Shown here piece after piece: positions 1-64,000 of a stretch of DNA of 64,000 nt. The stretch's first letter is position 1, and each line of letters opens with the position of its first letter. The DNA lies in the NCBI GenBank assembly GCA_964521195.1, contig CAZFRE010000001.1:575-64574 (forward strand), written 5' to 3'. Made by a program: the position numbers and the translations under genes. The notes under the pieces were generated by a model. It saw only the letters and a list, made by a program, of their open reading frames with translations. It did no database searches and was not told the origin of the DNA. This DNA comes from an uncultured Eubacteriales bacterium (lineage in GTDB: Bacteria; Actinomycetota; Coriobacteriia; Anaerosomatales; JAAXUF01).

Positions 1-318
1 CCTGTCGTCGCGTACTACCTGCCGACCACGATCCCGTCGTTCCCGTTCCCGCAATACGCCGACAACGCCGACCTGCGGGGCGGCAAGGTGAAGCTCGGCC
101 AGGACCTCGATCGCATCGCCGGTGACTCCCGCCGGGTCTGGATCATCCTGAGCTTCCAGGACATCGAATCCATCGCGGGTGACGCGTACAACACGCTCAA
201 GTGGTTCGAGCGCCATGGCTACAAGACGGTGCAGCACGTCGAGTTCAACAACGTCGAGCTGTACGAACTCGAGGCACCTGATGACCGGCTACCGCTCATC
301 AGGGGGTACGCGCCGTGA
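1..318 (+). CDS. 3' end of a gene truncated by the window edge; possibly the extracytoplasmic tail of a membrane glycosyltransferase
   Basis: Frame 1 is open from base 1 to TGA 316-318, and the stop overlaps the GTG of the GT2 gene (GTGA). Product guess comes from context only. Confidence 0.5.
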   Translation, partial: PVVAYYLPTTIPSFPFPQYADNADLRGGKVKLGQDLDRIAGDSRRVWIILSFQDIESIAGDAYNTLKWFERHGYKTVQHVEFNNVELYELEAPDDRLPLIRGYAP

Positions 319-1892
319 TCTACATCCCTCGTGAGCGCCGCAAGGAGTACCTGCGCACGTGCCGGATCATGTCGGTGATCTCGTTACTCGCTGCGCTCGT
401 GTACCTCAAGTGGCTCTACCTCGATGCGCGCCCCGACAACGCCGTGCTGTTCGTCCTCCTGGTCGCCGCCGAGACGTTCAACGTCGTGCAGGCGATCGGC
501 TTCTGGTACACGATCTCGATCCAGAAGTGGAACGAACCGGTCGCGATGGACTTCTCGGCGAGTGACGAGACGGTCGACATCTTCATAACCGTGTGCGGCG
601 AGCCGCGTGATGTCGTGGAGCGCACCGTGCGCGGCGTCATGGCCGTTCGGCATCCGCGCAAGAAGGTGTGGGTGCTCGACGACGGCCGGAGCCACGAGAT
701 CGAGGTGCTCGCGTACGTCAACGGCGCCGGCTACCTGACGCGCGACTCGCGTCGCGGCGCCAAGGCCGGCAACATCAACGACGCGCTCGCGCGAACGAGC
801 GGCAAGTACGTCGTCATCTTCGATGCAGACCACGTGCCCCGCCCCGACTTCCTCGAGAAGTCGCTTGGAGCGTTCGTCGACCGGCATGTCGCGTTCGTGC
901 AGACGCCGCAGTCCTACGCCAACCGCATCGACAACCGGGTCGCATGGGGGGCGCACGAGCAACAGCGGCTGTTCTACGGGCCGATCATGCGCGGGCGGCT
1001 CTCGGTCAACGCGGCGTTCTCGTGCGGCACCAACATGATCTTCAACCGAGCCGCGCTCGCAGACGTGGGAGGCATGCCGGAAGACTCCATCACGGAGGAC
1101 CTGCGGGTCTCACTGCTGCTGCTTGAGAAGGGCTACCGCTCCGAGTACGTGCCCGTGGTGCTCGCGCATGGCCTCGGTCCTCTCGATGTGAGCGGCTTCT
1201 TCAGCCAGCAGCTTCGCTGGGCGCGTGGCGGCCTCGAGATCCTCTTCAAGCGCAAGCCGTTCTTCAAGGGCATGCGCCCGGCCACCGGCATCCAGTTCGG
1301 ACTGAGCTTCTGGTACTGGTTCACCGGCCTGGCCTATGCGGTGTATCTCATCCTGCCCGTCGCGTTCCTCGTCTTCGGGCAACGCCCCGTGCAGGCCCCC
1401 AACGACTATCCGCTCTACTTCGTGCCCTACATCGTGGTGACGCTCGCCACCATGGCGTACGCGACCGATTTCGACATCACATTCCGCGGCATCTGGTTCA
1501 CGCTCTCGGCGTTCCCGGTGCACATCGCCGCGCTCTTCTCGGCGCTGTTTGGCGGGGATGCGAAGTTCGTCGTCACGTCCAAGAGTGGCACGAGCCGCTC
1601 GCTTCGTCCCGTCGCGGTGCACATCACGGCGATCGCGGTGCTTGCGTTCTCGATCGTGTTCGGTCTGTGGCGCTACGGCTTCAACCCGTCGGTCATGAAC
1701 AACGTCGCCTTCGCGCTCGGGCACATACTGTTGCTGCAGGGCTTCGTGCGCTACGCGCTTCACCCGCTGGTCCCCGAGGGCGAGGTGGGCGGCCGGGGAA
1801 CCGCCGCGGGTCTGGCCGCCGAGAAGCCCGCCAACGTGAGTGAGCACCAGCCGAAGATCACCGTCGCCGAGTGGGGAGGGCAGGAGGAGTGA
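315..1892 (+). CDS. Cellulose synthase-like processive GT2 glycosyltransferase, no PilZ domain
   Basis: Motifs DDG, AKAGN, DAD, QTPQ, FSCGT, TED and QQLRW. Two N-terminal and about five C-terminal TM segments. Confidence 0.9.
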   Translation: MIYIPRERRKEYLRTCRIMSVISLLAALVYLKWLYLDARPDNAVLFVLLVAAETFNVVQAIGFWYTISIQKWNEPVAMDFSASDETVDIFITVCGEPRDVVERTVRGVMAVRHPRKKVWVLDDGRSHEIEVLAYVNGAGYLTRDSRRGAKAGNINDALARTSGKYVVIFDADHVPRPDFLEKSLGAFVDRHVAFVQTPQSYANRIDNRVAWGAHEQQRLFYGPIMRGRLSVNAAFSCGTNMIFNRAALADVGGMPEDSITEDLRVSLLLLEKGYRSEYVPVVLAHGLGPLDVSGFFSQQLRWARGGLEILFKRKPFFKGMRPATGIQFGLSFWYWFTGLAYAVYLILPVAFLVFGQRPVQAPNDYPLYFVPYIVVTLATMAYATDFDITFRGIWFTLSAFPVHIAALFSALFGGDAKFVVTSKSGTSRSLRPVAVHITAIAVLAFSIVFGLWRYGFNPSVMNNVAFALGHILLLQGFVRYALHPLVPEGEVGGRGTAAGLAAEKPANVSEHQPKITVAEWGGQEE

Positions 1893-3088
1893 GCGAGCGC
1901 ACGGCACGGCGGCTCAATCTCACCGGTATCGCCGGGCTCCTCGGCGCGGTGCTTGTGGCTGTCACGCTCGGCGGGTGCGCGACCGGACGAGTCGCGGAGA
2001 ACACGCCGGCACGGCCCGGCAGCGGCATCGACGAGACGTCGTATTCGGTCGAGCCGAAGATGTGCTGGCGCGTCCAGCCACCGGCATACGGCGCCTACAT
2101 CGGCATCTATCGGCCGCCGATGCCGTTCGTCATCGCCGAGTACGACGCGTACCTCGCGACGACATCACCCAAGCCGCCGTCGATCATCATGTGGTACCAG
2201 CCGTGGGCCGAGTCGGGTCCTCACGAGATCGATCAGGCGGCGCTCGCATCGGTCTACCAGCGAGGCGCGGTGCCGATGATCACGTGGGAACCGTGGGACC
2301 CGGGTACGAACGCCAATGCGGTGCAGAACCCCGGAACGAACCAGAACTGGCGGCTGAAGAACATCCTCGACGGCCGCTATGACGGCTACATCCGCCGTTG
2401 GGCAAGCAAGATCAAGGCGGTCAAGGGCCCGGTCATGCTCAGGCCCATGCACGAGATGAACGGCGAGTGGTACCCGTGGGCGGGGACCGTCAACGACAAC
2501 ACCCCCGCGGACTACATCGCCGCCTGGCGCCACATCCACGACATGTTCGAGGCCGAGGGCGCCACGAACGTCACGTGGGTCTGGAGCATCAACGGCGAGA
2601 GCGTTCCCGACACTCGCGAGAACCGGTACGACGTGTACTACCCGGGCGACGAGTACGTCGACTGGGTCGGCCTTTCCGGCTTCAACTGGGGAACCACCGG
2701 CAACAACTCTCAGTGGGAGACGTTTGACGAGATATACACCGCCCCACTGCGTTACGCGCGCACGCTGAACAAGCCGATCGTCATCGCCGAGTTCGCCAGC
2801 GTGGAACAGGGGGGAGACAAAGCCGAGTGGATCTACGACGCCTACAAGCGGATCCGCACGGAGCACCCCGAGGTCGACGCCGTCGTGTACTTCGATTCGT
2901 TCGAAAGCGGCCCGGACGGTACGCAGGACTGGCGGATTCACACGTCGGCAGAGGCATCGCACGCCTACGCCGACTCCCTCGACGACCCGTACTACCTGCC
3001 CGCTCCACCGGCGACCATGCGCAACTGGATGGACGGCCTGTCCAGCCGCAACTGGATGTATCTTCGCTCGCTGTTGCCGGTGTACTAG
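1889..3088 (+). CDS. GH26 glycoside hydrolase, predicted lipoprotein
   Basis: LGGC lipobox; WEPW, RPMHEMNG (acid/base Glu) and IAEFAS (nucleophile Glu). GTG start overlaps the GT2 stop and follows GGAGGA. Confidence 0.88.
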   Translation: MSERTARRLNLTGIAGLLGAVLVAVTLGGCATGRVAENTPARPGSGIDETSYSVEPKMCWRVQPPAYGAYIGIYRPPMPFVIAEYDAYLATTSPKPPSIIMWYQPWAESGPHEIDQAALASVYQRGAVPMITWEPWDPGTNANAVQNPGTNQNWRLKNILDGRYDGYIRRWASKIKAVKGPVMLRPMHEMNGEWYPWAGTVNDNTPADYIAAWRHIHDMFEAEGATNVTWVWSINGESVPDTRENRYDVYYPGDEYVDWVGLSGFNWGTTGNNSQWETFDEIYTAPLRYARTLNKPIVIAEFASVEQGGDKAEWIYDAYKRIRTEHPEVDAVVYFDSFESGPDGTQDWRIHTSAEASHAYADSLDDPYYLPAPPATMRNWMDGLSSRNWMYLRSLLPVY

Positions 3089-3279
3089 CCGGGTAGCGGC
3101 CTCGGCTTCCGCCTGGCAAGGGTCCACGTCACGCCGGCCGTCCGCGGCTCGCGAAAATCTGTGTCGAAACTCACATTCATCGCCCCCAAGGGGTTCAGTT
3201 GAGCGCGCCATCGACCGATACGTTCTGTGACAGATGAACAGTTTTGTGCGGGACCGATAGGGCTTTCTGAAGCCCGATC

Positions 3280-3355
3280 CCGACAAAGGCGAACCCGTCG
3301 CGAGGCGGGGGCGCAAAGCCAAGGGTCTCCCCGAGACAGCCTAGCTACCGAAGGT
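3280..3355 (+). ncRNA. c-di-GMP-I (GEMM) riboswitch
   Basis: GGCGAACC, then P2 CCCGTC-GCGA-GGCGGG (GNRA loop), GCGCAAAGCC, P3 GGTCTC/GAGACAGC and CTACCGAAG. The G20/A47/C92 equivalents are at 3288/3315/3348. Confidence 0.85.
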
Positions 3356-3362
3356 GAAGGTA

Positions 3363-4697
3363 ATGAAGAAGCTCGTCGCAGTCCTCGTTCTCGTTCTCGC
3401 TCTGGCCGCAGCGGCCGCAACCCCCGCATTCGCATCCGTCCGAGTCACGGCGCGCGCCAAGACCCAGTTCGCCCAGGGGACTCCTTCCAAGGTCGTCTTC
3501 ACCGCCAAGCTCACCAAGCGCGGCCACGTCAAGCGCGGCATCGTCCGCTTCAGGATCTACCGCAACGGCGAGTTCGTCCGCTCGATCCGGGCCAAGCGGT
3601 CCGGCAAGTCCTACAAGGCCTCGTGGACCCTCACCGACGACGCCCGAACGCTGGCCAGCACCAGCTCCTACCGCTACAAGGTCCGCGCGACCACCAAGCG
3701 CTCCGGCCGCGGTAAGGCATCGGGTCGCGTCACGATTCCGACCCCGACGCCCATCGTGACCCCCTCGGATCCTACGACCGACACGACCGTTCCCACGGTC
3801 ACCCCGGTCCCCGTACCGGTTCCTGCTCCTACCACCACCCCGACGGCGACTCCGGGCCGCTGGGTCGGCTACTACATCCCGGGCTGCCCGTCGCATCTCG
3901 AGCCGCTCGATGAGCTGCAGTCCAAGATCGGCGCGAAGGCCGCGGTGCTCAACTTCTTCATCGCCGACTCCGAGAGTTTCCCGGCCGCCCGCGTCGAGAA
4001 CGCGCAGAGCAACGGCTCCATCCCGATGGTCACCCTCGAGTTCCACAAGACCGTCGACCTGCGTGGCGTCGAGTCGATCACCAACGGGGAGTGCGACACC
4101 TACATCCGCCGCTTCGCGCAGGCTGCCAAGGCCAACGGCGGCGAGATCTGGCTGCGCCCGTTCCACGAGATGAACGGCGAGTGGTCCGCGTGGTGTGGCG
4201 TCGTCGGCAACAACTCCGCTGCCAAGACGGTCGCCGCCTGGAAGCACATCCACGATGTGTTCCAGCAGGAGGGCGCCACCAACGTGAAGTTCGTCTGGAA
4301 CGTCAACGGCTTGAGCTGCCCCAACACCTCGGCGAACGCGATCGAGAAGTACTGGCCCGGCGACGCGTACGTCGACTACACGTCGATCGACGGCTACAAC
4401 TTCGGCAACCACGCGTCGTGGTCGAGCTGGGCGTCCCCCGAGTCGATCTTCGGCGACGCGTACCGCCGCATCAACAAGCTCAGCGGCAAGCCGATGTTCA
4501 TCGCCGAGATGGCGTGCACCTCCAACGGCGGCGACAAGGCTGCCTGGATGGCCAACTTCTTCGCCAACGTGAAGACGCAGTTCCCGAAGCTCGTCGGAGT
4601 GGTCTGGTTCAATGCCGACAAGGAAGAGGACTGGCGCGTCGAGGAGACCCCGGCCACACTGGCCGTCATGCAGAATCTCGCCGTGACCGGCTACTAG
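3363..4697 (+). CDS. Secreted GH26 hydrolase with Lys/Arg-rich N-terminal domain and Pro/Thr linker
   Basis: Signal peptide ending AFA, PT-rich linker, RPFHEMNG and FIAEMAC. Confidence 0.88.
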   Translation: MKKLVAVLVLVLALAAAAATPAFASVRVTARAKTQFAQGTPSKVVFTAKLTKRGHVKRGIVRFRIYRNGEFVRSIRAKRSGKSYKASWTLTDDARTLASTSSYRYKVRATTKRSGRGKASGRVTIPTPTPIVTPSDPTTDTTVPTVTPVPVPVPAPTTTPTATPGRWVGYYIPGCPSHLEPLDELQSKIGAKAAVLNFFIADSESFPAARVENAQSNGSIPMVTLEFHKTVDLRGVESITNGECDTYIRRFAQAAKANGGEIWLRPFHEMNGEWSAWCGVVGNNSAAKTVAAWKHIHDVFQQEGATNVKFVWNVNGLSCPNTSANAIEKYWPGDAYVDYTSIDGYNFGNHASWSSWASPESIFGDAYRRINKLSGKPMFIAEMACTSNGGDKAAWMANFFANVKTQFPKLVGVVWFNADKEEDWRVEETPATLAVMQNLAVTGY

Positions 4698-4720
4698 TCT
4701 TCAGGTTCGTCTCCTTCACC

Positions 4721-4755
4721 GAAGGCCGTTGCGGCGTGACGCTGCGACGGCCTTC
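4721..4755 (+). terminator. Hairpin, likely terminator after the second GH26 gene
   Basis: GAAGGCCGTTGCGGCG-TGA-CGCTGCGACGGCCTTC stem; no strong U-tract. Confidence 0.55.
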
Positions 4756-4768
4756 GTGCGCTATGAGC

Positions 4769-4805
4769 GCACCGTGGACGGGTGCGAGGCACCCGTCCAC
4801 GGTGC
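4769..4805. repeat. Perfect 17-bp inverted repeat
   Basis: GCACCGTGGACGGGTGC-GAG-GCACCCGTCCACGGTGC. Confidence 0.85.
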
Positions 4806-4865
4806 TACGATTGGTACCCGTGAGCGTGCGGGAGCGCGAGCCGATCACATGATGCGAGGTTGAAG

Positions 4866-6083
4866 ATGGTCAGGCGCCAGATACGCCGAGCAGTCCTTGC
4901 GATGATGCTGGCGGTCGCGATAGTCATCGGTCAGGGGTGCGCCGCCTCGCCCTCGGCCACCACAGGGCCCGCCACCCCCTCGGCCTCGGCTCCGGCGACC
5001 GTGGAGGGATCCTCGGCCGCAGTCGCAACCGCGGCCCCGCCGTCCGCGACCACCGGTACGGCATCCGACCCGGGCTACGCACCCGTCGACGACGAACTGC
5101 TCACCATCCAGATCGGTCAGGACTATGCCGTTCTGCCGCCGGCAAAAGGCGTCTACGCGGGGATCTTCGAACCTCCGGCGCCGTTCGGTTACGAGCGACT
5201 CGAGGCCTACGGCGAGAAGTTCGACAAGCCCGCGGCCATCGTGCTGTGGTACCAGGCATGGGAGCCTGACGAGTGGATCGGCGACTTCAAGGAAGAGAAC
5301 GTTCGCGAGATCCTCAAGCGCGGCGCGATTCCGATGATCACGTGGGAGCCGTGGGTCGCAGGCGCGGGCGTGAAGCAGCCCAAGTACCGCTTGAGCACGA
5401 TCATCAACGGCGACTGGGACGAGTACATCCGGTCGTGGGCGAGGGCGGCGAAGTCCATCGACGGACCGATCATGATCCGTCCGTTCCACGAGATGAACGG
5501 CGAGTGGTATCCGTGGGGCGGCACTGTCAACGGGAACAAGCCCTCAGACGTGAAGAAAGCCTGGATTCACGTGCACGACATCTTCGAGGAAGAGGGCGCC
5601 ACGAACGTCACGTGGGTGTGGAGCATCAACTGGGAGAGCTACCCCAACACGTATGCGAACCGGTTCGACGCCTACTACCCCGGTGACGAGTACGTCGACT
5701 GGACATCGATCAGCGGGTTCAACTGGGGCAAGACCCGCACCCGGCCGCAGGGCCGCTCGTTCACCAACATCTACACCAAGCCGCTCGCGTACCTCAAGAC
5801 CGTGGGCAAGCCCGTGGTCATCTCGGAGATCGGCTGCAACAGCAACGTGGACAAGGCCGCGTGGATCAAGGACGCCTACACCCGCGTGCTCCTCAAGTAC
5901 CCGCACGTGAAGGGCATCTGCTACTACGACAAGCGCGAGCCCAACAACGTGAAGGGCACGCAGGACTGGCAGATCTCGAGTTCGAAGTCGTCCGAGAGGG
6001 CGTATCGCTCGGCGATGTCGTCCCGCATGTACATCGGTGGCTCACCGACCTCGCTGCTCGGCACGGTGACCGCCACGCCGTAG
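4866..6083 (+). CDS. GH26 glycoside hydrolase, predicted lipoprotein
   Basis: GQGC lipobox, Ala/Thr/Pro linker, WEPW, RPFHEMNG and ISEIGC; clearly paralogous to 1889-3088. Confidence 0.88.
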   Translation: MVRRQIRRAVLAMMLAVAIVIGQGCAASPSATTGPATPSASAPATVEGSSAAVATAAPPSATTGTASDPGYAPVDDELLTIQIGQDYAVLPPAKGVYAGIFEPPAPFGYERLEAYGEKFDKPAAIVLWYQAWEPDEWIGDFKEENVREILKRGAIPMITWEPWVAGAGVKQPKYRLSTIINGDWDEYIRSWARAAKSIDGPIMIRPFHEMNGEWYPWGGTVNGNKPSDVKKAWIHVHDIFEEEGATNVTWVWSINWESYPNTYANRFDAYYPGDEYVDWTSISGFNWGKTRTRPQGRSFTNIYTKPLAYLKTVGKPVVISEIGCNSNVDKAAWIKDAYTRVLLKYPHVKGICYYDKREPNNVKGTQDWQISSSKSSERAYRSAMSSRMYIGGSPTSLLGTVTATP

Positions 6084-6122
6084 GCGCCCGGCCGTCGAGC
6101 CGTCATCGAGAGGGAGCAACGC

Positions 6123-6515
6123 ATGTCACTGACGCCACACCACGTCGGCATCGTCGTGAGCGACGTGGAGCGATCGACCTCGTTCTACCGCGCGCTTGGA
6201 TTCGAGGTCGTCAAGGAGCATCCAGCCGAGGACGGCTCGCGCACGATCCGCTTCATCCGCTCCGGGGACTTCGAGATCGAACTCTTCTGGTACGACGTGC
6301 CGGCGGCGCCCGCGTGCGACCCGGCGGGAAAGGGGCAACTCGGCTTCAGGCATCTGGCGTTTCGCGCCGACGACATCGACGCCACGCTCGCTTCGCTGAA
6401 GCAGCTCGGAGTCGCGCCCGACGAGCTTGAAGTGCGCAGAGTGCCGATCGGGTACAGCATCCTGTTCCTGCGCGATCCGGACGGCATCGAGATCGAGATC
6501 ATGCAGGAGGACTGA
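6123..6515 (+). CDS. VOC/glyoxalase family protein
   Basis: HHVGIVVSD, FY..LGF, ELF, HLAF and FLRDPDGIEIE. Confidence 0.88.
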   Translation: MSLTPHHVGIVVSDVERSTSFYRALGFEVVKEHPAEDGSRTIRFIRSGDFEIELFWYDVPAAPACDPAGKGQLGFRHLAFRADDIDATLASLKQLGVAPDELEVRRVPIGYSILFLRDPDGIEIEIMQED

Positions 6516-6527
6516 CGCCCGGCGCGC

Positions 6528-6968
6528 TCAGTTCCCTTGCGGTCGCAGGTACTCGGCGAACTGCAGGTCTTCTTCCCACACGTGTTGCAGCAGCCACGAC
6601 TGCAGCCACTCGCGGACCTGGTCGACGGTCAGCGTCGAGTCGCCCGCGCCGAAACGCTCGGCCATCTGGGTGACCTCGGCGCGGAACTGGGCGTGTAGCA
6701 GCTGCTGGCGTTCGAGTCCGGGGAAGCCGATGCGCCGCATCAGGTCCTCCTCGTCACCGAAGTGCGTATTCGCGTACGCGAGCACATCGAAGAGCACTTC
6801 GCCGAACGCGACGCGGTCTGGAGCGCCCTCAGCGAGCATGCTGAGTTCGAGCACGAGGTCGTGCAGCTCGACATGCTGGGCGTCGATGAGAGCGTCACCC
6901 GTTGCGAGTCGTTCATCCCAGACCCTCGGTCGCACGCCGGTCCGTCCCTTCCTTCGATGACGCACCAT
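6528..6968 (-). CDS. Bacteriohemerythrin-like protein (one His ligand replaced by Gln)
   Basis: W...L.TG..IDAQH, HFGDEE, QQLLH and WLLQHVWEED. Start is uncertain. Confidence 0.8.
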   Translation of the reverse strand: MVRHRRKGRTGVRPRVWDERLATGDALIDAQHVELHDLVLELSMLAEGAPDRVAFGEVLFDVLAYANTHFGDEEDLMRRIGFPGLERQQLLHAQFRAEVTQMAERFGAGDSTLTVDQVREWLQSWLLQHVWEEDLQFAEYLRPQGN

Positions 6969-7026
6969 TCAGACGTGCACCACTTCGCCAACGAGTCCGG
7001 GCGCCCCTGCTCCGTTCGCGGAACCG

Positions 7027-7497
7027 CTACTTGAGTGCGACGGGGAATCGGATCTCCGTCAGGTGGTCCTCCGGAGCGGTCGTTTCCGGGTCCGAGAAGT
7101 ACAGTTCCTCCGGTGGGCCCACGGCGACGTAGCCGTTCGTGTCGATCCACGCCGCGAGCTCGGCATACGTGGACGCCACGGTGTCGTATGGTCCGCGGTG
7201 CATGGCGAACGCGACAAGGTGCGGGTCCACGTGCTTGACTCCGCAGCATGTTTCGTCGACCGGCCTGTCCTGCACCACGCCCGCCACCGGCGCACGCAGC
7301 TCCCACTTCGCCTCAGCCTGCCCGACGCTCGGGTCCGTCAGGTACACGCCCGCCGGCATCCCGACGGGCTGCATGCCGTGCTGGCCCACCCAGCCGTACA
7401 GCTTCCCCATGGCCTCCGGAATGAGATCGTAGGGGCCGCTCATCGCGATGAACGCGACCGTCTCGGGCTCCGTGGTCTTGAGTTGGACATCGATCAT
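7027..7497 (-). CDS. GyrI-like small-molecule-binding domain protein
   Basis: GPYD and HRGPYDTV repeats, E.Y..DP and TEIRFPV; GGAGG precedes ATG 7497. Confidence 0.8.
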   Translation of the reverse strand: MIDVQLKTTEPETVAFIAMSGPYDLIPEAMGKLYGWVGQHGMQPVGMPAGVYLTDPSVGQAEAKWELRAPVAGVVQDRPVDETCCGVKHVDPHLVAFAMHRGPYDTVASTYAELAAWIDTNGYVAVGPPEELYFSDPETTAPEDHLTEIRFPVALK

Positions 7498-7575
7498 CAC
7501 AAACACCTCCCACCTGTACCTACCCACCTATGAGTCGCCTCGGCATCCGCCTGTTCACCCCGCTCTTGCCTGCAT

Positions 7576-7633
7576 GCAAGTACTTGCTTGGCTTGCTTGC
7601 CGCCACGGTCTAGAGTGCAAGCAGTTACTTGCA
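7576..7633. promoter_or_regulatory. Two palindromes in the divergent promoter, probable TetR operators
   Basis: GCAAGTACTTGC (7576-7587) and TGCAAG-N6-CTTGCA (7616-7633). Confidence 0.55.
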
Positions 7634-7659
7634 TCGATGATCCGACACGTGGAGGAACG

Positions 7660-8247
7660 ATGGTCCATGACACCGCCGACAAGATCCTCGCCGCCGCCTC
7701 CGAGCTCATCGCCGAGCGCGGCTACGCGGCGACGACGACGCGCGCGATCGCAGAGCGTGCCGGCGTCAACGAGGTGACGCTCTTCCGGCGATTCGACAGC
7801 AAGCTCGGCATCGTCAGGGCGCTCGGCGCCCGGTGGGCGGAGTCGCAGGCCGGCCATGCGGTGGAGCACGTCGCGGACCCCGAGGACACGCGCGCGACGC
7901 TGCTGTCCCTGGCGCGCATGGAGGTCGCGGGCGCGCAGGCGAACGGCGGTGCCGCGATGCGGCTGGCGTTCGAGGCCCGTTCGGTGCCCGAGCTCGCCGA
8001 GCTGATGGGCGATGGCCCGCGGGCGAATATGACGGGGCTCGCCGAGTACCTTGCCGAGCGCCAAGCTGCGGGCGACCTTCGCGCGGACGTCTCCGCGGCG
8101 GCGATGGCCGAGGCGTTCTTCAGCCTCACCTCGAGCCACGTGATGTACCGGATGATGCTCGGTGTCGACGGCCCGGGCTCCGGCGCGGCCTCCGATGTCG
8201 TCGAGGAACTGGTGGAGCTGTTCCTGAGGGGAGCTGAGAAGCGATGA
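7660..8247 (+). CDS. TetR/AcrR family regulator
   Basis: ILAAASELIAERGYAATTTRAIAERAGVNEVTLFRRF HTH; GGAGG RBS. Confidence 0.92.
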   Translation: MVHDTADKILAAASELIAERGYAATTTRAIAERAGVNEVTLFRRFDSKLGIVRALGARWAESQAGHAVEHVADPEDTRATLLSLARMEVAGAQANGGAAMRLAFEARSVPELAELMGDGPRANMTGLAEYLAERQAAGDLRADVSAAAMAEAFFSLTSSHVMYRMMLGVDGPGSGAASDVVEELVELFLRGAEKR

Positions 8248-8750
8248 AGAAGGTCCTTGTGGTCTATGCGACGAAGTCCGGCTGCACGACCGGAATCGCC
8301 GAGCAGATCGGCCGCGCGCTCACTGAGCGGGGAGCCGACGTCGATGTGTTCTCGGTGGCCGAGGCACCCGCACCCGCCGGCTACGACGCGGTGATCGTCG
8401 GCAGCGGTATTCGCATGGGGCAGTGGCTTGAGGCCGCTCGTGACTGGGTGGGCGCCAGCGTGCAGGCGCTGTCAGCGATGCCCGTGGCCTTCTTCACGTG
8501 TTGCCTGACGCTTGCGCAGGAGCCGGCCAAGGCCGGGGAGGTTCGTGCCTACACCGACGCGCTCATCGAGTCCTGCGGGCTGACCCCAATCGACGTGGGT
8601 CTGTTCGCCGGCTGGAACGAGCCAAGGCGATTCGGGCTGCTCGAGCGCACCATCCTCAAGGCGATGAAGGCGCCGGTCGGTGACTTTCGGGACCTTGCCG
8701 CCGTCGCGGCGTGGACCGACGCCGTCGCGCCCGAACTCGGCATGGAATAG
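8244..8750 (+). CDS. Flavodoxin-domain protein (HemG-like)
   Basis: LVVYATKSGCT, YDAVIVGSGIRMG and GDFRD. Confidence 0.8.
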   Translation: MKKVLVVYATKSGCTTGIAEQIGRALTERGADVDVFSVAEAPAPAGYDAVIVGSGIRMGQWLEAARDWVGASVQALSAMPVAFFTCCLTLAQEPAKAGEVRAYTDALIESCGLTPIDVGLFAGWNEPRRFGLLERTILKAMKAPVGDFRDLAAVAAWTDAVAPELGME

Positions 8751-8753
8751 GGA

Positions 8754-9674
8754 GTGATGCAGGTGAAGACGTTGGACCGGCTGGCACTGCTGTGCGTGAC
8801 CATCGCGCTTCTGGCGGGACTTGCGGCGGCACTCGGCGTGACGCAACGGGGGACCGGGGCGACTGCGCGAGCGACGAGCATCCGAGGCGAGCACTACGAG
8901 TACGCGACGGACGGGATCTACGCGTTCAACCCGCAGCGCGTGGTGGCCGAGGGCGTGGGTTGGGACTGGGTGACCCTGTTGGTGGCCGCCCCGCTCCTGA
9001 TCGCGTGCGCTCCCGGAGTCCGACGGGGGTCGCTGCGGGCTCGGCTGCTCGCGCTCGGTCTCCTCGGCTATCTGTTCTACCAGTACCTGATGTATGCGGT
9101 GTTCTGGGCTTTCGGCCCGCTTCTGCCGCTGTTCATCGCGCTGTATGCGCTCAGCCTCGTGGCGATCGTATGGACGGTGAGCACCATCGACGTGGCAGCA
9201 CTGCCCGCGTGTGTCAGGCCGCGCTTCCCGCGCAAGGGGATGGCGGTGTTCAGCGGCGTGATGGCTGCGCTGCTCGTCGTGATGTGGGCGCAGCGGCTTG
9301 CGACGGCGTACCGTGGCGATCTCGCGGGTGCCGGCCTGCTCGGCATGCCGACGTTCACCGTGCAGGCGCTCGACCTGGGCATGCTCGTGCCGCTCGCCAC
9401 GGCGACCGCGGTCTTGCTGTGGCGCTCCAACCCGTGGGGCTACCTGCTCGGCGTCGTGTTCGCCGTGAAGGGCGCGACGATGGCGGGCGCGATCTGCGCG
9501 ATGCTGATCTCCGCGGCGATCGTCGAAGGGGCGCTCGAGGTGGTGCCGTTCGCGATCTTCGGGGCGGCGACCCTCGTCTCGGCCGGGCTCGCGTGGCGCA
9601 TGCTCGCCAACATCGCCGAGCCGGAAGCGACGGCTAGCGCAGCGACAGCCCCCACTGCACGAGCCACAGCGTGA
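8754..9674 (+). CDS. Multi-pass membrane protein of unknown function
   Basis: About 8 hydrophobic segments; co-oriented with TetR and flavodoxin. Confidence 0.7.
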   Translation: MMQVKTLDRLALLCVTIALLAGLAAALGVTQRGTGATARATSIRGEHYEYATDGIYAFNPQRVVAEGVGWDWVTLLVAAPLLIACAPGVRRGSLRARLLALGLLGYLFYQYLMYAVFWAFGPLLPLFIALYALSLVAIVWTVSTIDVAALPACVRPRFPRKGMAVFSGVMAALLVVMWAQRLATAYRGDLAGAGLLGMPTFTVQALDLGMLVPLATATAVLLWRSNPWGYLLGVVFAVKGATMAGAICAMLISAAIVEGALEVVPFAIFGAATLVSAGLAWRMLANIAEPEATASAATAPTARATA

Positions 9675-9969
9675 CCATGCCCGCGACGAGCGTGGCGATG
9701 GTGTTCTTGGTGCGCAGCGCCACCACGAGCGCGACCAACGCGCCGAGCGTTCGCGCGGGGACCGCCTCGTAGGCGCCGTTGTGCTTCAGGTACAGCGACC
9801 CGGGCACGACGAGCGCGGTGAGCGCCGCGACCGGGACGTAGCGCAGCAGCCGCTCGAGCCACGGCGGGTGCGGTACCCGTCCGTGCAGGATGATCGGGAA
9901 GCTCCGCATCGCCCACGTGCCCGCGCCGAGCAGGCCGATGAGCAACCAGAACTGCGCGGTAGCGCTCAT
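9634..9969 (-). CDS. azlD: AzlD-family branched-chain amino acid exporter small subunit
   Basis: L.YVPVAALTALVVP pattern; ATG overlaps the azlC stop. Confidence 0.8.
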   Translation of the reverse strand: MSATAQFWLLIGLLGAGTWAMRSFPIILHGRVPHPPWLERLLRYVPVAALTALVVPGSLYLKHNGAYEAVPARTLGALVALVVALRTKNTIATLVAGMVTLWLVQWGLSLR

Positions 9970-10718
9970 CGGGCCGCCCCCTCGGACGGCGCGACGGTGT
10001 CGCGCCACGCGCCGTACGCCATGCCGCCGAGCAGCGCGACGATGAGTCCCGACTGCATCGGGAGCAGGGGCACGAGCACGGCCGCCGCCAGTGCGGTCAC
10101 CAACGCGACGCCGACCGCGGTCCTGTTCGCGAGCGATGGCGCGAGCATCGCGAGGAAGACGAGCGGCACCGCGAAGTCGAGTCCCCATGCTGTGGGGATG
10201 ACGGGGCCGAGCAAAGCGCCGAGCAGCGTGGTGACCTGCCATGTGCCGGCGAGCGCCGCCCAGGCGCCGACATAGTACGGCACGACATCGATGTCGTCTC
10301 GGAAGCGACCTCGTGTCATGACCGAGGCGTAGTTCTGGTCGACGAGCATGTAGCCGAGGAACGGCCGCTGCCACTCCGGGGCGTCGGAGAGCAGTGGCGC
10401 GATCGACGTCGAGTAGATGAACATCCGCGAGTTCACGATCAGTGCGGTGAAGAGCGCGACCCACAACGGGGCACCGTCGCCGAACAGCGTGGTGGCGACG
10501 ATCTGGGAAGCGCCCGCGAAGACTATGACCGACATGCCGATCGACTCGGCCACGCCTTGCCCGATCTGGATGACCGCCGTTCCGGCGACCAGGCCGAAGG
10601 GGACGACCCCCACGAGGATGGGGAGCATGTCCTTCACGCCGGCGTTGAAGCTGTGGCGGGAGCGGGATCGCCTGTCGGCAGGTGCCGCCGAGTCCCGGGG
10701 GCTGTGGTTGTGCGGGAT
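9966..10718 (-). CDS. azlC: AzlC-family permease; start uncertain (ATC 10718 or ATG 10628)
   Basis: PILVGVVPFG, SVIVFAGASQ, VNSRMFIYS and LDFAVPLVFLA. Confidence 0.82.
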   Translation of the reverse strand: MPHNHSPRDSAAPADRRSRSRHSFNAGVKDMLPILVGVVPFGLVAGTAVIQIGQGVAESIGMSVIVFAGASQIVATTLFGDGAPLWVALFTALIVNSRMFIYSTSIAPLLSDAPEWQRPFLGYMLVDQNYASVMTRGRFRDDIDVVPYYVGAWAALAGTWQVTTLLGALLGPVIPTAWGLDFAVPLVFLAMLAPSLANRTAVGVALVTALAAAVLVPLLPMQSGLIVALLGGMAYGAWRDTVAPSEGAAR

Positions 10719-10771
10719 CGGGCACCTCCTCGGCTGGTATGGCGGCCGGCCGCTTCGTGATGTGTCTGCGG

Positions 10772-11500
10772 CTACTCCTCCACAGGCTGCGTCACGTGCA
10801 GGTAGAGCTGGTCGCCGTTTCCGGTACGTATCGACAAAGGGTACACCGAGACGTGCATGCGTCCCGCGATCGTGTCGACCGTCTCGAGGTGGCCCTGTCC
10901 GGTGCGGACACACTCGTCGAGCGGGCAGCCGGGCGGGACAGCACCATCGGCGTGCATCTCTTCGTTGCAGTATATGTAGCGGTCGCACACGCCCGTCTCG
11001 GTGCAGTCGTAGAACGCGCCGTTCGCGATCAGCACCCGGTGCTGAGCGTCGACGATCATCGTCGGGTGCGGGAAGCCACGCAACACCGCCTCCACGCTCA
11101 GCACGTGCTCCGAACCCTCGATGTCACCCGTGAGGTCGTCGAGCAGCCGCGCCAGATCCCACGGCTGGAATGGCTTCGAGATCACATGCGTGGGCCCGGG
11201 GAACGAGGTCGTCTCGGCGCCCTCCTCGGGCAGCACGAGGACTATGGGAAGGCTGCGGTGTGCGAACTGCCTCCGGATGAGGGTGATGAGCTCGACGCCG
11301 GACATATCGGGCATGGACAGGTCGATGACGGCGCAGTCGTAGTCGTCTTCCTCGAGTAGGGCGAGCGCATCGGCGGCGTTTCCGGCTTCGACGGCGTAGT
11401 AGCGCCCGGTGCCTTCGAGCGCGAACGACTCGATGCTCCTTGGGACGAACTCGTCATCGACGATGAGGACACGGTGGGTTGGCACGTGCGTGTCGAACAT
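10772..11500 (-). CDS. Response-regulator receiver plus PAS-like domain, no output domain
   Basis: VLIVDDE, VIDLSMPDMSG and KPF; C-terminal IVDAQHRVLIAN and GCPLDEC. Confidence 0.78.
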   Translation of the reverse strand: MFDTHVPTHRVLIVDDEFVPRSIESFALEGTGRYYAVEAGNAADALALLEEDDYDCAVIDLSMPDMSGVELITLIRRQFAHRSLPIVLVLPEEGAETTSFPGPTHVISKPFQPWDLARLLDDLTGDIEGSEHVLSVEAVLRGFPHPTMIVDAQHRVLIANGAFYDCTETGVCDRYIYCNEEMHADGAVPPGCPLDECVRTGQGHLETVDTIAGRMHVSVYPLSIRTGNGDQLYLHVTQPVEE

Positions 11501-11580
11501 TGAGCCCCCTCCATTTTGCGTGTGTGTTCGATCAGGCGCGAGAACTGGCATATCCTGCGAGATTCGTCACGTCTGCGATA

Positions 11581-12411
11581 TCACCTGCAGAGTGTGACGA
11601 GATGCACTTCGGGGCGCGCGAGGAAGCGAAGCGGCAGTGTGACCGCGCCCACGCCGTTGGAGACGATCACCGGCACGCCGTGCTCGGAGGTGAGCCCTTG
11701 CTGCAGGTAGCGTCGCCCGTAGCGGGTGGGCTTGCGCGGGTTCAGCCGGTAGACTCCCGCGACCTGGCCCCCGTGCGTGTGGCCTGCCAGCGCCAGCACC
11801 CAGCGCCCCGGCAGTGCAGGCAGAGCATCGGCGAACGAGTCCGGGTTGTGCGCGACGAGCACGGCGATGTCGCCCGGCGCAAGGCCCTCGGCCGCCGCAG
11901 CAGCATCCGGCGTCCCGGTCCACTCGTCGGCCAGCCCCGTGATCGCGAGCGTCGCATCGCCGACGCTCAGGCGCACAGTCTCGTTCTCGAGCAGCCTGAT
12001 GCCGGAATCCCGCAGCCTCGAGCGGGCGATGTCGCCGCCCTCCCAGTCGTCGTGGTTCCCAAGCACCGCGAACACGCCGTACTTCGCCGAGAACCGCGCC
12101 GCCGCCGGGTAGAACACGTCGGCACCGCCGTGCCGGCCTCCCACGTAGTCCCCGCCGAGCACCACGACGTCGGCCGAGAGGTCGTTCACCCGCTCGACCA
12201 GCTGCTCCATGCGCGCGGGCCCGTACAACGGTCCCGCATGGATGTCGGCGAGGAAGGCGATCTTCGTGCCGTCGAGGTCTTCCGGCAGGTCGGGCACCCG
12301 GAGGGCTTCGCGGGACACGCCGAGCCCGCGGGCCTCTCGGATCGCCGCCACCACGAACAGGAACGACACGGCCGCCAGCATGCCGAGGACGGTGAGCGCG
12401 ACACCCGACAT
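11581..12411 (-). CDS. Metallophosphoesterase (YkuE/YaeI-like)
   Basis: ADIHAG, GGDYV, GNHD, HNPD and GHTHGGQ. Confidence 0.9.
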   Translation of the reverse strand: MSGVALTVLGMLAAVSFLFVVAAIREARGLGVSREALRVPDLPEDLDGTKIAFLADIHAGPLYGPARMEQLVERVNDLSADVVVLGGDYVGGRHGGADVFYPAAARFSAKYGVFAVLGNHDDWEGGDIARSRLRDSGIRLLENETVRLSVGDATLAITGLADEWTGTPDAAAAAEGLAPGDIAVLVAHNPDSFADALPALPGRWVLALAGHTHGGQVAGVYRLNPRKPTRYGRRYLQQGLTSEHGVPVIVSNGVGAVTLPLRFLARPEVHLVTLCR

Positions 12412-12566
12412 TCAGGCTCCTTGGGGGTTGAAGCGGCTTCCTCCCGATGATACCCACGCCACAGCGCCGTCTTGTGCGCAAGAGCGGTCGGCGCCTGCGG
12501 TCGTCACGTGCCGTCGCGGGGAATACTCATGAGTGAAGCGAGCGACGACGTTCTTGGGAGGCAACG

Positions 12567-13058
12567 ATGGTCCGCATACATGACGATGGCTCGCTCGAGG
12601 ACGAGGAACTCGTTCGCGAGGGCGGTGTGTTCGTGTCGCGCAATGGCGGGCACGAAGCCGACTCGGCCGAGGCGAGAGCTGCCGACGACTACATCGAGGA
12701 CCCGGGAACCGGAGACGGCGTCCCGGGCACCGTTGACGATCTGCCGTACGACTACGGCGTAGAGAACGCCGTGCCTGCCGACCAGTTGCTCGAGAGCTCC
12801 GGCCGAGGCCGGGGACTCGGCAGCAGCATCGGCTACACCGGTGCCGATGACGATCGCGAGCCACCCCCTCTCGGCGGACCGGAGGAGCGGGAGCTGTGGC
12901 GCAGGCAGCGCGCGCTCATCCAGGAGTCCGGGGACGAGGAGCTGCGCTACGCCGGGTTGCCTGACGACCTGGCGGCCAAGGTGGATGCGACCTCGGGCGA
13001 GGACGCGGGCGAGGTGTTGCCCGAAGCGCCGGAGGGCAAGAGCGCGACGGGACTCTGA
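12567..13058 (+). CDS. Acidic low-complexity hypothetical protein
   Basis: GGGAGG RBS, open frame with GC-rich third positions, Asp/Glu/Gly-rich. Confidence 0.65.
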   Translation: MVRIHDDGSLEDEELVREGGVFVSRNGGHEADSAEARAADDYIEDPGTGDGVPGTVDDLPYDYGVENAVPADQLLESSGRGRGLGSSIGYTGADDDREPPPLGGPEERELWRRQRALIQESGDEELRYAGLPDDLAAKVDATSGEDAGEVLPEAPEGKSATGL

Positions 13059-13133
13059 GTGGCCCTCGCTTGAAACCCCGGCGAAACGTCCGCATGTGAG
13101 GATGGACTCCCTGCAACGGACGGGAGTCGCGCC

Positions 13134-14640
<1,507 letters not shown>

Positions 14641-14644
<4 letters not shown>

Positions 14645-15738
14645 GCCGGGGCGCTCCTCTCGGCGTTCGCGCCGTCGGCCCACGCAAGCACCTGGAGCGC
14701 GCGCAGCGTCAGCCACTTGCTCGGCTGGCCCTTGGTCTCGATGTCGGCGTACATCTTGCCGTTGAACGTGTTGCGAAGCTTCCAGCGCATCTGCGCGTCG
14801 GCCGCCGAGCGTACGACGTCGATCGCATCCGCGTACTCGGGCCGAGGAGGCTCGCCGATGCGCGAAAGCGCCCAGAGCGCCTCGAGGATGTCGGAGTTGT
14901 ATGAGAGCGGGTATCCGAACCGCAGCCAGCCGGGCTTCTCCTTGTAGTGAAGCTCGGGGTGCTCGCCAAGGAAACGCTCGCGCATCCCAGGCCGCTCGGA
15001 TGACGGCGCGGACCACACCATATCGAAGAAGTCCTTCGACTCGGCCGGCAGGGAGCGGAACACCTCCTTCTCGCGAAGCTTCGTCACGCACTCGCCGAGA
15101 AGGTCCTCGGCGCCTTCCGGCCACAGTTCGCGCGGTACCTCGGCCAAGAAGAGAAGCTCCTTGGGCGCAAGCATGTGGCAGTAGCCGTTGAGCTGGTAGA
15201 GCGCTCCGTCTCGGCAGTCGAGCACGCCAAGCTCGCCGTAGAGCGTCACCACATGCTGCAGCGCAGCGAGCACTCGTTCGTCGCGCGCCCATCCCATCCG
15301 TGCGAGCGCGCGTCCCACGTTGGAGGTCAGGCAGGGGATCGAGCCTGCCGCCCGGGCGTTGCTCGCGCTCCATGAGCCGTCCGGTAGCTGCCGCGTGAAC
15401 GCGTACTCAGCTGCGGCTTGCACCCGAGGATCGGAGCCGTCGGCCCACAGCTCGCCGAGCAGGTGCACCTGCCACAACGATCCCACGTACTTGCGATAAT
15501 CCTGCGACGGTGCCATCCACGAGCCGTCGTCGTGCTCGCCCGCCAGTATCGCCGCCACCGGCGGATACTCGTTGCGGCGTGCCCACAACGCAGCGGCCGC
15601 ATCGTCGTCCGCTTCGCCGAGCAGTTCGCGGCGGGTCAGCACCGCAACCGCCGGGTTGTCCGGCTCGAGCAGCCAGTCGATCGTCTTCTGGGGAACGTCG
15701 GTCGCTACCGCCGGTCGGGCGCTGCTCTTCGCAGGCAT
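14641..15738 (-). CDS. Prenyltransferase/squalene-cyclase-repeat (alpha/alpha barrel) hypothetical protein
   Basis: HDDGSW and QLPDGSW QW-like repeats, FGYPLSYNSD and KWLTLRAL; GAGGAGG RBS. Confidence 0.65.
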
Positions 15739-15880
15739 GCTGCGGCCTCCTCTCCTCGTCGCCATTCGTACATACCCGCGTCTGTGCCGTCGTCGCGGTG
15801 TCGGAACGTGGCAGCATCGCGTAGCATGTCTGCGAAGCGCAGTTCGCGCCGGCCCACACTCTCAGGAAGGTCGATCAGTC

Positions 15881-16504
15881 ATGGAGCGCACGACCACACG
15901 ACGGCCCCACCTGCCCCTCGCAGCCATCGCACTCGCGGTGGTCCTTGCCGCCACGGTCGTCGGCTGCGGCAATCAGGTCGCCGAGAACGCTGCCACGGGG
16001 ACCGTCGACCTGGTCGGCAAGTCCGCGCTCGAGAGCCTGCCGGCAGCCACCTCGGCACTCGCGACGATGGCACCCGACGCCAAGCTGCTGTTCATTCAGA
16101 GCGGCAACTCCAAGGAGCCGACGCAGGCACCGGTGTGGGGCTTCCTGTTCGGCTCGCCCTCCTCGGACAAGACCTACATCGTCTACGTCAGGGACGGGAA
16201 GGCGATGCGTCCGTCCGAGTACGGGCAGGCCGGACTCGCGAAGGGCGAATGGCCGAAGGTCGCGTCGGCCGATGCGATCAAGATCGACAGCAAGGCCGCA
16301 CTCGATTCGGCGCGCTCGAAGGCCGGGGCCACCGACAAGGACGCCTACTCGATCGCGCTCGTCGTGCACGTGCCGGCCGCGGAGACGACCACCACGACCA
16401 AGCCGATGGTGTGGTACGTCTCGTTCGACCCCGCGAGCGGTGCGGCTTCCGGCACGGTGGAGGTCGACGCGAGGACCGGCGACGTGACGACCATGGACCA
16501 GTAG
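15881..16504 (+). CDS. Lipoprotein of unknown function with PepSY-like C-terminus
   Basis: VVGC lipobox; IDSKAALDSA and VEVDARTGDV. Confidence 0.7.
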   Translation: MERTTTRRPHLPLAAIALAVVLAATVVGCGNQVAENAATGTVDLVGKSALESLPAATSALATMAPDAKLLFIQSGNSKEPTQAPVWGFLFGSPSSDKTYIVYVRDGKAMRPSEYGQAGLAKGEWPKVASADAIKIDSKAALDSARSKAGATDKDAYSIALVVHVPAAETTTTTKPMVWYVSFDPASGAASGTVEVDARTGDVTTMDQ

Positions 16505-16510
16505 CGGGGC

Positions 16511-16540
16511 TTGCCTAGCCAATACCCGTGGGGGTATGGT
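16511..16540 (+). promoter_or_regulatory. Sigma70-type promoter containing a CsoR/CstR-type operator
   Basis: TTGCCT-N18-TATGGT with the palindrome ATACCC-GTGG-GGGTAT (16522-16537) overlapping the spacer and -10. Confidence 0.7.
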
Positions 16541-16592
16541 GGGTGGCGACCCCGGGCAACGTCCGGGCAGCCGAATGCAGAGGAGCCGACCG

Positions 16593-17009
16593 ATGATCTC
16601 CATCGCCATCCGCGTGGTCGACGTCGACGACTGCAGTTGAAGCGGCGACGGGGATCCGTACTCGGGCGGTCTGTCCGAGTGGATGGCGCTAGAAGCACAG
16701 GTGCTGGGCACCGGCGATGCGTTCGCTGAGCTCTCGGCGTGCGGGATGCCGGTCGAGCGCCAGGCCGAGCTCCTCGAGGCGGCGCTGCGGGAGCGAGGCA
16801 TCGCGGGCATCGCGGTCGACGCGCCCGATCTCTACGACCTTGAAGGTGACGAGCGCGATGCCGCACTGGATGCCATCGTCGAGGGCAGGCCGTCGCCGTA
16901 CGTTCTGGTCGGCGGTCGGTTGGTCTCCTCCGGCGCTATCGAGATGGATTCCGTGTTCGACGCGGTCTCGGCGTGCGCAGGCCACCACTGCGGCGGGCAC
17001 GGGGAGTAG
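16593..17009 (+). CDS. Candidate selenoprotein (138 aa, C-S-U motif, thioredoxin-like/YuzD-like fold, His/Cys tail)
   Basis: AGGAG RBS before ATG 16593; MISIAIRVVDVDDCS-TGA(16638)-SGDGDPYSGGLSEW runs in frame into the 16683 ORF; a SECIS-like hairpin follows. Confidence 0.8.
16654..16684 (+). other. Bacterial SECIS-like hairpin
   Basis: AUCC-[GU bulge]-ACUCGGGC-GGUCU-GUCCGAGU-GGAU; the apical loop begins 28 nt after the UGA. Confidence 0.75.
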
Positions 17010-17011
17010 CG

Positions 17012-17341
17012 GTGGCCGCAGCCTCCGGAACCACCCGCGAGCCCAAGCCCGAGGTCGCCGTGCGCATCCTCGGAAGCCTACGGCCATCACGCGCCGAGAA
17101 GGGCCTGCCGTACGAGTTCTCGGCCTGCGTGCCACATGAGGGCATCTCGGCACGTGCACTCGCCGAGGAACTCGGGTTGCCGATGGATCGCGTCGAGGGC
17201 GCGTTCGTCAATCATGTCGTGCACGGCCTGAGTGTTCGGATCATGCCTGGCGACCGGGTGGCGTTCGTTCCCAACGACACGCCGGGTCCGCATCGCGTGT
17301 TCCTCGGCCTGTACGACGCGGGGAAGGATTCTGGCGAGTAG
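17012..17341 (+). CDS. MoaD/ThiS-like ubiquitin-fold protein lacking the C-terminal GG
   Basis: ARALAEELGLP...VEGAFVNH...PGDRVAFVP followed by the extension NDTPGPHRVFLGLY. Confidence 0.72.
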   Translation: MAAASGTTREPKPEVAVRILGSLRPSRAEKGLPYEFSACVPHEGISARALAEELGLPMDRVEGAFVNHVVHGLSVRIMPGDRVAFVPNDTPGPHRVFLGLYDAGKDSGE

Positions 17342-17374
17342 GTGCACCTGCCTGACCCGGTGGCCGGCAGCCGG

Positions 17375-18013
17375 TTAGGGCTCCGGGTGCCCGAGCAGGA
17401 TGCGGATCGCTGCGTGCGCCTCGTGCGCGGCGGCAACCATTACGCGTGAGGCCATCAAGGGCAGGGCGTCGCGCACGTCGCTCTCCAGATCGCCGACGAG
17501 GTAGAAGCGCTCGCCCACGCGCTCGGTCACGATCTCGTTTGCCGACGAGCACCCCGCGAGCCCGGATGCTGACACGAGGGGCATCTGGGGCAACTCGCGC
17601 ATGAGCGTGTTGGCGATCATCGCCTTTGTGTCCGCGTGGTCGACGGCCTCGATGACGACGTGAGAGTCGCGCACGAGATCCGCGACGTTCTCGGCGGTGG
17701 CCCGGGCGGCAACGCGTTGCAGCTCGACATCCGGTCGAATCCGACGAAGCGTGTGCGCCAGCGCGTCCACCTTGGCCAGCCCGAGCTCGTCTTGGAAGTA
17801 GAGCTGGCGGTTGAGATTGGACTCGTCGACCCGGTCGAAGTCTATGAGGGTGAGACGGCCGACTCCCGCGCGCACGAGCAAGTTCGCCGCGTTACTCCCC
17901 AGGCCCCCACATCCGATGAGCGCGACGTGCGCGATGCCGAGTCGCGCGCGCACCGCGTCGTCGTCATTCGTATCGACGGGCGGCCACTCGAAGTCAGAGT
18001 CGCGAGGCGGCAC
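17375..18013 (-). CDS. thiF: ThiF/MoeB-family sulfur-carrier adenylyltransferase
   Basis: GCGGLGSN, DFDRVDESNLNRQ, EAVD and RVMVAAAHEAH. Confidence 0.88.
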   Translation of the reverse strand: MPPRDSDFEWPPVDTNDDDAVRARLGIAHVALIGCGGLGSNAANLLVRAGVGRLTLIDFDRVDESNLNRQLYFQDELGLAKVDALAHTLRRIRPDVELQRVAARATAENVADLVRDSHVVIEAVDHADTKAMIANTLMRELPQMPLVSASGLAGCSSANEIVTERVGERFYLVGDLESDVRDALPLMASRVMVAAAHEAHAAIRILLGHPEP

Positions 18014-18014
18014 G

Positions 18015-18254
18015 CTAGCCCCCTGCGACCGGCGGGAAGATTGCGAGGCGGTCGCCTTCCGACAGGATCTGCTCGTCGGTGGCGTGACGACCGTTCAGGA
18101 ACACGACGCGCGGTTGGTCCGGCAGCCCCAGCTGGTCGATGACGTCGCCGACCGTGGCGTCCGCGGCCGCCTCGATCGCGCGCGAGTGACGTCCGCCCTG
18201 GCCGTCGGGCTGGTACTGAGAGAGGTATGCGAAGAGCGCGAGATTCACCTTCAT
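18015..18254 (-). CDS. moaD: MoaD/ThiS sulfur carrier protein
   Basis: 79 aa; MKVNLALFAYL, VFLNG and C-terminal LAIFPPVAGG. Confidence 0.9.
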   Translation of the reverse strand: MKVNLALFAYLSQYQPDGQGGRHSRAIEAAADATVGDVIDQLGLPDQPRVVFLNGRHATDEQILSEGDRLAIFPPVAGG

Positions 18255-18336
18255 GCCCGATTCCTAGCGACGATCATGCCGCGCGACGCGCCCGCGACGC
18301 CGCCCGGAGGCGACGGCGCGGGCGCAGGATGCGCGA

Positions 18337-20121
18337 CTACTGCAGGCCCATCTCGGCAGCGGTGCCGGCCACGAAGTCGAACACGGAGTCGAGCTCCTCG
18401 TCGGATACGGTGAACACGACGTCGTGTGGCGGCAGCTTCTCCTCGTAGAAGAACTTCGGCAGCCTGTCGTCGGCTGCGGTGAAGCCCGCCCGTGTGTTGT
18501 ACATGCGCTCCATCGTAAGCGTCTCGCGGCCGAGCTGCATGAGCTCGGCGATATCCCATTTGTCACCCGTGTGCGCCTCGACCATCTCGTGGATGGCGAC
18601 GAGCGCCTCGGGGATGTCGAGAACCGGGAACGCGACGAAGATGCACAGGCCCAGCGAGTCGAGCATCGCTGTCGCGATCTGCAGGTTCTTCGACAGGACG
18701 GCCTGACCCTCGGACTTGAGCGGGTCGACGGTGCCGCCAACCGCGAGGATGTTGGAGGTGATGGTGTAGCCGGCGGTGTGGTCGGCACCCATGGTCGAGG
18801 TCGCATAGGTCACGCCGATGCCCTGGATGGGGCGCGGGTCGTAGGCGGGGAGTGCCTGGTGCTTCACGACCGGGATATTAGCGACGCCGAACTTGATGCC
18901 CGTGGCCTCGGCGCCGTCCCAGAGCACGCGCAGCTCGCTGTTCGGGTCGATGCCGGCCTTGAGTGCCTTGAGCGCGCCCTCGGCGTCACCGAACTCGAGC
19001 GCGCCTGATGCCATGTACACGCCCATCGTCGCGCCCATCTCGATCGTATCGAGCCCGAGGTCGCCGCACGCGCGGTCCAGCTCGGCGATGCCGTCGAGGT
19101 CGCCGATGCCGCAGTCGGCGCCGAATGACCAGGCCGTCTCGTACTCCGGACCCTTCGTCTTGTAGTGGCCGTCCTTGTCGAGCCAGTAGCGCGAGCACTG
19201 GATGACGCAGCCGCTGTGGCAGCCGTGGCTCGCGTTCGAGGGCGAGTCGCCGCGCGCGAGTATGGTCTCACGCTGGGTCTCGCCGCCGATCGCATCGGCG
19301 AACTCGAACGTGCCCGCCGAGAAGTTGCGCGTGGGCAGGCCTCCGGCCTCGTTGAGGATGTTCGTCAGGACGTTGGTCCCATACATCGGGAGCCCTGTGC
19401 CTGAGACCGCGTGCTCCTTCAGGGCCGCCGAGAACCTCTTGGCGGCGGCGTTGAACGCGTCTTTGTCGGCGTGGTCGATGGACTTCGCTCCCGTGTAGGA
19501 GATCACGATGCCCTTGAGCCCCTTGCTGCCCATGACCGCGCCCAGACCGCCTCGGCCGGCGAAGCGGTTCGGATAGCCCTTCGGGTCCGAGACGGCGATG
19601 CCCGACGCTCGGGCGCCGACCTCGCCAGCGGGGCCGATGCTGATCGTGGCGAATCTGTCGCCATCCGGGCGCATCGCGGCAAGCTTGTCGTACACCTCGT
19701 AGTTGCCGAGGCCTGCCCAGTCATCGACGCGCTCGAGCCGCGCGGTGCGATCGGCTTCGATCACGAGCGCATAGCGCGCAGACGCATCGGCGGGGACGCC
19801 TTCGATCACGACCGCCGAGAAGCCGATGCGCGCGAGGGCGTGCGCCGCCTGACCGCCGGAGTTGGACTCCTTGATGCCGCCGGTGAGCGGGCTCTTCGCG
19901 CCTACCGAAAGCCGCCCGCCGTTGGGTGCCGTGGTGCCCCCGAGTGTGCCCGGCGCGAAGACGAGCTTGGCGGCGGGGCCGAGCGGGTCGGCGTCCGCCG
20001 GCACCTCGTGGTAGATGATCGCGTCGGTCAGGGCTCGGCCACCGTACTTGGCCCACCCCTCGCGCACCGGCTCGATGGTGACCGAGAGATCGGTCATGTT
20101 GACGCGGAGTAGCTCCCTCAT
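18337..20121 (-). CDS. aor: Aldehyde:ferredoxin oxidoreductase (tungsten/molybdopterin family)
   Basis: SPLTGGIKESNSGG, GRGGLGAVMGSKGLK, CHSGCVIQC, PEYET, DLGLDT and DSLGLC; GGGAGG RBS. Confidence 0.93.
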   Translation of the reverse strand: MRELLRVNMTDLSVTIEPVREGWAKYGGRALTDAIIYHEVPADADPLGPAAKLVFAPGTLGGTTAPNGGRLSVGAKSPLTGGIKESNSGGQAAHALARIGFSAVVIEGVPADASARYALVIEADRTARLERVDDWAGLGNYEVYDKLAAMRPDGDRFATISIGPAGEVGARASGIAVSDPKGYPNRFAGRGGLGAVMGSKGLKGIVISYTGAKSIDHADKDAFNAAAKRFSAALKEHAVSGTGLPMYGTNVLTNILNEAGGLPTRNFSAGTFEFADAIGGETQRETILARGDSPSNASHGCHSGCVIQCSRYWLDKDGHYKTKGPEYETAWSFGADCGIGDLDGIAELDRACGDLGLDTIEMGATMGVYMASGALEFGDAEGALKALKAGIDPNSELRVLWDGAEATGIKFGVANIPVVKHQALPAYDPRPIQGIGVTYATSTMGADHTAGYTITSNILAVGGTVDPLKSEGQAVLSKNLQIATAMLDSLGLCIFVAFPVLDIPEALVAIHEMVEAHTGDKWDIAELMQLGRETLTMERMYNTRAGFTAADDRLPKFFYEEKLPPHDVVFTVSDEELDSVFDFVAGTAAEMGLQ

Positions 20122-20417
20122 CAGAACCTCCCAGGCTGAAACGGTGTCATTCGACACTCAGACGCATGACAGATGTATCCCCAGAACCTCGTGGCGCGGG
20201 ACACCGTCTCGTCGGCGAGCCGGGTCGGCCTTGCGGCAGTCTGCCCCGAGGGCGATCCGACCCCGGGGCATGTCCCACGAGCCGGTCCGGCCTGAGATGA
20301 AATGGAGAGCTTAGGAGCATGCAGGGGTATCCTCCCATCTGAGCCCACGATCCAGGAGCGATTCTTGACCGACTACACCCAACTCATCGCGGCGGTCGCC
20401 GCCGGGCGGTCGCGCGA

Positions 20418-21305
20418 GTGACGGCGGCGACGCCGACCACGAAGGTGCGACGCTGGCCAGCGGTTCTGGGATGGACTGTCCTTGGGCTCGTGCTCGCGCT
20501 CTACATCGGCTTCCCTGTGGCCATGGCGGTCGTCACGGTGTGGCCCACGCGTGCCGAGGTGGGTGCGCCGCCCGCCGGGTTCGAACGCGTGACGGTCGAT
20601 CGTGGCGACGGCGTGGCGATCGCCGCCTGGTACGCCCCATCTCGCAACGGTGCCGCGGTGGTCGTCGCACACGGTGCTGGCGGTTCGCGCGAGAGCGTGC
20701 GCCCTCAGGCGGAGCTGCTCGCGCGCCACGGTTACGCTGTGCTCGCGATCGACCTGAGCGGCCACGGCGAGAGCGGCGGGCGCACGAACCGGCTGGGCTG
20801 GCAGGGCACCGAGGACGTGAGCGCGGCGGTCCGCTTCCTCGCACAGAAGCCCGGCGTGCAGCACATCGGCGCCTTCGGATCTTCCATGGGCGGCGAGGCG
20901 GTTCTCGGCGCGAGCGCAGCATGCCCGCAGGTCGAAGCCATCGTCGCCGACGGGGCGACCCGGCGTTGCACCGCCGAGCTCCTCGCGCTGCCCTCGGAAC
21001 GGCCCTTGGTCCGCAACTTCACCGCCCGCGTCATGTACGCTGCTGCGCGCGCGTTCTCGTGGCAGCAGCCTCCGGCGCCGCTTCTCGAGGAGATGCGTCG
21101 CTCGAACGGCACGCAGTATCTCCTCGTCGCGGCCGGGGGCAACGACCTCGAGACCCGGTTCAACCGCTACTTCGCCGAGCAGCTCGGCGGCCGCGTCCGG
21201 CTGTGGGTCGCACCGGAGGTCGAGCATGTGGGGGCGATCGGCCGCTACCCCGCCGAGTACGAGCAGCGGGTCGTCGATTTCTTCGACGAGACGCTGCTGC
21301 AGTAG
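20418..21305 (+). CDS. Membrane-anchored alpha/beta hydrolase
   Basis: N-terminal TM, HG.GG, GHGES and GSSMGG nucleophile elbow. Confidence 0.85.
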   Translation: MTAATPTTKVRRWPAVLGWTVLGLVLALYIGFPVAMAVVTVWPTRAEVGAPPAGFERVTVDRGDGVAIAAWYAPSRNGAAVVVAHGAGGSRESVRPQAELLARHGYAVLAIDLSGHGESGGRTNRLGWQGTEDVSAAVRFLAQKPGVQHIGAFGSSMGGEAVLGASAACPQVEAIVADGATRRCTAELLALPSERPLVRNFTARVMYAAARAFSWQQPPAPLLEEMRRSNGTQYLLVAAGGNDLETRFNRYFAEQLGGRVRLWVAPEVEHVGAIGRYPAEYEQRVVDFFDETLLQ

Positions 21306-21347
21306 CCGCCTCGTGGCCGATGCGTATGACGAACCTGAGGAGGGCCC

Positions 21348-21953
21348 GTGTCCGCTGAACTCATCTACCGCCTGAGCGCGCTCGCCATCGCCGTCACCTA
21401 CATGACGATGCGCTCGGTGTTCGAGCGCAGGCTCGGCCGCGGTTCGAAGTTCGAGACGCTCAAGCACGCCGACAAGGACAGCCGCCTGGAGTTGATGGTT
21501 GTGAGCTGGGGTCAGATGACGCAGTGGCTCTACATGCTCACGCCATGGATCGACTTCGCCGCGCTCGGCTTCCCCGCGTGGCTGCGCTGGTCCGGTGCGG
21601 TCGTCGCGGCTTTAGGGCTCGGGTTGTTCATCTGGACGCATGCGCAACTCGCCGGCAACTGGTCGCCGTTCGTGGAGCGCGCGCAAGCGGGTACGCTCAT
21701 CACCGGTGGCCCGTACCGCTGGGTGCGCCACCCCATGTACTCGTCGTTCTTCCTCTACAACGCCGGCCTGCTGCTGCTTGTCTCCAACTGGCTCGCCGGG
21801 ATTCCGGCGCTCGTGACCTTCGCGTGGATGTACCACCACCGGGTCGGCCGAGAGGAGCGCCTCATGCTCGAGCAGTTCGGCGACGAGTACGCTTCCTACG
21901 CCGAGACGACCGGGCGTGTGATCCCGGGAGTGGGTCGCCGGGCACTCGGCTGA
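21348..21953 (+). CDS. Isoprenylcysteine carboxyl methyltransferase (ICMT/Ste14)-family membrane protein
   Basis: LITGGPYRWVRHPMY, EERLMLEQFGDEY..Y and TGRVIP. Confidence 0.88.
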   Translation: MSAELIYRLSALAIAVTYMTMRSVFERRLGRGSKFETLKHADKDSRLELMVVSWGQMTQWLYMLTPWIDFAALGFPAWLRWSGAVVAALGLGLFIWTHAQLAGNWSPFVERAQAGTLITGGPYRWVRHPMYSSFFLYNAGLLLLVSNWLAGIPALVTFAWMYHHRVGREERLMLEQFGDEYASYAETTGRVIPGVGRRALG

Positions 21954-22036
21954 GTGTGCCGGGCCGTCTCGGCGTGCCTTCGCGGTGGGCTATCCTGTTG
22001 CGAGTCTGCCGCCATCCGGTCCCTAGGAGTCCGCCG

Positions 22037-23206
22037 TTGTTCATCCTCGAAGAGCCCTACGTCTCCGACCTGCTCGCCGGCACCGTGGCCGAGCTCGGCC
22101 TACCGGTGCTCGACACGCCCATCGCTCGGCGCCGGCTCGTCGGCGCATATGCGACCACGCTCTCCCCGGCTGATGACTTCGTGACCGCTGCCTCGGCACC
22201 GGGCGCGCGAGTCTACTCGAACTCCGAGAACGCCATCGGCTGGATCGCCCAGCGCCTCTCGTGCACCGATCTGCCGCGGCGCATCGAGCTGTTCAAGGAC
22301 AAGGTCGCCTTCCGAGAGCTGCTGGCCGACCTCTATCCGGACTACCGGTTCGTGGGGTTGTCTCTCGCAGAGCTGCGTGGCTTCGACGTCGCCCGCGTCC
22401 GCGCGCCGTTCATCGTGAAGCCGGCCGTGGGCTTCTTCAGCCTTGGCGTGCACGTGGTCGACTCGGCGGCGGCGTGGCCCGAGGTGGTCGCGACGATCGA
22501 GCGCGAGGCCGAGCAGTTCGCGGCTATGTACCCGGACCAGGTCCTCGGGCTCGACCGCTTCATCGTCGAGGAGGCGATTGGTGGCGAGGAGTTCGCGGTC
22601 GATGCGTACTTCGACGCCGACGGCGAGCCGGTGCTCGTCGACGTGTACACGCACCTGTTCGCCTCGGCGGACGACGTGAGCGACCGCGTCTACTACACCG
22701 ATGCCGAGACGATTCGCCGGCTCGGTCCGCCGGCGATGACGTTCCTCGCCGAGGTGGGGCGCCGCGCGCGTGTCACGGACTTCCCGGTCCACGCGGAGCT
22801 GCGCATCGACAGCGAGGGCAACGTCGCACCGATCGAGATCAACCCGATGCGCTTCGGCGGGTGGTGCGCCACCGACGTCGCGCACTTCGCGTACGGCATC
22901 AACCCGTACCGCGCATACCTGCTCGGCGAGCGTCCCGACTGGGACCGCATCGCGCAGGAGACCGCCGGGCGCACGACCGCGCTCATCGTGTCGGATCTGC
23001 CGAGCAGCGTGGATCTCGCGGCCATCGAATCCGTCGACTACGACGGTTTCGCGGCGCGCTTCAGCCGCGTTCTCGAGCTGCGGCCGACCGACTTCAACCG
23101 CTACCCGGTGTTCGCGTTCACGTTCGTCGAGGTGCCGAGCGACGATCTTGGCGAGCTGCACGCGGTGCTAGGGGCGGACCTGCGCGAACACCTGCGGATG
23201 CGGTAG
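22037..23206 (+). CDS. ATP-grasp domain protein
   Basis: FKDK..FR, FIVKPAVGFFSLGV, EE.I.GEEFAVD, HAELR and IEINPMRFGG; AGGAG RBS before TTG. Confidence 0.85.
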   Translation: MFILEEPYVSDLLAGTVAELGLPVLDTPIARRRLVGAYATTLSPADDFVTAASAPGARVYSNSENAIGWIAQRLSCTDLPRRIELFKDKVAFRELLADLYPDYRFVGLSLAELRGFDVARVRAPFIVKPAVGFFSLGVHVVDSAAAWPEVVATIEREAEQFAAMYPDQVLGLDRFIVEEAIGGEEFAVDAYFDADGEPVLVDVYTHLFASADDVSDRVYYTDAETIRRLGPPAMTFLAEVGRRARVTDFPVHAELRIDSEGNVAPIEINPMRFGGWCATDVAHFAYGINPYRAYLLGERPDWDRIAQETAGRTTALIVSDLPSSVDLAAIESVDYDGFAARFSRVLELRPTDFNRYPVFAFTFVEVPSDDLGELHAVLGADLREHLRMR

Positions 23207-23270
23207 GCGGATGGTCGTGTTCCGGAGGCCTTGATGCCGCCTTTGGGAACCTTCACCCGAAGGAGGCTTC

Positions 23271-23945
23271 ATGATCGATCTGTGGACAACGCTCGTCCCG
23301 CTCATCGTCGCGGGCATCGTCGTGCCGGTGCAGCTCGTCATCACGCTCATGCTGGTGCGCACATCGTTGCGTGCAGCCGCGGCATGGGTTGCCGGGATGG
23401 CACTCACCAGGCTCGTCCAGGGCGTCGTGTTCGGGCTGGTGCTCACGCCGGGCAATGGGGACCCGGCGAGCGCCTCTGAGCTCGGCATCGTAGCCTCGAG
23501 CCTGCTGCTCGTACTCGCGGTGTTGCTGTACGTGACTGCACTTCGGCAGCTGCTGAAGGCCGAAGACGAGGATGCCCCACCCGCGAAATGGATGGAGCGC
23601 GTCGGATCGATGACGCCGCTGGTCGCGCTGGGTGCCGGCGCCGGCTACATGGCGGTCGCCGCGAAGTTCTGGGTGTTCACGCTCGGCGCGATAGCCGCGA
23701 TCGCCGAGGCGGAACTGACCGCGTCCGCCGCGGCTCTCACCTTCGTGCTCTTCGTCGTGCTGTCGCAGGCGGGCAATCTGGCGATACTCACGATCGCCGG
23801 CGTGTTCCCGGTCCGCGCCGCCGGCGTGTTGGATGCCTTGACCGAGTGGCTGCGGCGCAACAACCGCGTCATCAAGATCGTGATCGGCGTGGTGTTCGGG
23901 ACGTGGTTCCTGCTCAAAGCGCTCTCGGGGTTTGGGCTTCTCTGA
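23271..23945 (+). CDS. GAP/Sap (LysE-superfamily) membrane protein
   Basis: Six TM segments; P...KW and L..WLRRNNRVI...VFG pattern. Confidence 0.7.
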   Translation: MIDLWTTLVPLIVAGIVVPVQLVITLMLVRTSLRAAAAWVAGMALTRLVQGVVFGLVLTPGNGDPASASELGIVASSLLLVLAVLLYVTALRQLLKAEDEDAPPAKWMERVGSMTPLVALGAGAGYMAVAAKFWVFTLGAIAAIAEAELTASAAALTFVLFVVLSQAGNLAILTIAGVFPVRAAGVLDALTEWLRRNNRVIKIVIGVVFGTWFLLKALSGFGLL

Positions 23946-23966
23946 CCGCTGATCTGTCGCGCCAGG

Positions 23967-25403
23967 CTACAGCAGGTTCGAGAGCAGCCGCGCCGCGGAG
24001 TTCCTGAAGCGGCGACCGCGGCTCCAGCCGCGCACCTCTTCGAGCGTGAGTTCGCGGCACTCGCGCAGGTCCTCGTCGAAGTGACGGTCTTGCTCGCGCG
24101 TCACCGCCTCGTCGTACACCCACACCATGAGTTCCTTGTTGAGGCGCAGGCTGCGGATGTCGAGGTTGAGTGTTCCGATCGAGCAGACCTGCCCGTCGAC
24201 CGAGAGCGTCTTGGCGTGGAAGAATCCCTTCTCCCACAGCCAGATGCGCCCTCCGGCAGCGAGAAACGGCTCGAAGTACGACTCGGCGGCCCACCACGGG
24301 ATCTTCTTGTCCGGCCATGCGGTCGTCATCAGGTCGACCTTCACGCCACCGGCCGCAGCGTTGACCAGCACATCGAGTGTGCTGGGGTCGGGGACGAAGT
24401 ACGGCGACTGCAGCCGCACGGATTCCCGAGCGCCCGAGACCGCCAGCTGGAACGCCCTCGTTGCGGAGTTCCACCGGTCGTCGTAGCCCTGATGCACCGT
24501 CTGGACCATGATCTCGCCGGCCGCGAGTTCCGTGTAGGGGTAGTACGTGGGATCGAACAGGTTCTCTCGGTAGACCTCGTACCAGCGCATATCGAACAGC
24601 TTCTCGAGGTCGGCGACGCCGGGGCCGGTGATCCTGATGCCGGTGTCGCGCCAGGCGGGGTACTTCTTGCCGCCGTCGATGTACTCCTGACCGACGTTGA
24701 AGCCTCCGCTGTGTCCGATCTCCGAGTCGACCACGGTGATCTTTCGATGGTTGCGGTAGTTCAGCCGGGCGAGGCCGGTGAGGTCCAGGCCGACGATCGC
24801 GCCCGCGTCGCGCAGCGCATCGAGCTCGTCCTTGGGATACGCGAGACAGCCGAGGTAGTCGTTGAGGATGCGGACTTCGACGCCCGCCGCCACCCGGTCC
24901 GTCAGCACTTCGGTGATACGGGCGGTGAGTTCGTCCTTCTCCCAGATGAAGTAGTTCATGTGGATGAACCGCTTGGCCGAGGCGAGGTCGGCGATCAGGG
25001 CGTCGAAGTATTCGGCGCCCGACTCATACAGGTCGCAGGTCCGGACCGGCAGGGGAGGCGCGCCGGCCTTGGTCTCGATCAACGTCGCGAGACGCCTGAC
25101 GTACTCCTCCTGACCCGGCCGATCGACGAGCTCTATCGACTGGGCGCGATACGGTGCGTAGACGTTCGGCATGAACTCGCCGAGCAACGCCTGGAGCTGC
25201 ACGGTCACGGGCGCCTTCTGGACGATCGCCGGCCAGTTCCTGCCGAAGAAGAAGTAGATGAGGAGCCCGACGTAGGGCACTGCGAACAGGACGAGGAGCC
25301 AGGCCAGCGAGGCGGTGGACTCCCGGTCCTCGCTGATGATCAGGATCGAGACGCCCACCCAGTAGACGAGAATCGCCGCGTCCAGCACAAGCCACAGGTT
25401 CAA
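23967..25403 (-). CDS. cls: Cardiolipin synthase
   Basis: PLDc_N with two TM; two HKD motifs (HRKITVVD, HAKTLSVD); GGAGG before TTG. Confidence 0.92.
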   Translation of the reverse strand: MNLWLVLDAAILVYWVGVSILIISEDRESTASLAWLLVLFAVPYVGLLIYFFFGRNWPAIVQKAPVTVQLQALLGEFMPNVYAPYRAQSIELVDRPGQEEYVRRLATLIETKAGAPPLPVRTCDLYESGAEYFDALIADLASAKRFIHMNYFIWEKDELTARITEVLTDRVAAGVEVRILNDYLGCLAYPKDELDALRDAGAIVGLDLTGLARLNYRNHRKITVVDSEIGHSGGFNVGQEYIDGGKKYPAWRDTGIRITGPGVADLEKLFDMRWYEVYRENLFDPTYYPYTELAAGEIMVQTVHQGYDDRWNSATRAFQLAVSGARESVRLQSPYFVPDPSTLDVLVNAAAGGVKVDLMTTAWPDKKIPWWAAESYFEPFLAAGGRIWLWEKGFFHAKTLSVDGQVCSIGTLNLDIRSLRLNKELMVWVYDEAVTREQDRHFDEDLRECRELTLEEVRGWSRGRRFRNSAARLLSNLL

Positions 25404-25446
25404 CAGTGGACCTCCAGTGTCAGGTTGTGGCACCCAGGTGCCGGCA

Positions 25447-26595
25447 TCACGGCGTATCCGTCAGTTCGTCGGCGGGCGTGTCGGTCGGTTCGTCCGTCGG
25501 AGCGTCTGACGGCTCGTCCGGCGCCGCGCCCTCAGAAACAAGCAGCATGACAGCATAGCCCTTGTAGACGATCTCCTCGGCGTCGGGGCTCTGCTCGAAC
25601 ACCGTGCCCTCCGGATGGTCCTCGTTGGGCGTGGGAATCAGCGTGGGGCGCAAGCCTGCATCGAGCATCTTCGCCATCGCGTCCTCGGCCGACATGCCGA
25701 TGACCCGCGGGACGGAGGTCGTCTCGACGTCCGGCTCCACCGGCGGTGGCTCGTCGCCGGGGGGCGGGTCGGGGTAGGTGGGCGGCGTCGCTGGCGGGAC
25801 CGATGGCCTCCGGCCCGCCGAGACGTGTACGCCGATCCTGCTGCCCGGAGCGACCTTCACGCCCTCGCGGGGCTCCTGCGCGACGACCTCGCCTTTGGGC
25901 CGGTCGCTGTACATCTCGATCGCCTGCCCCCTCAGACCCGCCTCAGTCAGCGCCGACATCGCCGCCGCCCGCCTCAGGCCGACCACGTCGGGCACGGCGA
26001 TGGCCGCTGGCTGCTCGGGGCCGATCGAGACGGCAAGCAGCACGGTCGAATCGGGTTCGACCCTCGCGCGCGGACCGGGCTCTTGCTCGATCACAGTCCC
26101 GACGGGCACAGCGGGGTCGTAGGTCAGCGTGAAGTACGCGCCGAGGCCCGCGTCGCGCAGGCGCTCCTGCGCCTCGTTCTGGGTCTGACCTACGACGTTG
26201 GGCACGCGCACCTGCTGTGCCGGGCGTTTGCCGAGCGAGACGAGGATGCCAACCGTCGCGCCGGGCTCGACCTTGTCGCCGGCCGCCGGGAGCTGGTCGA
26301 TGACGGAGCCGGCGGCGACAAGCGGGTCGTACTCGGCCGTTTCGCTGGTGGCGAGTCCCGCAGCGTCAAGCGCGGCCGTCGCGTCGGCCTTCGTCAATCC
26401 TACGACGTCGGGCACCTCGGTCTTGCTCTCAGCGATCTGATCGGACTCTGGCACGTCCGGAACGGCGGACTTGTCCGCGGAGGTCGACCACCACGCGAGG
26501 GCGCCAACGAGCGTCACGACAAGCACGGCCGCTGTCACCCAGGCCCATCGCGGAAGGGGGGTGCGGTTCTCGGGGGAGTTCGGCTCATCAGCCAT
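25447..26595 (-). CDS. Membrane-anchored protein with four PASTA domains and no kinase
   Basis: Four VP.V.G...A...L..AGL repeats after a single TM. Confidence 0.85.
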   Translation of the reverse strand: MADEPNSPENRTPLPRWAWVTAAVLVVTLVGALAWWSTSADKSAVPDVPESDQIAESKTEVPDVVGLTKADATAALDAAGLATSETAEYDPLVAAGSVIDQLPAAGDKVEPGATVGILVSLGKRPAQQVRVPNVVGQTQNEAQERLRDAGLGAYFTLTYDPAVPVGTVIEQEPGPRARVEPDSTVLLAVSIGPEQPAAIAVPDVVGLRRAAAMSALTEAGLRGQAIEMYSDRPKGEVVAQEPREGVKVAPGSRIGVHVSAGRRPSVPPATPPTYPDPPPGDEPPPVEPDVETTSVPRVIGMSAEDAMAKMLDAGLRPTLIPTPNEDHPEGTVFEQSPDAEEIVYKGYAVMLLVSEGAAPDEPSDAPTDEPTDTPADELTDTP

Positions 26596-26875
26596 CAGGG
26601 TCTCCTGTTGCTCGTGGGTCGGCTTGCAGCTGCGACCGGTGGTTTGTTCCTGCCCGTTCGCCAGCGCGTTGCGACGCGGTCACGCGAGGTAGCGGGGGGT
26701 GCAGGGGCTTGAAGCGGCGGAAACACGGGTCTCGTGCCGACGCCGAAGGTGCCTGCGGGTGTTGTTGGGTAAGCACTCAGCAACTGGGAAACGCAGTCAG
26801 CCTAGCGAGCTGCATGGAGTCGCGGCAGATGTCGGCACAGACACGGGCGAGCTGCCGCAAGAATGGAGCCAGACG

Positions 26876-28264
26876 ATGTCCGAGCACGCCACCCCCGACC
26901 GGGGGGAGCTTCCCTCTCGCGTCAAGACCCTCATGCCTCAGCTCACATCGGAGCTTTCGGACCTGATCGCGATTCCCTCGGTTTCCGAGACGGGTTACCC
27001 GGAGTCGTCCCGCCCCGAGCTGCTGCGCGCGTGCGACATGATCTCGCGCCTGCTCCGAGAGGCCGGCTGTGACTCAGTCACGACGCTCGACCTGCCCGAC
27101 ACCGCCCCCGTCATCGTGGGCGAGATACCCGCGCCTGAAGGCATGCCGACGGTGCTGCTCTACAGCCACTACGACGTGGTTCCGGCAGGCGACGCGTCGC
27201 TGTGGGAGACGCCGCCGTTCGAGCCTACGTTGCGAGATGGTGCACTTCACGGGCGAGGCGCCGGGGATACCAAGTCCAACATCATCGCCGTCATCGGCGC
27301 GTTGCGCGTGTGGGACGGCCGGCCGCCGGTCGGCCTCAAGTTCGTGTTCGAAGGCCTCGAGGAGGTCGGCAGCGGCGGCTTCGTCACCCACGCGCTCGAG
27401 CATCCCGAGTTCTTCCAGTCGGATGCAATGATCATCGCGGATATGGGCAGCGTGCGCCCGGGAGTACCTACGCTCACGGTGGCGCTGCGCGGTATGGCGA
27501 ACGTGACCGTTGAAGCGCGCACGCTCGGCTCGGCGAAGCACAGCGGCCAGTACGGTGGTGCCGCCCCGGATGCGCTGCTCGCGCTGATCCGGGCTCTTTC
27601 GACGCTGCACGACGAGCGCGGCAACGTCGCCGTCGAGGGGCTGCGCAGGGACGAGTGGACCGGCGCGAACCCTTCCGAGGAGGAGTTCTGCGATCTCGCC
27701 GACGTCGTGGACGGCCAGCCGCTCGTCGGCACCGGCTCCCTGGGGTCGCGCGTCTGGTCCGGACCTGCGATCACCGTGATCGGCATGGACACGCCTTCTG
27801 TCGATGCGGCGCTCAACGCGGTCCAGCCCTACGCTCGGGCCAAGCTCAACGTGCGCGTGCACCCACAGCAGGACGCCCGCGAGGCGCAGGCTGCGGTGGC
27901 TCGGCACCTCGAGGAGGCGATGCCGTACGGGATCAGCCTCTCGGTGGAGCTCGGGCCCACGGGCAACGGGTTTGCCGCCGATACCACGAGCCCGGTGTTC
28001 GCCGCCGCGTGCGCGGCCTGGACCGAGGCGTGGGGCGCCGAGACGATCACGGCCGGCGGCGGCGGTTCGATTCCCATCGTAAGCGCGCTGGCGCAGGCGT
28101 CTCCCCAGGCCGTCGTGATGCTCGGCGGAGCGACGGATGGCTTCGCCAACATCCACGGACCCAACGAGCGCGTACTGCTCGACGAGTTCGAGAAGACCAC
28201 GGTCGCCGTCGCGGACTTCCTCGGGCGGTTCGCCGAACTGTCGTCTGAAGGGAGCACCCGGTGA
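26876..28264 (+). CDS. M20 family metallo-dipeptidase
   Basis: YSHYDVVP, GRGAGDTK, EGLEEVGS, GGGGSIP and IHGPNE. Confidence 0.9.
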   Translation: MSEHATPDRGELPSRVKTLMPQLTSELSDLIAIPSVSETGYPESSRPELLRACDMISRLLREAGCDSVTTLDLPDTAPVIVGEIPAPEGMPTVLLYSHYDVVPAGDASLWETPPFEPTLRDGALHGRGAGDTKSNIIAVIGALRVWDGRPPVGLKFVFEGLEEVGSGGFVTHALEHPEFFQSDAMIIADMGSVRPGVPTLTVALRGMANVTVEARTLGSAKHSGQYGGAAPDALLALIRALSTLHDERGNVAVEGLRRDEWTGANPSEEEFCDLADVVDGQPLVGTGSLGSRVWSGPAITVIGMDTPSVDAALNAVQPYARAKLNVRVHPQQDAREAQAAVARHLEEAMPYGISLSVELGPTGNGFAADTTSPVFAAACAAWTEAWGAETITAGGGGSIPIVSALAQASPQAVVMLGGATDGFANIHGPNERVLLDEFEKTTVAVADFLGRFAELSSEGSTR

Positions 28265-29940
28265 GTGCCGAGAACGCTGCAGCAGCGCCCAATGAAGGGG
28301 CAGGCGGCTCGACCAAGGGCGGTCTGCTCGACGTCATCGAGCGCGTTGGCAATAAGGTCCCGCATCCGGCGATCCTCTTCATGGTGCTGTGCCTCGGCAT
28401 GATCGTGCTGTCGCAGGTGTTCTACCTGCTCGGAGCGAGCGCCACATACGAGGTCGTGAAGCCGGCGCCGGCGCAGGTGGAGCAGGTCGACATCGCCGGC
28501 TCGACGCTGCCCGCCGAGCTCCTGCCCGCCGAGCAGGCCGATGCCGCTGACTACAAGGTCGTGACCGAGACGGTGGAAGCGCGGGGCCTGCTGACCGCCG
28601 ACGGCATCCGCTTCCTGTTCACGTCGTTCGTGCGCAACTTCATGGGCTTCACGGCGATGGGCATCATCCTCATCGTCATGATCGGCGTCGGAATCGCCGA
28701 GCTATCGGGCTTGATCGCCTCGCTCATACGCAAGCTGGTGGCGGTCTCCTCGGCGGCCACGCTCACGTTCATCATCGTGTTCCTCGGCATCATCTCGAGC
28801 ATCGCGTCTGACGCAGGCTACCTGGTGCTGATCCCGCTCGGCGCCGCGGCGTTCATGAGTGTCAAGCGCCACCCGCTCGCAGGCATGGCGGCCGCGTTCG
28901 CCGGCGTGGCCGGCGGCTTTGGCGTGAACCTGCTCGTGACGCCGACCGACGCGATCCTCACCGAGATCACCAACGAGGCGATCCACCTGGTCAATCCTGC
29001 GATGTCCATCGACATCACGGCGAACCTGTACTTCGGGATCGGTTCGACAATCGTGCTCACCGTGGTACTCGCGCTCGTGACGACGCACGTCGTCGAGAAG
29101 CGGCTGGGCACCTACGATCCCTCGTTCGCACCCGCCGCCGATCAGGACGCCGGCACGTCCGACGCGTTCGCCGACATCACTCCGGAGCAGGACGCCAAGG
29201 GGCTGAAGTACTCGGGAATCGGGACGCTGATCGTGCTGGTCGTCGTCGGGCTGCTCACGTTTCCGCCGGGCGCCCCGCTGCGCGACACCGTGACTGGCGC
29301 GATCATCGGCACGTCCCCGTTCATGGACAGCCTCATCGTCATCATCGCGCTCGTGTTCCTCGGCGCGGGGATGGGCTACGGGCGCGGGGCGGGCACCCTC
29401 AAGACGAGCGATGACCTCATCGGCGCGATACAGAAGTCGTGGGCGGGGCTGGCGGGGCTGCTGTTCCTGTTCCTGCTCATCGCCCAGTTCATCGCCTACT
29501 TCAACTACTCGAATCTCGCGCAGATCGCCGCTGTTCGCCTCGGCGACACCATCGAGAGCATGAACGTGGGGAGCCTCTGGCTGCTGTTGGGAGCCATCGG
29601 GATCACCGCGGTGGTCGGCGTCATCATGCCGCAGGCGATCGCGAAGTGGGCGCTGCTCGCCCCGATCTTCGTCCCGCTGTTCCTGCGGCTCGACATCGCG
29701 CCCGCCGTGGTGCTCGCCGCCTACCGCGTGGGCGACTCGCCGATGAACATCGTCACCCCGATCATGGCGTACTTCCCGCTCATCGTGGTGTTCGCGGCCC
29801 GCTACGACAAACGTTCCGGGATCGGCACGATCATCGCGCTCATGCTGCCGTACTTCATCGCGCTGACGATCGCCTGGACGCTGTTCTTCGCCGCGTGGTA
29901 CCTGCTCGGTATCCCGTGGGGCCCGGGGGCGCCGATGTAG
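28261..29940 (+). CDS. abgT: AbgT-family transporter
   Basis: IERVGNKVPHP, RHPLAG, YRVGDSPMNIVTP and GIGTIIALMLPY. Confidence 0.9.
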   Translation: MSAENAAAAPNEGAGGSTKGGLLDVIERVGNKVPHPAILFMVLCLGMIVLSQVFYLLGASATYEVVKPAPAQVEQVDIAGSTLPAELLPAEQADAADYKVVTETVEARGLLTADGIRFLFTSFVRNFMGFTAMGIILIVMIGVGIAELSGLIASLIRKLVAVSSAATLTFIIVFLGIISSIASDAGYLVLIPLGAAAFMSVKRHPLAGMAAAFAGVAGGFGVNLLVTPTDAILTEITNEAIHLVNPAMSIDITANLYFGIGSTIVLTVVLALVTTHVVEKRLGTYDPSFAPAADQDAGTSDAFADITPEQDAKGLKYSGIGTLIVLVVVGLLTFPPGAPLRDTVTGAIIGTSPFMDSLIVIIALVFLGAGMGYGRGAGTLKTSDDLIGAIQKSWAGLAGLLFLFLLIAQFIAYFNYSNLAQIAAVRLGDTIESMNVGSLWLLLGAIGITAVVGVIMPQAIAKWALLAPIFVPLFLRLDIAPAVVLAAYRVGDSPMNIVTPIMAYFPLIVVFAARYDKRSGIGTIIALMLPYFIALTIAWTLFFAAWYLLGIPWGPGAPM

Positions 29941-29977
29941 CGTTGCGCATCAGCGTCGGGACCGCCGATCCGCTCGG

Positions 29978-30757
29978 CTACTGCGCGTTGTCGGCGAACC
30001 GCAGCTGTGCGATGGTCGCGGCGATTCCGGCCACGAACGTCACCGCGAGTACGACATAACTCGCCGCAGGCAGCGTCTGCGGCGAGCCCACCATGCCGAT
30101 CATGAGCGGCACGATCGACCACGGGAAGTACTCGGCCCAGCCCGTCTTCCCGAACAGGTTCCCCAGCGCCATCATGGCGATCGCGAACGCGATCGGTGCC
30201 GAGCTGCCACGCGCCCACACGGTGATCCAGGCCACGACCGGGGCGAGCAGGAACGAAATCGCGGATGCGAGCAGCGCATTGCCGATCCCGCCCACCGCCA
30301 GGCCCGCAGAGAACCCCGGCAGCCCGAGAGCGAAGCCGATGACGAGCGCTTCAGCGAGAACCGCGACCGTGAGCGCCGCCCACCACGCGGCGGCGACCAG
30401 TAGTTTCGCGACCACGAACCAGTGACGCATGATGGGCGAGGCGAGCATGTTCTTCGCGGTAGCGTCGTCGTACTCGCGGCCGAACAGGTAGGCGACGATG
30501 AACGCCAGCAGTAGCATGCCGCCGATGCCGACGATGAGCGTCAGCATCTCGAAGTAGGCAGGCCAGGTGGCTTCGAGTCCGGCGAGATTGGCCTTCGCCC
30601 CCAGCAGTCCAAGCTGCGCCGCGCGACCCGGTTCGCGCACGATCCACATGAACAGCGCGATGCCGAGCGGCCCCAGAGACAGCCCTCCCAGGGTTGCCCA
30701 CGTGACCTTGCAGCGGCGCAACTTCATGAACTCGGTGGCAAGCACCTGCGTGAACAT
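29978..30757 (-). CDS. ABC-2 type permease (BcrB-like)
   Basis: EFMKLRR, FGREY...T.KNML..P and six TM segments. Confidence 0.85.
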   Translation of the reverse strand: MFTQVLATEFMKLRRCKVTWATLGGLSLGPLGIALFMWIVREPGRAAQLGLLGAKANLAGLEATWPAYFEMLTLIVGIGGMLLLAFIVAYLFGREYDDATAKNMLASPIMRHWFVVAKLLVAAAWWAALTVAVLAEALVIGFALGLPGFSAGLAVGGIGNALLASAISFLLAPVVAWITVWARGSSAPIAFAIAMMALGNLFGKTGWAEYFPWSIVPLMIGMVGSPQTLPAASYVVLAVTFVAGIAATIAQLRFADNAQ

Positions 30758-31554
30758 CAGGCGTCGCCCCCGTTGGAGCCGTCGCCCGTTCGCGCGAGGA
30801 AGTAGCGCTCAAGGTCCATCGTGAGCAGCGCTTGTTCGCGCTCCTCGGCGGTGTAGGCGTCGGAGGCGAAGGCGCGGGCCTTGGCGGCGAGTTCATCGCG
30901 CGACGACTCCTCGATGAGCCGCCCGTCGTGCACGATGCCGATACGGTCGGCGAGGTGCGCGACCTCGGCGAGGATGTGGCTGCTCATGAAGACGGTCACG
31001 CCCTGCTCGCTCGCGAGCCGGCGCAACAGGCTGCGGACCTCTACGATCCCGGCCGGGTCGAGGGCGTTGGCCGGCTCGTCGAGGATGAGCAGTTCGGGCG
31101 AGTGGAGCAGTGCGCGCGCGAGCGAGAGGCGCTGCTTGTTACCGAGCGACAGCTTGCCGCTCACGCGGTCTGCATAAGCCCCCAGGCCGAGGAGTTCGAT
31201 CGTCTCGGCGATGGCGGTCTTTGGGGCGCCGGTGAGACGGCGGGCGATGTCGAGGTTCTCTCGGACGGTGAGGTTGGGGTAGGCGGACGCGGACTCCACC
31301 AGAAAGCCGATGCGCGCGAACACGTCCTGCTCGCCCGGCTCGATGCGCTTGCCGAGCACCGTGACGTCACCCGAACTCGGCCGGATGAGGCCCAGCAGCA
31401 TGCGGATCGTCGTCGTCTTGCCGGCCCCGTTTCGTCCCAGGAACCCGTAGATCTCGCCTCGGCGGACATTGAGGTCGAGCGACTCGACGGCGGTCACGTC
31501 GCGGTAGCGCTTGGTGAGCGCGCGCGTGCTGATCGCCATGTCGCCGGTTGTCAT
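30757..31554 (-). CDS. ABC transporter ATP-binding protein (BcrA-like)
   Basis: GRNGAGKTT, LSLGNKQR, LILDEP and SSH. Confidence 0.92.
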   Translation of the reverse strand: MTTGDMAISTRALTKRYRDVTAVESLDLNVRRGEIYGFLGRNGAGKTTTIRMLLGLIRPSSGDVTVLGKRIEPGEQDVFARIGFLVESASAYPNLTVRENLDIARRLTGAPKTAIAETIELLGLGAYADRVSGKLSLGNKQRLSLARALLHSPELLILDEPANALDPAGIVEVRSLLRRLASEQGVTVFMSSHILAEVAHLADRIGIVHDGRLIEESSRDELAAKARAFASDAYTAEEREQALLTMDLERYFLARTGDGSNGGDA

Positions 31555-32153
31555 GCGCAGGCCCCTGGGTAGCCGAGCGCGCGAAGTGCCAGCTGGGTCG
31601 CGGACTCGATCGCCGCCGGCATCCGGGCGGCGGGAGTGCCTGCGAGCTCGACGCTTTGCAGCCCGGCCATGACGAACCACGCGGCTGCGCGCGCGTCGGG
31701 CACGTCGAAGACGCCCTCTGCGACGCCCTGCGCGACGATCGACTCGACGAGCGGCAGTAGCGCGGGCACGAGGTGCTCGGCGAGGCGATCGTGCAGGGCG
31801 CGGTTCTCGGGGCGGTGGATGAAGTCGGCGAGTGCGAGCGCGGCGGCGTCCTCGTCGAAGCGGATCAGCACGTCGCGCAGGCCGAGGAACTTGTCGAGAG
31901 CGGTGGTGCCGGCCGCGCTGACGGCGGACTCGATCTCGGCGACCATCTGCGCGCCGATCCGGTCGACGACTGCGAGGACCACGTCATCCTTGGTGTCGAA
32001 GTACAGGTAGAAGGTGCCCTGCGCCACGCCCGCAGCCTTCACGATGTCGGACACGGCCGTGTTCGCGACGCCGCGATCTGCGAAGCAGGCGGCAGCGGCC
32101 GAGGCGAGTTCGGCTCGGCGGGCGGCGGGATCTGTGCGTGGGCGAGGGGTCAT
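31551..32153 (-). CDS. TetR/AcrR family regulator
   Basis: FADRGVANTAVSDIVKAAGVAQGTFYLYF HTH. Confidence 0.92.
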   Translation of the reverse strand: MTPRPRTDPAARRAELASAAAACFADRGVANTAVSDIVKAAGVAQGTFYLYFDTKDDVVLAVVDRIGAQMVAEIESAVSAAGTTALDKFLGLRDVLIRFDEDAAALALADFIHRPENRALHDRLAEHLVPALLPLVESIVAQGVAEGVFDVPDARAAAWFVMAGLQSVELAGTPAARMPAAIESATQLALRALGYPGACA

Positions 32154-32175
32154 GGGGGCAGTGTAGCACGAATAC

Positions 32176-32192
32176 TGACTGACAGTCAGTCA
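32176..32192. promoter_or_regulatory. Probable TetR operator
   Basis: Perfect palindrome TGACTGAC-A-GTCAGTCA, 23 nt upstream of the TetR start. Confidence 0.7.
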
Positions 32193-32199
32193 TATAACT

Positions 32200-33204
32200 C
32201 TAGGGGCGAGTGACGCTTGCGCCCGAGACGGTGAACGTATCGACCAGCGTGCCGCGCACCGAGTAGAACTCGCCCTCGAGTGTGTCCTCGGCGACGGTGA
32301 GCTTGAGCGCGCCCCAGTTGGACCGGTAGCGCCTGACGCTGCCCCGCAGCGGCTTGGCGAAGCCGTACCGCGACGCGCCGCCGAGCCCGTTCACCACATA
32401 GCTGATGCCGTTCCGCTCGATTCGCTCGTACGTGTGCGCATGCCCGGAGAGCACCATGTCCGCGCCCCACCGGGCGAAGGGCCACCGCATCACCGTCGTC
32501 GACCCGTGCTTGTTGTCCGATGAGTACGGCGGATGGTGGTCCACCACCAGTTTGAACTGCGACTGTGACGCAGCAAGCGCCTTGCGGAGCCACCGCGCCT
32601 GCTTCGACGAGCTGCTTCGACCGCTCGGCTCCTGACGATTCGAGTTGAGGATGAAGAGGTGTACGGGCCCCTGGACCACGTCGTAGTAGCGCTCGTTGCC
32701 CGGCAGCTTGAAGTAGGAGAGGTACGTCTTGGGCGACGGCGTCGCATCGGTGTAGTCGTGGTTGCCGAGCGAGGGGTAGAAGCGACGCTCCCGTACCCAC
32801 GTGCCGTAGTAAGCGCCGGTCGAGCGCCGGTAACGGCTGCTTCCGGTCCCGCCCGCGCGGCGGTAGTAGTCGTCGCCGGTCGTGAAGACGAACGAGGGCT
32901 CCCATGAGGCGACGAGGCTTGCGACCTCTGCGGCATGCGAATCGTTCGTGCCGTAGTCGCCGATGACCGCGAGCACGAGCGGTACCGTGGGTTCGACCGA
33001 TGCGGTCGGTTCAGCCGAGCCGGTCGCGGGTTCAGCCGTCAGGGCCGTCGTGACCCCCGTCGCGGGCGACGAGGCCACGCTGGCGGGTGGCATGCTGAGA
33101 GGCTCGAGCGCGCATCCTGCGAGCACGCACACAAGCGCGAAGGCACTCACGAATCCTGGCACGAACCCGTGCGCGACGATCGGCGGCGTGCTGCGGCTCG
33201 GCAT
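32200..33204 (-). CDS. Exported metallophosphoesterase (acid phosphatase-like), likely lipoprotein
   Basis: LAGC lipobox, IGDYG, TGDDYY, LGNHD, HHPPYS and SGHAHTYER. Start is uncertain. Confidence 0.85.
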   Translation of the reverse strand: MPSRSTPPIVAHGFVPGFVSAFALVCVLAGCALEPLSMPPASVASSPATGVTTALTAEPATGSAEPTASVEPTVPLVLAVIGDYGTNDSHAAEVASLVASWEPSFVFTTGDDYYRRAGGTGSSRYRRSTGAYYGTWVRERRFYPSLGNHDYTDATPSPKTYLSYFKLPGNERYYDVVQGPVHLFILNSNRQEPSGRSSSSKQARWLRKALAASQSQFKLVVDHHPPYSSDNKHGSTTVMRWPFARWGADMVLSGHAHTYERIERNGISYVVNGLGGASRYGFAKPLRGSVRRYRSNWGALKLTVAEDTLEGEFYSVRGTLVDTFTVSGASVTRP

Positions 33205-33305
33205 CCCCGACTCCTTCAGCGGCGGACGAGCGCTACCGGGAGTTGGTACCCAGGCTTAGGGTAGAAGCCTCTCGGTGGGTTCACGCACACGACAGAGGGA
33301 GCGAC

Positions 33306-33494
33306 ATGGGAAACGCGGGCAACAACAGCGCGGCCGCAGGGGCAGGTGCGGTCTACGGCCTCGGGATCTTCGGAGCAGTCGTGTACTACGTGCAGACGGC
33401 GACAAGCTTCTTCGGCGGTCTCATCGGCATCATCAAGGCGTTCTTCTGGCCGGGATTCGTCGTCTACGAGCTGATGCGGTTCCTGAATATGTAG
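33306..33494 (+). CDS. Small two-TM membrane protein (62 aa)
   Basis: GAGGGAG RBS; GAVYGLGIFGAVVYY...IKAFFWP..VVY. Confidence 0.7.
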   Translation: MGNAGNNSAAAGAGAVYGLGIFGAVVYYVQTATSFFGGLIGIIKAFFWPGFVVYELMRFLNM

Positions 33495-33580
33495 CCGAGC
33501 GGTTGCCGGGCGCTGTTATTCTTCTGGCCGACCCATATCCGACGCCCGCGACGCTCCAGCGCGGGATCTCAGGAGGCTTC

Positions 33581-34480
33581 GTGCCCGCACGCATCGCGCT
33601 TGTCACGACAGACGTCCCCGAGCTCCTCGAGCACGAGTTCGACATCGAGCCGCTGCTCGCTGAGTTCGCGCGTCGCGGCATCCACGCGGATGCGCCGGTG
33701 TGGCACGACGTCACGGTGGACTGGAGCGCCTACGACCTCATCGTGATGCGCTCGCCCTGGGACTACTCGCTGCGAACGTGCGAGTTCCTCGCGTGGCTCG
33801 ATGCGCTGCCGGACGGTCGTGTGCTCAACCCGCCAGCCGTCATCCGCTGGAATCTCGACAAGCGCTACCTGCTCGACCTGGAGGCGCTCGGCGTGACGAT
33901 CGTGCCGACAACCGTTGCGGCGACGCTGGCGGAGGTCCGCATGGCCGCGGGGGCCATCCCCGGCCGCGTCGTCGTGAAGCCCAACATCGGCGCGGGCTCG
34001 TGGGGCGCGCACCTCACGCACGCCGACGACCCGCGACTGCCCGAGTACGTCGCCGAGGTGTTCGACGCCGGCAAGCTCGTGCTCGTGGAGCCTGAGGTGC
34101 CGGAGATCACGGGTGGCAACGAGCACGGCCTGCTCTTCTTCGACGGCGAGTTCTCGCACGCGATCATCAAGGGCCGCATCCTCGGCGACGACGGAGGGTA
34201 CTTTGGCGGCGTCTACGACGAGGTCATCACCCCGGTCGTCCCGAGCGACGCCGAGATTGCGATGGCGCGCCGCTGCAGCCAAGCCATCGCCCGCATCGCC
34301 AAGGAGCGCGGCTGGGCTCTCGGCGCCGATGCGACGCCGCTGTACGCGCGCTACGACATCGTCACCGGCGCGAACGGGCCGATGATCATCGAGGCCGAGC
34401 TCTTCGAGCCGAGCTACTTCGTAGAGTTCGCGCCGGGCAGCGTCGAGCGCGTGGTCGACGCGATGGTGCGGAGGCTGTAG
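33581..34480 (+). CDS. RimK/glutathione-synthetase-like ATP-grasp protein
   Basis: RSPWDY, N....WNLDKRYL, VVKPNIGAGS, YARYD and IEAELFEPS; AGGAGG RBS. Confidence 0.85.
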   Translation: MPARIALVTTDVPELLEHEFDIEPLLAEFARRGIHADAPVWHDVTVDWSAYDLIVMRSPWDYSLRTCEFLAWLDALPDGRVLNPPAVIRWNLDKRYLLDLEALGVTIVPTTVAATLAEVRMAAGAIPGRVVVKPNIGAGSWGAHLTHADDPRLPEYVAEVFDAGKLVLVEPEVPEITGGNEHGLLFFDGEFSHAIIKGRILGDDGGYFGGVYDEVITPVVPSDAEIAMARRCSQAIARIAKERGWALGADATPLYARYDIVTGANGPMIIEAELFEPSYFVEFAPGSVERVVDAMVRRL

Positions 34481-34483
34481 GGC

Positions 34484-35437
34484 ATGATCGCCATCCTGTT
34501 CACAGTCGTGGGATGTGCACTTCTCTTCGGCGGGGGCGAGGTGCTCGTGCGGGGGGCGGTGGCGATTTCGTTGCGGCTGGGGATCTCGAGGATGCTCGTC
34601 GGCATGACGGTCGTCGCATTTTGCACGTCGTCGCCCGAGCTGTTGGTATCGGTTCAGGCGGCGCTGGGTGGATCGCCGGACATCGGGCTCGGGAACGTGG
34701 TAGGCAGCAACATAGCGAACGTGGGACTGGTCTTGGGACTGACCGCCGTGATCCTGCCGATACTCGTGGAGCCTCGAGAGCTCAGGCGCGATCTCGTGCT
34801 CATGGTCGGATCGTCTGTCGCACTGCTCGCGCTCGGCCTGCTCGGGCAGATCGGACGCGTTGCCGGCATCGCGATGCTCGCGCTTCTCGGCGGCTACATC
34901 TGGCTTTCCTACCGTATCGAGCTGGGCGAGAAGCCCGTGTCCGATGAGGATTGGCACGCCGAGGAGACTGAGGAGTTCGCCGACGTGGTGATTCCGCTCT
35001 GGGTGTCGGTGGCGATGCTGGTGAGTGGGCTCGCGGCCCTCGTGCTAGGGGCGCAGCTGGTGATACGTGGCGCCTCCGAGATCGCAGTTGCGCTCGGCGT
35101 CCCGGAGGCAGTCGTGGCGCTGACGGTGGTGGCGCTGGGGACCTCGCTTCCGGAGCTGGCCACCTCGATCACGGCCGCTCGCCGAGGTCACACCGACGTG
35201 GCCGTGGGCAACGTGATCGGCAGCAACGCGTTCAACATCATGCTCATCCTGGGCACGACGGCGGTGATCTCTCCGCTGACCGTGAGCGAACGGATGGCGC
35301 GCGTCGACATTCCAGTGATGCTGGGGTTCACGCTGCTGGCGGCGGTTCCGCTGATGACGACTGGCCGAATCGGCCGAGTGTTCGGTGCCGCGTTGCTCGG
35401 CGCGTATGCAGCGTACGTGATCGTGCTGTACGTGTAG
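34484..35437 (+). CDS. Calcium/sodium antiporter (CaCA, YrbG-like)
   Basis: Two alpha repeats, TSSPELL..GNVVGSNIAN and TSLPELA..GNVIGSNAFN. Confidence 0.92.
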   Translation: MIAILFTVVGCALLFGGGEVLVRGAVAISLRLGISRMLVGMTVVAFCTSSPELLVSVQAALGGSPDIGLGNVVGSNIANVGLVLGLTAVILPILVEPRELRRDLVLMVGSSVALLALGLLGQIGRVAGIAMLALLGGYIWLSYRIELGEKPVSDEDWHAEETEEFADVVIPLWVSVAMLVSGLAALVLGAQLVIRGASEIAVALGVPEAVVALTVVALGTSLPELATSITAARRGHTDVAVGNVIGSNAFNIMLILGTTAVISPLTVSERMARVDIPVMLGFTLLAAVPLMTTGRIGRVFGAALLGAYAAYVIVLYV

Positions 35438-35532
35438 CTCGCGCAGATGTGGCGAGTGGTCAGCTGCGCACGTGGTTTGCTCTGAGTCAGCCGACAGGCG
35501 CCGATCAGGTCCGATTCGAGAAGGCCGATTCC

Positions 35533-36174
35533 ATGACACGACGCGTGGGGATACTTGCGTTGCTTGCGGCGGCAAGTGCGACGCTCATTCTCGTCGGCTG
35601 CAGCGCGCCAGCCGCGCGTCCGGCCGCCGTGCCGGCGACCACGACCGCATCCACGACGACACCGACAGGAGGCGCGAACGTGAAGACCATCTACCTCGCA
35701 GGCGGGTGCTTCTGGGGGCTCGAGAAGTATGTCGGGCTGGTGCGCGGTGTGAGCGGCACAGAAGCCGGCTACGCGAACGGCACCCGTGATAACGCGCGCT
35801 ATGGCGATGGCAGCGGCTATGCCGAGGTCGTCAAGATCGAGTACGACCCGGCAGTCGCGCCGCTGCCGTTCCTGCTCGACCTCTACTACGACGCGATCGA
35901 GCCGACATCGGTGAACCGGCAGGGGAACGACGTCGGGGTCGAGTACCGCACCGGGATCTACTACACCGACCCGGAGGACGAGGCCGCCATCAGGGCGTCG
36001 ATCGCCGAGCTGCAGAAGAGCTTCTCGGCGCCTGTCGCGATCGAGGTCGGGCCGCTTGTGCGCTACACGCCCGCCGAGGAGTACCACCAGGACTACCTCG
36101 ACAAGAACCCGGGCGGCTACTGCCACATCCCGCGCAAGCTCTTCGACGCGGCGGCTCAGGCGCGGCCGAAATAG
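35533..36174 (+). CDS. msrA: Peptide methionine sulfoxide reductase A with lipoprotein signal
   Basis: LAGGCFWG, RQGND.G..YRTGIY and AEEYHQDYL.KNP.GYCH; LVGC lipobox. Confidence 0.92.
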   Translation: MTRRVGILALLAAASATLILVGCSAPAARPAAVPATTTASTTTPTGGANVKTIYLAGGCFWGLEKYVGLVRGVSGTEAGYANGTRDNARYGDGSGYAEVVKIEYDPAVAPLPFLLDLYYDAIEPTSVNRQGNDVGVEYRTGIYYTDPEDEAAIRASIAELQKSFSAPVAIEVGPLVRYTPAEEYHQDYLDKNPGGYCHIPRKLFDAAAQARPK

Positions 36175-36282
36175 AATAAGACGAGGTCAAACGCCCCATC
36201 TTGCATCTCCACCATACCACGAAACCGACCTGAGAACGAGTCCTGACATCGCCGGGCAAACGGCGTAGGCTGCCGGTTCGAG

Positions 36283-36930
36283 GTGATGCACATGCTGGTT
36301 CCATTCGAGAGCGAAGCGAACGGCGCGCAGCTCGCCACTGCCGCGCGCGAGCTCATCGCCTGCAACGAGGTCATCGGGCGCTACGGCCTCGCGCTGTCCG
36401 CCGCCGACGCGCAGGCGATCGTGGTGGGGCGCGCCGAGGCGCTCGCGGTGAGCGACCGGGTCGAGTTCGGCGGCGGAGTCGCGAAGGATCTCGTGCTCGC
36501 GTTCGCGGGCTCGCCGCAGGTGTCGCAGTCGACGTTCGTCGAGACGATCCTCGAGCTGCAGGAACTGTTCTACGAGTTCAAGAACGAGTCGCTCGAACAG
36601 CTCACCGACGACGACCTCATCAAGAAGATGCGCACGCTCTTCGACGACTACGCCAACGGCGACGTCGCGCTGCTCGAGGAGGCGCTCTTCGAGGGTCTCA
36701 CCCGCACCATCCGAGACGAGCTCGTGAACCCGCGCCGTCCCGGCTTCCACGACCTCACCGAGTCCGAGAAGATCGACGCCGGCACCGGCTACGACGACGC
36801 TGCGGACCCCGACGCCGACAACGCTGCTGCCAACGCGCACACGCTTGCACAGCACCGCTACGACATCGGCAAGTGGGTCGACGACAAGTTCGAACCCGAA
36901 TGGGAGAGCTCGAGCTGGCTCGACGAGTAG
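36283..36930 (+). CDS. Hypothetical protein, DUF6323-like
   Basis: N....YGL.LS, RVEFGGG, F..SP and LQELFYEFKNE pattern recalled for this family. Confidence 0.65.
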   Translation: MMHMLVPFESEANGAQLATAARELIACNEVIGRYGLALSAADAQAIVVGRAEALAVSDRVEFGGGVAKDLVLAFAGSPQVSQSTFVETILELQELFYEFKNESLEQLTDDDLIKKMRTLFDDYANGDVALLEEALFEGLTRTIRDELVNPRRPGFHDLTESEKIDAGTGYDDAADPDADNAAANAHTLAQHRYDIGKWVDDKFEPEWESSSWLDE

Positions 36931-36941
36931 AGGAGCACCGC

Positions 36942-37847
36942 GTGCCCGACGAGAGCCGATTCGTTCCCGCATCCGCGCCCGGAGCTGACCGCGCCCTCGC
37001 GACGCCCGAGGAGCTCGCTGCGTTCGAGCAGCGCTTCATGCGGCTGCTCGAGCGGCGCACCGCGATCTACACGATGGGCGACAGCACGTCGGTGCCCAAG
37101 CACGTCGCGGTCGACCTGTTGCGCTCGGTGAGCTTCGTGCTCGGTATCGATCCCGAGCGGCCGGAGATACCGGTCGAGCTGCTCGGCGTGGATCTTGAGG
37201 ACGAGTACCGGCGGCGGCTCGGTGTGATCGAGCGCAAGGTCGCGGCGACGGGAGAGCTGTGGCACGAGGTCGTCGCGACGATGCCGGCGATTCCCAGCGT
37301 CGCCCTGCAGGACACGCTCGCGGAGATCGGCAACTTCCCGCGCGTGTACGACTTCCGCTCGATGGCGCACGAGATCCCGCTCACCTTCGACTACCCGCTC
37401 TGCCACCCGGTCGACGAGTCGCTCCAAGGCGTCGAGTACATCCACGAGTACCTGCGCCGCCTCCTGATCGAGGCCGAGTTCCTGCGCCACTTCGAGCGCG
37501 ACGTGTGCATCCGCGTGCTCGAGCGCACGAGCCCCGACTACGCCGAGCTGCTGGTTAACCTCTACGAGCCGGTCGCGACGAACGCTCTCGGTCGCGCGCT
37601 ACTGGGAGCTGACCCGCGACCGCTGCGCATCACCGCTGAGGACCGCGCCGAGCTCGCGCGCCGGCTCGGCCCGCTGGGCGACGCCGAGCGGGCCCGCGCG
37701 CTGCGCGAGGCTGCGAGCGCGGTGTGCGGTGCGCTCGGCATCGAGGATCCCGCTGCGCGCGACTACCTGCGCGAGCTGGTACCGGAGCTGCTGCCGCGCG
37801 TGCGCGTCTCGCTCGCCAACGGTGAGCTGCGCGGGGTGTGGGTCTAG
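36942..37847 (+). CDS. Hypothetical protein, DUF6179-like
   Basis: YTMGDSTSV, FDYPL, GVEYI.EYL and LLVNLYE; AGGAG RBS before GTG. Confidence 0.65.
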   Translation: MPDESRFVPASAPGADRALATPEELAAFEQRFMRLLERRTAIYTMGDSTSVPKHVAVDLLRSVSFVLGIDPERPEIPVELLGVDLEDEYRRRLGVIERKVAATGELWHEVVATMPAIPSVALQDTLAEIGNFPRVYDFRSMAHEIPLTFDYPLCHPVDESLQGVEYIHEYLRRLLIEAEFLRHFERDVCIRVLERTSPDYAELLVNLYEPVATNALGRALLGADPRPLRITAEDRAELARRLGPLGDAERARALREAASAVCGALGIEDPAARDYLRELVPELLPRVRVSLANGELRGVWV

Positions 37848-37861
37848 AATCTCGCGGATTC

Positions 37862-37922
37862 GTGGAAACTGCTTGACAGACGAGTTTCCACGGTGGAAAC
37901 TGGCGGCGTTGAGAGTTTCCAC
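37862..37922. promoter_or_regulatory. Two tandem GTGGAAAC-N14-GTTTCCAC operators over a TTGACA -35
   Basis: 37862-37891 and 37893-37922; TTGACA at 37873-37878. Confidence 0.8.
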
Positions 37923-37969
37923 CACCGACGTCGTCCGCACCACCGACGCCACCGCCAAGGAGCCGCCCC

Positions 37970-38506
37970 GTGTCCCAGAAGGACCAGATCGCCCAGACGT
38001 TCGAGCGCCACGTGGCGCGGGTCGGCTACGCGAAGGCGACGCTCGACGACGTCGCGAAGGAACTCCACATCTCCAAGAAGACGATCTACGTCCACTTCGA
38101 CGGCAAGCGCGACATCTACGCCGCGATCGTCGAGCGGCAGGCCGCGACCGAGCAGCGCAAGCTGCGCGCGATGGTCGCCGAACTGCCGGACCACCGGGCG
38201 AGAGTGGAGGCGCTGTTGAAGTTCGTGATCGGGAGCGCTCGCGCTCACATCGCCGAGACGAGCGAGTCCGAGTGGCTCGCCGAGTACGAGATCGCGGCCG
38301 ACGCGTTCGCCAAGGCCAACGGCGACCTGCTGCGCGAGATCGTCTCGGAGGGGATCGAGGCAGGCGAGTTCGTGCCGGGCGACGCCGAGCTGGTCGAGAA
38401 GATGTGCCGAGCGATGGTCCTCGAGTACACGCTGATGGTGAACGCGCAGCCCGAATACGACCGCGATGCCGAGCTCGTCGAGCGGGTGCTGCGCTTCATC
38501 GGATAG
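37970..38506 (+). CDS. TetR/AcrR family regulator
   Basis: GYAKATLDDVAKELHISKKTIYVHF HTH. Confidence 0.92.
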   Translation: MSQKDQIAQTFERHVARVGYAKATLDDVAKELHISKKTIYVHFDGKRDIYAAIVERQAATEQRKLRAMVAELPDHRARVEALLKFVIGSARAHIAETSESEWLAEYEIAADAFAKANGDLLREIVSEGIEAGEFVPGDAELVEKMCRAMVLEYTLMVNAQPEYDRDAELVERVLRFIG

Positions 38507-38553
38507 GCAACCAGGGTCGCGGCCACGCGGCAGCGACCCTTCTCTGTGCAGTA

Positions 38554-38582
38554 TGGAAACTGGAAACCGAATGAGTTTCCAC
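38554..38582. promoter_or_regulatory. Third copy of the same operator
   Basis: TGGAAAC-N14-GTTTCCAC, upstream of 38601. Confidence 0.75.
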
Positions 38583-38600
38583 GAACGAAGGAGAGACGAC

Positions 38601-38948
38601 ATGGAGACCACAACTGCAATGAGCACGGAAACGACCGCCTCGGTAGTGCGAGGATTCGCCGAGCAGACCCCGGGCGAGCAGGCCTTCAGCCTGTTCATCT
38701 TCGGGCTCGGCGCGGTGGTGAGCGGCGCATTCGTGTACTACCTCATCACGGACCCGGGCCGGCTCGGTGAGGTGTGGGCATGGACTCGCTCTCTCAACAT
38801 CCTGGTGCAGGGCGTCATCTGGCTGCTCTTCCTGCCGTGGATGATCTGCCTTTGGATCTGGACGCTGCCGTGGGCGATGCCGATCCGGCTCGTGCTCGTG
38901 ATCGCGGCGCTGGCGTGGACCAACTGGCTGCTGTGGCCGTGGAAGTAG
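38601..38948 (+). CDS. Small Trp-rich membrane protein
   Basis: AAGGAG RBS; three hydrophobic segments ending WLLWPWK. Confidence 0.7.
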   Translation: METTTAMSTETTASVVRGFAEQTPGEQAFSLFIFGLGAVVSGAFVYYLITDPGRLGEVWAWTRSLNILVQGVIWLLFLPWMICLWIWTLPWAMPIRLVLVIAALAWTNWLLWPWK

Positions 38949-39016
38949 CGTGTAGGCACTGATGACACCGATGCGGAGTGCCTGACGGGACTTCGAGACG
39001 AGAAGGGTTCGAGACG

Positions 39017-39298
39017 ATGAAGATGGCATTCTGGATCGTGTTCGTGGCAGGGTTCGTGGCGTGCTCGGCGTTCGGGATCGGGCCGGTGCTCAAGCGCATG
39101 GGCGGCGACTGGATGAGCGCGCCGATGCTCGCAGGGATCGTGCTGGGCTTGGTGATCCTCGTGCTCGCGGTCATGTTCGCGATGGGCGTGCGGCCGGGGG
39201 TGCTCGCGAGCGACTCGGCGATGGTGTGGGCACTGGTGACGGTCGTCGGCGTGAAGGTGGTTGTTGGTGCGATGGCGCTCTCGGGTGCCGCTCGGTGA
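39017..39298 (+). CDS. Small three-TM membrane protein
   Basis: Hydrophobic 93-aa ORF co-oriented with its neighbours. Confidence 0.6.
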   Translation: MKMAFWIVFVAGFVACSAFGIGPVLKRMGGDWMSAPMLAGIVLGLVILVLAVMFAMGVRPGVLASDSAMVWALVTVVGVKVVVGAMALSGAAR

Positions 39299-39412
39299 CG
39301 GTGCCAGTCCGGCTCGACGTCGCGGGTCGCACGCGTGCCTGCCAGGCTTCGCCCGACACCCCGCAGGGTATATACGACACAGATGGATTCTCAGGCCGAG
39401 AGGAGGCGCGTC

Positions 39413-39997
39413 ATGTTGCGGAACACGTTGACCGGCGCGGCGGTCTTCGGCGTGCTGGGTGCTTCGGCGGCCTACATCTGGACCGCTTTCGAGTTCCCGT
39501 TCGCGATCGTGGTGCCGGCGTTCGTGGGCTGGTATGCCGTGATTCGCGGTGACTTCGGCTCACGCAAGGCGCTTGTCGGCGGGCTCGTGGGAGGCGTCTC
39601 GTTCACGGTCGTCTTCATGCTCGCGCTGTTCTTCGCGTTGACCGACGGCTCGCCGGTGGTGCTGACCGCGTGGATGTCGGCGGTGCTCGCTGCGGCGGTG
39701 GCCGGTGCGCTCACCGGCTGGGTGCTGGGCGGTGTGAGGCCGGCGCTGACGGTGGGTGGGTTCTCGGCGGTGGGGATGCTCGTGGCCGTGGCGGCTGCAG
39801 GGCTGCTGCGGACGGTCGCGCCGAGCGCCGTCGACGTCGAGGGCGCCGTGCAGTACGGCTACTTCGCTCTCTCGATGGGCGTCGTGTCGACGATCCTTGG
39901 TGCCGCGTCCGGCGCTGCCGTCTCGTGGGTGAAGGGTCACGAGCTTGGCGGGGACTCGGGCACGCCGATCGAGATGGGGCATCCGAGGCCGTCGTAG
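39413..39997 (+). CDS. Multi-pass Gly/Ala-rich membrane protein
   Basis: GAGGAGG RBS before ATG 39413; about six TM segments. Confidence 0.68.
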   Translation: MLRNTLTGAAVFGVLGASAAYIWTAFEFPFAIVVPAFVGWYAVIRGDFGSRKALVGGLVGGVSFTVVFMLALFFALTDGSPVVLTAWMSAVLAAAVAGALTGWVLGGVRPALTVGGFSAVGMLVAVAAAGLLRTVAPSAVDVEGAVQYGYFALSMGVVSTILGAASGAAVSWVKGHELGGDSGTPIEMGHPRPS

Positions 39998-40118
39998 GGA
40001 CGCTCGACAAGCTCTAGGCGCGCTCGGGTGTACTCGGTCGAGATCAAGCGCTCGGCTGCGCGGGAATCGAGGAGCTGCCGCTGGCCGACCGCCGGCCGCA
40101 ATTGGCTTCACCCCTTGG

Positions 40119-40158
40119 TTGAAGGCGTTCATACTCACGTGCATAATGAGAGTATGAA
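40119..40158 (+). promoter_or_regulatory. TA promoter with inverted-repeat operator
   Basis: TTGAAG-N17-CATAAT; TTCATACTC-N13-GAGTATGAA flanks the -10. Confidence 0.7.
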
Positions 40159-40185
40159 CAATCCAGATCAGAATCGGGGATCGGC

Positions 40186-40509
40186 ATGACCGCCAGAGTC
40201 ACCATCTCGCTGCCGGATGAGCTGCTCGCGCGCCTTGACGCGATTGCGGATAGCGAGTCGCTTACGCGTAGCGATGTGGTGCGCGAGGCGGCGGGCGCCT
40301 ACGTCACCGCACATGCCGGTGGGCTGGAAGCCGCACGACGACTGCGGGCAGTCGAGGACGGCATCGAGTGGCTCAGGGAGGTCGCGGCGCGGCCGAGCCT
40401 GGACCCGCGGCCGAGTCTCGAGATACTGCGGGAAGTCCGGGGCGAGGCGGGAGCGGTCGATCCAGGCGCGGACACGGGTGGTTCGGACGCTGGCGGCGAG
40501 GGCCAGTGA
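40186..40509 (+). CDS. vapB: Ribbon-helix-helix (CopG) antitoxin
   Basis: RVTISLPDELLARLD...TRSDVVREA; stop overlaps the PIN gene start. Confidence 0.8.
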   Translation: MTARVTISLPDELLARLDAIADSESLTRSDVVREAAGAYVTAHAGGLEAARRLRAVEDGIEWLREVAARPSLDPRPSLEILREVRGEAGAVDPGADTGGSDAGGEGQ

Positions 40510-40922
40510 GCGCTGTTCGGCGCATCGTCTTAGACGCCTCGGTCGGCGCGAAGTGGTTCCGGGACGAGGCAGGGACTGACGACGCGCTGGAGTTGCTCGG
40601 CGGACACGGCCGAGGCGAGATCGAGCTCGTTGTTCCCTCGCTGTTCGTGTACGAAGTGGTCTCGGTGGCGACGCGGTCGATGTCCGCAGCGCAGGCCGAC
40701 GCCTTCTGGGAGCGATTCATGAGCTGGCGCGTGTGCGTCGTCGAGGTGGGGGCGTCGCTGGTGCGCGAGGCCCTCGCCGTGCGGGACGAACTCGGCTGCA
40801 GCTTCTACGACGCCGTCGCGCCGGCGCTCGCGCGGGAGCTCGACGCTACTCTCTGCTCGGCGGACGTTCGGGCTCACTCCGGATGGCCGGAGGTCATGCT
40901 GCTGGGCGGGGCGCGCGGCTAG
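40506..40922 (+). CDS. vapC: PIN-domain toxin
   Basis: IVLDASV..KWF..E, FYDA..PALA and LCSAD. Confidence 0.88.
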   Translation: MSAVRRIVLDASVGAKWFRDEAGTDDALELLGGHGRGEIELVVPSLFVYEVVSVATRSMSAAQADAFWERFMSWRVCVVEVGASLVREALAVRDELGCSFYDAVAPALARELDATLCSADVRAHSGWPEVMLLGGARG

Positions 40923-40979
40923 CGTCGCACCGCCGGCCGCATCCCCTCCGCGACTGTCACGGCGGTGTCGACGTTCGAC

Positions 40980-41108
40980 ATGAGCGTGACCGGCGGCTCG
41001 GTGGCGCTGGCGTTTGGCGTATCGACGGCCATCGGGCTGGTCTTCGGGTACTACCCCGCGAGGCGGGCCGCGAAGATGGATCCGATCGATGCGCTTCGGT
41101 ATCAGTAG
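40980..41108 (+). pseudogene. C-terminal remnant of a MacB/FtsX-type ABC permease
   Basis: [36 protein letters not shown]-stop is the diagnostic MacB end; the upstream gene body is missing. Confidence 0.8.
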
Positions 41109-41333
41109 TGCGGCTGGCTGGCGGCCTCGTCCATTGTTGCTGCGACTGCGAGGATCCGATCTCTGTAGTACGCGCGCGATCCGACGTTCGTGCGCGGCAC
41201 ATCGTCGCGGCCGTGCGTGGTTCGAAACGTCGCAGGCGCGTACGCCTGCTGCCGCTCGCGCCACATGTAGACGGCGCCGCCGTCGACCTTGAGCTTGCCC
41301 GACGACAGCAGGGGCGCGAAGCCGGCGCACGCA

Positions 41334-41368
41334 GAAGGGGCCTGCCGAGCGACGCGACAGGCCCCTTC
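41334..41368 (-). terminator. Hairpin terminator for the minus-strand operon
   Basis: GAAGGGGCCTG-N13-CAGGCCCCTTC, 30 nt past the stop at 41398. Confidence 0.6.
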
Positions 41369-41397
41369 CTATGTGAGCGCTCAGGGGAGAGGGCGAC

Positions 41398-42129
41398 TCA
41401 CACTCCCGGCGCCGGGTTGAACACCTTCGGGGTGGGGGCTGCGGTGTGCGGACTCTTCTCGGCGGGAGCCTCACCTTGGGCGAGCGCTTCGGGGTCGAAG
41501 CCCTTCACGATGAGCCAGCCAGCGAGCACCATCTCCTGGACCAGCAGCGAGACCATGACGACGTTGATGTTGCCCAGACCGATGAGCTGAGAGAGGTTGG
41601 CCACCATCATGAGCGCCACCGAGATGTAGCCCCAGATGAGTATCCAGCTGGGGACGAGCTTCGCGCGGTGGAGCAGGGCGTAGAACATGAACGCGCCGAT
41701 GCCGAAGGGCATCGAGGCGAGCTGGTTCCAGATGACATCGTTCGCGGTCATGAGCGTATGGGCGTTCGGGGCCATGGCCCCCGAGGCCGGCTGGCTGCTC
41801 AGGGTGATGAGTGTGAGCCAGAGTAGTCCGCTGATGACGTAGATCATGCCCTCGAGCGCTCCGCGGAAGATCACGTAGCCGGTCGCGAGCCATTCGCTGA
41901 ACCGTCGTCCGATGGGATAGAAGACGGCCGCGAGCACGGAGAGCGCGAACCCCATGGTGAGCACGAGCAGCGTTCCGGCGACGGTGGCGCCGCGGTGGGC
42001 GGCGATGGTCGCGAGGATGTCCGTGCCCGGGCCGAAGCTGGGCATGACGAGACTCGCGATGACGCCCGTGACGGTTCCTATGATGTAGAGCACGCCGATG
42101 ATGATGGCGGCCTTTCTCTCTTTGGTCAT
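41398..42129 (-). CDS. DUF4386-like membrane protein
   Basis: KAAIIIGVLYII, GYVIFRGALE, L.HRAKLVP.WI..WG and VQEMVLAGWLIVKGF. Confidence 0.8.
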   Translation of the reverse strand: MTKERKAAIIIGVLYIIGTVTGVIASLVMPSFGPGTDILATIAAHRGATVAGTLLVLTMGFALSVLAAVFYPIGRRFSEWLATGYVIFRGALEGMIYVISGLLWLTLITLSSQPASGAMAPNAHTLMTANDVIWNQLASMPFGIGAFMFYALLHRAKLVPSWILIWGYISVALMMVANLSQLIGLGNINVVMVSLLVQEMVLAGWLIVKGFDPEALAQGEAPAEKSPHTAAPTPKVFNPAPGV

Positions 42130-42821
42130 GACAGGACTCCTTCGAGGCGAGCCGGTGCGGACGCGGTCCGACCGGCGCGAACGATCAGCCATACGCCGAT
42201 GAAGAGTTCGAACGGCGCGTACGGCAGTCCGGCAAGGATGCCGAGGCTCAAGCCTCGGTCCCACAGCGTGAGCAGCGTGGACACGAGCAGTGGCAGCGAC
42301 GCGATCAGGCCCCATCCCGCCAGCCAGTGCGGGACCAGATCCGAGCGATACAGAAGCGAGTACCAGAGCAGCGCTCCCAGGCCGAAGAACAACATATGCG
42401 CCGTGAAGGCGTACTGGTACAGGCTGAAGGCGACCGTGGCGGCGGCCGCGAGCGGAGCGGGGGGAACACCGGCGGCGACCTGCGCGCCGAGAGCGGCGAG
42501 GGCGTAGAGGCCGAGCCCGGCCACAGCGAGCAACCCGGCCTCGGTGAGCCACAGCCCCTGCGCGACGAGCGCGCGCGGGCGACCGATCTCGCTCAGTGAG
42601 GCGAAGAGCAGGGTGGTGAGTGCAGTGATGCCCGCAGCGGTGAGCAGCTCCAGCAGAGCGCCGGCGCGTACGGCGGTGAGGTTGTTGGCGGCCGCGACCA
42701 GCACTTCGTCGACGCCTCCAGCAAGCACCTCCGTGGACACGATCGCGAAGGCCATGCTCGTGACGAACTGCGCGACGAACGCCGCGCCTAACCATCTGGT
42801 AGTACGAGAATCCGTGTTCAT
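42126..42821 (-). CDS. DUF4386-like membrane protein (paralog)
   Basis: LLYRSDLVPHWLAGWG and PFELFIGVWLIV. Confidence 0.78.
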   Translation of the reverse strand: MNTDSRTTRWLGAAFVAQFVTSMAFAIVSTEVLAGGVDEVLVAAANNLTAVRAGALLELLTAAGITALTTLLFASLSEIGRPRALVAQGLWLTEAGLLAVAGLGLYALAALGAQVAAGVPPAPLAAAATVAFSLYQYAFTAHMLFFGLGALLWYSLLYRSDLVPHWLAGWGLIASLPLLVSTLLTLWDRGLSLGILAGLPYAPFELFIGVWLIVRAGRTASAPARLEGVLS

Positions 42822-42849
42822 CGTTCCACTTCCTTAACGCTGCGCCGGG

Positions 42850-43119
42850 CTACCCGACGTCACGCATCATCTGTTCGATCGACTCCACCGACGAGCGGAC
42901 CGCTGCCAGGTCGGCCTGCATCGCGGCCTGGGCCTCGCGCGTCTCCCGAGCGAGCTTCGAGTACTCGGCGCTGAGCGCCTCAAACTTCTCGTTGCCGGAC
43001 GCCTTGATCTCAGCGAGCTTGATCTGCTGGCGCCGATACGACGGCAAGCCGAGCGAGGCCACGCCGAAGAAGACCAGAATCACAATCACGAACCCCAAAG
43101 AGCTGTCGAGCCATGTCAT
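42850..43119 (-). CDS. Small protein with one TM and a coiled coil
   Basis: 89 aa; ATG overlaps the ArsR stop (ATGA). Confidence 0.72.
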   Translation of the reverse strand: MTWLDSSLGFVIVILVFFGVASLGLPSYRRQQIKLAEIKASGNEKFEALSAEYSKLARETREAQAAMQADLAAVRSSVESIEQMMRDVG

Positions 43120-43451
43120 CGCTTTCCCCTTCCTTCTGCTCCACCCTCGGTGATGGTCTTCGCCGCTTGGCTGATCCGCTCGGGGGTCAGATGCTCGTCG
43201 AAGTCCGCGACCGTGTAGTAGCGAAGCGCCTTTCCGTCTTCCGAGACCTCGTGGCGTCCGACCACGAGCCCGGCCTTCTCCAGTGTTTGCAGGTGCATGT
43301 GGAGGAGGGGACGGCCGATCCCCAGCTCCCGGGCCAACTCGCTGACGTAGCTCTCGCGCTCGCGCAGAGCCGCGAGGATCCGCAGCCGGTGAGGGTTCGC
43401 AAGGGCGGAGAGCATCTGCAGAAGCTGGTCGCCTGTTTGGTGGTCCGACAT
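43116..43451 (-). CDS. ArsR/SmtB-family HTH regulator
   Basis: ALANPHRLRIL, YVSELARELGIGRPLLHMHLQTLEKAGLV. Confidence 0.9.
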   Translation of the reverse strand: MSDHQTGDQLLQMLSALANPHRLRILAALRERESYVSELARELGIGRPLLHMHLQTLEKAGLVVGRHEVSEDGKALRYYTVADFDEHLTPERISQAAKTITEGGAEGRGKR

Positions 43452-43462
43452 GTTCCTCCTTC

Positions 43463-43504
43463 ACGTGTCAACCAATACTGACAGGTAATAGTGATAGCTG
43501 TCAA
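43463..43504 (-). promoter_or_regulatory. Promoter/operator of the ArsR operon
   Basis: Near-palindrome ACGTGTCA-N8-TGACAGGT; TTGACA on the minus strand at 43504-43499; AGGAGG RBS. Confidence 0.55.
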
Positions 43505-43582
43505 GGGGTGATTCTGGGACGGGCTGTACGCTTACACCTGAGAGCACGCTACCGAGCCACACAGCCGAGGAAAGGGCTCCGC

Positions 43583-44428
43583 ATGGCCACGTACCGGTTC
43601 GTCATCGTCGACGTTTTCACCGAGACAGCCCTCGCCGGCAACCAGCTTGCCGTCTTCACGAATGCGACCGGGCTGACACCCGAACAGATGCAGGCGCTCG
43701 CGCTCGAGATCGGCTTCTCCGAGACGACCTTCGTGCTGCGAGCCGAAGCCGGCGGAGACGCGCGCGTCCGCATCTTCACGCCGCACGAGGAGCTGCCGTT
43801 CGCCGGGCACCCGGTGCTGGGGACCGCGTTCGCTGTGGCCGGGTCGCTGCAAAGCGTCGTGATGCGGCTTGAGACCGCGCGGGGCATCGTGCCGGTCGCG
43901 CTCGAGCGCGACGGCGCCAAGCTCGCGTTCGGCCGCATGCAGCAGCCGATCCCGACGGTGGCGGCGTGGCCCGATCCGGCACCGCTGATCGCCGCGCTCG
44001 GTGTCGAGGGTTCGCGGCTACCGATCGAGCTCTACGACAACGGCGTGCCGCACGTGTACGTGGCGCTCGACAGCTTCGACGAGGTCGCCGCGCTCTCGCC
44101 GGAACCGCGGGCGCTGGCTGCTGCGGCGCCAGGCATGGGCGTGAACGCCTTCGCGGTCGAAGGCGGCCGAGTGAAGACGCGCATGTTCTTCGACGACCCG
44201 CGCGTGAGCGAGGACGCCGCGACCGGCTCGGCGGCCGGTCCGCTCGCCGTGCACCTCGCGCGGCACGGCGTCATCGCCTGGGGCACCGAGTTCGAGATCT
44301 CGCAAGGCGCCGAGATCGGCCGTCCCAGCACGCTGTGGTCGAAGGCGACCGGCACCGCCGAGGCGATCGAGAGCGTGGAGGTCGGCGGCAGCGCGGTAGT
44401 CGTGGGGCACGGGGAGTTCAGGGTGTAG
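43583..44428 (+). CDS. PhzF-family (diaminopimelate epimerase-like) protein
   Basis: VDVFT...GNQLAV, FSETTFV, RIFTP.EELPFAGHP and EDAATGSA. Confidence 0.92.
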   Translation: MATYRFVIVDVFTETALAGNQLAVFTNATGLTPEQMQALALEIGFSETTFVLRAEAGGDARVRIFTPHEELPFAGHPVLGTAFAVAGSLQSVVMRLETARGIVPVALERDGAKLAFGRMQQPIPTVAAWPDPAPLIAALGVEGSRLPIELYDNGVPHVYVALDSFDEVAALSPEPRALAAAAPGMGVNAFAVEGGRVKTRMFFDDPRVSEDAATGSAAGPLAVHLARHGVIAWGTEFEISQGAEIGRPSTLWSKATGTAEAIESVEVGGSAVVVGHGEFRV

Positions 44429-44517
44429 CAGCAAGACGGCCACAGAAGTCGTCATCGAGGTGAACCCTGTTACGATTGTCGTCAGGTGCCCCGACTGACA
44501 GCCGAGGAGAGGTGACG

Positions 44518-46752
44518 ATGGCAGGCCCTTCACGAACGCGCGCGGCCACGGCTCGAGCGGCGATCCTGCCGCCCTTGCTGGCGCTCATCCTAGTCGTTGG
44601 GCTGGCGGTGGTGCCGCATTCGGCGTCGGCCGTCGGCGTGAGCCACGAGGTGGGGGTCTACCCGATAGTCAATTCCGGAGCCCAGGAAGTCGCGCCCGAC
44701 GTCGAGGGCGACATCGTGGTATGGCAGCACGTGCCAGAAGACTCGCCGTTCCAGCCCTACGATGCCTGGGGCCAGATCGGCTCCAACACGGCTACGTACT
44801 CAACCTACGTTCCCGCCGCAGGCAATCGCCCTCGGCTCCGGAATGGTCGAGTGTATTCCCTCGCCTCGGATGGCCTGCACGTCACCGACATCGAGTCCGC
44901 GACATCGATGACGGTGCCGGCGACCTCGTACATGACCGGCTATCTGGTGATGTCGGATGATGGGCTGGCAACATGGGCGTCCGCGCTCAAGAGCGCCGCG
45001 ATCTACGACACCAACGATGAAACGCTGACGATCGTGCCCTACTCCGGCATCCCGCGGCTTCCCAACGAGAGCTACACGTGGGCCTTCATCCAGCCGATGG
45101 CCGCGGGGTCGCGCCTGCTTCTCGGCGGTGACTTCAATTCAGGGCGTGTCAGAGGACCACTCTCGACGTGGGACAGCGTTGCCGAGACGCGGACGGTCTG
45201 GGGGACGGGCGAATACCTGCCCGCCGCGCGAAGGAACCTCCTGTCCTCAAAGTACGTCGTGTGGGTCGACTCGAGCGATCAACGCATCCATGTTCACGAG
45301 TTCGCATCCGGCGAGACCACCATCATCGCGAACTCTGATCCGGCGTCGCTCGGGGAGCTCGATATGTCGGGCACCCGGATCGTCTGGGAAGACGTGCGCA
45401 ACGGGAACTCCGACATCTACTGGTACGACGTTGCGACAGGGGAGGAGCGGCGACTGACATCCGACATGTCGAAGCAGACCGCACCGGCCATCGACGGCAA
45501 TCGTGTTGTGTGGGCCGACGCGCGCTCGGGCAATGGCGACATCTATGCGACCAATGTGGTGCCTGGCTCGCCCAACGACGTGGTCCCGCCAGTCACCTCC
45601 GTGGTCACCAAGAGGAACGCCGATGGCTCCGTCTCGGTGTCGCTGACGGCAACCGATCCTGCAGGCGTCGACGGCCCGTTCTACTCGCTCGACGGTGGCG
45701 ACTGGGTGGAGGGCACCTCTCTCGAGCTCGACGAGCCGGGGCCGCACCACATCAACTGCTACTCAGTCGATGGGTACGGCAACATCGAGGCGGAGCACGT
45801 GGAGAAAGTGCTCGTGTCCGTCCCGACGACTGTGACGATCGGCGTATCGCAGCACGTGGTCCGTTGGGGCGAATCGGTCGAGATCACCGCTGCAGCGCGC
45901 ACTACCGGCCTGGTCGAAGGCCCGCTCGGTTCTGCTGCTCTGCGGATCGAGGCACGGCAGCCCTCGTCAGGCGACTCCTGGTGGGAGATCGGCACCGTGA
46001 CCACGAACGCATCCGGCGTCGCAACGTATGCGGTCTGCCCGTTCTACACCACGGAGTACCGTGTCGTGTATGACGGGTTCGACGGCAAGGCATCTCCCTC
46101 ATACACCACCGGCAGCATCAGCACCAGCACCGCAGTGCACACGCAGCGAAGCACTGCAATCACGGTCGCGGGTTCCAGAGTCGAACCAGGCTCAACTGCA
46201 ACCACCATCACGGGTGTTCTGAGCTACAAACTGTACGAGTGGTATGGCTGCTCGCTGGTGCCTGTCTCGCTCGAGCGTCGCGTGGACGACACATGGGAGA
46301 GCATCGATACGACGTTGACCGAGCAGGGTGGCCTCTACCGCTTCCGAGTCATGCCGACATCGACGATGACGTACAGGGTCGTCTTTGCGGGTCTAGAGGA
46401 CGAGTTTGACCGGGCCGAGAGTCCGACCGTCGGTGTGGTTTTGCTCGGCACGCCGATGGCGCCGGCGTCAATGCGGCGCGGGAAGTCGTATACGGTCTAC
46501 GGCTCACTCAAGCCGAAGAGCAAGGCCGGTACGAAGCCCGTACGCATCTACCGTTGGCGCAAGGTGAACGGCCGCTGGCGCTCGTATGGCAGTGTCCTGG
46601 CCAAGGCGTATGACTACAAGGGCTACAGCCGCTACAAGACGGCACTGTCGCTCAAGTACAGGGGGAGGTGGCGCCTGAGGGCGTACTCCTCGTCTGATTC
46701 ATTGCACTTCAGGACGTGGTCGACGGGGTACGACTACGTCACTGTGAGATAG
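44518..46752 (+). CDS. Secreted multidomain surface protein (beta-propeller repeats, OmpL47-like sandwich, Ig-like repeats, basic C-terminal domain)
   Basis: Signal peptide; IVWEDVRNGNSDIY and VVWADARSGNGDIY repeats; PPVT..YSLDGG..YSVD.YGNIE. Confidence 0.8.
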   Translation: MAGPSRTRAATARAAILPPLLALILVVGLAVVPHSASAVGVSHEVGVYPIVNSGAQEVAPDVEGDIVVWQHVPEDSPFQPYDAWGQIGSNTATYSTYVPAAGNRPRLRNGRVYSLASDGLHVTDIESATSMTVPATSYMTGYLVMSDDGLATWASALKSAAIYDTNDETLTIVPYSGIPRLPNESYTWAFIQPMAAGSRLLLGGDFNSGRVRGPLSTWDSVAETRTVWGTGEYLPAARRNLLSSKYVVWVDSSDQRIHVHEFASGETTIIANSDPASLGELDMSGTRIVWEDVRNGNSDIYWYDVATGEERRLTSDMSKQTAPAIDGNRVVWADARSGNGDIYATNVVPGSPNDVVPPVTSVVTKRNADGSVSVSLTATDPAGVDGPFYSLDGGDWVEGTSLELDEPGPHHINCYSVDGYGNIEAEHVEKVLVSVPTTVTIGVSQHVVRWGESVEITAAARTTGLVEGPLGSAALRIEARQPSSGDSWWEIGTVTTNASGVATYAVCPFYTTEYRVVYDGFDGKASPSYTTGSISTSTAVHTQRSTAITVAGSRVEPGSTATTITGVLSYKLYEWYGCSLVPVSLERRVDDTWESIDTTLTEQGGLYRFRVMPTSTMTYRVVFAGLEDEFDRAESPTVGVVLLGTPMAPASMRRGKSYTVYGSLKPKSKAGTKPVRIYRWRKVNGRWRSYGSVLAKAYDYKGYSRYKTALSLKYRGRWRLRAYSSSDSLHFRTWSTGYDYVTVR

Positions 46753-47857
46753 GCCGCATCCCGAACAGCCACCGCAGCGCGCCAACGCGGCGCACACCCT
46801 CGTAGATCGCGAAGCTCGCGACCACCGAGGCGACCAGGACCGCAAGCCACTGCGCCACCCCACCCACCGGCGCCGCCACTACGAACCACGCGAGTACGAC
46901 GATCGCGGTCTGGTGGAGGATGTAGACGGGATACGACGCCTCGGCGAGGTAGGAGAGCGACTTCGACGGACGGTTGAGGTAGCGCCGGCCTGAGCCGAGC
47001 AGCCCGATCAGCATCGTCCACACGCCGAGCATCCCCACGTAGTTGACCGCGAAGAGCTGCAGCGAGGGGTCGGGTAGTGTGTCGCGCCACTGCCAAGCCG
47101 CGACGTAGGCGGCAGACACGACGATCCCGATCGCGAGTGCGGCGAACCGGTGGCGCTCGGCGGATCGGGTGAAGGCGTCGTCGGCGATCACGATGAAGCC
47201 GAGCACGAAGATGACGAGGTAGTAGATCGCCGCCTTGCCGAAGAGGTCCGGCATGCCCTCGGCGAACCAGAGGATCAGCGGCGGCAGCAACCACCACGCC
47301 GGTCGCGCGAGCCTGCGCGCCCACGCGCCGACGCGACTGCTCCCGCGCTCCGAGCGCCCCCACGCGAAGACGGGCAGCGCCACCATCGAGAACACCAGCA
47401 GGAACAGGATGAACCACAGGTGGCCGACCCCGAACCCGCCGTAGTAGTCGCCGCCGTCGTGGATGTTCCAGCGCAGGAAGTCGAGGCTCGTGATGTAGTG
47501 CAGGAACGTCTGCGTGTAGCCCGAGTTGTAGCGCGCGCCCACGTAGGTCTGTGGCGGCATGATCACGAGGATGCCGAAGAGCAGCGGCACGCCCAGTCGC
47601 GTCAGACGCTCTCGCGCGAACGTCCCCGGACTACGCCTCGCGAGCGAGAAGTACGCCGAGCACCCCGCGAGCAGGAAGAGCAGCGGCATGTGCCATCGGT
47701 CGACGAAGGCGATGAAGTAGTTGATCGCCATCGAGAGGCTGGGGCTCTTGATGTAGAAGTCCTCGCCGAAGTTGAACACGCGCGACGTGTGGAACGGGAA
47801 GAGGAGCAGGACCGCAAGGACCCGGAGCCAGTCGATGTAGTGTTGGCGGTTGGACAT
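46739..47857 (-). CDS. Acyltransferase family 3 (OpgC/MdoC-like)
   Basis: RQHYIDWLR, WHMPLLFLLAG, GHLWFI and EASYPVYILHQ. Confidence 0.9.
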   Translation of the reverse strand: MSNRQHYIDWLRVLAVLLLFPFHTSRVFNFGEDFYIKSPSLSMAINYFIAFVDRWHMPLLFLLAGCSAYFSLARRSPGTFARERLTRLGVPLLFGILVIMPPQTYVGARYNSGYTQTFLHYITSLDFLRWNIHDGGDYYGGFGVGHLWFILFLLVFSMVALPVFAWGRSERGSSRVGAWARRLARPAWWLLPPLILWFAEGMPDLFGKAAIYYLVIFVLGFIVIADDAFTRSAERHRFAALAIGIVVSAAYVAAWQWRDTLPDPSLQLFAVNYVGMLGVWTMLIGLLGSGRRYLNRPSKSLSYLAEASYPVYILHQTAIVVLAWFVVAAPVGGVAQWLAVLVASVVASFAIYEGVRRVGALRWLFGMRPISQ

Positions 47858-48000
47858 GCTGAGTCACCCCCGCTGGCGATGATACCCGGGTGCGGGCACC
47901 GCACAACCTAGGTGCTCGCCGTCGAGCCGGAGGACGAGTCCCGCCGGCTCGCGGGGAGCTACGCGGGGTGTCCGTGGGCTAGACTCGCGCTCCCGTTGTC

Positions 48001-49329
48001 GTGGTATGTTCGCCTCTGCGGGCACCAAGCCCGGCGGGGCGGTTCCGGAAGGCGGCGGCTCGGCACTTGGACGACACGACTCGCAAAGCGGCTCCCGAGC
48101 TCAAACGCATACGCACGCGCAACCCGGCTACGGCGGCGTTTCGGATCGTGGCGGTGTACGCCGTGGTGGCGGTGGCGTGGATTCTGTACTCGGACCACGT
48201 TCTGAGCTTGCTGTTCACCGATTCCGGCATGCTCACGCGCGCGGCGAGCGTGAAGGGCGCACTGTTCGTCCTCGTCACATCGGTGCTGCTCTTCCTGCTC
48301 ATCCGCAGCTACCTCGCACGGCTCGAGCGCGCGAGCGAGCAGCTGCGTGAGAGCGAGCGCCGTTTCAGGCACATGGTCGAGGTCTCGCCGGTTCCCATCG
48401 CCGTACACGCCTCTGACGGCGGTGTGACGCTTGTGAACGCTGAGTTCACCTCGGTGCTCGGCTACGAACGCCAGGACATCCACACCGTGTCGCACTGGTG
48501 GGAGCTCGCGTATCCCGATCCTGATTACCGGCGCAGCGTGATGGAGGCGTGGCAGTGCGAGAGCGAGCGGAGCCAGCGTGAGGACGACATGTTCGTTCCC
48601 GTGCCCGCCCGCGTGAGGTCCAAGGACGGCGCCGAGCGGTTCATGCTCATCGGATCGGCCGTCCTCGATGCCGGGACTTCCGAGCGGATCGTGGTCTTCC
48701 ACGACCTGACCGAGCACCAGCGAGCCGAGCAGTCCATCCTCGCCGCAAACGTGCGACTGGAAGGCCTGCTCAGGGAGGTCATCTCCCTCATCGGCAAGAT
48801 CGTCGAGACGCGCGATCCGTACACGAGGGGCCATGAGGAGGGTGTCGCGAGGATCGCCCGGCTCATCGCCGAGGAGCTCGACCTTCCCGCGGAAGATGTA
48901 GAGGGCATCGAGGTGGCGAGCCTCGTGCACGACGTCGGCAAGCTGGGCGTGCCTGCCGAGATCCTCTCGAAGCCGGGCACGCTCCTGGCTGTCGAGTACG
49001 AGATCATCAAGACCCACCCGACGGTCGGCTACGAGATCCTCCAGGGAGTCGACTTCGGCTGGCCCGTCGCCGAGATGGTCCGCATGCATCACGAACGGAT
49101 GGACGGCTCGGGCTACCCGCAGGGCCTGAGCGGCGACGACATCCCCATGGCGGCGCGCGTGCTCATGGTTGCCGACGTGGTCGAGGCGATGGCGGCGCAC
49201 CGCCCCTACCGGGCAGCGCTGGGGCACGTGGCGGCGATCAACGAGATTCTCTCGCATCCCGAGAAGTTCGACCCGGATGTCGCGCAGGCGTGCGTGCGGT
49301 TGTACGAGGCCGGGCGGCTGGGGCTGTAG
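48001..49329 (+). CDS. Membrane PAS + HD-GYP c-di-GMP phosphodiesterase
   Basis: Two TM, PAS, RDPYTRGH, HDVGK, HHERMDGSGYP and ADVVEAM. Start is uncertain. Confidence 0.9.
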   Translation: MVCSPLRAPSPAGRFRKAAARHLDDTTRKAAPELKRIRTRNPATAAFRIVAVYAVVAVAWILYSDHVLSLLFTDSGMLTRAASVKGALFVLVTSVLLFLLIRSYLARLERASEQLRESERRFRHMVEVSPVPIAVHASDGGVTLVNAEFTSVLGYERQDIHTVSHWWELAYPDPDYRRSVMEAWQCESERSQREDDMFVPVPARVRSKDGAERFMLIGSAVLDAGTSERIVVFHDLTEHQRAEQSILAANVRLEGLLREVISLIGKIVETRDPYTRGHEEGVARIARLIAEELDLPAEDVEGIEVASLVHDVGKLGVPAEILSKPGTLLAVEYEIIKTHPTVGYEILQGVDFGWPVAEMVRMHHERMDGSGYPQGLSGDDIPMAARVLMVADVVEAMAAHRPYRAALGHVAAINEILSHPEKFDPDVAQACVRLYEAGRLGL

Positions 49330-49426
49330 CCGGGCGGTGGGATTCGGCTAGTGTCGAGGGAGCCGCGGCCAACTGCTCGCGATACAATCCCTTTGCACCT
49401 GCATCCTCGCTGAAAGGCCACCTCTC

Positions 49427-50770
49427 ATGATCCCTCGCTACTCCCGCCCCGACATGGCTCGCATCTGGGAGCTCGAGAACAAGTTCGCGATCTGGCAGGA
49501 GATCGAGGTGCTCGCGTGCGAGGCGCAGGCCGAGCTGGGGCAGGTCGGCATCACGCGTGCCGAGGCCGCGCACATCCGCGAGCACGCCGCCTTCGAGGTC
49601 GAGCGCATCGACGAGATCGAGCGCGTCACCAACCACGACGTCATCGCGTTTCTCACCAACATGGCCGAGCACATCGACGCGGGTCTCGGCGAGGACGACC
49701 CCAAGCCGAGCCGCTGGGTGCACTACGGCATGACCAGCTCGGACCTGGGCGACACGGCGCTGTGCTACCAGATGATGCAGGCGACCGACATCCTCATCGA
49801 AGACGTCCGCAGGCTCGGCGCCATGTGCAAGCGGCGCTCGCTGGAGACGCGCGACATGCTCTGCGTCGGCCGCACGCACGGCATCCACGCCGAGCCTATG
49901 ACCATGGGCATGAAGTTCGGCCGCTGGGCGTTCGCCTTCAAGCGCGCGCTCGAGCGCCTCGAGCGCACCCGCGAGAACGTCGCCGTGGGCGCGATCTCCG
50001 GCGCCGTGGGCAGCTACTCCAACATCGACCCGTTCGTCGAGGCGTACGTGTGCGACCGCCTCGGCCTCACGCCCGAACCGCTCTCGACCCAGGTCATCCC
50101 GCGTGACCGCCACGCGCAGTTCCTCGCCGTGCTCGCCACCGTCGCAGCGACGCTCGAAGAGATCGCCACCGAGGTTCGCGCGATGCAGAAGTCCGATACC
50201 CTCGAAGCCGAGGAGCCGTTCGCCAAGGGCCAGAAGGGTTCCTCGGCGATGCCGCACAAGCGCAACCCGATCACCGCCGAGCGCGTCTGCGGCCTAGCGC
50301 GCGTCATCAAGGCGAACGCGCAGGTAGGCTTCGACAACGTGGCGCTCTGGCACGAGCGCGATATCTCGCACTCCTCGGCGGAGCGCGTGGTGCTCGCGGA
50401 CTCGACGATCGCGCTCGACTACATCTGCGGCAAGCTCGAGTGGATCCTCGACGGGCTCGTGCTGTACCCGGAGCGCATGAAGGCCAACCTCGACGCGACG
50501 CGCGGGCTCATCTACTCCTCGCGCGTACTGCTCAAGCTCGTCGACACCGGCATCACGCGCGAGGATGCGTACGCGATCGTGCAGGCCAACGCGATGGTTG
50601 TGTGGGACGACATCCAGCAGGCGCGCAAGGGGCCGAGCTACCGCCAGCTGCTCGAGGGCGACTCGGACTGCACGCTCACGAGCGAGCAGCTCGACGAGTG
50701 CTTCGACCCGTGGGGCTTCCTGACGCGGACCGGCGTGCTGTTCGAGCGTGTGGAGAAGCTGGAGTTCTAG
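49427..50770 (+). CDS. purB: Adenylosuccinate lyase
   Basis: MIPRYSRP, HYGMTSSD, GRTHGIHAEP, SSAMPHKRNP and WHERDISHSS. Confidence 0.96.
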   Translation: MIPRYSRPDMARIWELENKFAIWQEIEVLACEAQAELGQVGITRAEAAHIREHAAFEVERIDEIERVTNHDVIAFLTNMAEHIDAGLGEDDPKPSRWVHYGMTSSDLGDTALCYQMMQATDILIEDVRRLGAMCKRRSLETRDMLCVGRTHGIHAEPMTMGMKFGRWAFAFKRALERLERTRENVAVGAISGAVGSYSNIDPFVEAYVCDRLGLTPEPLSTQVIPRDRHAQFLAVLATVAATLEEIATEVRAMQKSDTLEAEEPFAKGQKGSSAMPHKRNPITAERVCGLARVIKANAQVGFDNVALWHERDISHSSAERVVLADSTIALDYICGKLEWILDGLVLYPERMKANLDATRGLIYSSRVLLKLVDTGITREDAYAIVQANAMVVWDDIQQARKGPSYRQLLEGDSDCTLTSEQLDECFDPWGFLTRTGVLFERVEKLEF

Positions 50771-50882
50771 GGCTGCGACCATTCCGCGACTGCTGTTCGC
50801 ATCGAGGGACACATCCATTTGCTGCCATGGTCTCTCGGCGATACGCTGACGCGAACGCACAAGCGAGGGTCTGGGGGTCCTG

Positions 50883-51242
50883 ATGCCGCTGTCGGACTGG
50901 GAGAAGACGCAAGTGCTCCTCAAGGAGTACGACGCGCTGCGCGCGCAGATTCTCCAGTACATGCACCAGCGATTCCAGATGCTGACGATTGCCGGCGCAC
51001 TCGGCGCATTCGCCCTGTTCACCGCGAAGGTCAGCACCGGAGTCCAGCAGGCCGCCCTCGCGGTGGCGGCCGGCGTCGCGATCACCGTCTGGTGGACGGC
51101 TGGGTATGGAATGGCGCTGTGCGGCAACCGGATCGCCGAGATCGAGCTGCAGGTGAACCAGCTAGCCGGTGACGGCGAGGACCTTCTCGCTTGGGAGGCC
51201 CGACTCCAGGGCAACAGCATCCTGCATCGGTTGCACGGCTAG
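50883..51242 (+). CDS. Small two-TM hypothetical protein
   Basis: LLKEYDALRAQI, two TM, RIAEIE and WE pattern. Confidence 0.65.
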   Translation: MPLSDWEKTQVLLKEYDALRAQILQYMHQRFQMLTIAGALGAFALFTAKVSTGVQQAALAVAAGVAITVWWTAGYGMALCGNRIAEIELQVNQLAGDGEDLLAWEARLQGNSILHRLHG

Positions 51243-51293
51243 TCGCGGCGCCGCTCGCGCTGCGAGTTGCGTTACCCGCCCCTTGAACATGTC

Positions 51294-51329
51294 ACAGCGT
51301 GGTCATACCATCAGGTATGACCACGCTGT
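51294..51329. promoter_or_regulatory. Perfect 16-bp inverted repeat, probable antitoxin operator
   Basis: ACAGCGTGGTCATACC-ATCA-GGTATGACCACGCTGT. Confidence 0.8.
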
Positions 51330-51358
51330 TCGTTTCACGCGATAGAGGGGTGTTCCCG

Positions 51359-51652
51359 ATGGTCCGCAAAGTGACGATATCCCTTCCGGACGGGCTGCTC
51401 GACGACATCGACGCAGAGGCGCTGGCCAGCGGCACCACGCGCAGTGGCATCGTGCAGGAGGCGAGCGCACACTACCTCGCGCACGCGCGGGACGAGCGCT
51501 CGGCGGGGGAGCGCCAGGCGGAAGCTGACGACCTCGTCGGCTGGCTCTCGGAGCTTGCTGGGCGCCCCGTCAGTGACCGTCGGCAGACGCTTGAGATCCT
51601 GCGTGAGATCCGAGCGACCGACGGCGCGACGGATGAGCCGGAGCAGCCGTGA
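51359..51652 (+). CDS. vapB: Ribbon-helix-helix (CopG) antitoxin
   Basis: KVTISLPDGLLDDID...TRSGIVQEA. Confidence 0.8.
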   Translation: MVRKVTISLPDGLLDDIDAEALASGTTRSGIVQEASAHYLAHARDERSAGERQAEADDLVGWLSELAGRPVSDRRQTLEILREIRATDGATDEPEQP

Positions 51653-52047
51653 GCGCCGACGTCGTCCTGGACGCCTCCGCAGCTGTGAAGTGGGTGCGAG
51701 AGGAGAACGGCAGCGATCTTGCGCGCGAGCTCGTGCGGCGCCATGTGCTTGGCGAGCTGCGGCTCTGGCTCCCCGAGCAGTGCCTCGGCGAACTGCTGGC
51801 GGTCACCACCCGGGTGCACTCGCCCGAGACCGCCGTCGAGGTGTGGCGGCGCGTGCGCCGTGCCAAGATCGCTGTGGCGCCGCTGAGCGACGGATTGGTC
51901 GAGCGCGCGGCGGACGTCTCGGCGGCAAGCGGGTGCTCCTTCTACGACGCGCTCGCCCCCGCACTAGCCGACATGCTCGACGCGCCACTCGTGTCAGCCG
52001 ACAAGCGTGCACACGCCGAGGTGCACGGCGTCTGGTGGCTCGGCTAG
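51649..52047 (+). CDS. vapC: PIN-domain toxin
   Basis: VVLDASAAVKWV.EE, FYDALAPALA and LVSAD. Confidence 0.88.
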   Translation: MSADVVLDASAAVKWVREENGSDLARELVRRHVLGELRLWLPEQCLGELLAVTTRVHSPETAVEVWRRVRRAKIAVAPLSDGLVERAADVSAASGCSFYDALAPALADMLDAPLVSADKRAHAEVHGVWWLG

Positions 52048-52156
52048 CCCGCCCGTCCGCCCACCCGAAACACCGCCCTAGCACGCGTCGGCGTAGCGTG
52101 TACGCTGGCAGCACCTGAAGTCGCAAACCGCCGCGCAACCCGAAGGAGCCCGCCCC

Positions 52157-52549
52157 ATGTCACCCATCCTCACCGGCGCCGTCGTCGGCATCCTGCTCGC
52201 CGCAGCGCTCTACTCCGTCGCCGTCTTCGCCGAGCGCCGCGCCGGCGTCCTCAAGCCGTGGCACCTCGTCGTGTTCTGGCTCGGCTTCCTCGTCGACACC
52301 ACGGCCACGACGTTCATGAGCATGATCACCGGCGGCATCACCATGGACATCCACGGGATCCTCGGCGTGAGCGCGATCCTCATCATGCTCGTGCACTCGG
52401 TGTGGGCGACGGTGGTGCTCGTGCGCAAGGACGAGGTCGCGGCCCGCAAGTTCCACCGCTTCAGCATGGCGGTGTGGGCGCTCTGGATGGTCACGCTCGT
52501 GACCGGCTTCGCGCTCTCGCTCCCCAAAGTCATGGCCGGGAAGGGCTAG
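52157..52549 (+). CDS. HsmA/TIGR03987-like membrane protein
   Basis: WHLVVFWLG...DT..T, HG..G and M..H..WA...FHRFS..VW..W pattern. Confidence 0.72.
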   Translation: MSPILTGAVVGILLAAALYSVAVFAERRAGVLKPWHLVVFWLGFLVDTTATTFMSMITGGITMDIHGILGVSAILIMLVHSVWATVVLVRKDEVAARKFHRFSMAVWALWMVTLVTGFALSLPKVMAGKG

Positions 52550-52552
52550 CCG

Positions 52553-53311
52553 ATGAACCCCACGATCGAACTCATGAACGCGCGCTGCTCCACGCGCACC
52601 TACTCCGCCGAGCCCATCACCGAGCAGGAGAAGCAGGCGATCCTGCACACCGCGATGCGCGCTCCCACCGGCGGCAACATGATGATGTACTCGATCCTCG
52701 AGATCGAAGACCCGGCCATCAAGGACCGCCTCGTCGTGACCTGCGACGACCAGCCGTTCATCGCCAAGGCGCCGTGGGTGCTCATCTTCGTCGCCGACAT
52801 GCAGAAGTGGATGGACCTGTTCGAGCACGCGCACGTGAGCGAGATTGAAGGCTGCGAGCACCGCACGACGCTCGGGACCGGAGACCTCCTCAACGCGTGG
52901 GCCGACGCGCTCATCGCGGCGCAGAACGCCGTGATCGCCGCCGAGTCGCTCGGCATCGGGTCGTGCTACATCGGCGACATCATCGAGAACGGCGAGGAGG
53001 TCGCGCAGCTGCTCGGTTTGCCGCAGTGGACGATGCCCGCCGCGATGCTCTGCTTCGGCCGCGCGAAGGCGCAGCGCGCGCCGGTGGCCCGGCAGGAGGA
53101 GTACGTGGTCATGCGCGACCGCTACCGCCGCCTCACGCCAGCCGAGCTCGGCCACGTCTCCGACAAGCTCGACGCCGAGTACGAGCCACATGGCCCCAAG
53201 CCCGGCCTCGCGAACCACATCCAGGCCCTCTACCGGCGCAAGTTCGTCAGCGCCTACATGGCCGAGATGAACCGCTCGGCGCAGTGGTGGCTCGATCGCT
53301 GGATGGCGTAG
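52553..53311 (+). CDS. Nitroreductase family protein (NfsA/NfrA-like)
   Basis: RCSTRTY, RAPTGGNMMMYS, QPFIAKAP and AAESLGIGSCYIG. Confidence 0.9.
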   Translation: MNPTIELMNARCSTRTYSAEPITEQEKQAILHTAMRAPTGGNMMMYSILEIEDPAIKDRLVVTCDDQPFIAKAPWVLIFVADMQKWMDLFEHAHVSEIEGCEHRTTLGTGDLLNAWADALIAAQNAVIAAESLGIGSCYIGDIIENGEEVAQLLGLPQWTMPAAMLCFGRAKAQRAPVARQEEYVVMRDRYRRLTPAELGHVSDKLDAEYEPHGPKPGLANHIQALYRRKFVSAYMAEMNRSAQWWLDRWMA

Positions 53312-53428
53312 CGGACGCCCATCGCCCGCGCTCTTGCCGTACGCTGACCGGTAGCGCCGCACTGTCGGTGCACCTCCCGCGCCCGAGCGGGTATCCACAT
53401 CACAGGACCCGCTTGCGAAAGGCCGCCG

Positions 53429-56155
53429 ATGCCCGAACCGGTACCGACCGTCGCACCCGCATCCACACCGTGGCACGCTTTGCCGCCTGACGCCGCTGCG
53501 GCCCGTCTCGGCACGTCGATCGACAGCGGTCTCACCGCCGAGGAGGCCGCGCGCCGCCTGGTCGCCGACGGCCCCAACGCGCTCGAAGCCGAGGAGGGCA
53601 CCTCGCTCGGACGTCTCGTCTTCGAGCAGGTCGCCAACCCGATGGTGTACCTCCTCGCCGGCGCCGCGGTCGTCTCTCTGCTCGCGGGCGATGCGTTCGA
53701 CGCGGTCGTGATCGCCCTCATCGTCGTCGCCAACGTGATCATCGGCGTCTGGCAGGAGTACCGGGCCGAGACGGCGCTCGACGCGCTCAAGCGGCTGTCG
53801 AGCCCGCGTGCCCGGGTGCTGCGCGACGGCGAGGTGCGCGTGATCGATGCGAGCGAGGTCGTAGTGGGTGACGTCCTCGTGATCGAGACCGGCGACAGGG
53901 TCGGCGCGGACGCTCGTCTGCTCACCGAGACCGATCTGCGTATCGATGAGTCGGCGCTCACCGGCGAGTCGGAGCCCGTCGAGAAGGAACTCGCCGAGCT
54001 GCCCGAGGACACCGCGCTCGCCGACCGCACCTGTCTCGTGTACTCCTCGACGCCTGTCGTGGCGGGGCGTGCGACCGCTGTGGTCACCGCGACCGGCATG
54101 AGAACGGTGGTCGGCGAGATCGCGGGCGAAGTGCGGTCGACCGGTCGCCAGGAGACGCCGCTGCAGAAGCGCCTCGCGCGGCTGTCCACTCGGCTCGGCA
54201 TCCTGTCTGTCGCCGCCGCGGCGATCATCTTCGTGCTCGGTATCGTGCGCGGCGAGGCGCTCGTCGAGATGCTGCTGTTCTCGGTGGCCGCGGCCGTCTC
54301 GGCGATTCCCGAAGGGCTGCCGACCGCGGTCAGCGTGTCGCTCGCCCTGGGCGTCCAGCGGATGGCCAAGCGCAGGGCGCTCGTGCGACGCATCGCAGCG
54401 GTCGAGACGCTGGGTGGCTGCACGGTCGTGTGCACCGACAAGACCGGTACGCTCACGCGAAACGAGATGACGGTCACGCGCCTGTGGGCAGGCGGCGAGC
54501 GATTCGATGTGACCGGCGACGGCTATTCGCCGCATGGCGAGATCGTTCCGGACCCCGGCCAGACCGAGGTGGTCTGGTCCGATGTCGAGCTGCTGCTCGA
54601 GGTGGGATGCACCGCGAACAATGCCCTGCTCGAGGAGGACGAGAACGGGCGGTGGCGCATCGAGGGCAACCCCACCGACGGCGCCGTGCTGGTGGCAGGG
54701 GCGAAGGGCGGCCTCTTCTCGGGAGGGGGGCGTTGCGATGCCGCGCGCATCGACGAGATCCCGTTCTCGAGCTCGTTCAAGTACATGGCAACGCTCGACG
54801 CCCGCGACGGGGGCGGGCGCAGACTGCACGTGAAGGGTGCGCCCGACCGTGTGCTGGGCTACTGCGACCGGATGCTCCTCGACGGCGAGATCGTGGCGCT
54901 GACCGCGGAGCACCGGCGCGCGGTGCAGCAGGCGCAAGCCGACTTCGCCGCGGATGCGTTGCGCGTCATCGCGGCCGCGTACCGCGAGATGCCGTCCGAG
55001 ACGAGCGAGGCGGATCGCGCCGACGCCGAGACGGGCTGCATCTTCGCGGGCCTGTGGGGCCTCATGGACCCGCCAAGGGCCGAGGCGGCTGAAGCCGTCG
55101 CCGCTGCCCAGCGCGCCGGCATCGTGGTGAAGATGATCACGGGTGATCACGCCTCCACCGGCTCGGCGATCGCCAAGCGGGTGGGCATCCTGCCCGAGGG
55201 CGCTTCCGAGGGCGCGGTCGTCACCGGCGCCGAGATGGACGCGCTCGACGACGCCGAGCTCAGGGAGCGTGTGCGCGATATCGCTGTCTTCTCTCGCGTC
55301 GAGCCGCGCCACAAGATGCGTATCGTCGAGGCGCTGCAGGAGCTCGGCGAGGTGGTCTCGATGACGGGCGACGGCGTGAACGACGCGCCTGCGCTCAAGC
55401 GCGCCGACATCGGCGTGGCGATGGGCATCACGGGCACGGAGGTCTCCAAGGAGGCCGCGGACATGGTGCTCGCGGACGACGACTTCGCCACGATCATGTC
55501 GGCGGTCGAGGAGGGGCGGGTCATCTACGGGAACCTGCAGCGCGTAGTGGCGTTCCTCGTGATGGTCGCACTGGGACAGGTCTCGGCGATCGCGGCGAGC
55601 CAGGTCATCGGGTGGCCACTGCCGATCACGCCGGTGATGGTGCTCTGGGCGAACCTGGTGGTCGCGAGCACGCTGACCATCCCGCTCGGCATCGAGCCCA
55701 AGAACGACGACGTGCTGGCGCTGCCGCCACGCTCACCAAGCGACGACATCATCGATCGGCGTGCCGCGTGGCGTATCGGCACGGGGGCGGCGCTCAAGAT
55801 GGTGGGGATGCTCGTCGTGTTCGGCTACTTCCTCTCCACGTCGACGGTGATCCACGCGCAGACGGTGGCCTTCACCACACTCGTCGCGTTCGAGTGGGCG
55901 CAGGCGATCGGAAGCCGTTCGTGGAACGTCCCGGTGTGGAGATTGGGGCCGTTTGCGAACCCGAGCCTTGTGCTGGGCCTGCTCGGCGGGGTGGCGCTCC
56001 AGTGGGTCGCCGTCTCGAGCCCTGTCGCGACCAGGCTTCTGGGCACCGAGCCGCTCGGCCCCACCGAGTGGGCGATCGCGATCGCGCTGGGTTCGACCGG
56101 GCTGGTGCTCTCGACGGTGATGACCGCGATCGAGCGCCGTCGCAGCGGGCGATAG
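53429..56155 (+). CDS. Cation-transporting P-type ATPase (type II, Ca2+/Na+-like)
   Basis: TGES, IPEGLP, DKTGT, KGAP, TGD and GDGVND. Confidence 0.95.
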   Translation: MPEPVPTVAPASTPWHALPPDAAAARLGTSIDSGLTAEEAARRLVADGPNALEAEEGTSLGRLVFEQVANPMVYLLAGAAVVSLLAGDAFDAVVIALIVVANVIIGVWQEYRAETALDALKRLSSPRARVLRDGEVRVIDASEVVVGDVLVIETGDRVGADARLLTETDLRIDESALTGESEPVEKELAELPEDTALADRTCLVYSSTPVVAGRATAVVTATGMRTVVGEIAGEVRSTGRQETPLQKRLARLSTRLGILSVAAAAIIFVLGIVRGEALVEMLLFSVAAAVSAIPEGLPTAVSVSLALGVQRMAKRRALVRRIAAVETLGGCTVVCTDKTGTLTRNEMTVTRLWAGGERFDVTGDGYSPHGEIVPDPGQTEVVWSDVELLLEVGCTANNALLEEDENGRWRIEGNPTDGAVLVAGAKGGLFSGGGRCDAARIDEIPFSSSFKYMATLDARDGGGRRLHVKGAPDRVLGYCDRMLLDGEIVALTAEHRRAVQQAQADFAADALRVIAAAYREMPSETSEADRADAETGCIFAGLWGLMDPPRAEAAEAVAAAQRAGIVVKMITGDHASTGSAIAKRVGILPEGASEGAVVTGAEMDALDDAELRERVRDIAVFSRVEPRHKMRIVEALQELGEVVSMTGDGVNDAPALKRADIGVAMGITGTEVSKEAADMVLADDDFATIMSAVEEGRVIYGNLQRVVAFLVMVALGQVSAIAASQVIGWPLPITPVMVLWANLVVASTLTIPLGIEPKNDDVLALPPRSPSDDIIDRRAAWRIGTGAALKMVGMLVVFGYFLSTSTVIHAQTVAFTTLVAFEWAQAIGSRSWNVPVWRLGPFANPSLVLGLLGGVALQWVAVSSPVATRLLGTEPLGPTEWAIAIALGSTGLVLSTVMTAIERRRSGR

Positions 56156-56204
56156 CAGGTTGTCAGCGCCGGGGTTGCGGTCCGAGCGGCCGCCGCCCCG
56201 ACGC

Positions 56205-56789
56205 TTAGGCCCCCGTGCGTCCGTACCCGTCGACCAGCATCCGCACCGTGCGTTCGAAGCTCGCCTCCGTGAAGGTGATGTCGGGTACCGCGCCTCCACC
56301 CTCGATCGTGGGGTAGCTCGTCGTGAGCAGCGCGTGCCCGAACGACAGCGCGAACGTCGCCTCGAACAGCTGGGCGGCGTCCTTCTCGGCGATGCCGCGG
56401 GAGAGGAGGAAGCGCAGCGGGTCGGTGACGTACATCGCGGGTGCCTCCGGGCCGGTGGGTGCGTGCGAGGCCATGTGTGGCAGCACGTTGGGGTGGGCGA
56501 CGAGCGCGCGCCGGAAGCCGAGGATCGCGCCGACGACGATATCCTGCCACGGCGTGTCGGGCGTGGGCGGCGGGCCGCTCGGCGCTTGCGCGGTGAGCGC
56601 GAGTTCGACGACGCCGTCGAGCAGCGCATCCTTGTTCGCGACGTGGTGGTAGAGCGACATCGCCTCGACCCCGAGCTCGCGCGCGAGCCGGCGCATCGAG
56701 AGCGCGTCTATGCCCTCGGCGTCGATGAGTGCCAGGGCCGCCGAGAAGATCTCGGGCTTGGTGAGCGGGGTGGTGCGTCTGGCGGTCAT
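56205..56789 (-). CDS. TetR family regulator (TetR_C type)
   Basis: LSMRRLARELGVEAMSLYHHVANKDALL. Confidence 0.92.
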   Translation of the reverse strand: MTARRTTPLTKPEIFSAALALIDAEGIDALSMRRLARELGVEAMSLYHHVANKDALLDGVVELALTAQAPSGPPPTPDTPWQDIVVGAILGFRRALVAHPNVLPHMASHAPTGPEAPAMYVTDPLRFLLSRGIAEKDAAQLFEATFALSFGHALLTTSYPTIEGGGAVPDITFTEASFERTVRMLVDGYGRTGA

Positions 56790-56846
56790 CGGCGGGCCTT
56801 TCGGGAGCAGGGGCCGGGGCGCGAGCGGCGAATTGAGGTGTTGACC

Positions 56847-56895
56847 CTTACAGTGTACGGTGATATACCTTACACTGTAAGATGTACACCGTAAG
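56847..56895. promoter_or_regulatory. Three CTTACA-N-TGTAAG-type operators in the divergent promoter
   Basis: Perfect copy at 56869-56881; variants at 56847-56859 and 56883-56895. Confidence 0.7.
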
Positions 56896-56926
56896 GTTAC
56901 AGCGCATCTCGCGGAAGGGCAAGGCC

Positions 56927-57637
56927 ATGGGCTCCGTCATCCTCACCACCGTCAAATGGGTTGCGATCGTCGCGGCGGTGCTTGTCGCCGTCATCGTGAT
57001 CGGCTTCGTGCTCGTCCCGCCGCTCACCCGGCGCTTCACCGACCGCTGGGGCGCCACGCCCGAGGAGGTCGCCGCGACGCAGCCGGGCGATGAGCTGTTT
57101 CCGGCCACCCGCGAGATCTCGACGAAGGCGATCACCATCGCCGCGCCGCCGGCGACCGTCTACGCGCTGGTGCAGCAGATGGGGCAGCACCGCGCGGGCT
57201 GGTATGGCTGGGACTGGTTCTACAACGCGACCGGCTCGTCGGACTTCGTCGACGGCCACTACTCGACGCGTATCGTGCCGGAGCTCCAGAACGTGGCGGT
57301 GGGCGACGAGATCGGCATCAACGACATGGTGAAGTACACCGTCGCGCGAGCCGATCGCGACAAGGCGTTCGTGCTCGCAGCCGGTTCGCTCGACGCCGCC
57401 GCGCTCGGCTCGCTGCGTTCGATGCCGGAGACGTGGACCGAGAACACGATGGCGTTCGTGCTGACGCCCACGGCCGACGGGGGCACGCGACTCGTGCTCC
57501 GCATGCGCGCCGACGGCACCGACACCGGCTTCGCGCGCTGGATGTGGAACGGCCCGCTCAACTTCGGCGGGGCGCTGTTCAGCCACAAGACGCTCGTCGG
57601 CATCAAGCGCACTGCCGAGCAGATCGCGGGCGAGTAG
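56927..57637 (+). CDS. Membrane-anchored hypothetical protein (SRPBCC-like)
   Basis: WGATPEE....[23 protein letters not shown] and TRLVLRMR. Confidence 0.7.
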
Positions 57638-57680
57638 CGCGCCGCGGCGTGCGGGGCGCGCTGCATCGCCCGCTGCCGAG

Positions 57681-58619
57681 CTACCGCTCCGCCGCCGCCA
57701 GCTCCTCGACGTCGCGCGGGTCGGCCGAGGGCTCCGGGCCCGTCTCGGCGAAGACGACGGCGCCGATGACGAGCGCGCACGCAGCCAGCTGCACCACGCT
57801 CAGCTGCTCGCCTCGCACGAGCCAGCCAGCGAGGATCGCGACGGCAGGCACCAGGTTGATCGCGAGCGCGGCTCGGCTGGCGGGGAGTCTCGCGAGCGCG
57901 GAGTTGTACAGGCCGAACGCACCGAGCGAGCAGGCGACCCCTAGGTAGACGATGCACGCCCACGCGATGGGGGGTGCCGAGAGCCACGTCGACGGACTCG
58001 AGGTCATCAGCGCGAGCGGCAGGAAGAACACGAGACCTACCGCCGCTTGGACCGCCGTGAGCAGCCACGCGTTGTAGCGGGCGCTCAGGTGCTTGATGGT
58101 GAGCATCGAGCCGGCCGCCGCGAGCATCGCCAGCAACTCGAGTACGTTGCCGAGCACGGGGTTGGGCGCCGATTCCTGCGCCGATCCGCCCAGCGACAGC
58201 ATGGCGACGCCCACGAGCGACACCGCGATCGCGATCGCGCCGCGCGCGCTGAGTTTCTCGCGCAGGAACAGCCACGCGCCTGCAGCCACGAGCAGCGGCA
58301 CGATCGCCGAGACGACGCCGGCCTGGCTCGAGGTCGTGTACACCATCGCGAAGCCCTCGAAGAAGTAGTACGCACACGGGATGCACAGGCAGGCCAGTGC
58401 GAGGATCTTCCAGTCGCCGGGCCGGCGCTCGGGCTTCGGGAGCCGCGGCACGAACGGCGCGATCGCGATCGCCGCCACGACCCAGCGCAGCCAGATCACG
58501 GTCATCGGGGAGAACGAGTCGAGCGCTGTCTTCATCGCCACGAAGCTCGTGCCCCAGAACAGCACCGCACCCCCGAGCGAGAGCAAGGCGATGGTGCGGG
58601 CGCGGGAAGCTGAGGGCAC
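57681..58619 (-). CDS. DMT/EamA family transporter
   Basis: WGTSFVA, ten TM in two repeats and INLVPAVA. Confidence 0.9.
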   Translation of the reverse strand: MPSASRARTIALLSLGGAVLFWGTSFVAMKTALDSFSPMTVIWLRWVVAAIAIAPFVPRLPKPERRPGDWKILALACLCIPCAYYFFEGFAMVYTTSSQAGVVSAIVPLLVAAGAWLFLREKLSARGAIAIAVSLVGVAMLSLGGSAQESAPNPVLGNVLELLAMLAAAGSMLTIKHLSARYNAWLLTAVQAAVGLVFFLPLALMTSSPSTWLSAPPIAWACIVYLGVACSLGAFGLYNSALARLPASRAALAINLVPAVAILAGWLVRGEQLSVVQLAACALVIGAVVFAETGPEPSADPRDVEELAAAER

Positions 58620-58859
58620 GGTGGCGGCTCCGGGGTTCGCGGGTGGCTCGGCGAGCGACTGGCCCAGCCGAGAAGGACCGCACAGCAGCTTAGCGCAACC
58701 CGGCCGACCGCGGGGTGCGGCCGTCTACCGATTTCTGGCTGGCGGAGCGCGATCGAAGCGCCGGGACTCCACGCAGTTATGCTACCGTTGCCGTGGCACA
58801 TATCATCCGAGCCACCCGCATATCCGGCATGCCACACCGACAAAGGAGGACGGGGCCCG

Positions 58860-59258
58860 ATGGTTGTCTGGGACCGTGCACTGGAGACCGGCGACGAGAC
58901 GATCGACGGTCAGCACAAGGCACTGTTCGCGCTCATCGACGAGCTGCACGACGCGTGTCTCGAGGCCAACACGGACGAGTGCATCGACGGGATCCTCGAA
59001 CGGCTGCTCGGTTACACGGTCGAGCACTTCTCGGCGGAGGAGTCGCTCATGGCCCGCAGCCGCTATCCCGTCGAAGTGGCCATCCGGCACAAGCAGGCCC
59101 ACCGCGAACTGCGCTCCAACGTCGACGAGATGCTGGGGCAGCGCGTTCGTGGCGAGATGAACTCGGTCTTGCCACTCGTGCGGTTCCTCAACGAGTGGCT
59201 CAAGACGCACATCCGCGTTGTCGACCGCGAGTTCGTCGCCTACGTGCAGCAGGCATAG
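58860..59258 (+). CDS. Bacteriohemerythrin
   Basis: IDGQH, HFSAEE, HKQAH and WLKTHIRVVD, i.e. a full ligand set. Confidence 0.92.
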   Translation: MVVWDRALETGDETIDGQHKALFALIDELHDACLEANTDECIDGILERLLGYTVEHFSAEESLMARSRYPVEVAIRHKQAHRELRSNVDEMLGQRVRGEMNSVLPLVRFLNEWLKTHIRVVDREFVAYVQQA

Positions 59259-59283
59259 CCGCTCAAACGGGTAGCAACTCCGC

Positions 59284-59796
59284 ATGGCGCATCCGATCCT
59301 CACAGGCGAGCGTGTGACCCTTCGCGAACTGCGCGAGGAGGACTTGCCGCGGCTACTCGAGATCCTGCTGCAACCTGGGGTCTCGGAGTGGTGGCCCTGC
59401 TACGACATGGACCGGCTGCGCGCCGACACCTTCGGCTCGCCGGAATCGACATCGCTCGCGGTCGAGCTCGGCGGCGACTTCGTGGGGCTCGTCATGTACA
59501 CCGAGGAGCCCGATCCGTTCTACAAGCACGCGGGCATCGATATCGCGCTCGACATCTCCTGCGTAGGCCAGGGACTCGGGAGCGACGTGCTGCGGACGGT
59601 CGCCCGGCATCTCTTCGAGGAGCGCGGCCACCACCGGCTCTCGATCGACCCGGCGCTCGCCAACGAGCGCGCGATCCGCGCGTACGAGCGGGTCGGCTTC
59701 AGGCGCGTCGGTGTGATGCGCCAGTACGAGAAGGGCGCCGACGGCACCTTTCACGACAACCTGCTGCTCGACATGCTCGCTGGCGAGTTGCGGTAG
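59284..59796 (+). CDS. GNAT acetyltransferase (AAC(6')-like RimJ/RimL group)
   Basis: GQGLG, IDPALANERAIRAYERVGF. Confidence 0.88.
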   Translation: MAHPILTGERVTLRELREEDLPRLLEILLQPGVSEWWPCYDMDRLRADTFGSPESTSLAVELGGDFVGLVMYTEEPDPFYKHAGIDIALDISCVGQGLGSDVLRTVARHLFEERGHHRLSIDPALANERAIRAYERVGFRRVGVMRQYEKGADGTFHDNLLLDMLAGELR

Positions 59797-59817
59797 CCGG
59801 GGGCGTGGGCGCGGCGC

Positions 59818-60222
59818 TCACTCGTCCTCGAGCAGCTTCACGACATCGATCTCGCAGGCGGCGGTCAGCACGATCATGACCTTCTCGGCGCCGTCGACCG
59901 ACGTCGCGAAGACCTGCGACACGTTGATGTTGTGATCGGCGAGCTTGCGCGCGATCCGGGCGAGCTCGCCGGGCGTGTTGGGCACCTCGGCGACGACGAC
60001 CGACTGCATGTCCATGTCGCCGCCCAGCTCCGAGAGTGCCTCGTAGGCGAGCTTGTTGTTGCTCGTGATCATGAGGAACTCACCCGCGTCGCCCTTGTCG
60101 TACGCACCGATCGCGAGGATGTTCACGCCGTGTCTGTTGAGCGCTTCGGTGACGTCGGCGAGCAGGCCCACGCGCGTCGGGGCCTTGAACATGACTTCGT
60201 TTCGAACCTGGACCTTGGCCAT
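59818..60222 (-). CDS. Tandem ACT-domain protein
   Basis: TRVGLLADVTEAL...VNI and NTPGELARIARKLADHNINV. Confidence 0.85.
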   Translation of the reverse strand: MAKVQVRNEVMFKAPTRVGLLADVTEALNRHGVNILAIGAYDKGDAGEFLMITSNNKLAYEALSELGGDMDMQSVVVAEVPNTPGELARIARKLADHNINVSQVFATSVDGAEKVMIVLTAACEIDVVKLLEDE

Positions 60223-60322
60223 GACAGCCTCCCGAACCTCGAGGTGACGTGACTGGTTCATACCCCGCCCGGCAGGCCGGGCGCGCGACGGTGCTCGGGG
60301 GAATACAATCGGCACACGACGT

Positions 60323-60934
60323 ATGGCGATGGGAGGGCGCGTGCGCAGCGGGGTGCAGACGCGAGTGCGGTCCCAGGGGTGGCGTCTGCTGGTCACGGCC
60401 GCCGCGCTCGCCAGCGGTCTGGCCGTGCTCGGGCTCGCGGCCGGGTGCATCCCCGTCGTCATCGACGAGCAGGGGACGGTGCGCCTGGCGACCACGCAGG
60501 CGCATCCCGACACGTCGACCGCCGAGGCGACCGGAGCGCCGGCTCCGTCACCGGTGGGCGCGGTGAAGAAGGCCGGCTCGTGGCAGGTGACCGTGACGAG
60601 CGCCAAGCGCAGCTCGAAGGGCCCCGGCGGTGCGAAAGCCGGCTCGGGCAAGGAGTTCCTGCTGATCGAGACGGTCTTCGAGAATACGCAGATGTCCACG
60701 GTGCTCGTGGTGAGACCAACCGCGGCATCGCTTGAAGGCGCGTCCGGCGCCTCGTACGACGAGTGGGGCACCGCTCCGGGCTACAACGGCCGGGGCATGC
60801 GCGAGATCGGTCCCGGACTCGGCGGCAACACCACCTGGGCCTACCGGGTGCCCAAGGGCTCGGCGACCTACACCTTCACGTTCGCTCCGAAGGTCGATGG
60901 AGAGCGCGTGCCCATGGAATGGCGCGTACCGTAG
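60323..60934 (+). CDS. DUF4352-like lipoprotein
   Basis: AAGC lipobox; WQVTV, G.EFLLI...EN and YRVPKG. Start is uncertain. Confidence 0.7.
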   Translation: MAMGGRVRSGVQTRVRSQGWRLLVTAAALASGLAVLGLAAGCIPVVIDEQGTVRLATTQAHPDTSTAEATGAPAPSPVGAVKKAGSWQVTVTSAKRSSKGPGGAKAGSGKEFLLIETVFENTQMSTVLVVRPTAASLEGASGASYDEWGTAPGYNGRGMREIGPGLGGNTTWAYRVPKGSATYTFTFAPKVDGERVPMEWRVP

Positions 60935-61033
60935 CGACCCGCCGCGAACTCGGACTCCTCGGCGTGGACGGGTACAAACCAGACGCGCCGCAAGAATGTG
61001 CGCGTCCCACCGATTCGACCAGTGGAGGTCCGT

Positions 61034-61747
61034 ATGTCTGAGAGCACCGTTTCGGGAGCAGCCCTCGAACTCGAGGAGTTCGCGGCGCGCCACGCGCAGA
61101 AGCGCGGCGAGGGTAGCTGGCAGCTCGAGAGCTCGCGCTGCCTCGAGATCCATCTGCAGAACGAGACGGTGCGGACCAAGGTCGGGGGCATGATCGCCTA
61201 CCGGGGAAACCTCACGTTCGAACGCGCCAGCACCGGCGGCGTCGGCAAGATGATGAAGGCCATGTTCACGAGCGAGAGCGGGCGCGCGACCAACGTCTGC
61301 GGGACGGGCGTGCTGTACGTGGCTGACGCCTCGAAGGAGATCAGCATCCTCAAGCTCACCGACGACACGCTCTACGTGAGCTCGCGAGATCTGCTCGCGT
61401 ACTCGGACAGCCTCGAGTGGGACATCACGGTTATCAAGGGCGCGGGAATCGTCGCCGGTGGTCTGTTCACGACGAAGCTGTGGGGCAACGGCTACGCTGC
61501 GATCACCACGCATGGCGAGCCGCTCGTCCTCGCGGTCACGCCCACGAGCCCGCTCTACACCGACCCAAACGCCACCGTGGCCTGGAGCGAGGGCCTCTCG
61601 GTGGACGTGAAGACCGACGTCAACCTCAAGACGCTGACCGGGCGCGCGAGCGGCGAGACGTGGCAGATGCACTTCGCCGGCGAGGGGTTCGTGGTGGTGC
61701 AGCCCTACGAGGAGGGCGAAGACTCCACCGCGCGCGCTCAGGCATAG
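61034..61747 (+). CDS. AIM24 family protein
   Basis: GGMIAYRG, DPNATVAWS and GETWQM.F.GEGFVVVQPYE. Confidence 0.85.
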   Translation: MSESTVSGAALELEEFAARHAQKRGEGSWQLESSRCLEIHLQNETVRTKVGGMIAYRGNLTFERASTGGVGKMMKAMFTSESGRATNVCGTGVLYVADASKEISILKLTDDTLYVSSRDLLAYSDSLEWDITVIKGAGIVAGGLFTTKLWGNGYAAITTHGEPLVLAVTPTSPLYTDPNATVAWSEGLSVDVKTDVNLKTLTGRASGETWQMHFAGEGFVVVQPYEEGEDSTARAQA

Positions 61748-61776
61748 ACCACTCGGCACCGACGGAAGGACCACCG

Positions 61777-62355
61777 ATGAGTGACGAATTCGAGACCACA
61801 TCGGCCCCCGAGCCCGCAGAACCGTCCGACCCCACGCCGCCGCCGGCCGACGCGTCAGAGCCCGCCGCCGCGGATGCCACGCCCGGGCCGAGCGCCAGCG
61901 AGGCGTGGGCCGAGGTCGTGTCGCGCATGGGCGAGCTCAGCACCGCTGTTGCGGCGTGGGCGAAGGCCGCTGCCGACAACCCGGAGAACCGCCGCCGCCT
62001 CGACGAGGTCAAGAACGGCGTCAACGACATGGCCAAGCAGGCCGACGCTGCGTTCGCGCACGTGACCAGCAGCGACTTCGGCCAGCAGGTCAAGTCCGGC
62101 GCAGAGGAGGCGGGTGCTGCGATCGGCGATGCCGCGCAGAAGGTCTCGGAAGCGGCCGCCCCGCACGTGGCCACCGCGTTCGCGGGACTGGCCGGCATGT
62201 TCGGCAAGGCCGCCGAGAAGGTCGAGGAGGCGGCGCAGCGCCAGCGCACCGCCGCTGAGCCCTCGGCCGAGCCGGCCGCAGAAGAGGCAGCGGCCGCTGA
62301 GCCGGCCGCGCCCGCCGAGCCAAGCGAGCCGGAGTCGACGCCGCCCGCACAGTGA
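61777..62355 (+). CDS. Ala/Glu/Pro-rich helical hypothetical protein
   Basis: AAGGA RBS; low-complexity termini around an amphipathic core. Confidence 0.65.
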   Translation: MSDEFETTSAPEPAEPSDPTPPPADASEPAAADATPGPSASEAWAEVVSRMGELSTAVAAWAKAAADNPENRRRLDEVKNGVNDMAKQADAAFAHVTSSDFGQQVKSGAEEAGAAIGDAAQKVSEAAAPHVATAFAGLAGMFGKAAEKVEEAAQRQRTAAEPSAEPAAEEAAAAEPAAPAEPSEPESTPPAQ

Positions 62356-62436
62356 GTGTCACGCGTGCCCGCTGGAGGCTCGCGATGTAGGTCAGGGGCG
62401 CCCGCTTTCCGGCGGGCGGAGCGGAAGGGGGGAGCT

Positions 62437-62994
62437 ATGCGCACGCGCACACTGCTCCTGATATCGGTACTGCTGGTCGTCGCGTTCGCCACCGTCGGCT
62501 GCTCGGGAGGTGGCCAGCCTGCGACGACCGAGCCTGCGACGGCACCGGGGACGTCGGCGCCGGACGAGCCGGCCGCCGAGCCCGCCGCCGAACCGGCTGC
62601 GGCCGCGGTGACGCCGATGGGCACCGCTGCGACGACCGCCGACTGGTCGATCACGGTCAAAGAGGTCGAGCGCGAGGACAACGCGGGTGGCGCGACCGCA
62701 ACGAGCGGGAACGAGCTGCTCGTCATCAAGTTCGACCTCAAGAACGGCACGGCGCAGGACTCCGGCATGGGCCCGACCTACTTCAAGCTCGCGGATGCGA
62801 GTGGGACGGAGTACCAAGCGGCGTCGACGAGTGACCCCGAGTACATCTTCAACACCCCGCAGCCGATCAAGATGGGCGAGACGCGCGAGATTCTCATCGC
62901 CTACGACGTGCCGAAGGGTTCCGGCCCGTTCACGTGGACCTTCGAGCCGTTTGTCGAGGGTGGCGCCACGCCGGTTGTGATGGAGGTCAAGTAG
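62437..62994 (+). CDS. DUF4352-like lipoprotein
   Basis: TVGC lipobox; WSITV, F.L.D.SG.EY and AYDVPKG. Confidence 0.75.
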   Translation: MRTRTLLLISVLLVVAFATVGCSGGGQPATTEPATAPGTSAPDEPAAEPAAEPAAAAVTPMGTAATTADWSITVKEVEREDNAGGATATSGNELLVIKFDLKNGTAQDSGMGPTYFKLADASGTEYQAASTSDPEYIFNTPQPIKMGETREILIAYDVPKGSGPFTWTFEPFVEGGATPVVMEVK

Positions 62995-63152
62995 GATCTG
63001 CGCACCGGAGTCCGATCGGCGCTCGGGCAGGTCAGTCGCTCAGAGTGCGGTAGTGAGCTGCTCGCGGCTTCGCCGTGCGGTGGCTTCATAGTTGCTGGTT
63101 GGGGGGCGATCATCCCGCGCCGCCGGTACGGCGTTGTCTGAAGGAGTGGCTT

Positions 63153-64000
63153 GTGACCCGGGTAGGGAACGTTTCGCGTGTGCTCGGCATCGTCATGCTC
63201 GCCGCGGCCCTGTGGCCGAGTGCCGCCTGGGCGGCGGACCCGCCGCTCGTCAAGCCGTTGACCGCGGTCAGCTTCTCGAGCGCGAACAACGGGTTCATCT
63301 CCGGCGGCACCGGAAGCGATGGTGTCGTCTCGTGGACGAAGGACGGCGGCGCCAGCTGGCACGCCACCGTCGACGAGAAGCATATGCGCAACGTGACCGC
63401 TTCCGTTGACGGACTCGCGGCGACGGTGGTTCCGGCCACCTATGACGGCCTGCTCAACGTGACCAACTCGGGCGTGGCGGGCACCTGGGAGAGCCCGCTG
63501 CACGGGCGGACCGTCGACTATGCGGATATGGCTCACCTCTCGGGTGGCCGCCGCGTCGCCGTGGGCAAGCTGAGCGACCAGTACGCGTTCATCGCCTCGG
63601 CGGTGGGGAGCGGCGACTGGCAGATCGATTTCCAAGGGCCGTACTACGCACCGCCCAATGATGAAGACCCCGCACCGTCAACGCGCGCGTATCTCTCGGC
63701 GATCGACGCGGCTCCGGGCGCTACCACTGCGTGGACGGTGGGAGTCGACTGGACCGAGAGCAACACACCGCCGTACAAGGGCCTGATCTACAAGACATCT
63801 GACTCGGGTTCGACGTGGACGACGCAGACCGCGCCGACTACCACGAGTGGCCTGGATTGCGTTGCGGCGCCCAGTTCGCAGGTAGCGTTCATCGGCCAGC
63901 AGAACAGCACCAAAGTATGGCGTACGCTCGATGGCTCGACATGGGCGGAGGTCACCGCGCTGCCATCGGCGTGGAGCATCGGTGGCGTCAACGGGATCGA
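63153..64000 (+). CDS. 5' part of a secreted BNR/YCF48-like beta-propeller protein (runs off the window; missing from the ORF track)
   Basis: AAGGAG RBS, GTG 63153, signal peptide ending AWA; TKDGGASW, TSDSGSTW and TLDGSTW Asp-box repeats; no stop before 64000. Confidence 0.82.
   Translation, partial: MTRVGNVSRVLGIVMLAAALWPSAAWAADPPLVKPLTAVSFSSANNGFISGGTGSDGVVSWTKDGGASWHATVDEKHMRNVTASVDGLAATVVPATYDGLLNVTNSGVAGTWESPLHGRTVDYADMAHLSGGRRVAVGKLSDQYAFIASAVGSGDWQIDFQGPYYAPPNDEDPAPSTRAYLSAIDAAPGATTAWTVGVDWTESNTPPYKGLIYKTSDSGSTWTTQTAPTTTSGLDCVAAPSSQVAFIGQQNSTKVWRTLDGSTWAEVTALPSAWSIGGVNGI

Follow-up and report, generated by a model that had tools for sequence, protein, structure and literature searches.

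Redox proteins form the majority of known selenoproteins, and the prokaryotic inventory stood at 119 families in a 2026 review (PMC13188914). The hairpin that accompanies the UGA of such genes in bacteria is described by the bSECIS model, which calls for a loop of 3-9 nt with G in its first two positions, a stem of 4-16 bp, a spacing of 16-37 nt and an energy of at most -7.5 kcal/mol (PMC13188914). One example is the SECIS of E. coli fdhF, an intra-CDS hairpin 3' of the UGA whose 43-mer contains GCAGGTCTGC, with a GGUCU apex; of 5426 E. coli genomes, 5419 have this 43-mer in fdhF at 100% identity. On the protein side, Sec.1 and Sec.2 of Brachyspira are thioredoxin-like selenoproteins of the PF13192 (Thioredoxin_3) type with CxU and UxC motifs (Santesmasses et al., 2017, PMC5330540); both are small, one bears its CxU in a short N-terminal segment, and annotation truncates or misses them (PMC5330540).

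Two further families and one class of operator are relevant to the locus described here. The DUF1462 or YuzD-like proteins (PF07315), represented by S. aureus SA0789 (1XG8), adopt a small single-domain thioredoxin fold with a Cys motif, CxxC, directly after strand 1, and are absent from known selenoprotein family lists. ArsD (PF06953; 3MWH, 3KGK, 3KTB) has a thioredoxin fold without CxxC, in which three Cys-type ligands cluster near the end of strand 1, the third of them 5-6 residues away, and Cys-rich C-terminal tails are optional. Type-2 CsoR repressors recognize operators of the form TAC-X9-GTA, exemplified by ATATACCCCTNAGGGGTATAT in S. lividans (PMC3902906), and the same form is found in the S. 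mitis cst operator of the persulfide sensor CstR, ATATACCCTTATGGGGTATAT (PMC8643695).

The window, by which we mean the whole 64-kb stretch of DNA analyzed, contains on its forward strand, at 16593-17009, what is strongly supported as a single gene for a 138-residue selenoprotein, MISIAIRVVDVDDCS-U-SGDGDPYSGGL..., with UGA-16 predicted to be read as selenocysteine. We put the probability of the explanation as a whole, i.e., a Sec-decoded UGA, a thioredoxin-like fold, control of the CsoR/CstR type and a function residing in the Cys and Sec residues, at roughly 0.85. The reading frame runs from ATG 16593 to the TAG at 17007-17009 (138 codons including UGA-16, plus the stop), preceded at a distance of 7 nt by the ribosome binding site (RBS) GAGGAG (16580-16585, forward strand), and GGAG-type sequences likewise precede the N-terminal start in other loci. 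Codons 1-15 encode MISIAIRVVDVDDCS and are followed by the TGA (16638-16640), the sole interruption of a frame that is open from there to the TAG. The G+C content of third codon positions (GC3) is 14/15 upstream of the TGA, counted by eye, and 0.84 downstream of it. The original prediction of a strong RBS and ATG, of 15 N-terminal codons followed by an in-frame TGA and GC-biased coding sequence, and of a gene missed by ORF calling is thus borne out in each particular, the gene-caller product in the window being 16683-17009 only.

The TGA occurs at codon 16 in 23 distinct loci homologous to this one, drawn from metagenomes and from MAGs of Coriobacteriia (19 of a main clade, L034, and L024, L027 and L028 of a distant clade), with the protein conserved on either side. 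All 18 loci of the codon alignment carry it, and it is present additionally in L012, L034, L024, L027 and L028, the distant clade retaining it at only ~30% identity, so that the possibility of a private mutation or read error raised at the outset falls away. Seven of these loci were retrieved with a C-terminal peptide pattern alone, a route that can introduce no bias toward TGA. Around the TGA, there is little or no variation at C14, U16, D21-P22, S24, G26 and L27, and the stretch from the UGA to residue 31, SG.GDPYS.GL.E..EA.V.G, is kept in frame while third positions vary outside the hairpin described below. The active-site codons TGC AGT TGA (16632-16640, forward strand) specify Cys14-Ser15-Sec16, a CxU motif, and two rare full-length homologues among ~90 sequence clusters have CxC in its place, as expected of the Cys counterparts that the original prediction had proposed to look for: P0045 (VVDLDDCGCGCGGG) is a continuous ORF with TGC at codon 16, checked in the DNA, and P0065, available as a protein-level record only, aligns the Cys of ACGC with the TGA. 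Apart from these two, the proteins returned by homology searches (38 in one search; 91 clusters at 50% identity in another) are all truncated ORF calls. Indeed, every public gene call for the family is a fragment of 39-117 residues without the active site, and reading UGA as Sec restores a protein of 116-150 residues with a CxU...C center.

Downstream of the TGA, the predicted SECIS-like hairpin was recovered within the coding sequence at 16654-16684 (forward strand), i.e., 14-44 nt past the TGA, together with the 5' GU bulge and GGUCU loop that had been described for it. Its lower stem AUCC/GGAU (16654-16657/16681-16684) is followed by the GU bulge (16658-16659), an upper stem of 8 bp, ACUCGGGC/GUCCGAGU (16660-16667/16673-16680), and the loop (16668-16672), which begins 27 nt past the UGA; the upper stem has an energy of -11.7 kcal/mol, and -15.2 kcal/mol is reached with the lower stem. 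The window hairpin agrees with the bSECIS model throughout (5-nt loop, 8-bp stem, 27-nt spacing, -11.7 kcal/mol), and 17 of 19 aligned loci fall within its energy limit. In agreement with the earlier remark that E. coli fdhF shares the GGUCU apex, the two elements also have in common a U left unpaired in the 5' strand, as reported for fdhF, whereas the distance from the UGA to the loop is ~8 nt greater here, the stems are unrelated in sequence, and the lower stem is unconserved between loci. By the standard bacterial mechanism, SelB with Sec-tRNA(Sec) would bind the 8-bp hairpin with its GGUCU loop and thereby place Sec at UGA-16.

The hairpin recurs with the TGA and the flanking protein in all 23 loci. 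Standard pairs make up 94.7% of all pair cells, and one stem pair varies among A-U, G-U, C-G and G-C between loci; covariation is slight, with two-sided changes at one pair in 2 related loci of the 19 aligned, to which L034 adds one pair type. Codons 23-27 (TAC TCG GAC GGT CTG) have a synonymous identity of 1.0, compared with 0.27-0.6 for other invariant residues, a pattern consistent with Y-S-x-G-L codons being fixed at the nucleotide level in order to form the hairpin, and the hairpin sequence is gone in the Cys form P0045. The folding energy of the whole region in the GC-rich window is unexceptional relative to shuffled sequences (z of -0.6 to -1.1); thus, the support for an RNA element comes from conservation and not from thermodynamics. 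No Rfam model matches the hairpin at either threshold, and no SECIS common to L024, L027 and L028 was found when it was sought from these three distant-clade sequences. The sole Rfam match in the window is an unrelated c-di-GMP riboswitch.

The protein founds, with strong support, a small and hitherto uncatalogued family of thioredoxin-like selenoproteins. In line with the original prediction, which could match it to no named family, searches of the full-length protein and of 12-16 members with Sec written as Cys against Pfam (E up to 10) and NCBIfam (E up to 1) gave no family and only chance-level matches. Profiles run against the sequences in the PDB fared no better, and of the 119 families in the inventory none fits (PMC13188914, Table 1), those with a Pfam or NCBIfam model having been searched directly. 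At the level of structure, AlphaFold models of the two natural Cys forms, P0045 and P0065 (pLDDT 75.8 and 80.2), predict a thioredoxin-like beta-alpha-beta-alpha-beta-beta-alpha architecture, for both of which Foldseek returns 1XG8, assigned to DUF1462 (PMC3091736), as the top match (E 9.7e-3, probability 1.00, TM 0.52-0.65), followed by thioredoxins, glutaredoxins and ArsD. The resemblance to YuzD/DUF1462 that had been proposed from the sequence therefore stands at the fold level and not at the sequence level, where DUF1462 (PF07315) is reached at best at E 0.042, in 2 of 16 members and under the gathering threshold. The family shares with DUF1462 the small single-domain fold and the Cys motif directly after strand 1 but differs in having CxU or CxC instead of CxxC and an insertion of ~33 residues that bears a third invariant Cys ahead of helix 1. 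The Brachyspira proteins belong to PF13192, which the present family does not match; in its distant clade, a separate PF13192 gene shares the operon.

In the predicted structure, Cys14-x-Sec16 is placed after strand 1 and is followed by the poorly modeled insertion. Cys50 (codon 16740-16742, forward strand), in the motif S-A-C-G-M-P, lies at the N-terminus of helix 1 or just before it and is invariant in both clades. Positions 14, 16 and 50 are invariantly Cys or Sec, and a fourth, Cys112, is near-invariant, the window protein having Ser there (16926-16928). Since residues 14-50 have a pLDDT below 55 in the models, the spatial clustering of Cys14, Sec16, Cys50 and Cys112 is only assumed. In an alignment of 105 family members a single column never varies, that of Pro102 (16896-16898, forward strand), located near Cys112 in the sequence, ahead of strand 3 and just before E104-107 in the model. 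A cis-proline is an established feature of thioredoxin folds, and Pro102 would be the candidate for it. Some members additionally have Cys/His-rich tails, including the C-terminal tail SACAGHHCGGHGE (16968-17006, forward strand), which is specific to the window protein, and the GGCCSGGCC end of the distant member P0105.

The upstream region suggests how the gene might be controlled. A promoter-like region at 16511-16540 (forward strand) comprises a -35 hexamer TTGCCT (16511-16516), an 18-nt spacer and a -10 hexamer TATGGT (16535-16540). A strict consensus promoter scan returned nothing at these positions, and we infer a promoter because the layout, cTTGCn, 16-20 nt including the operator, and TAtnnT, is common to 14 aligned loci. 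The operator-like palindrome ATACCCGTGGGGGTAT (16522-16537, either strand) is of the form TAC-X8-GTA with C and G tracts (TACCC-N4-GGGTA). The match to the pattern is exact, with 0.02 expected by chance in the window, and the site occupies the same position upstream of the family gene, or of an operon with an osmC gene, in at least 16 loci. Like the type-2 CsoR and CstR operators, it has C and G tracts enclosed by a TAC...GTA inverted repeat and lies within a promoter; its TAC-X8-GTA is, however, 1 bp shorter than the characterized TAC-X9-GTA. As the palindrome overlaps the -10 hexamer, a CsoR-family repressor bound to it would keep the gene shut off and would presumably be released by Cu(I) or by a signal of the persulfide type. 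No CsoR-family gene was seen near any locus examined by a scan with a signature-motif regex alone, and Pfam scans of the window ORFs gave no PF02583. A second operator-like site with one mismatch, ACACCCCGCAGGGTAT (39356-39371, either strand), precedes by ~40 nt the ATG 39413 of an uncharacterized membrane protein, whose homologue in L012 also has an operator-like site (at 12373); it is possible, judging from these sites, that the membrane-protein gene belongs to the same regulon.

Gene context varies between loci, and functional inference from it is consequently weak. In the window, an ORF of 109 residues (17012-17341, forward strand) starts 3 nt past the stop codon; it was also called on L013, an independent Logan assembly, and its similarity to ThiS/Ub-Mut7C is sub-threshold only (E 0.14-0.19). 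This ORF is probably a co-transcribed partner in this genome only, since it is not conserved beside the family gene elsewhere. The adjacent AOR/ThiS/ThiF cluster was discarded as a functional partner on the ground that this neighborhood is unique to the window. Elsewhere, the operons of the distant clade encode, in order, ArsR (HTH_5), Thioredoxin_3, an ArsP_1 permease, the family protein and Nitro_FeMo-Co; a ZIP transporter gene adjoins the family gene in L030; and osmC lies directly upstream in 6 loci (L002, L004, L005, L008, L010 and L018), with the shared operator ahead of osmC in L005 and L010.

The invariant Cys/Sec positions, the Cys/His-rich tails and the ArsR/ArsP_1, ZIP and osmC neighbors all hint at a metal or redox role. 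By analogy with ArsD, the Cys/Sec cluster may bind a thiophilic metal or metalloid, or sulfane sulfur, and the protein would then act as a stress-induced chaperone or buffer, a proposal that we regard as plausible but hold at somewhat less than even odds. The likeness to ArsD consists of a thioredoxin fold without CxxC, three ligands of the Cys type close to the end of strand 1, an optional Cys-rich tail (as in P0105), a recurrent, weaker structural match (E 0.08-2) and, in the distant clade, the adjoining ArsR-type regulator and ArsP_1 permease. Here, however, one ligand is predicted to be Sec and the third lies ~34 residues off; the ArsD model PF06953 gives no HMM match at E up to 10, and no ArsA-type ATPase, arsA or arsB was seen among the neighbors in the annotated neighborhoods of the family.

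A less probable alternative is that the protein is a thiol-selenol oxidoreductase and not a metal(loid) binder, operating by a selenenylsulfide redox cycle within Cys14-x-Sec16 or between Sec16 and Cys50. The thioredoxin-like fold, the thioredoxins and glutaredoxins among its structural matches and the redox nature of most known selenoproteins (PMC13188914) all favor such a role; it could possibly consist in re-reducing the OsmC-type peroxidase encoded upstream in one subclade, as the osmC genes and their shared operator would allow, or in reducing persulfides under CstR-type control, CstR persulfide sensors using the same operator type (PMC8643695). Yet three to four invariant Cys/Sec positions and Cys/His-rich tails exceed the needs of a two-electron couple, helix 1 lacks the canonical CxxC spacing at its N-terminus, osmC is absent from most loci, and the distant clade is found in the company of an ArsR-type regulator and an ArsP_1 permease.

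With regard to decoding, Sec insertion has to be weighed first against readthrough without Sec, in which the hairpin would stimulate insertion of Trp or Cys at the UGA by a near-cognate tRNA, to give a selenium-free full-length product. Hairpins downstream of stop codons can promote readthrough, and no Sec machinery was found in any sequence scanned: with ARAGORN, neither the 64-kb window nor any of 16 loci gave a tRNA-Sec, Pfam scans of ~50 window ORFs gave no SelA, SelB or SelD, and ~209 kb of the window and other loci contained no match to motif regexes for SelD, SelA and EF-type GTPases, so that Sec decoding by the host is presumptive. Readthrough is nevertheless improbable. The hairpin fits each bSECIS constraint and has the fdhF-type loop recognized by SelB, Cys is the sole sense codon observed at position 16, and in the distant L028 and L029 a second in-frame TGA stands exactly at the position of the invariant Cys50. 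Moreover, the carrier MAGs are labeled Coriobacteriia, a class that includes Sec users.

Still less probable is that the UGA is a true stop separating a 15-residue leader from an ORF that begins at ATG 16683, the hairpin then being an attenuator or a coupling element. This ATG does exist in the window, and gene callers give the downstream ORF alone in homologues as well; the called starts are, however, scattered from residue 31 to residue 52 and internal starts are unconserved, so that homologues do not share a beginning at Met 16683. In the segment between the UGA and these starts, conservation is in frame and third positions vary except within the hairpin, the RBS serves ATG 16593 whereas none precedes ATG 16683 in the window sequence, and the Cys forms are uninterrupted ORFs through codon 16. 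A pseudogene, or a sequencing or assembly error, is effectively refuted by the same TGA in 23 independent loci from differing samples and assemblers and by the twin contig L013, which independently gives the window sequence, although the paralogue L012 does lose the frame after ~residue 43. Reassignment of TGA as a sense codon was likewise set aside, as 25 of 76 high-GC3 window ORFs terminate in TGA, many of them Pfam-confirmed genes. A second candidate for a TGA-split ORF, at 38966-39997, proved to be two separate membrane-protein genes.

Decoding of UGA-16 as Sec would add one family to the 119-family prokaryotic inventory, and an unusual one: Sec forms vastly outnumber Cys forms, and in some members Cys50 would be replaced by a second Sec. 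The SECIS apex, similar to that of E. coli fdhF, should ease heterologous expression and reporter tests. A more far-reaching and decidedly tentative view is that this is the first Sec-containing member of the ArsD/DUF1462 branch of the thioredoxin fold, from a family in which Sec is the norm, and that it has a selenium-dependent role in chaperoning or buffering soft metal(loid)s or sulfane sulfur within a small regulon under CsoR/CstR-type control in uncultured Coriobacteriia-like actinobacteria. If true, selenium use would be tied directly to copper or sulfide stress. The conserved CsoR/CstR-type operator offers a concrete and testable connection of selenium use with metal or sulfide stress in poorly known anaerobic Actinomycetota.

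The gene at 16593-17009 (+) is preceded by a ribosome-binding site, GAGGAG (16580-16585, +), 7 nt 5' of the ATG at 16593, and comprises an N-terminal segment of 15 codons (MISIAIRVVDVDDCS), an in-frame TGA (16638-16640, +) and an uninterrupted continuation of the same frame to a TAG at 17007-17009 (+), 138 codons in total, all as described in the original prediction. Mechanical ORF calling and public annotation alike give only a 108-codon piece starting at ATG 16683. GC3 is 14/15 before the TGA (by-eye count) and 0.84 after it, as expected for coding sequence in a window of 67.5% GC. Otherwise, TGA is an ordinary stop codon within the window, where it terminates 25 of the 76 high-GC3 ORFs, many Pfam-confirmed genes among them.

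The TGA is not private to the window, since the same codon occurs in 23 distinct loci, divergent members included. An initial protein search returned just five homologues, all called as ORFs of 75-99 residues, and in all five (5/5) the DNA carries an in-frame TGA inside VVD[VL]DDCS-TGA-SG..DPYS.GL. A profile search returned 38 proteins, and when 1.84 billion representatives were searched exhaustively, 91 clusters (50% identity) were obtained; the N-terminus is missing from every protein returned by these searches except two. A scan of a genome collection yielded six loci, four in Coriobacteriia MAGs and two in MAGs labelled Eubacteriales (TGA in 6/6), and a metagenome scan, whose sole query was a pattern from the C-terminal part of the protein ([GE]x[DE]RD[AVT]ALDA) and which therefore could not favor TGA, yielded seven (TGA in 7/7). 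Going by the labels of these homologue-bearing MAGs, the window would come from a Coriobacteriia-like actinobacterium. At the same site, a locus ~52% identical (L034) reads C-G-TGA-T, and a distant clade ~30% identical (L024, L027, L028) reads TGCG-TGA-G. A second paralogue in the MAG that carries locus L007 (L012 8199-8577) retains TGA, hairpin and operator but loses its reading frame after about residue 43, which could be due to a frameshift or an assembly indel.

Cysteine forms were also found: two natural full-length homologues have Cys at the TGA position, namely P0045 (138 aa), which reads VVDLDDCGCGCGGGDPH and whose codon 16 is TGC when checked on the DNA, and P0065 (116 aa), which reads VINAEACGCV. 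Additionally, the distant loci L028 and L029 contain two in-frame TGAs, one at Sec16 and the other in place of the invariant Cys50, where they read GSA-TGA-DMP instead of SACGMP. This replacement of two different invariant cysteines by TGA is a classic selenocysteine signature. In the same gene (L028 762-1625, identical in L029), an in-frame fusion adds a DUF2703 (thioredoxin-like) domain at the N-terminus, and the protein ends with GGCCSGGCC. Invariant in both clades are V8, C14, U/C16, C/U50, P53, P102, V104, G108 and G114, with C112 near-invariant. The window protein is the sole full-length member examined with Ser replacing Cys112 (16926-16928) and the sole one with the Cys/His-rich tail SACAGHHCGGHGE (CAGHHCGGHGE, 16968-17006), which may compensate for the absent ligand.

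Exactly 14-44 nt 3' of the TGA lies a hairpin (16654-16684, +) with the 5' GU bulge and GGUCU loop that had been predicted there. Its lower stem, AUCC/GGAU, is followed by the bulge and an upper stem (ACUCGGGC/GUCCGAGU) of -11.7 kcal/mol, or -15.2 kcal/mol when the lower stem is added. The proposed likeness to the E. coli fdhF element is borne out, as the fdhF SECIS 43-mer, which matches fdhF with 100% identity in 5419 of the 5426 E. coli genomes, contains GCAGGTCTGC and hence the same GGUCU apex. The hairpin agrees with all the limits that the published bSECIS model sets, i.e., a loop of 3-9 nt, G in the first two loop positions, a stem of 4-16 bp, a spacing of 16-37 nt and an energy of at most -7.5 kcal/mol (PMC13188914), and the energy limit holds in 17 of 19 aligned loci. 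Across these 19 loci, RNAalifold gave a 7-bp stem with a GGUCU loop, with standard pairs in 94.7% of cells once an eighth pair is counted. One stem pair takes several forms (A-U in 14 loci, G-U in one, C-G in two, G-C in L034), covariation being slight because the hairpin hardly varies. The synonymous sites provide stronger evidence for an RNA element than covariation does: codons 23-27 (TAC TCG GAC GGT CTG) have a synonymous identity of 1.0, with no difference among loci wherever the amino acid is the same, compared with 0.27-0.53 at other invariant residues (e.g., G39, L61 and P53), and these frozen codons include GGT although the genome prefers GGC. Neither the Y-S-x-G-L peptide nor the hairpin sequence remains in the Cys form P0045, which is what one would expect of a segment whose purpose is to support UGA decoding. 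The stability of the hairpin relative to shuffles is unremarkable, its lower stem is not conserved in register across loci, a search of Rfam returned no matching model, and no SECIS common to the three distant-clade sequences (L024, L027, L028) could be established. The data show this UGA/SECIS anatomy and the Cys/Sec pairing directly; SelB-dependent Sec insertion at UGA-16 is very probable.

Sequence searches of Pfam, NCBIfam and the PDB gave no match for the family. The two Cys forms were modeled with AlphaFold from family alignments, and both models adopt a beta-alpha-beta-alpha-beta-beta-alpha order (mean pLDDT 75.8 and 80.2); their core is confident, the stretch between the CxC motif and the third Cys is poor and the active-site geometry is unreliable. 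In Foldseek comparisons against the PDB, each model had 1XG8 as its best hit (E 9.7e-3, probability 1.00), followed by thioredoxins, glutaredoxins, ArsD (3MWH, 3KGK, 3KTB) and SelW. 1XG8 is assigned to DUF1462, which shares the thioredoxin-like clan with ArsD and DUF2703 (PMC3091736). The DUF1462 resemblance originally predicted thus stands at the level of the fold but not at that of sequence, where matches were sub-threshold and confined to 2 of 16 members. Judged by the models, the family is distantly related to DUF1462 and ArsD within the thioredoxin fold and belongs to neither. In the predicted layout, strand 1 leads directly into CxU, an insertion of ~33 residues follows, Cys50 stands just ahead of helix 1 and Cys112 lies within strand 4; the invariant Pro102, ahead of strand 3, is a candidate cis-proline in its usual place.

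Upstream of the gene, a palindrome, ATACCCGTGGGGGTAT, occupies 16522-16537 (chance expectation in the window, 0.02). In the upstream regions of 14 aligned loci, a -35-like TTGCnn comes first, then TACCC-N4-GGGTA, and the right arm of the latter extends into a -10-like TAtnnT. The operator-like site also occurs 5' of osmC where osmC precedes the gene (L005, L010), 5' of the Cys-form gene in L021, and in L030 and L034. It resembles type-2 CsoR operators (ATATACCCCTNAGGGGTATAT, TAC-X9-GTA; PMC3902906) and the S. mitis CstR operator (PMC8643695) but is 1 bp shorter. A regex for signature motifs revealed no CsoR-family gene in the loci examined, so both a CsoR-family repressor of the gene and its inducer are putative. 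A second site, with one mismatch (39356-39371), lies ~40 nt 5' of a gene for an uncharacterized multi-pass membrane protein with no Pfam match (39413-39997), and in a Coriobacteriia MAG the homologous gene (L012 12429-13049) also has a site of this kind, at 12373. Together these sites suggest a small regulon, in which the membrane-protein gene may be a partner of the selenoprotein.

Gene neighborhoods differ from locus to locus. The window gene is followed by a weakly ThiS-like ORF (17012-17341, +), adjoined by a divergent cluster of a ThiF-family E1-like gene (17375-18013, -), ThiS/MoaD (18015-18254, -) and an aldehyde:ferredoxin oxidoreductase (AOR; 18337-20157, -), a ThiF/ThiS/AOR arrangement (17012-20157) not seen at other loci. 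The distant clade has a conserved operon (L024 2111-6749, L025, L027) in the order ArsR (HTH_5), Thioredoxin_3, ArsP_1 permease, family gene and Nitro_FeMo-Co domain protein; in L028 the ArsR-type regulator and Thioredoxin_3 genes come after the family gene (762-1625). Elsewhere, a ZIP transporter gene adjoins the family gene (L030), a Zn-ribbon (FmdB-family) gene lies directly 3' (L004, L010), and DUF302 genes recur within a few kb in varying orientation (L002, L004, L034). In L001, a PIN/RHH pair is located just upstream of the family gene. The window has a probable toxin-antitoxin pair of its own at 51287-52047 (+), a ribbon-helix-helix/HicB-like antitoxin ORF and an overlapping PIN-domain ORF. 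It also contains a c-di-GMP-I-GGC riboswitch (3279-3353, +; RF03167, score 69.4 bits, gathering score 59) immediately 5' of the middle one of three GH26-domain genes in tandem (1844-3088, 3345-4697, 4824-6083), which are preceded by a GT2/cellulose-synthase-like gene (285-1892); together these look like a c-di-GMP-controlled polysaccharide locus.

The favored function, to which we give a probability of roughly 0.4, is the binding of a thiophilic ligand at a site that Cys14, Sec16, Cys50 and usually Cys112 would form. This reading draws on how many Cys/Sec positions are invariant, on Cys/His-rich tails, on a fold like that of ArsD, on an operator of metal type and on the ArsR/ArsP_1 and ZIP neighbors. 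The main rival, a selenenylsulfide oxidoreductase that would, for instance, serve OsmC or act in persulfide stress, is somewhat less probable; osmC lies directly upstream of the family gene in six loci.

As originally predicted, no named selenoprotein family fits. The 2026 inventory lists 119 prokaryotic selenoprotein families and subfamilies, almost all of them with a domain identifier (PMC13188914), and comparison through these identifiers gave no match. The only thioredoxin-like CxU/UxC entries in its table are Brachyspira Sec.1 and Sec.2 (PMC13188914), which belong to PF13192 (PMC5330540), whereas the present family has no PF13192 match; no link between DUF1462 and selenoproteins was found in the library of papers searched. 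Thus, the selenoprotein family is new and its kind is well known; what makes it stand out is the heavy predominance of Sec forms and the conserved promoter-operator arrangement.
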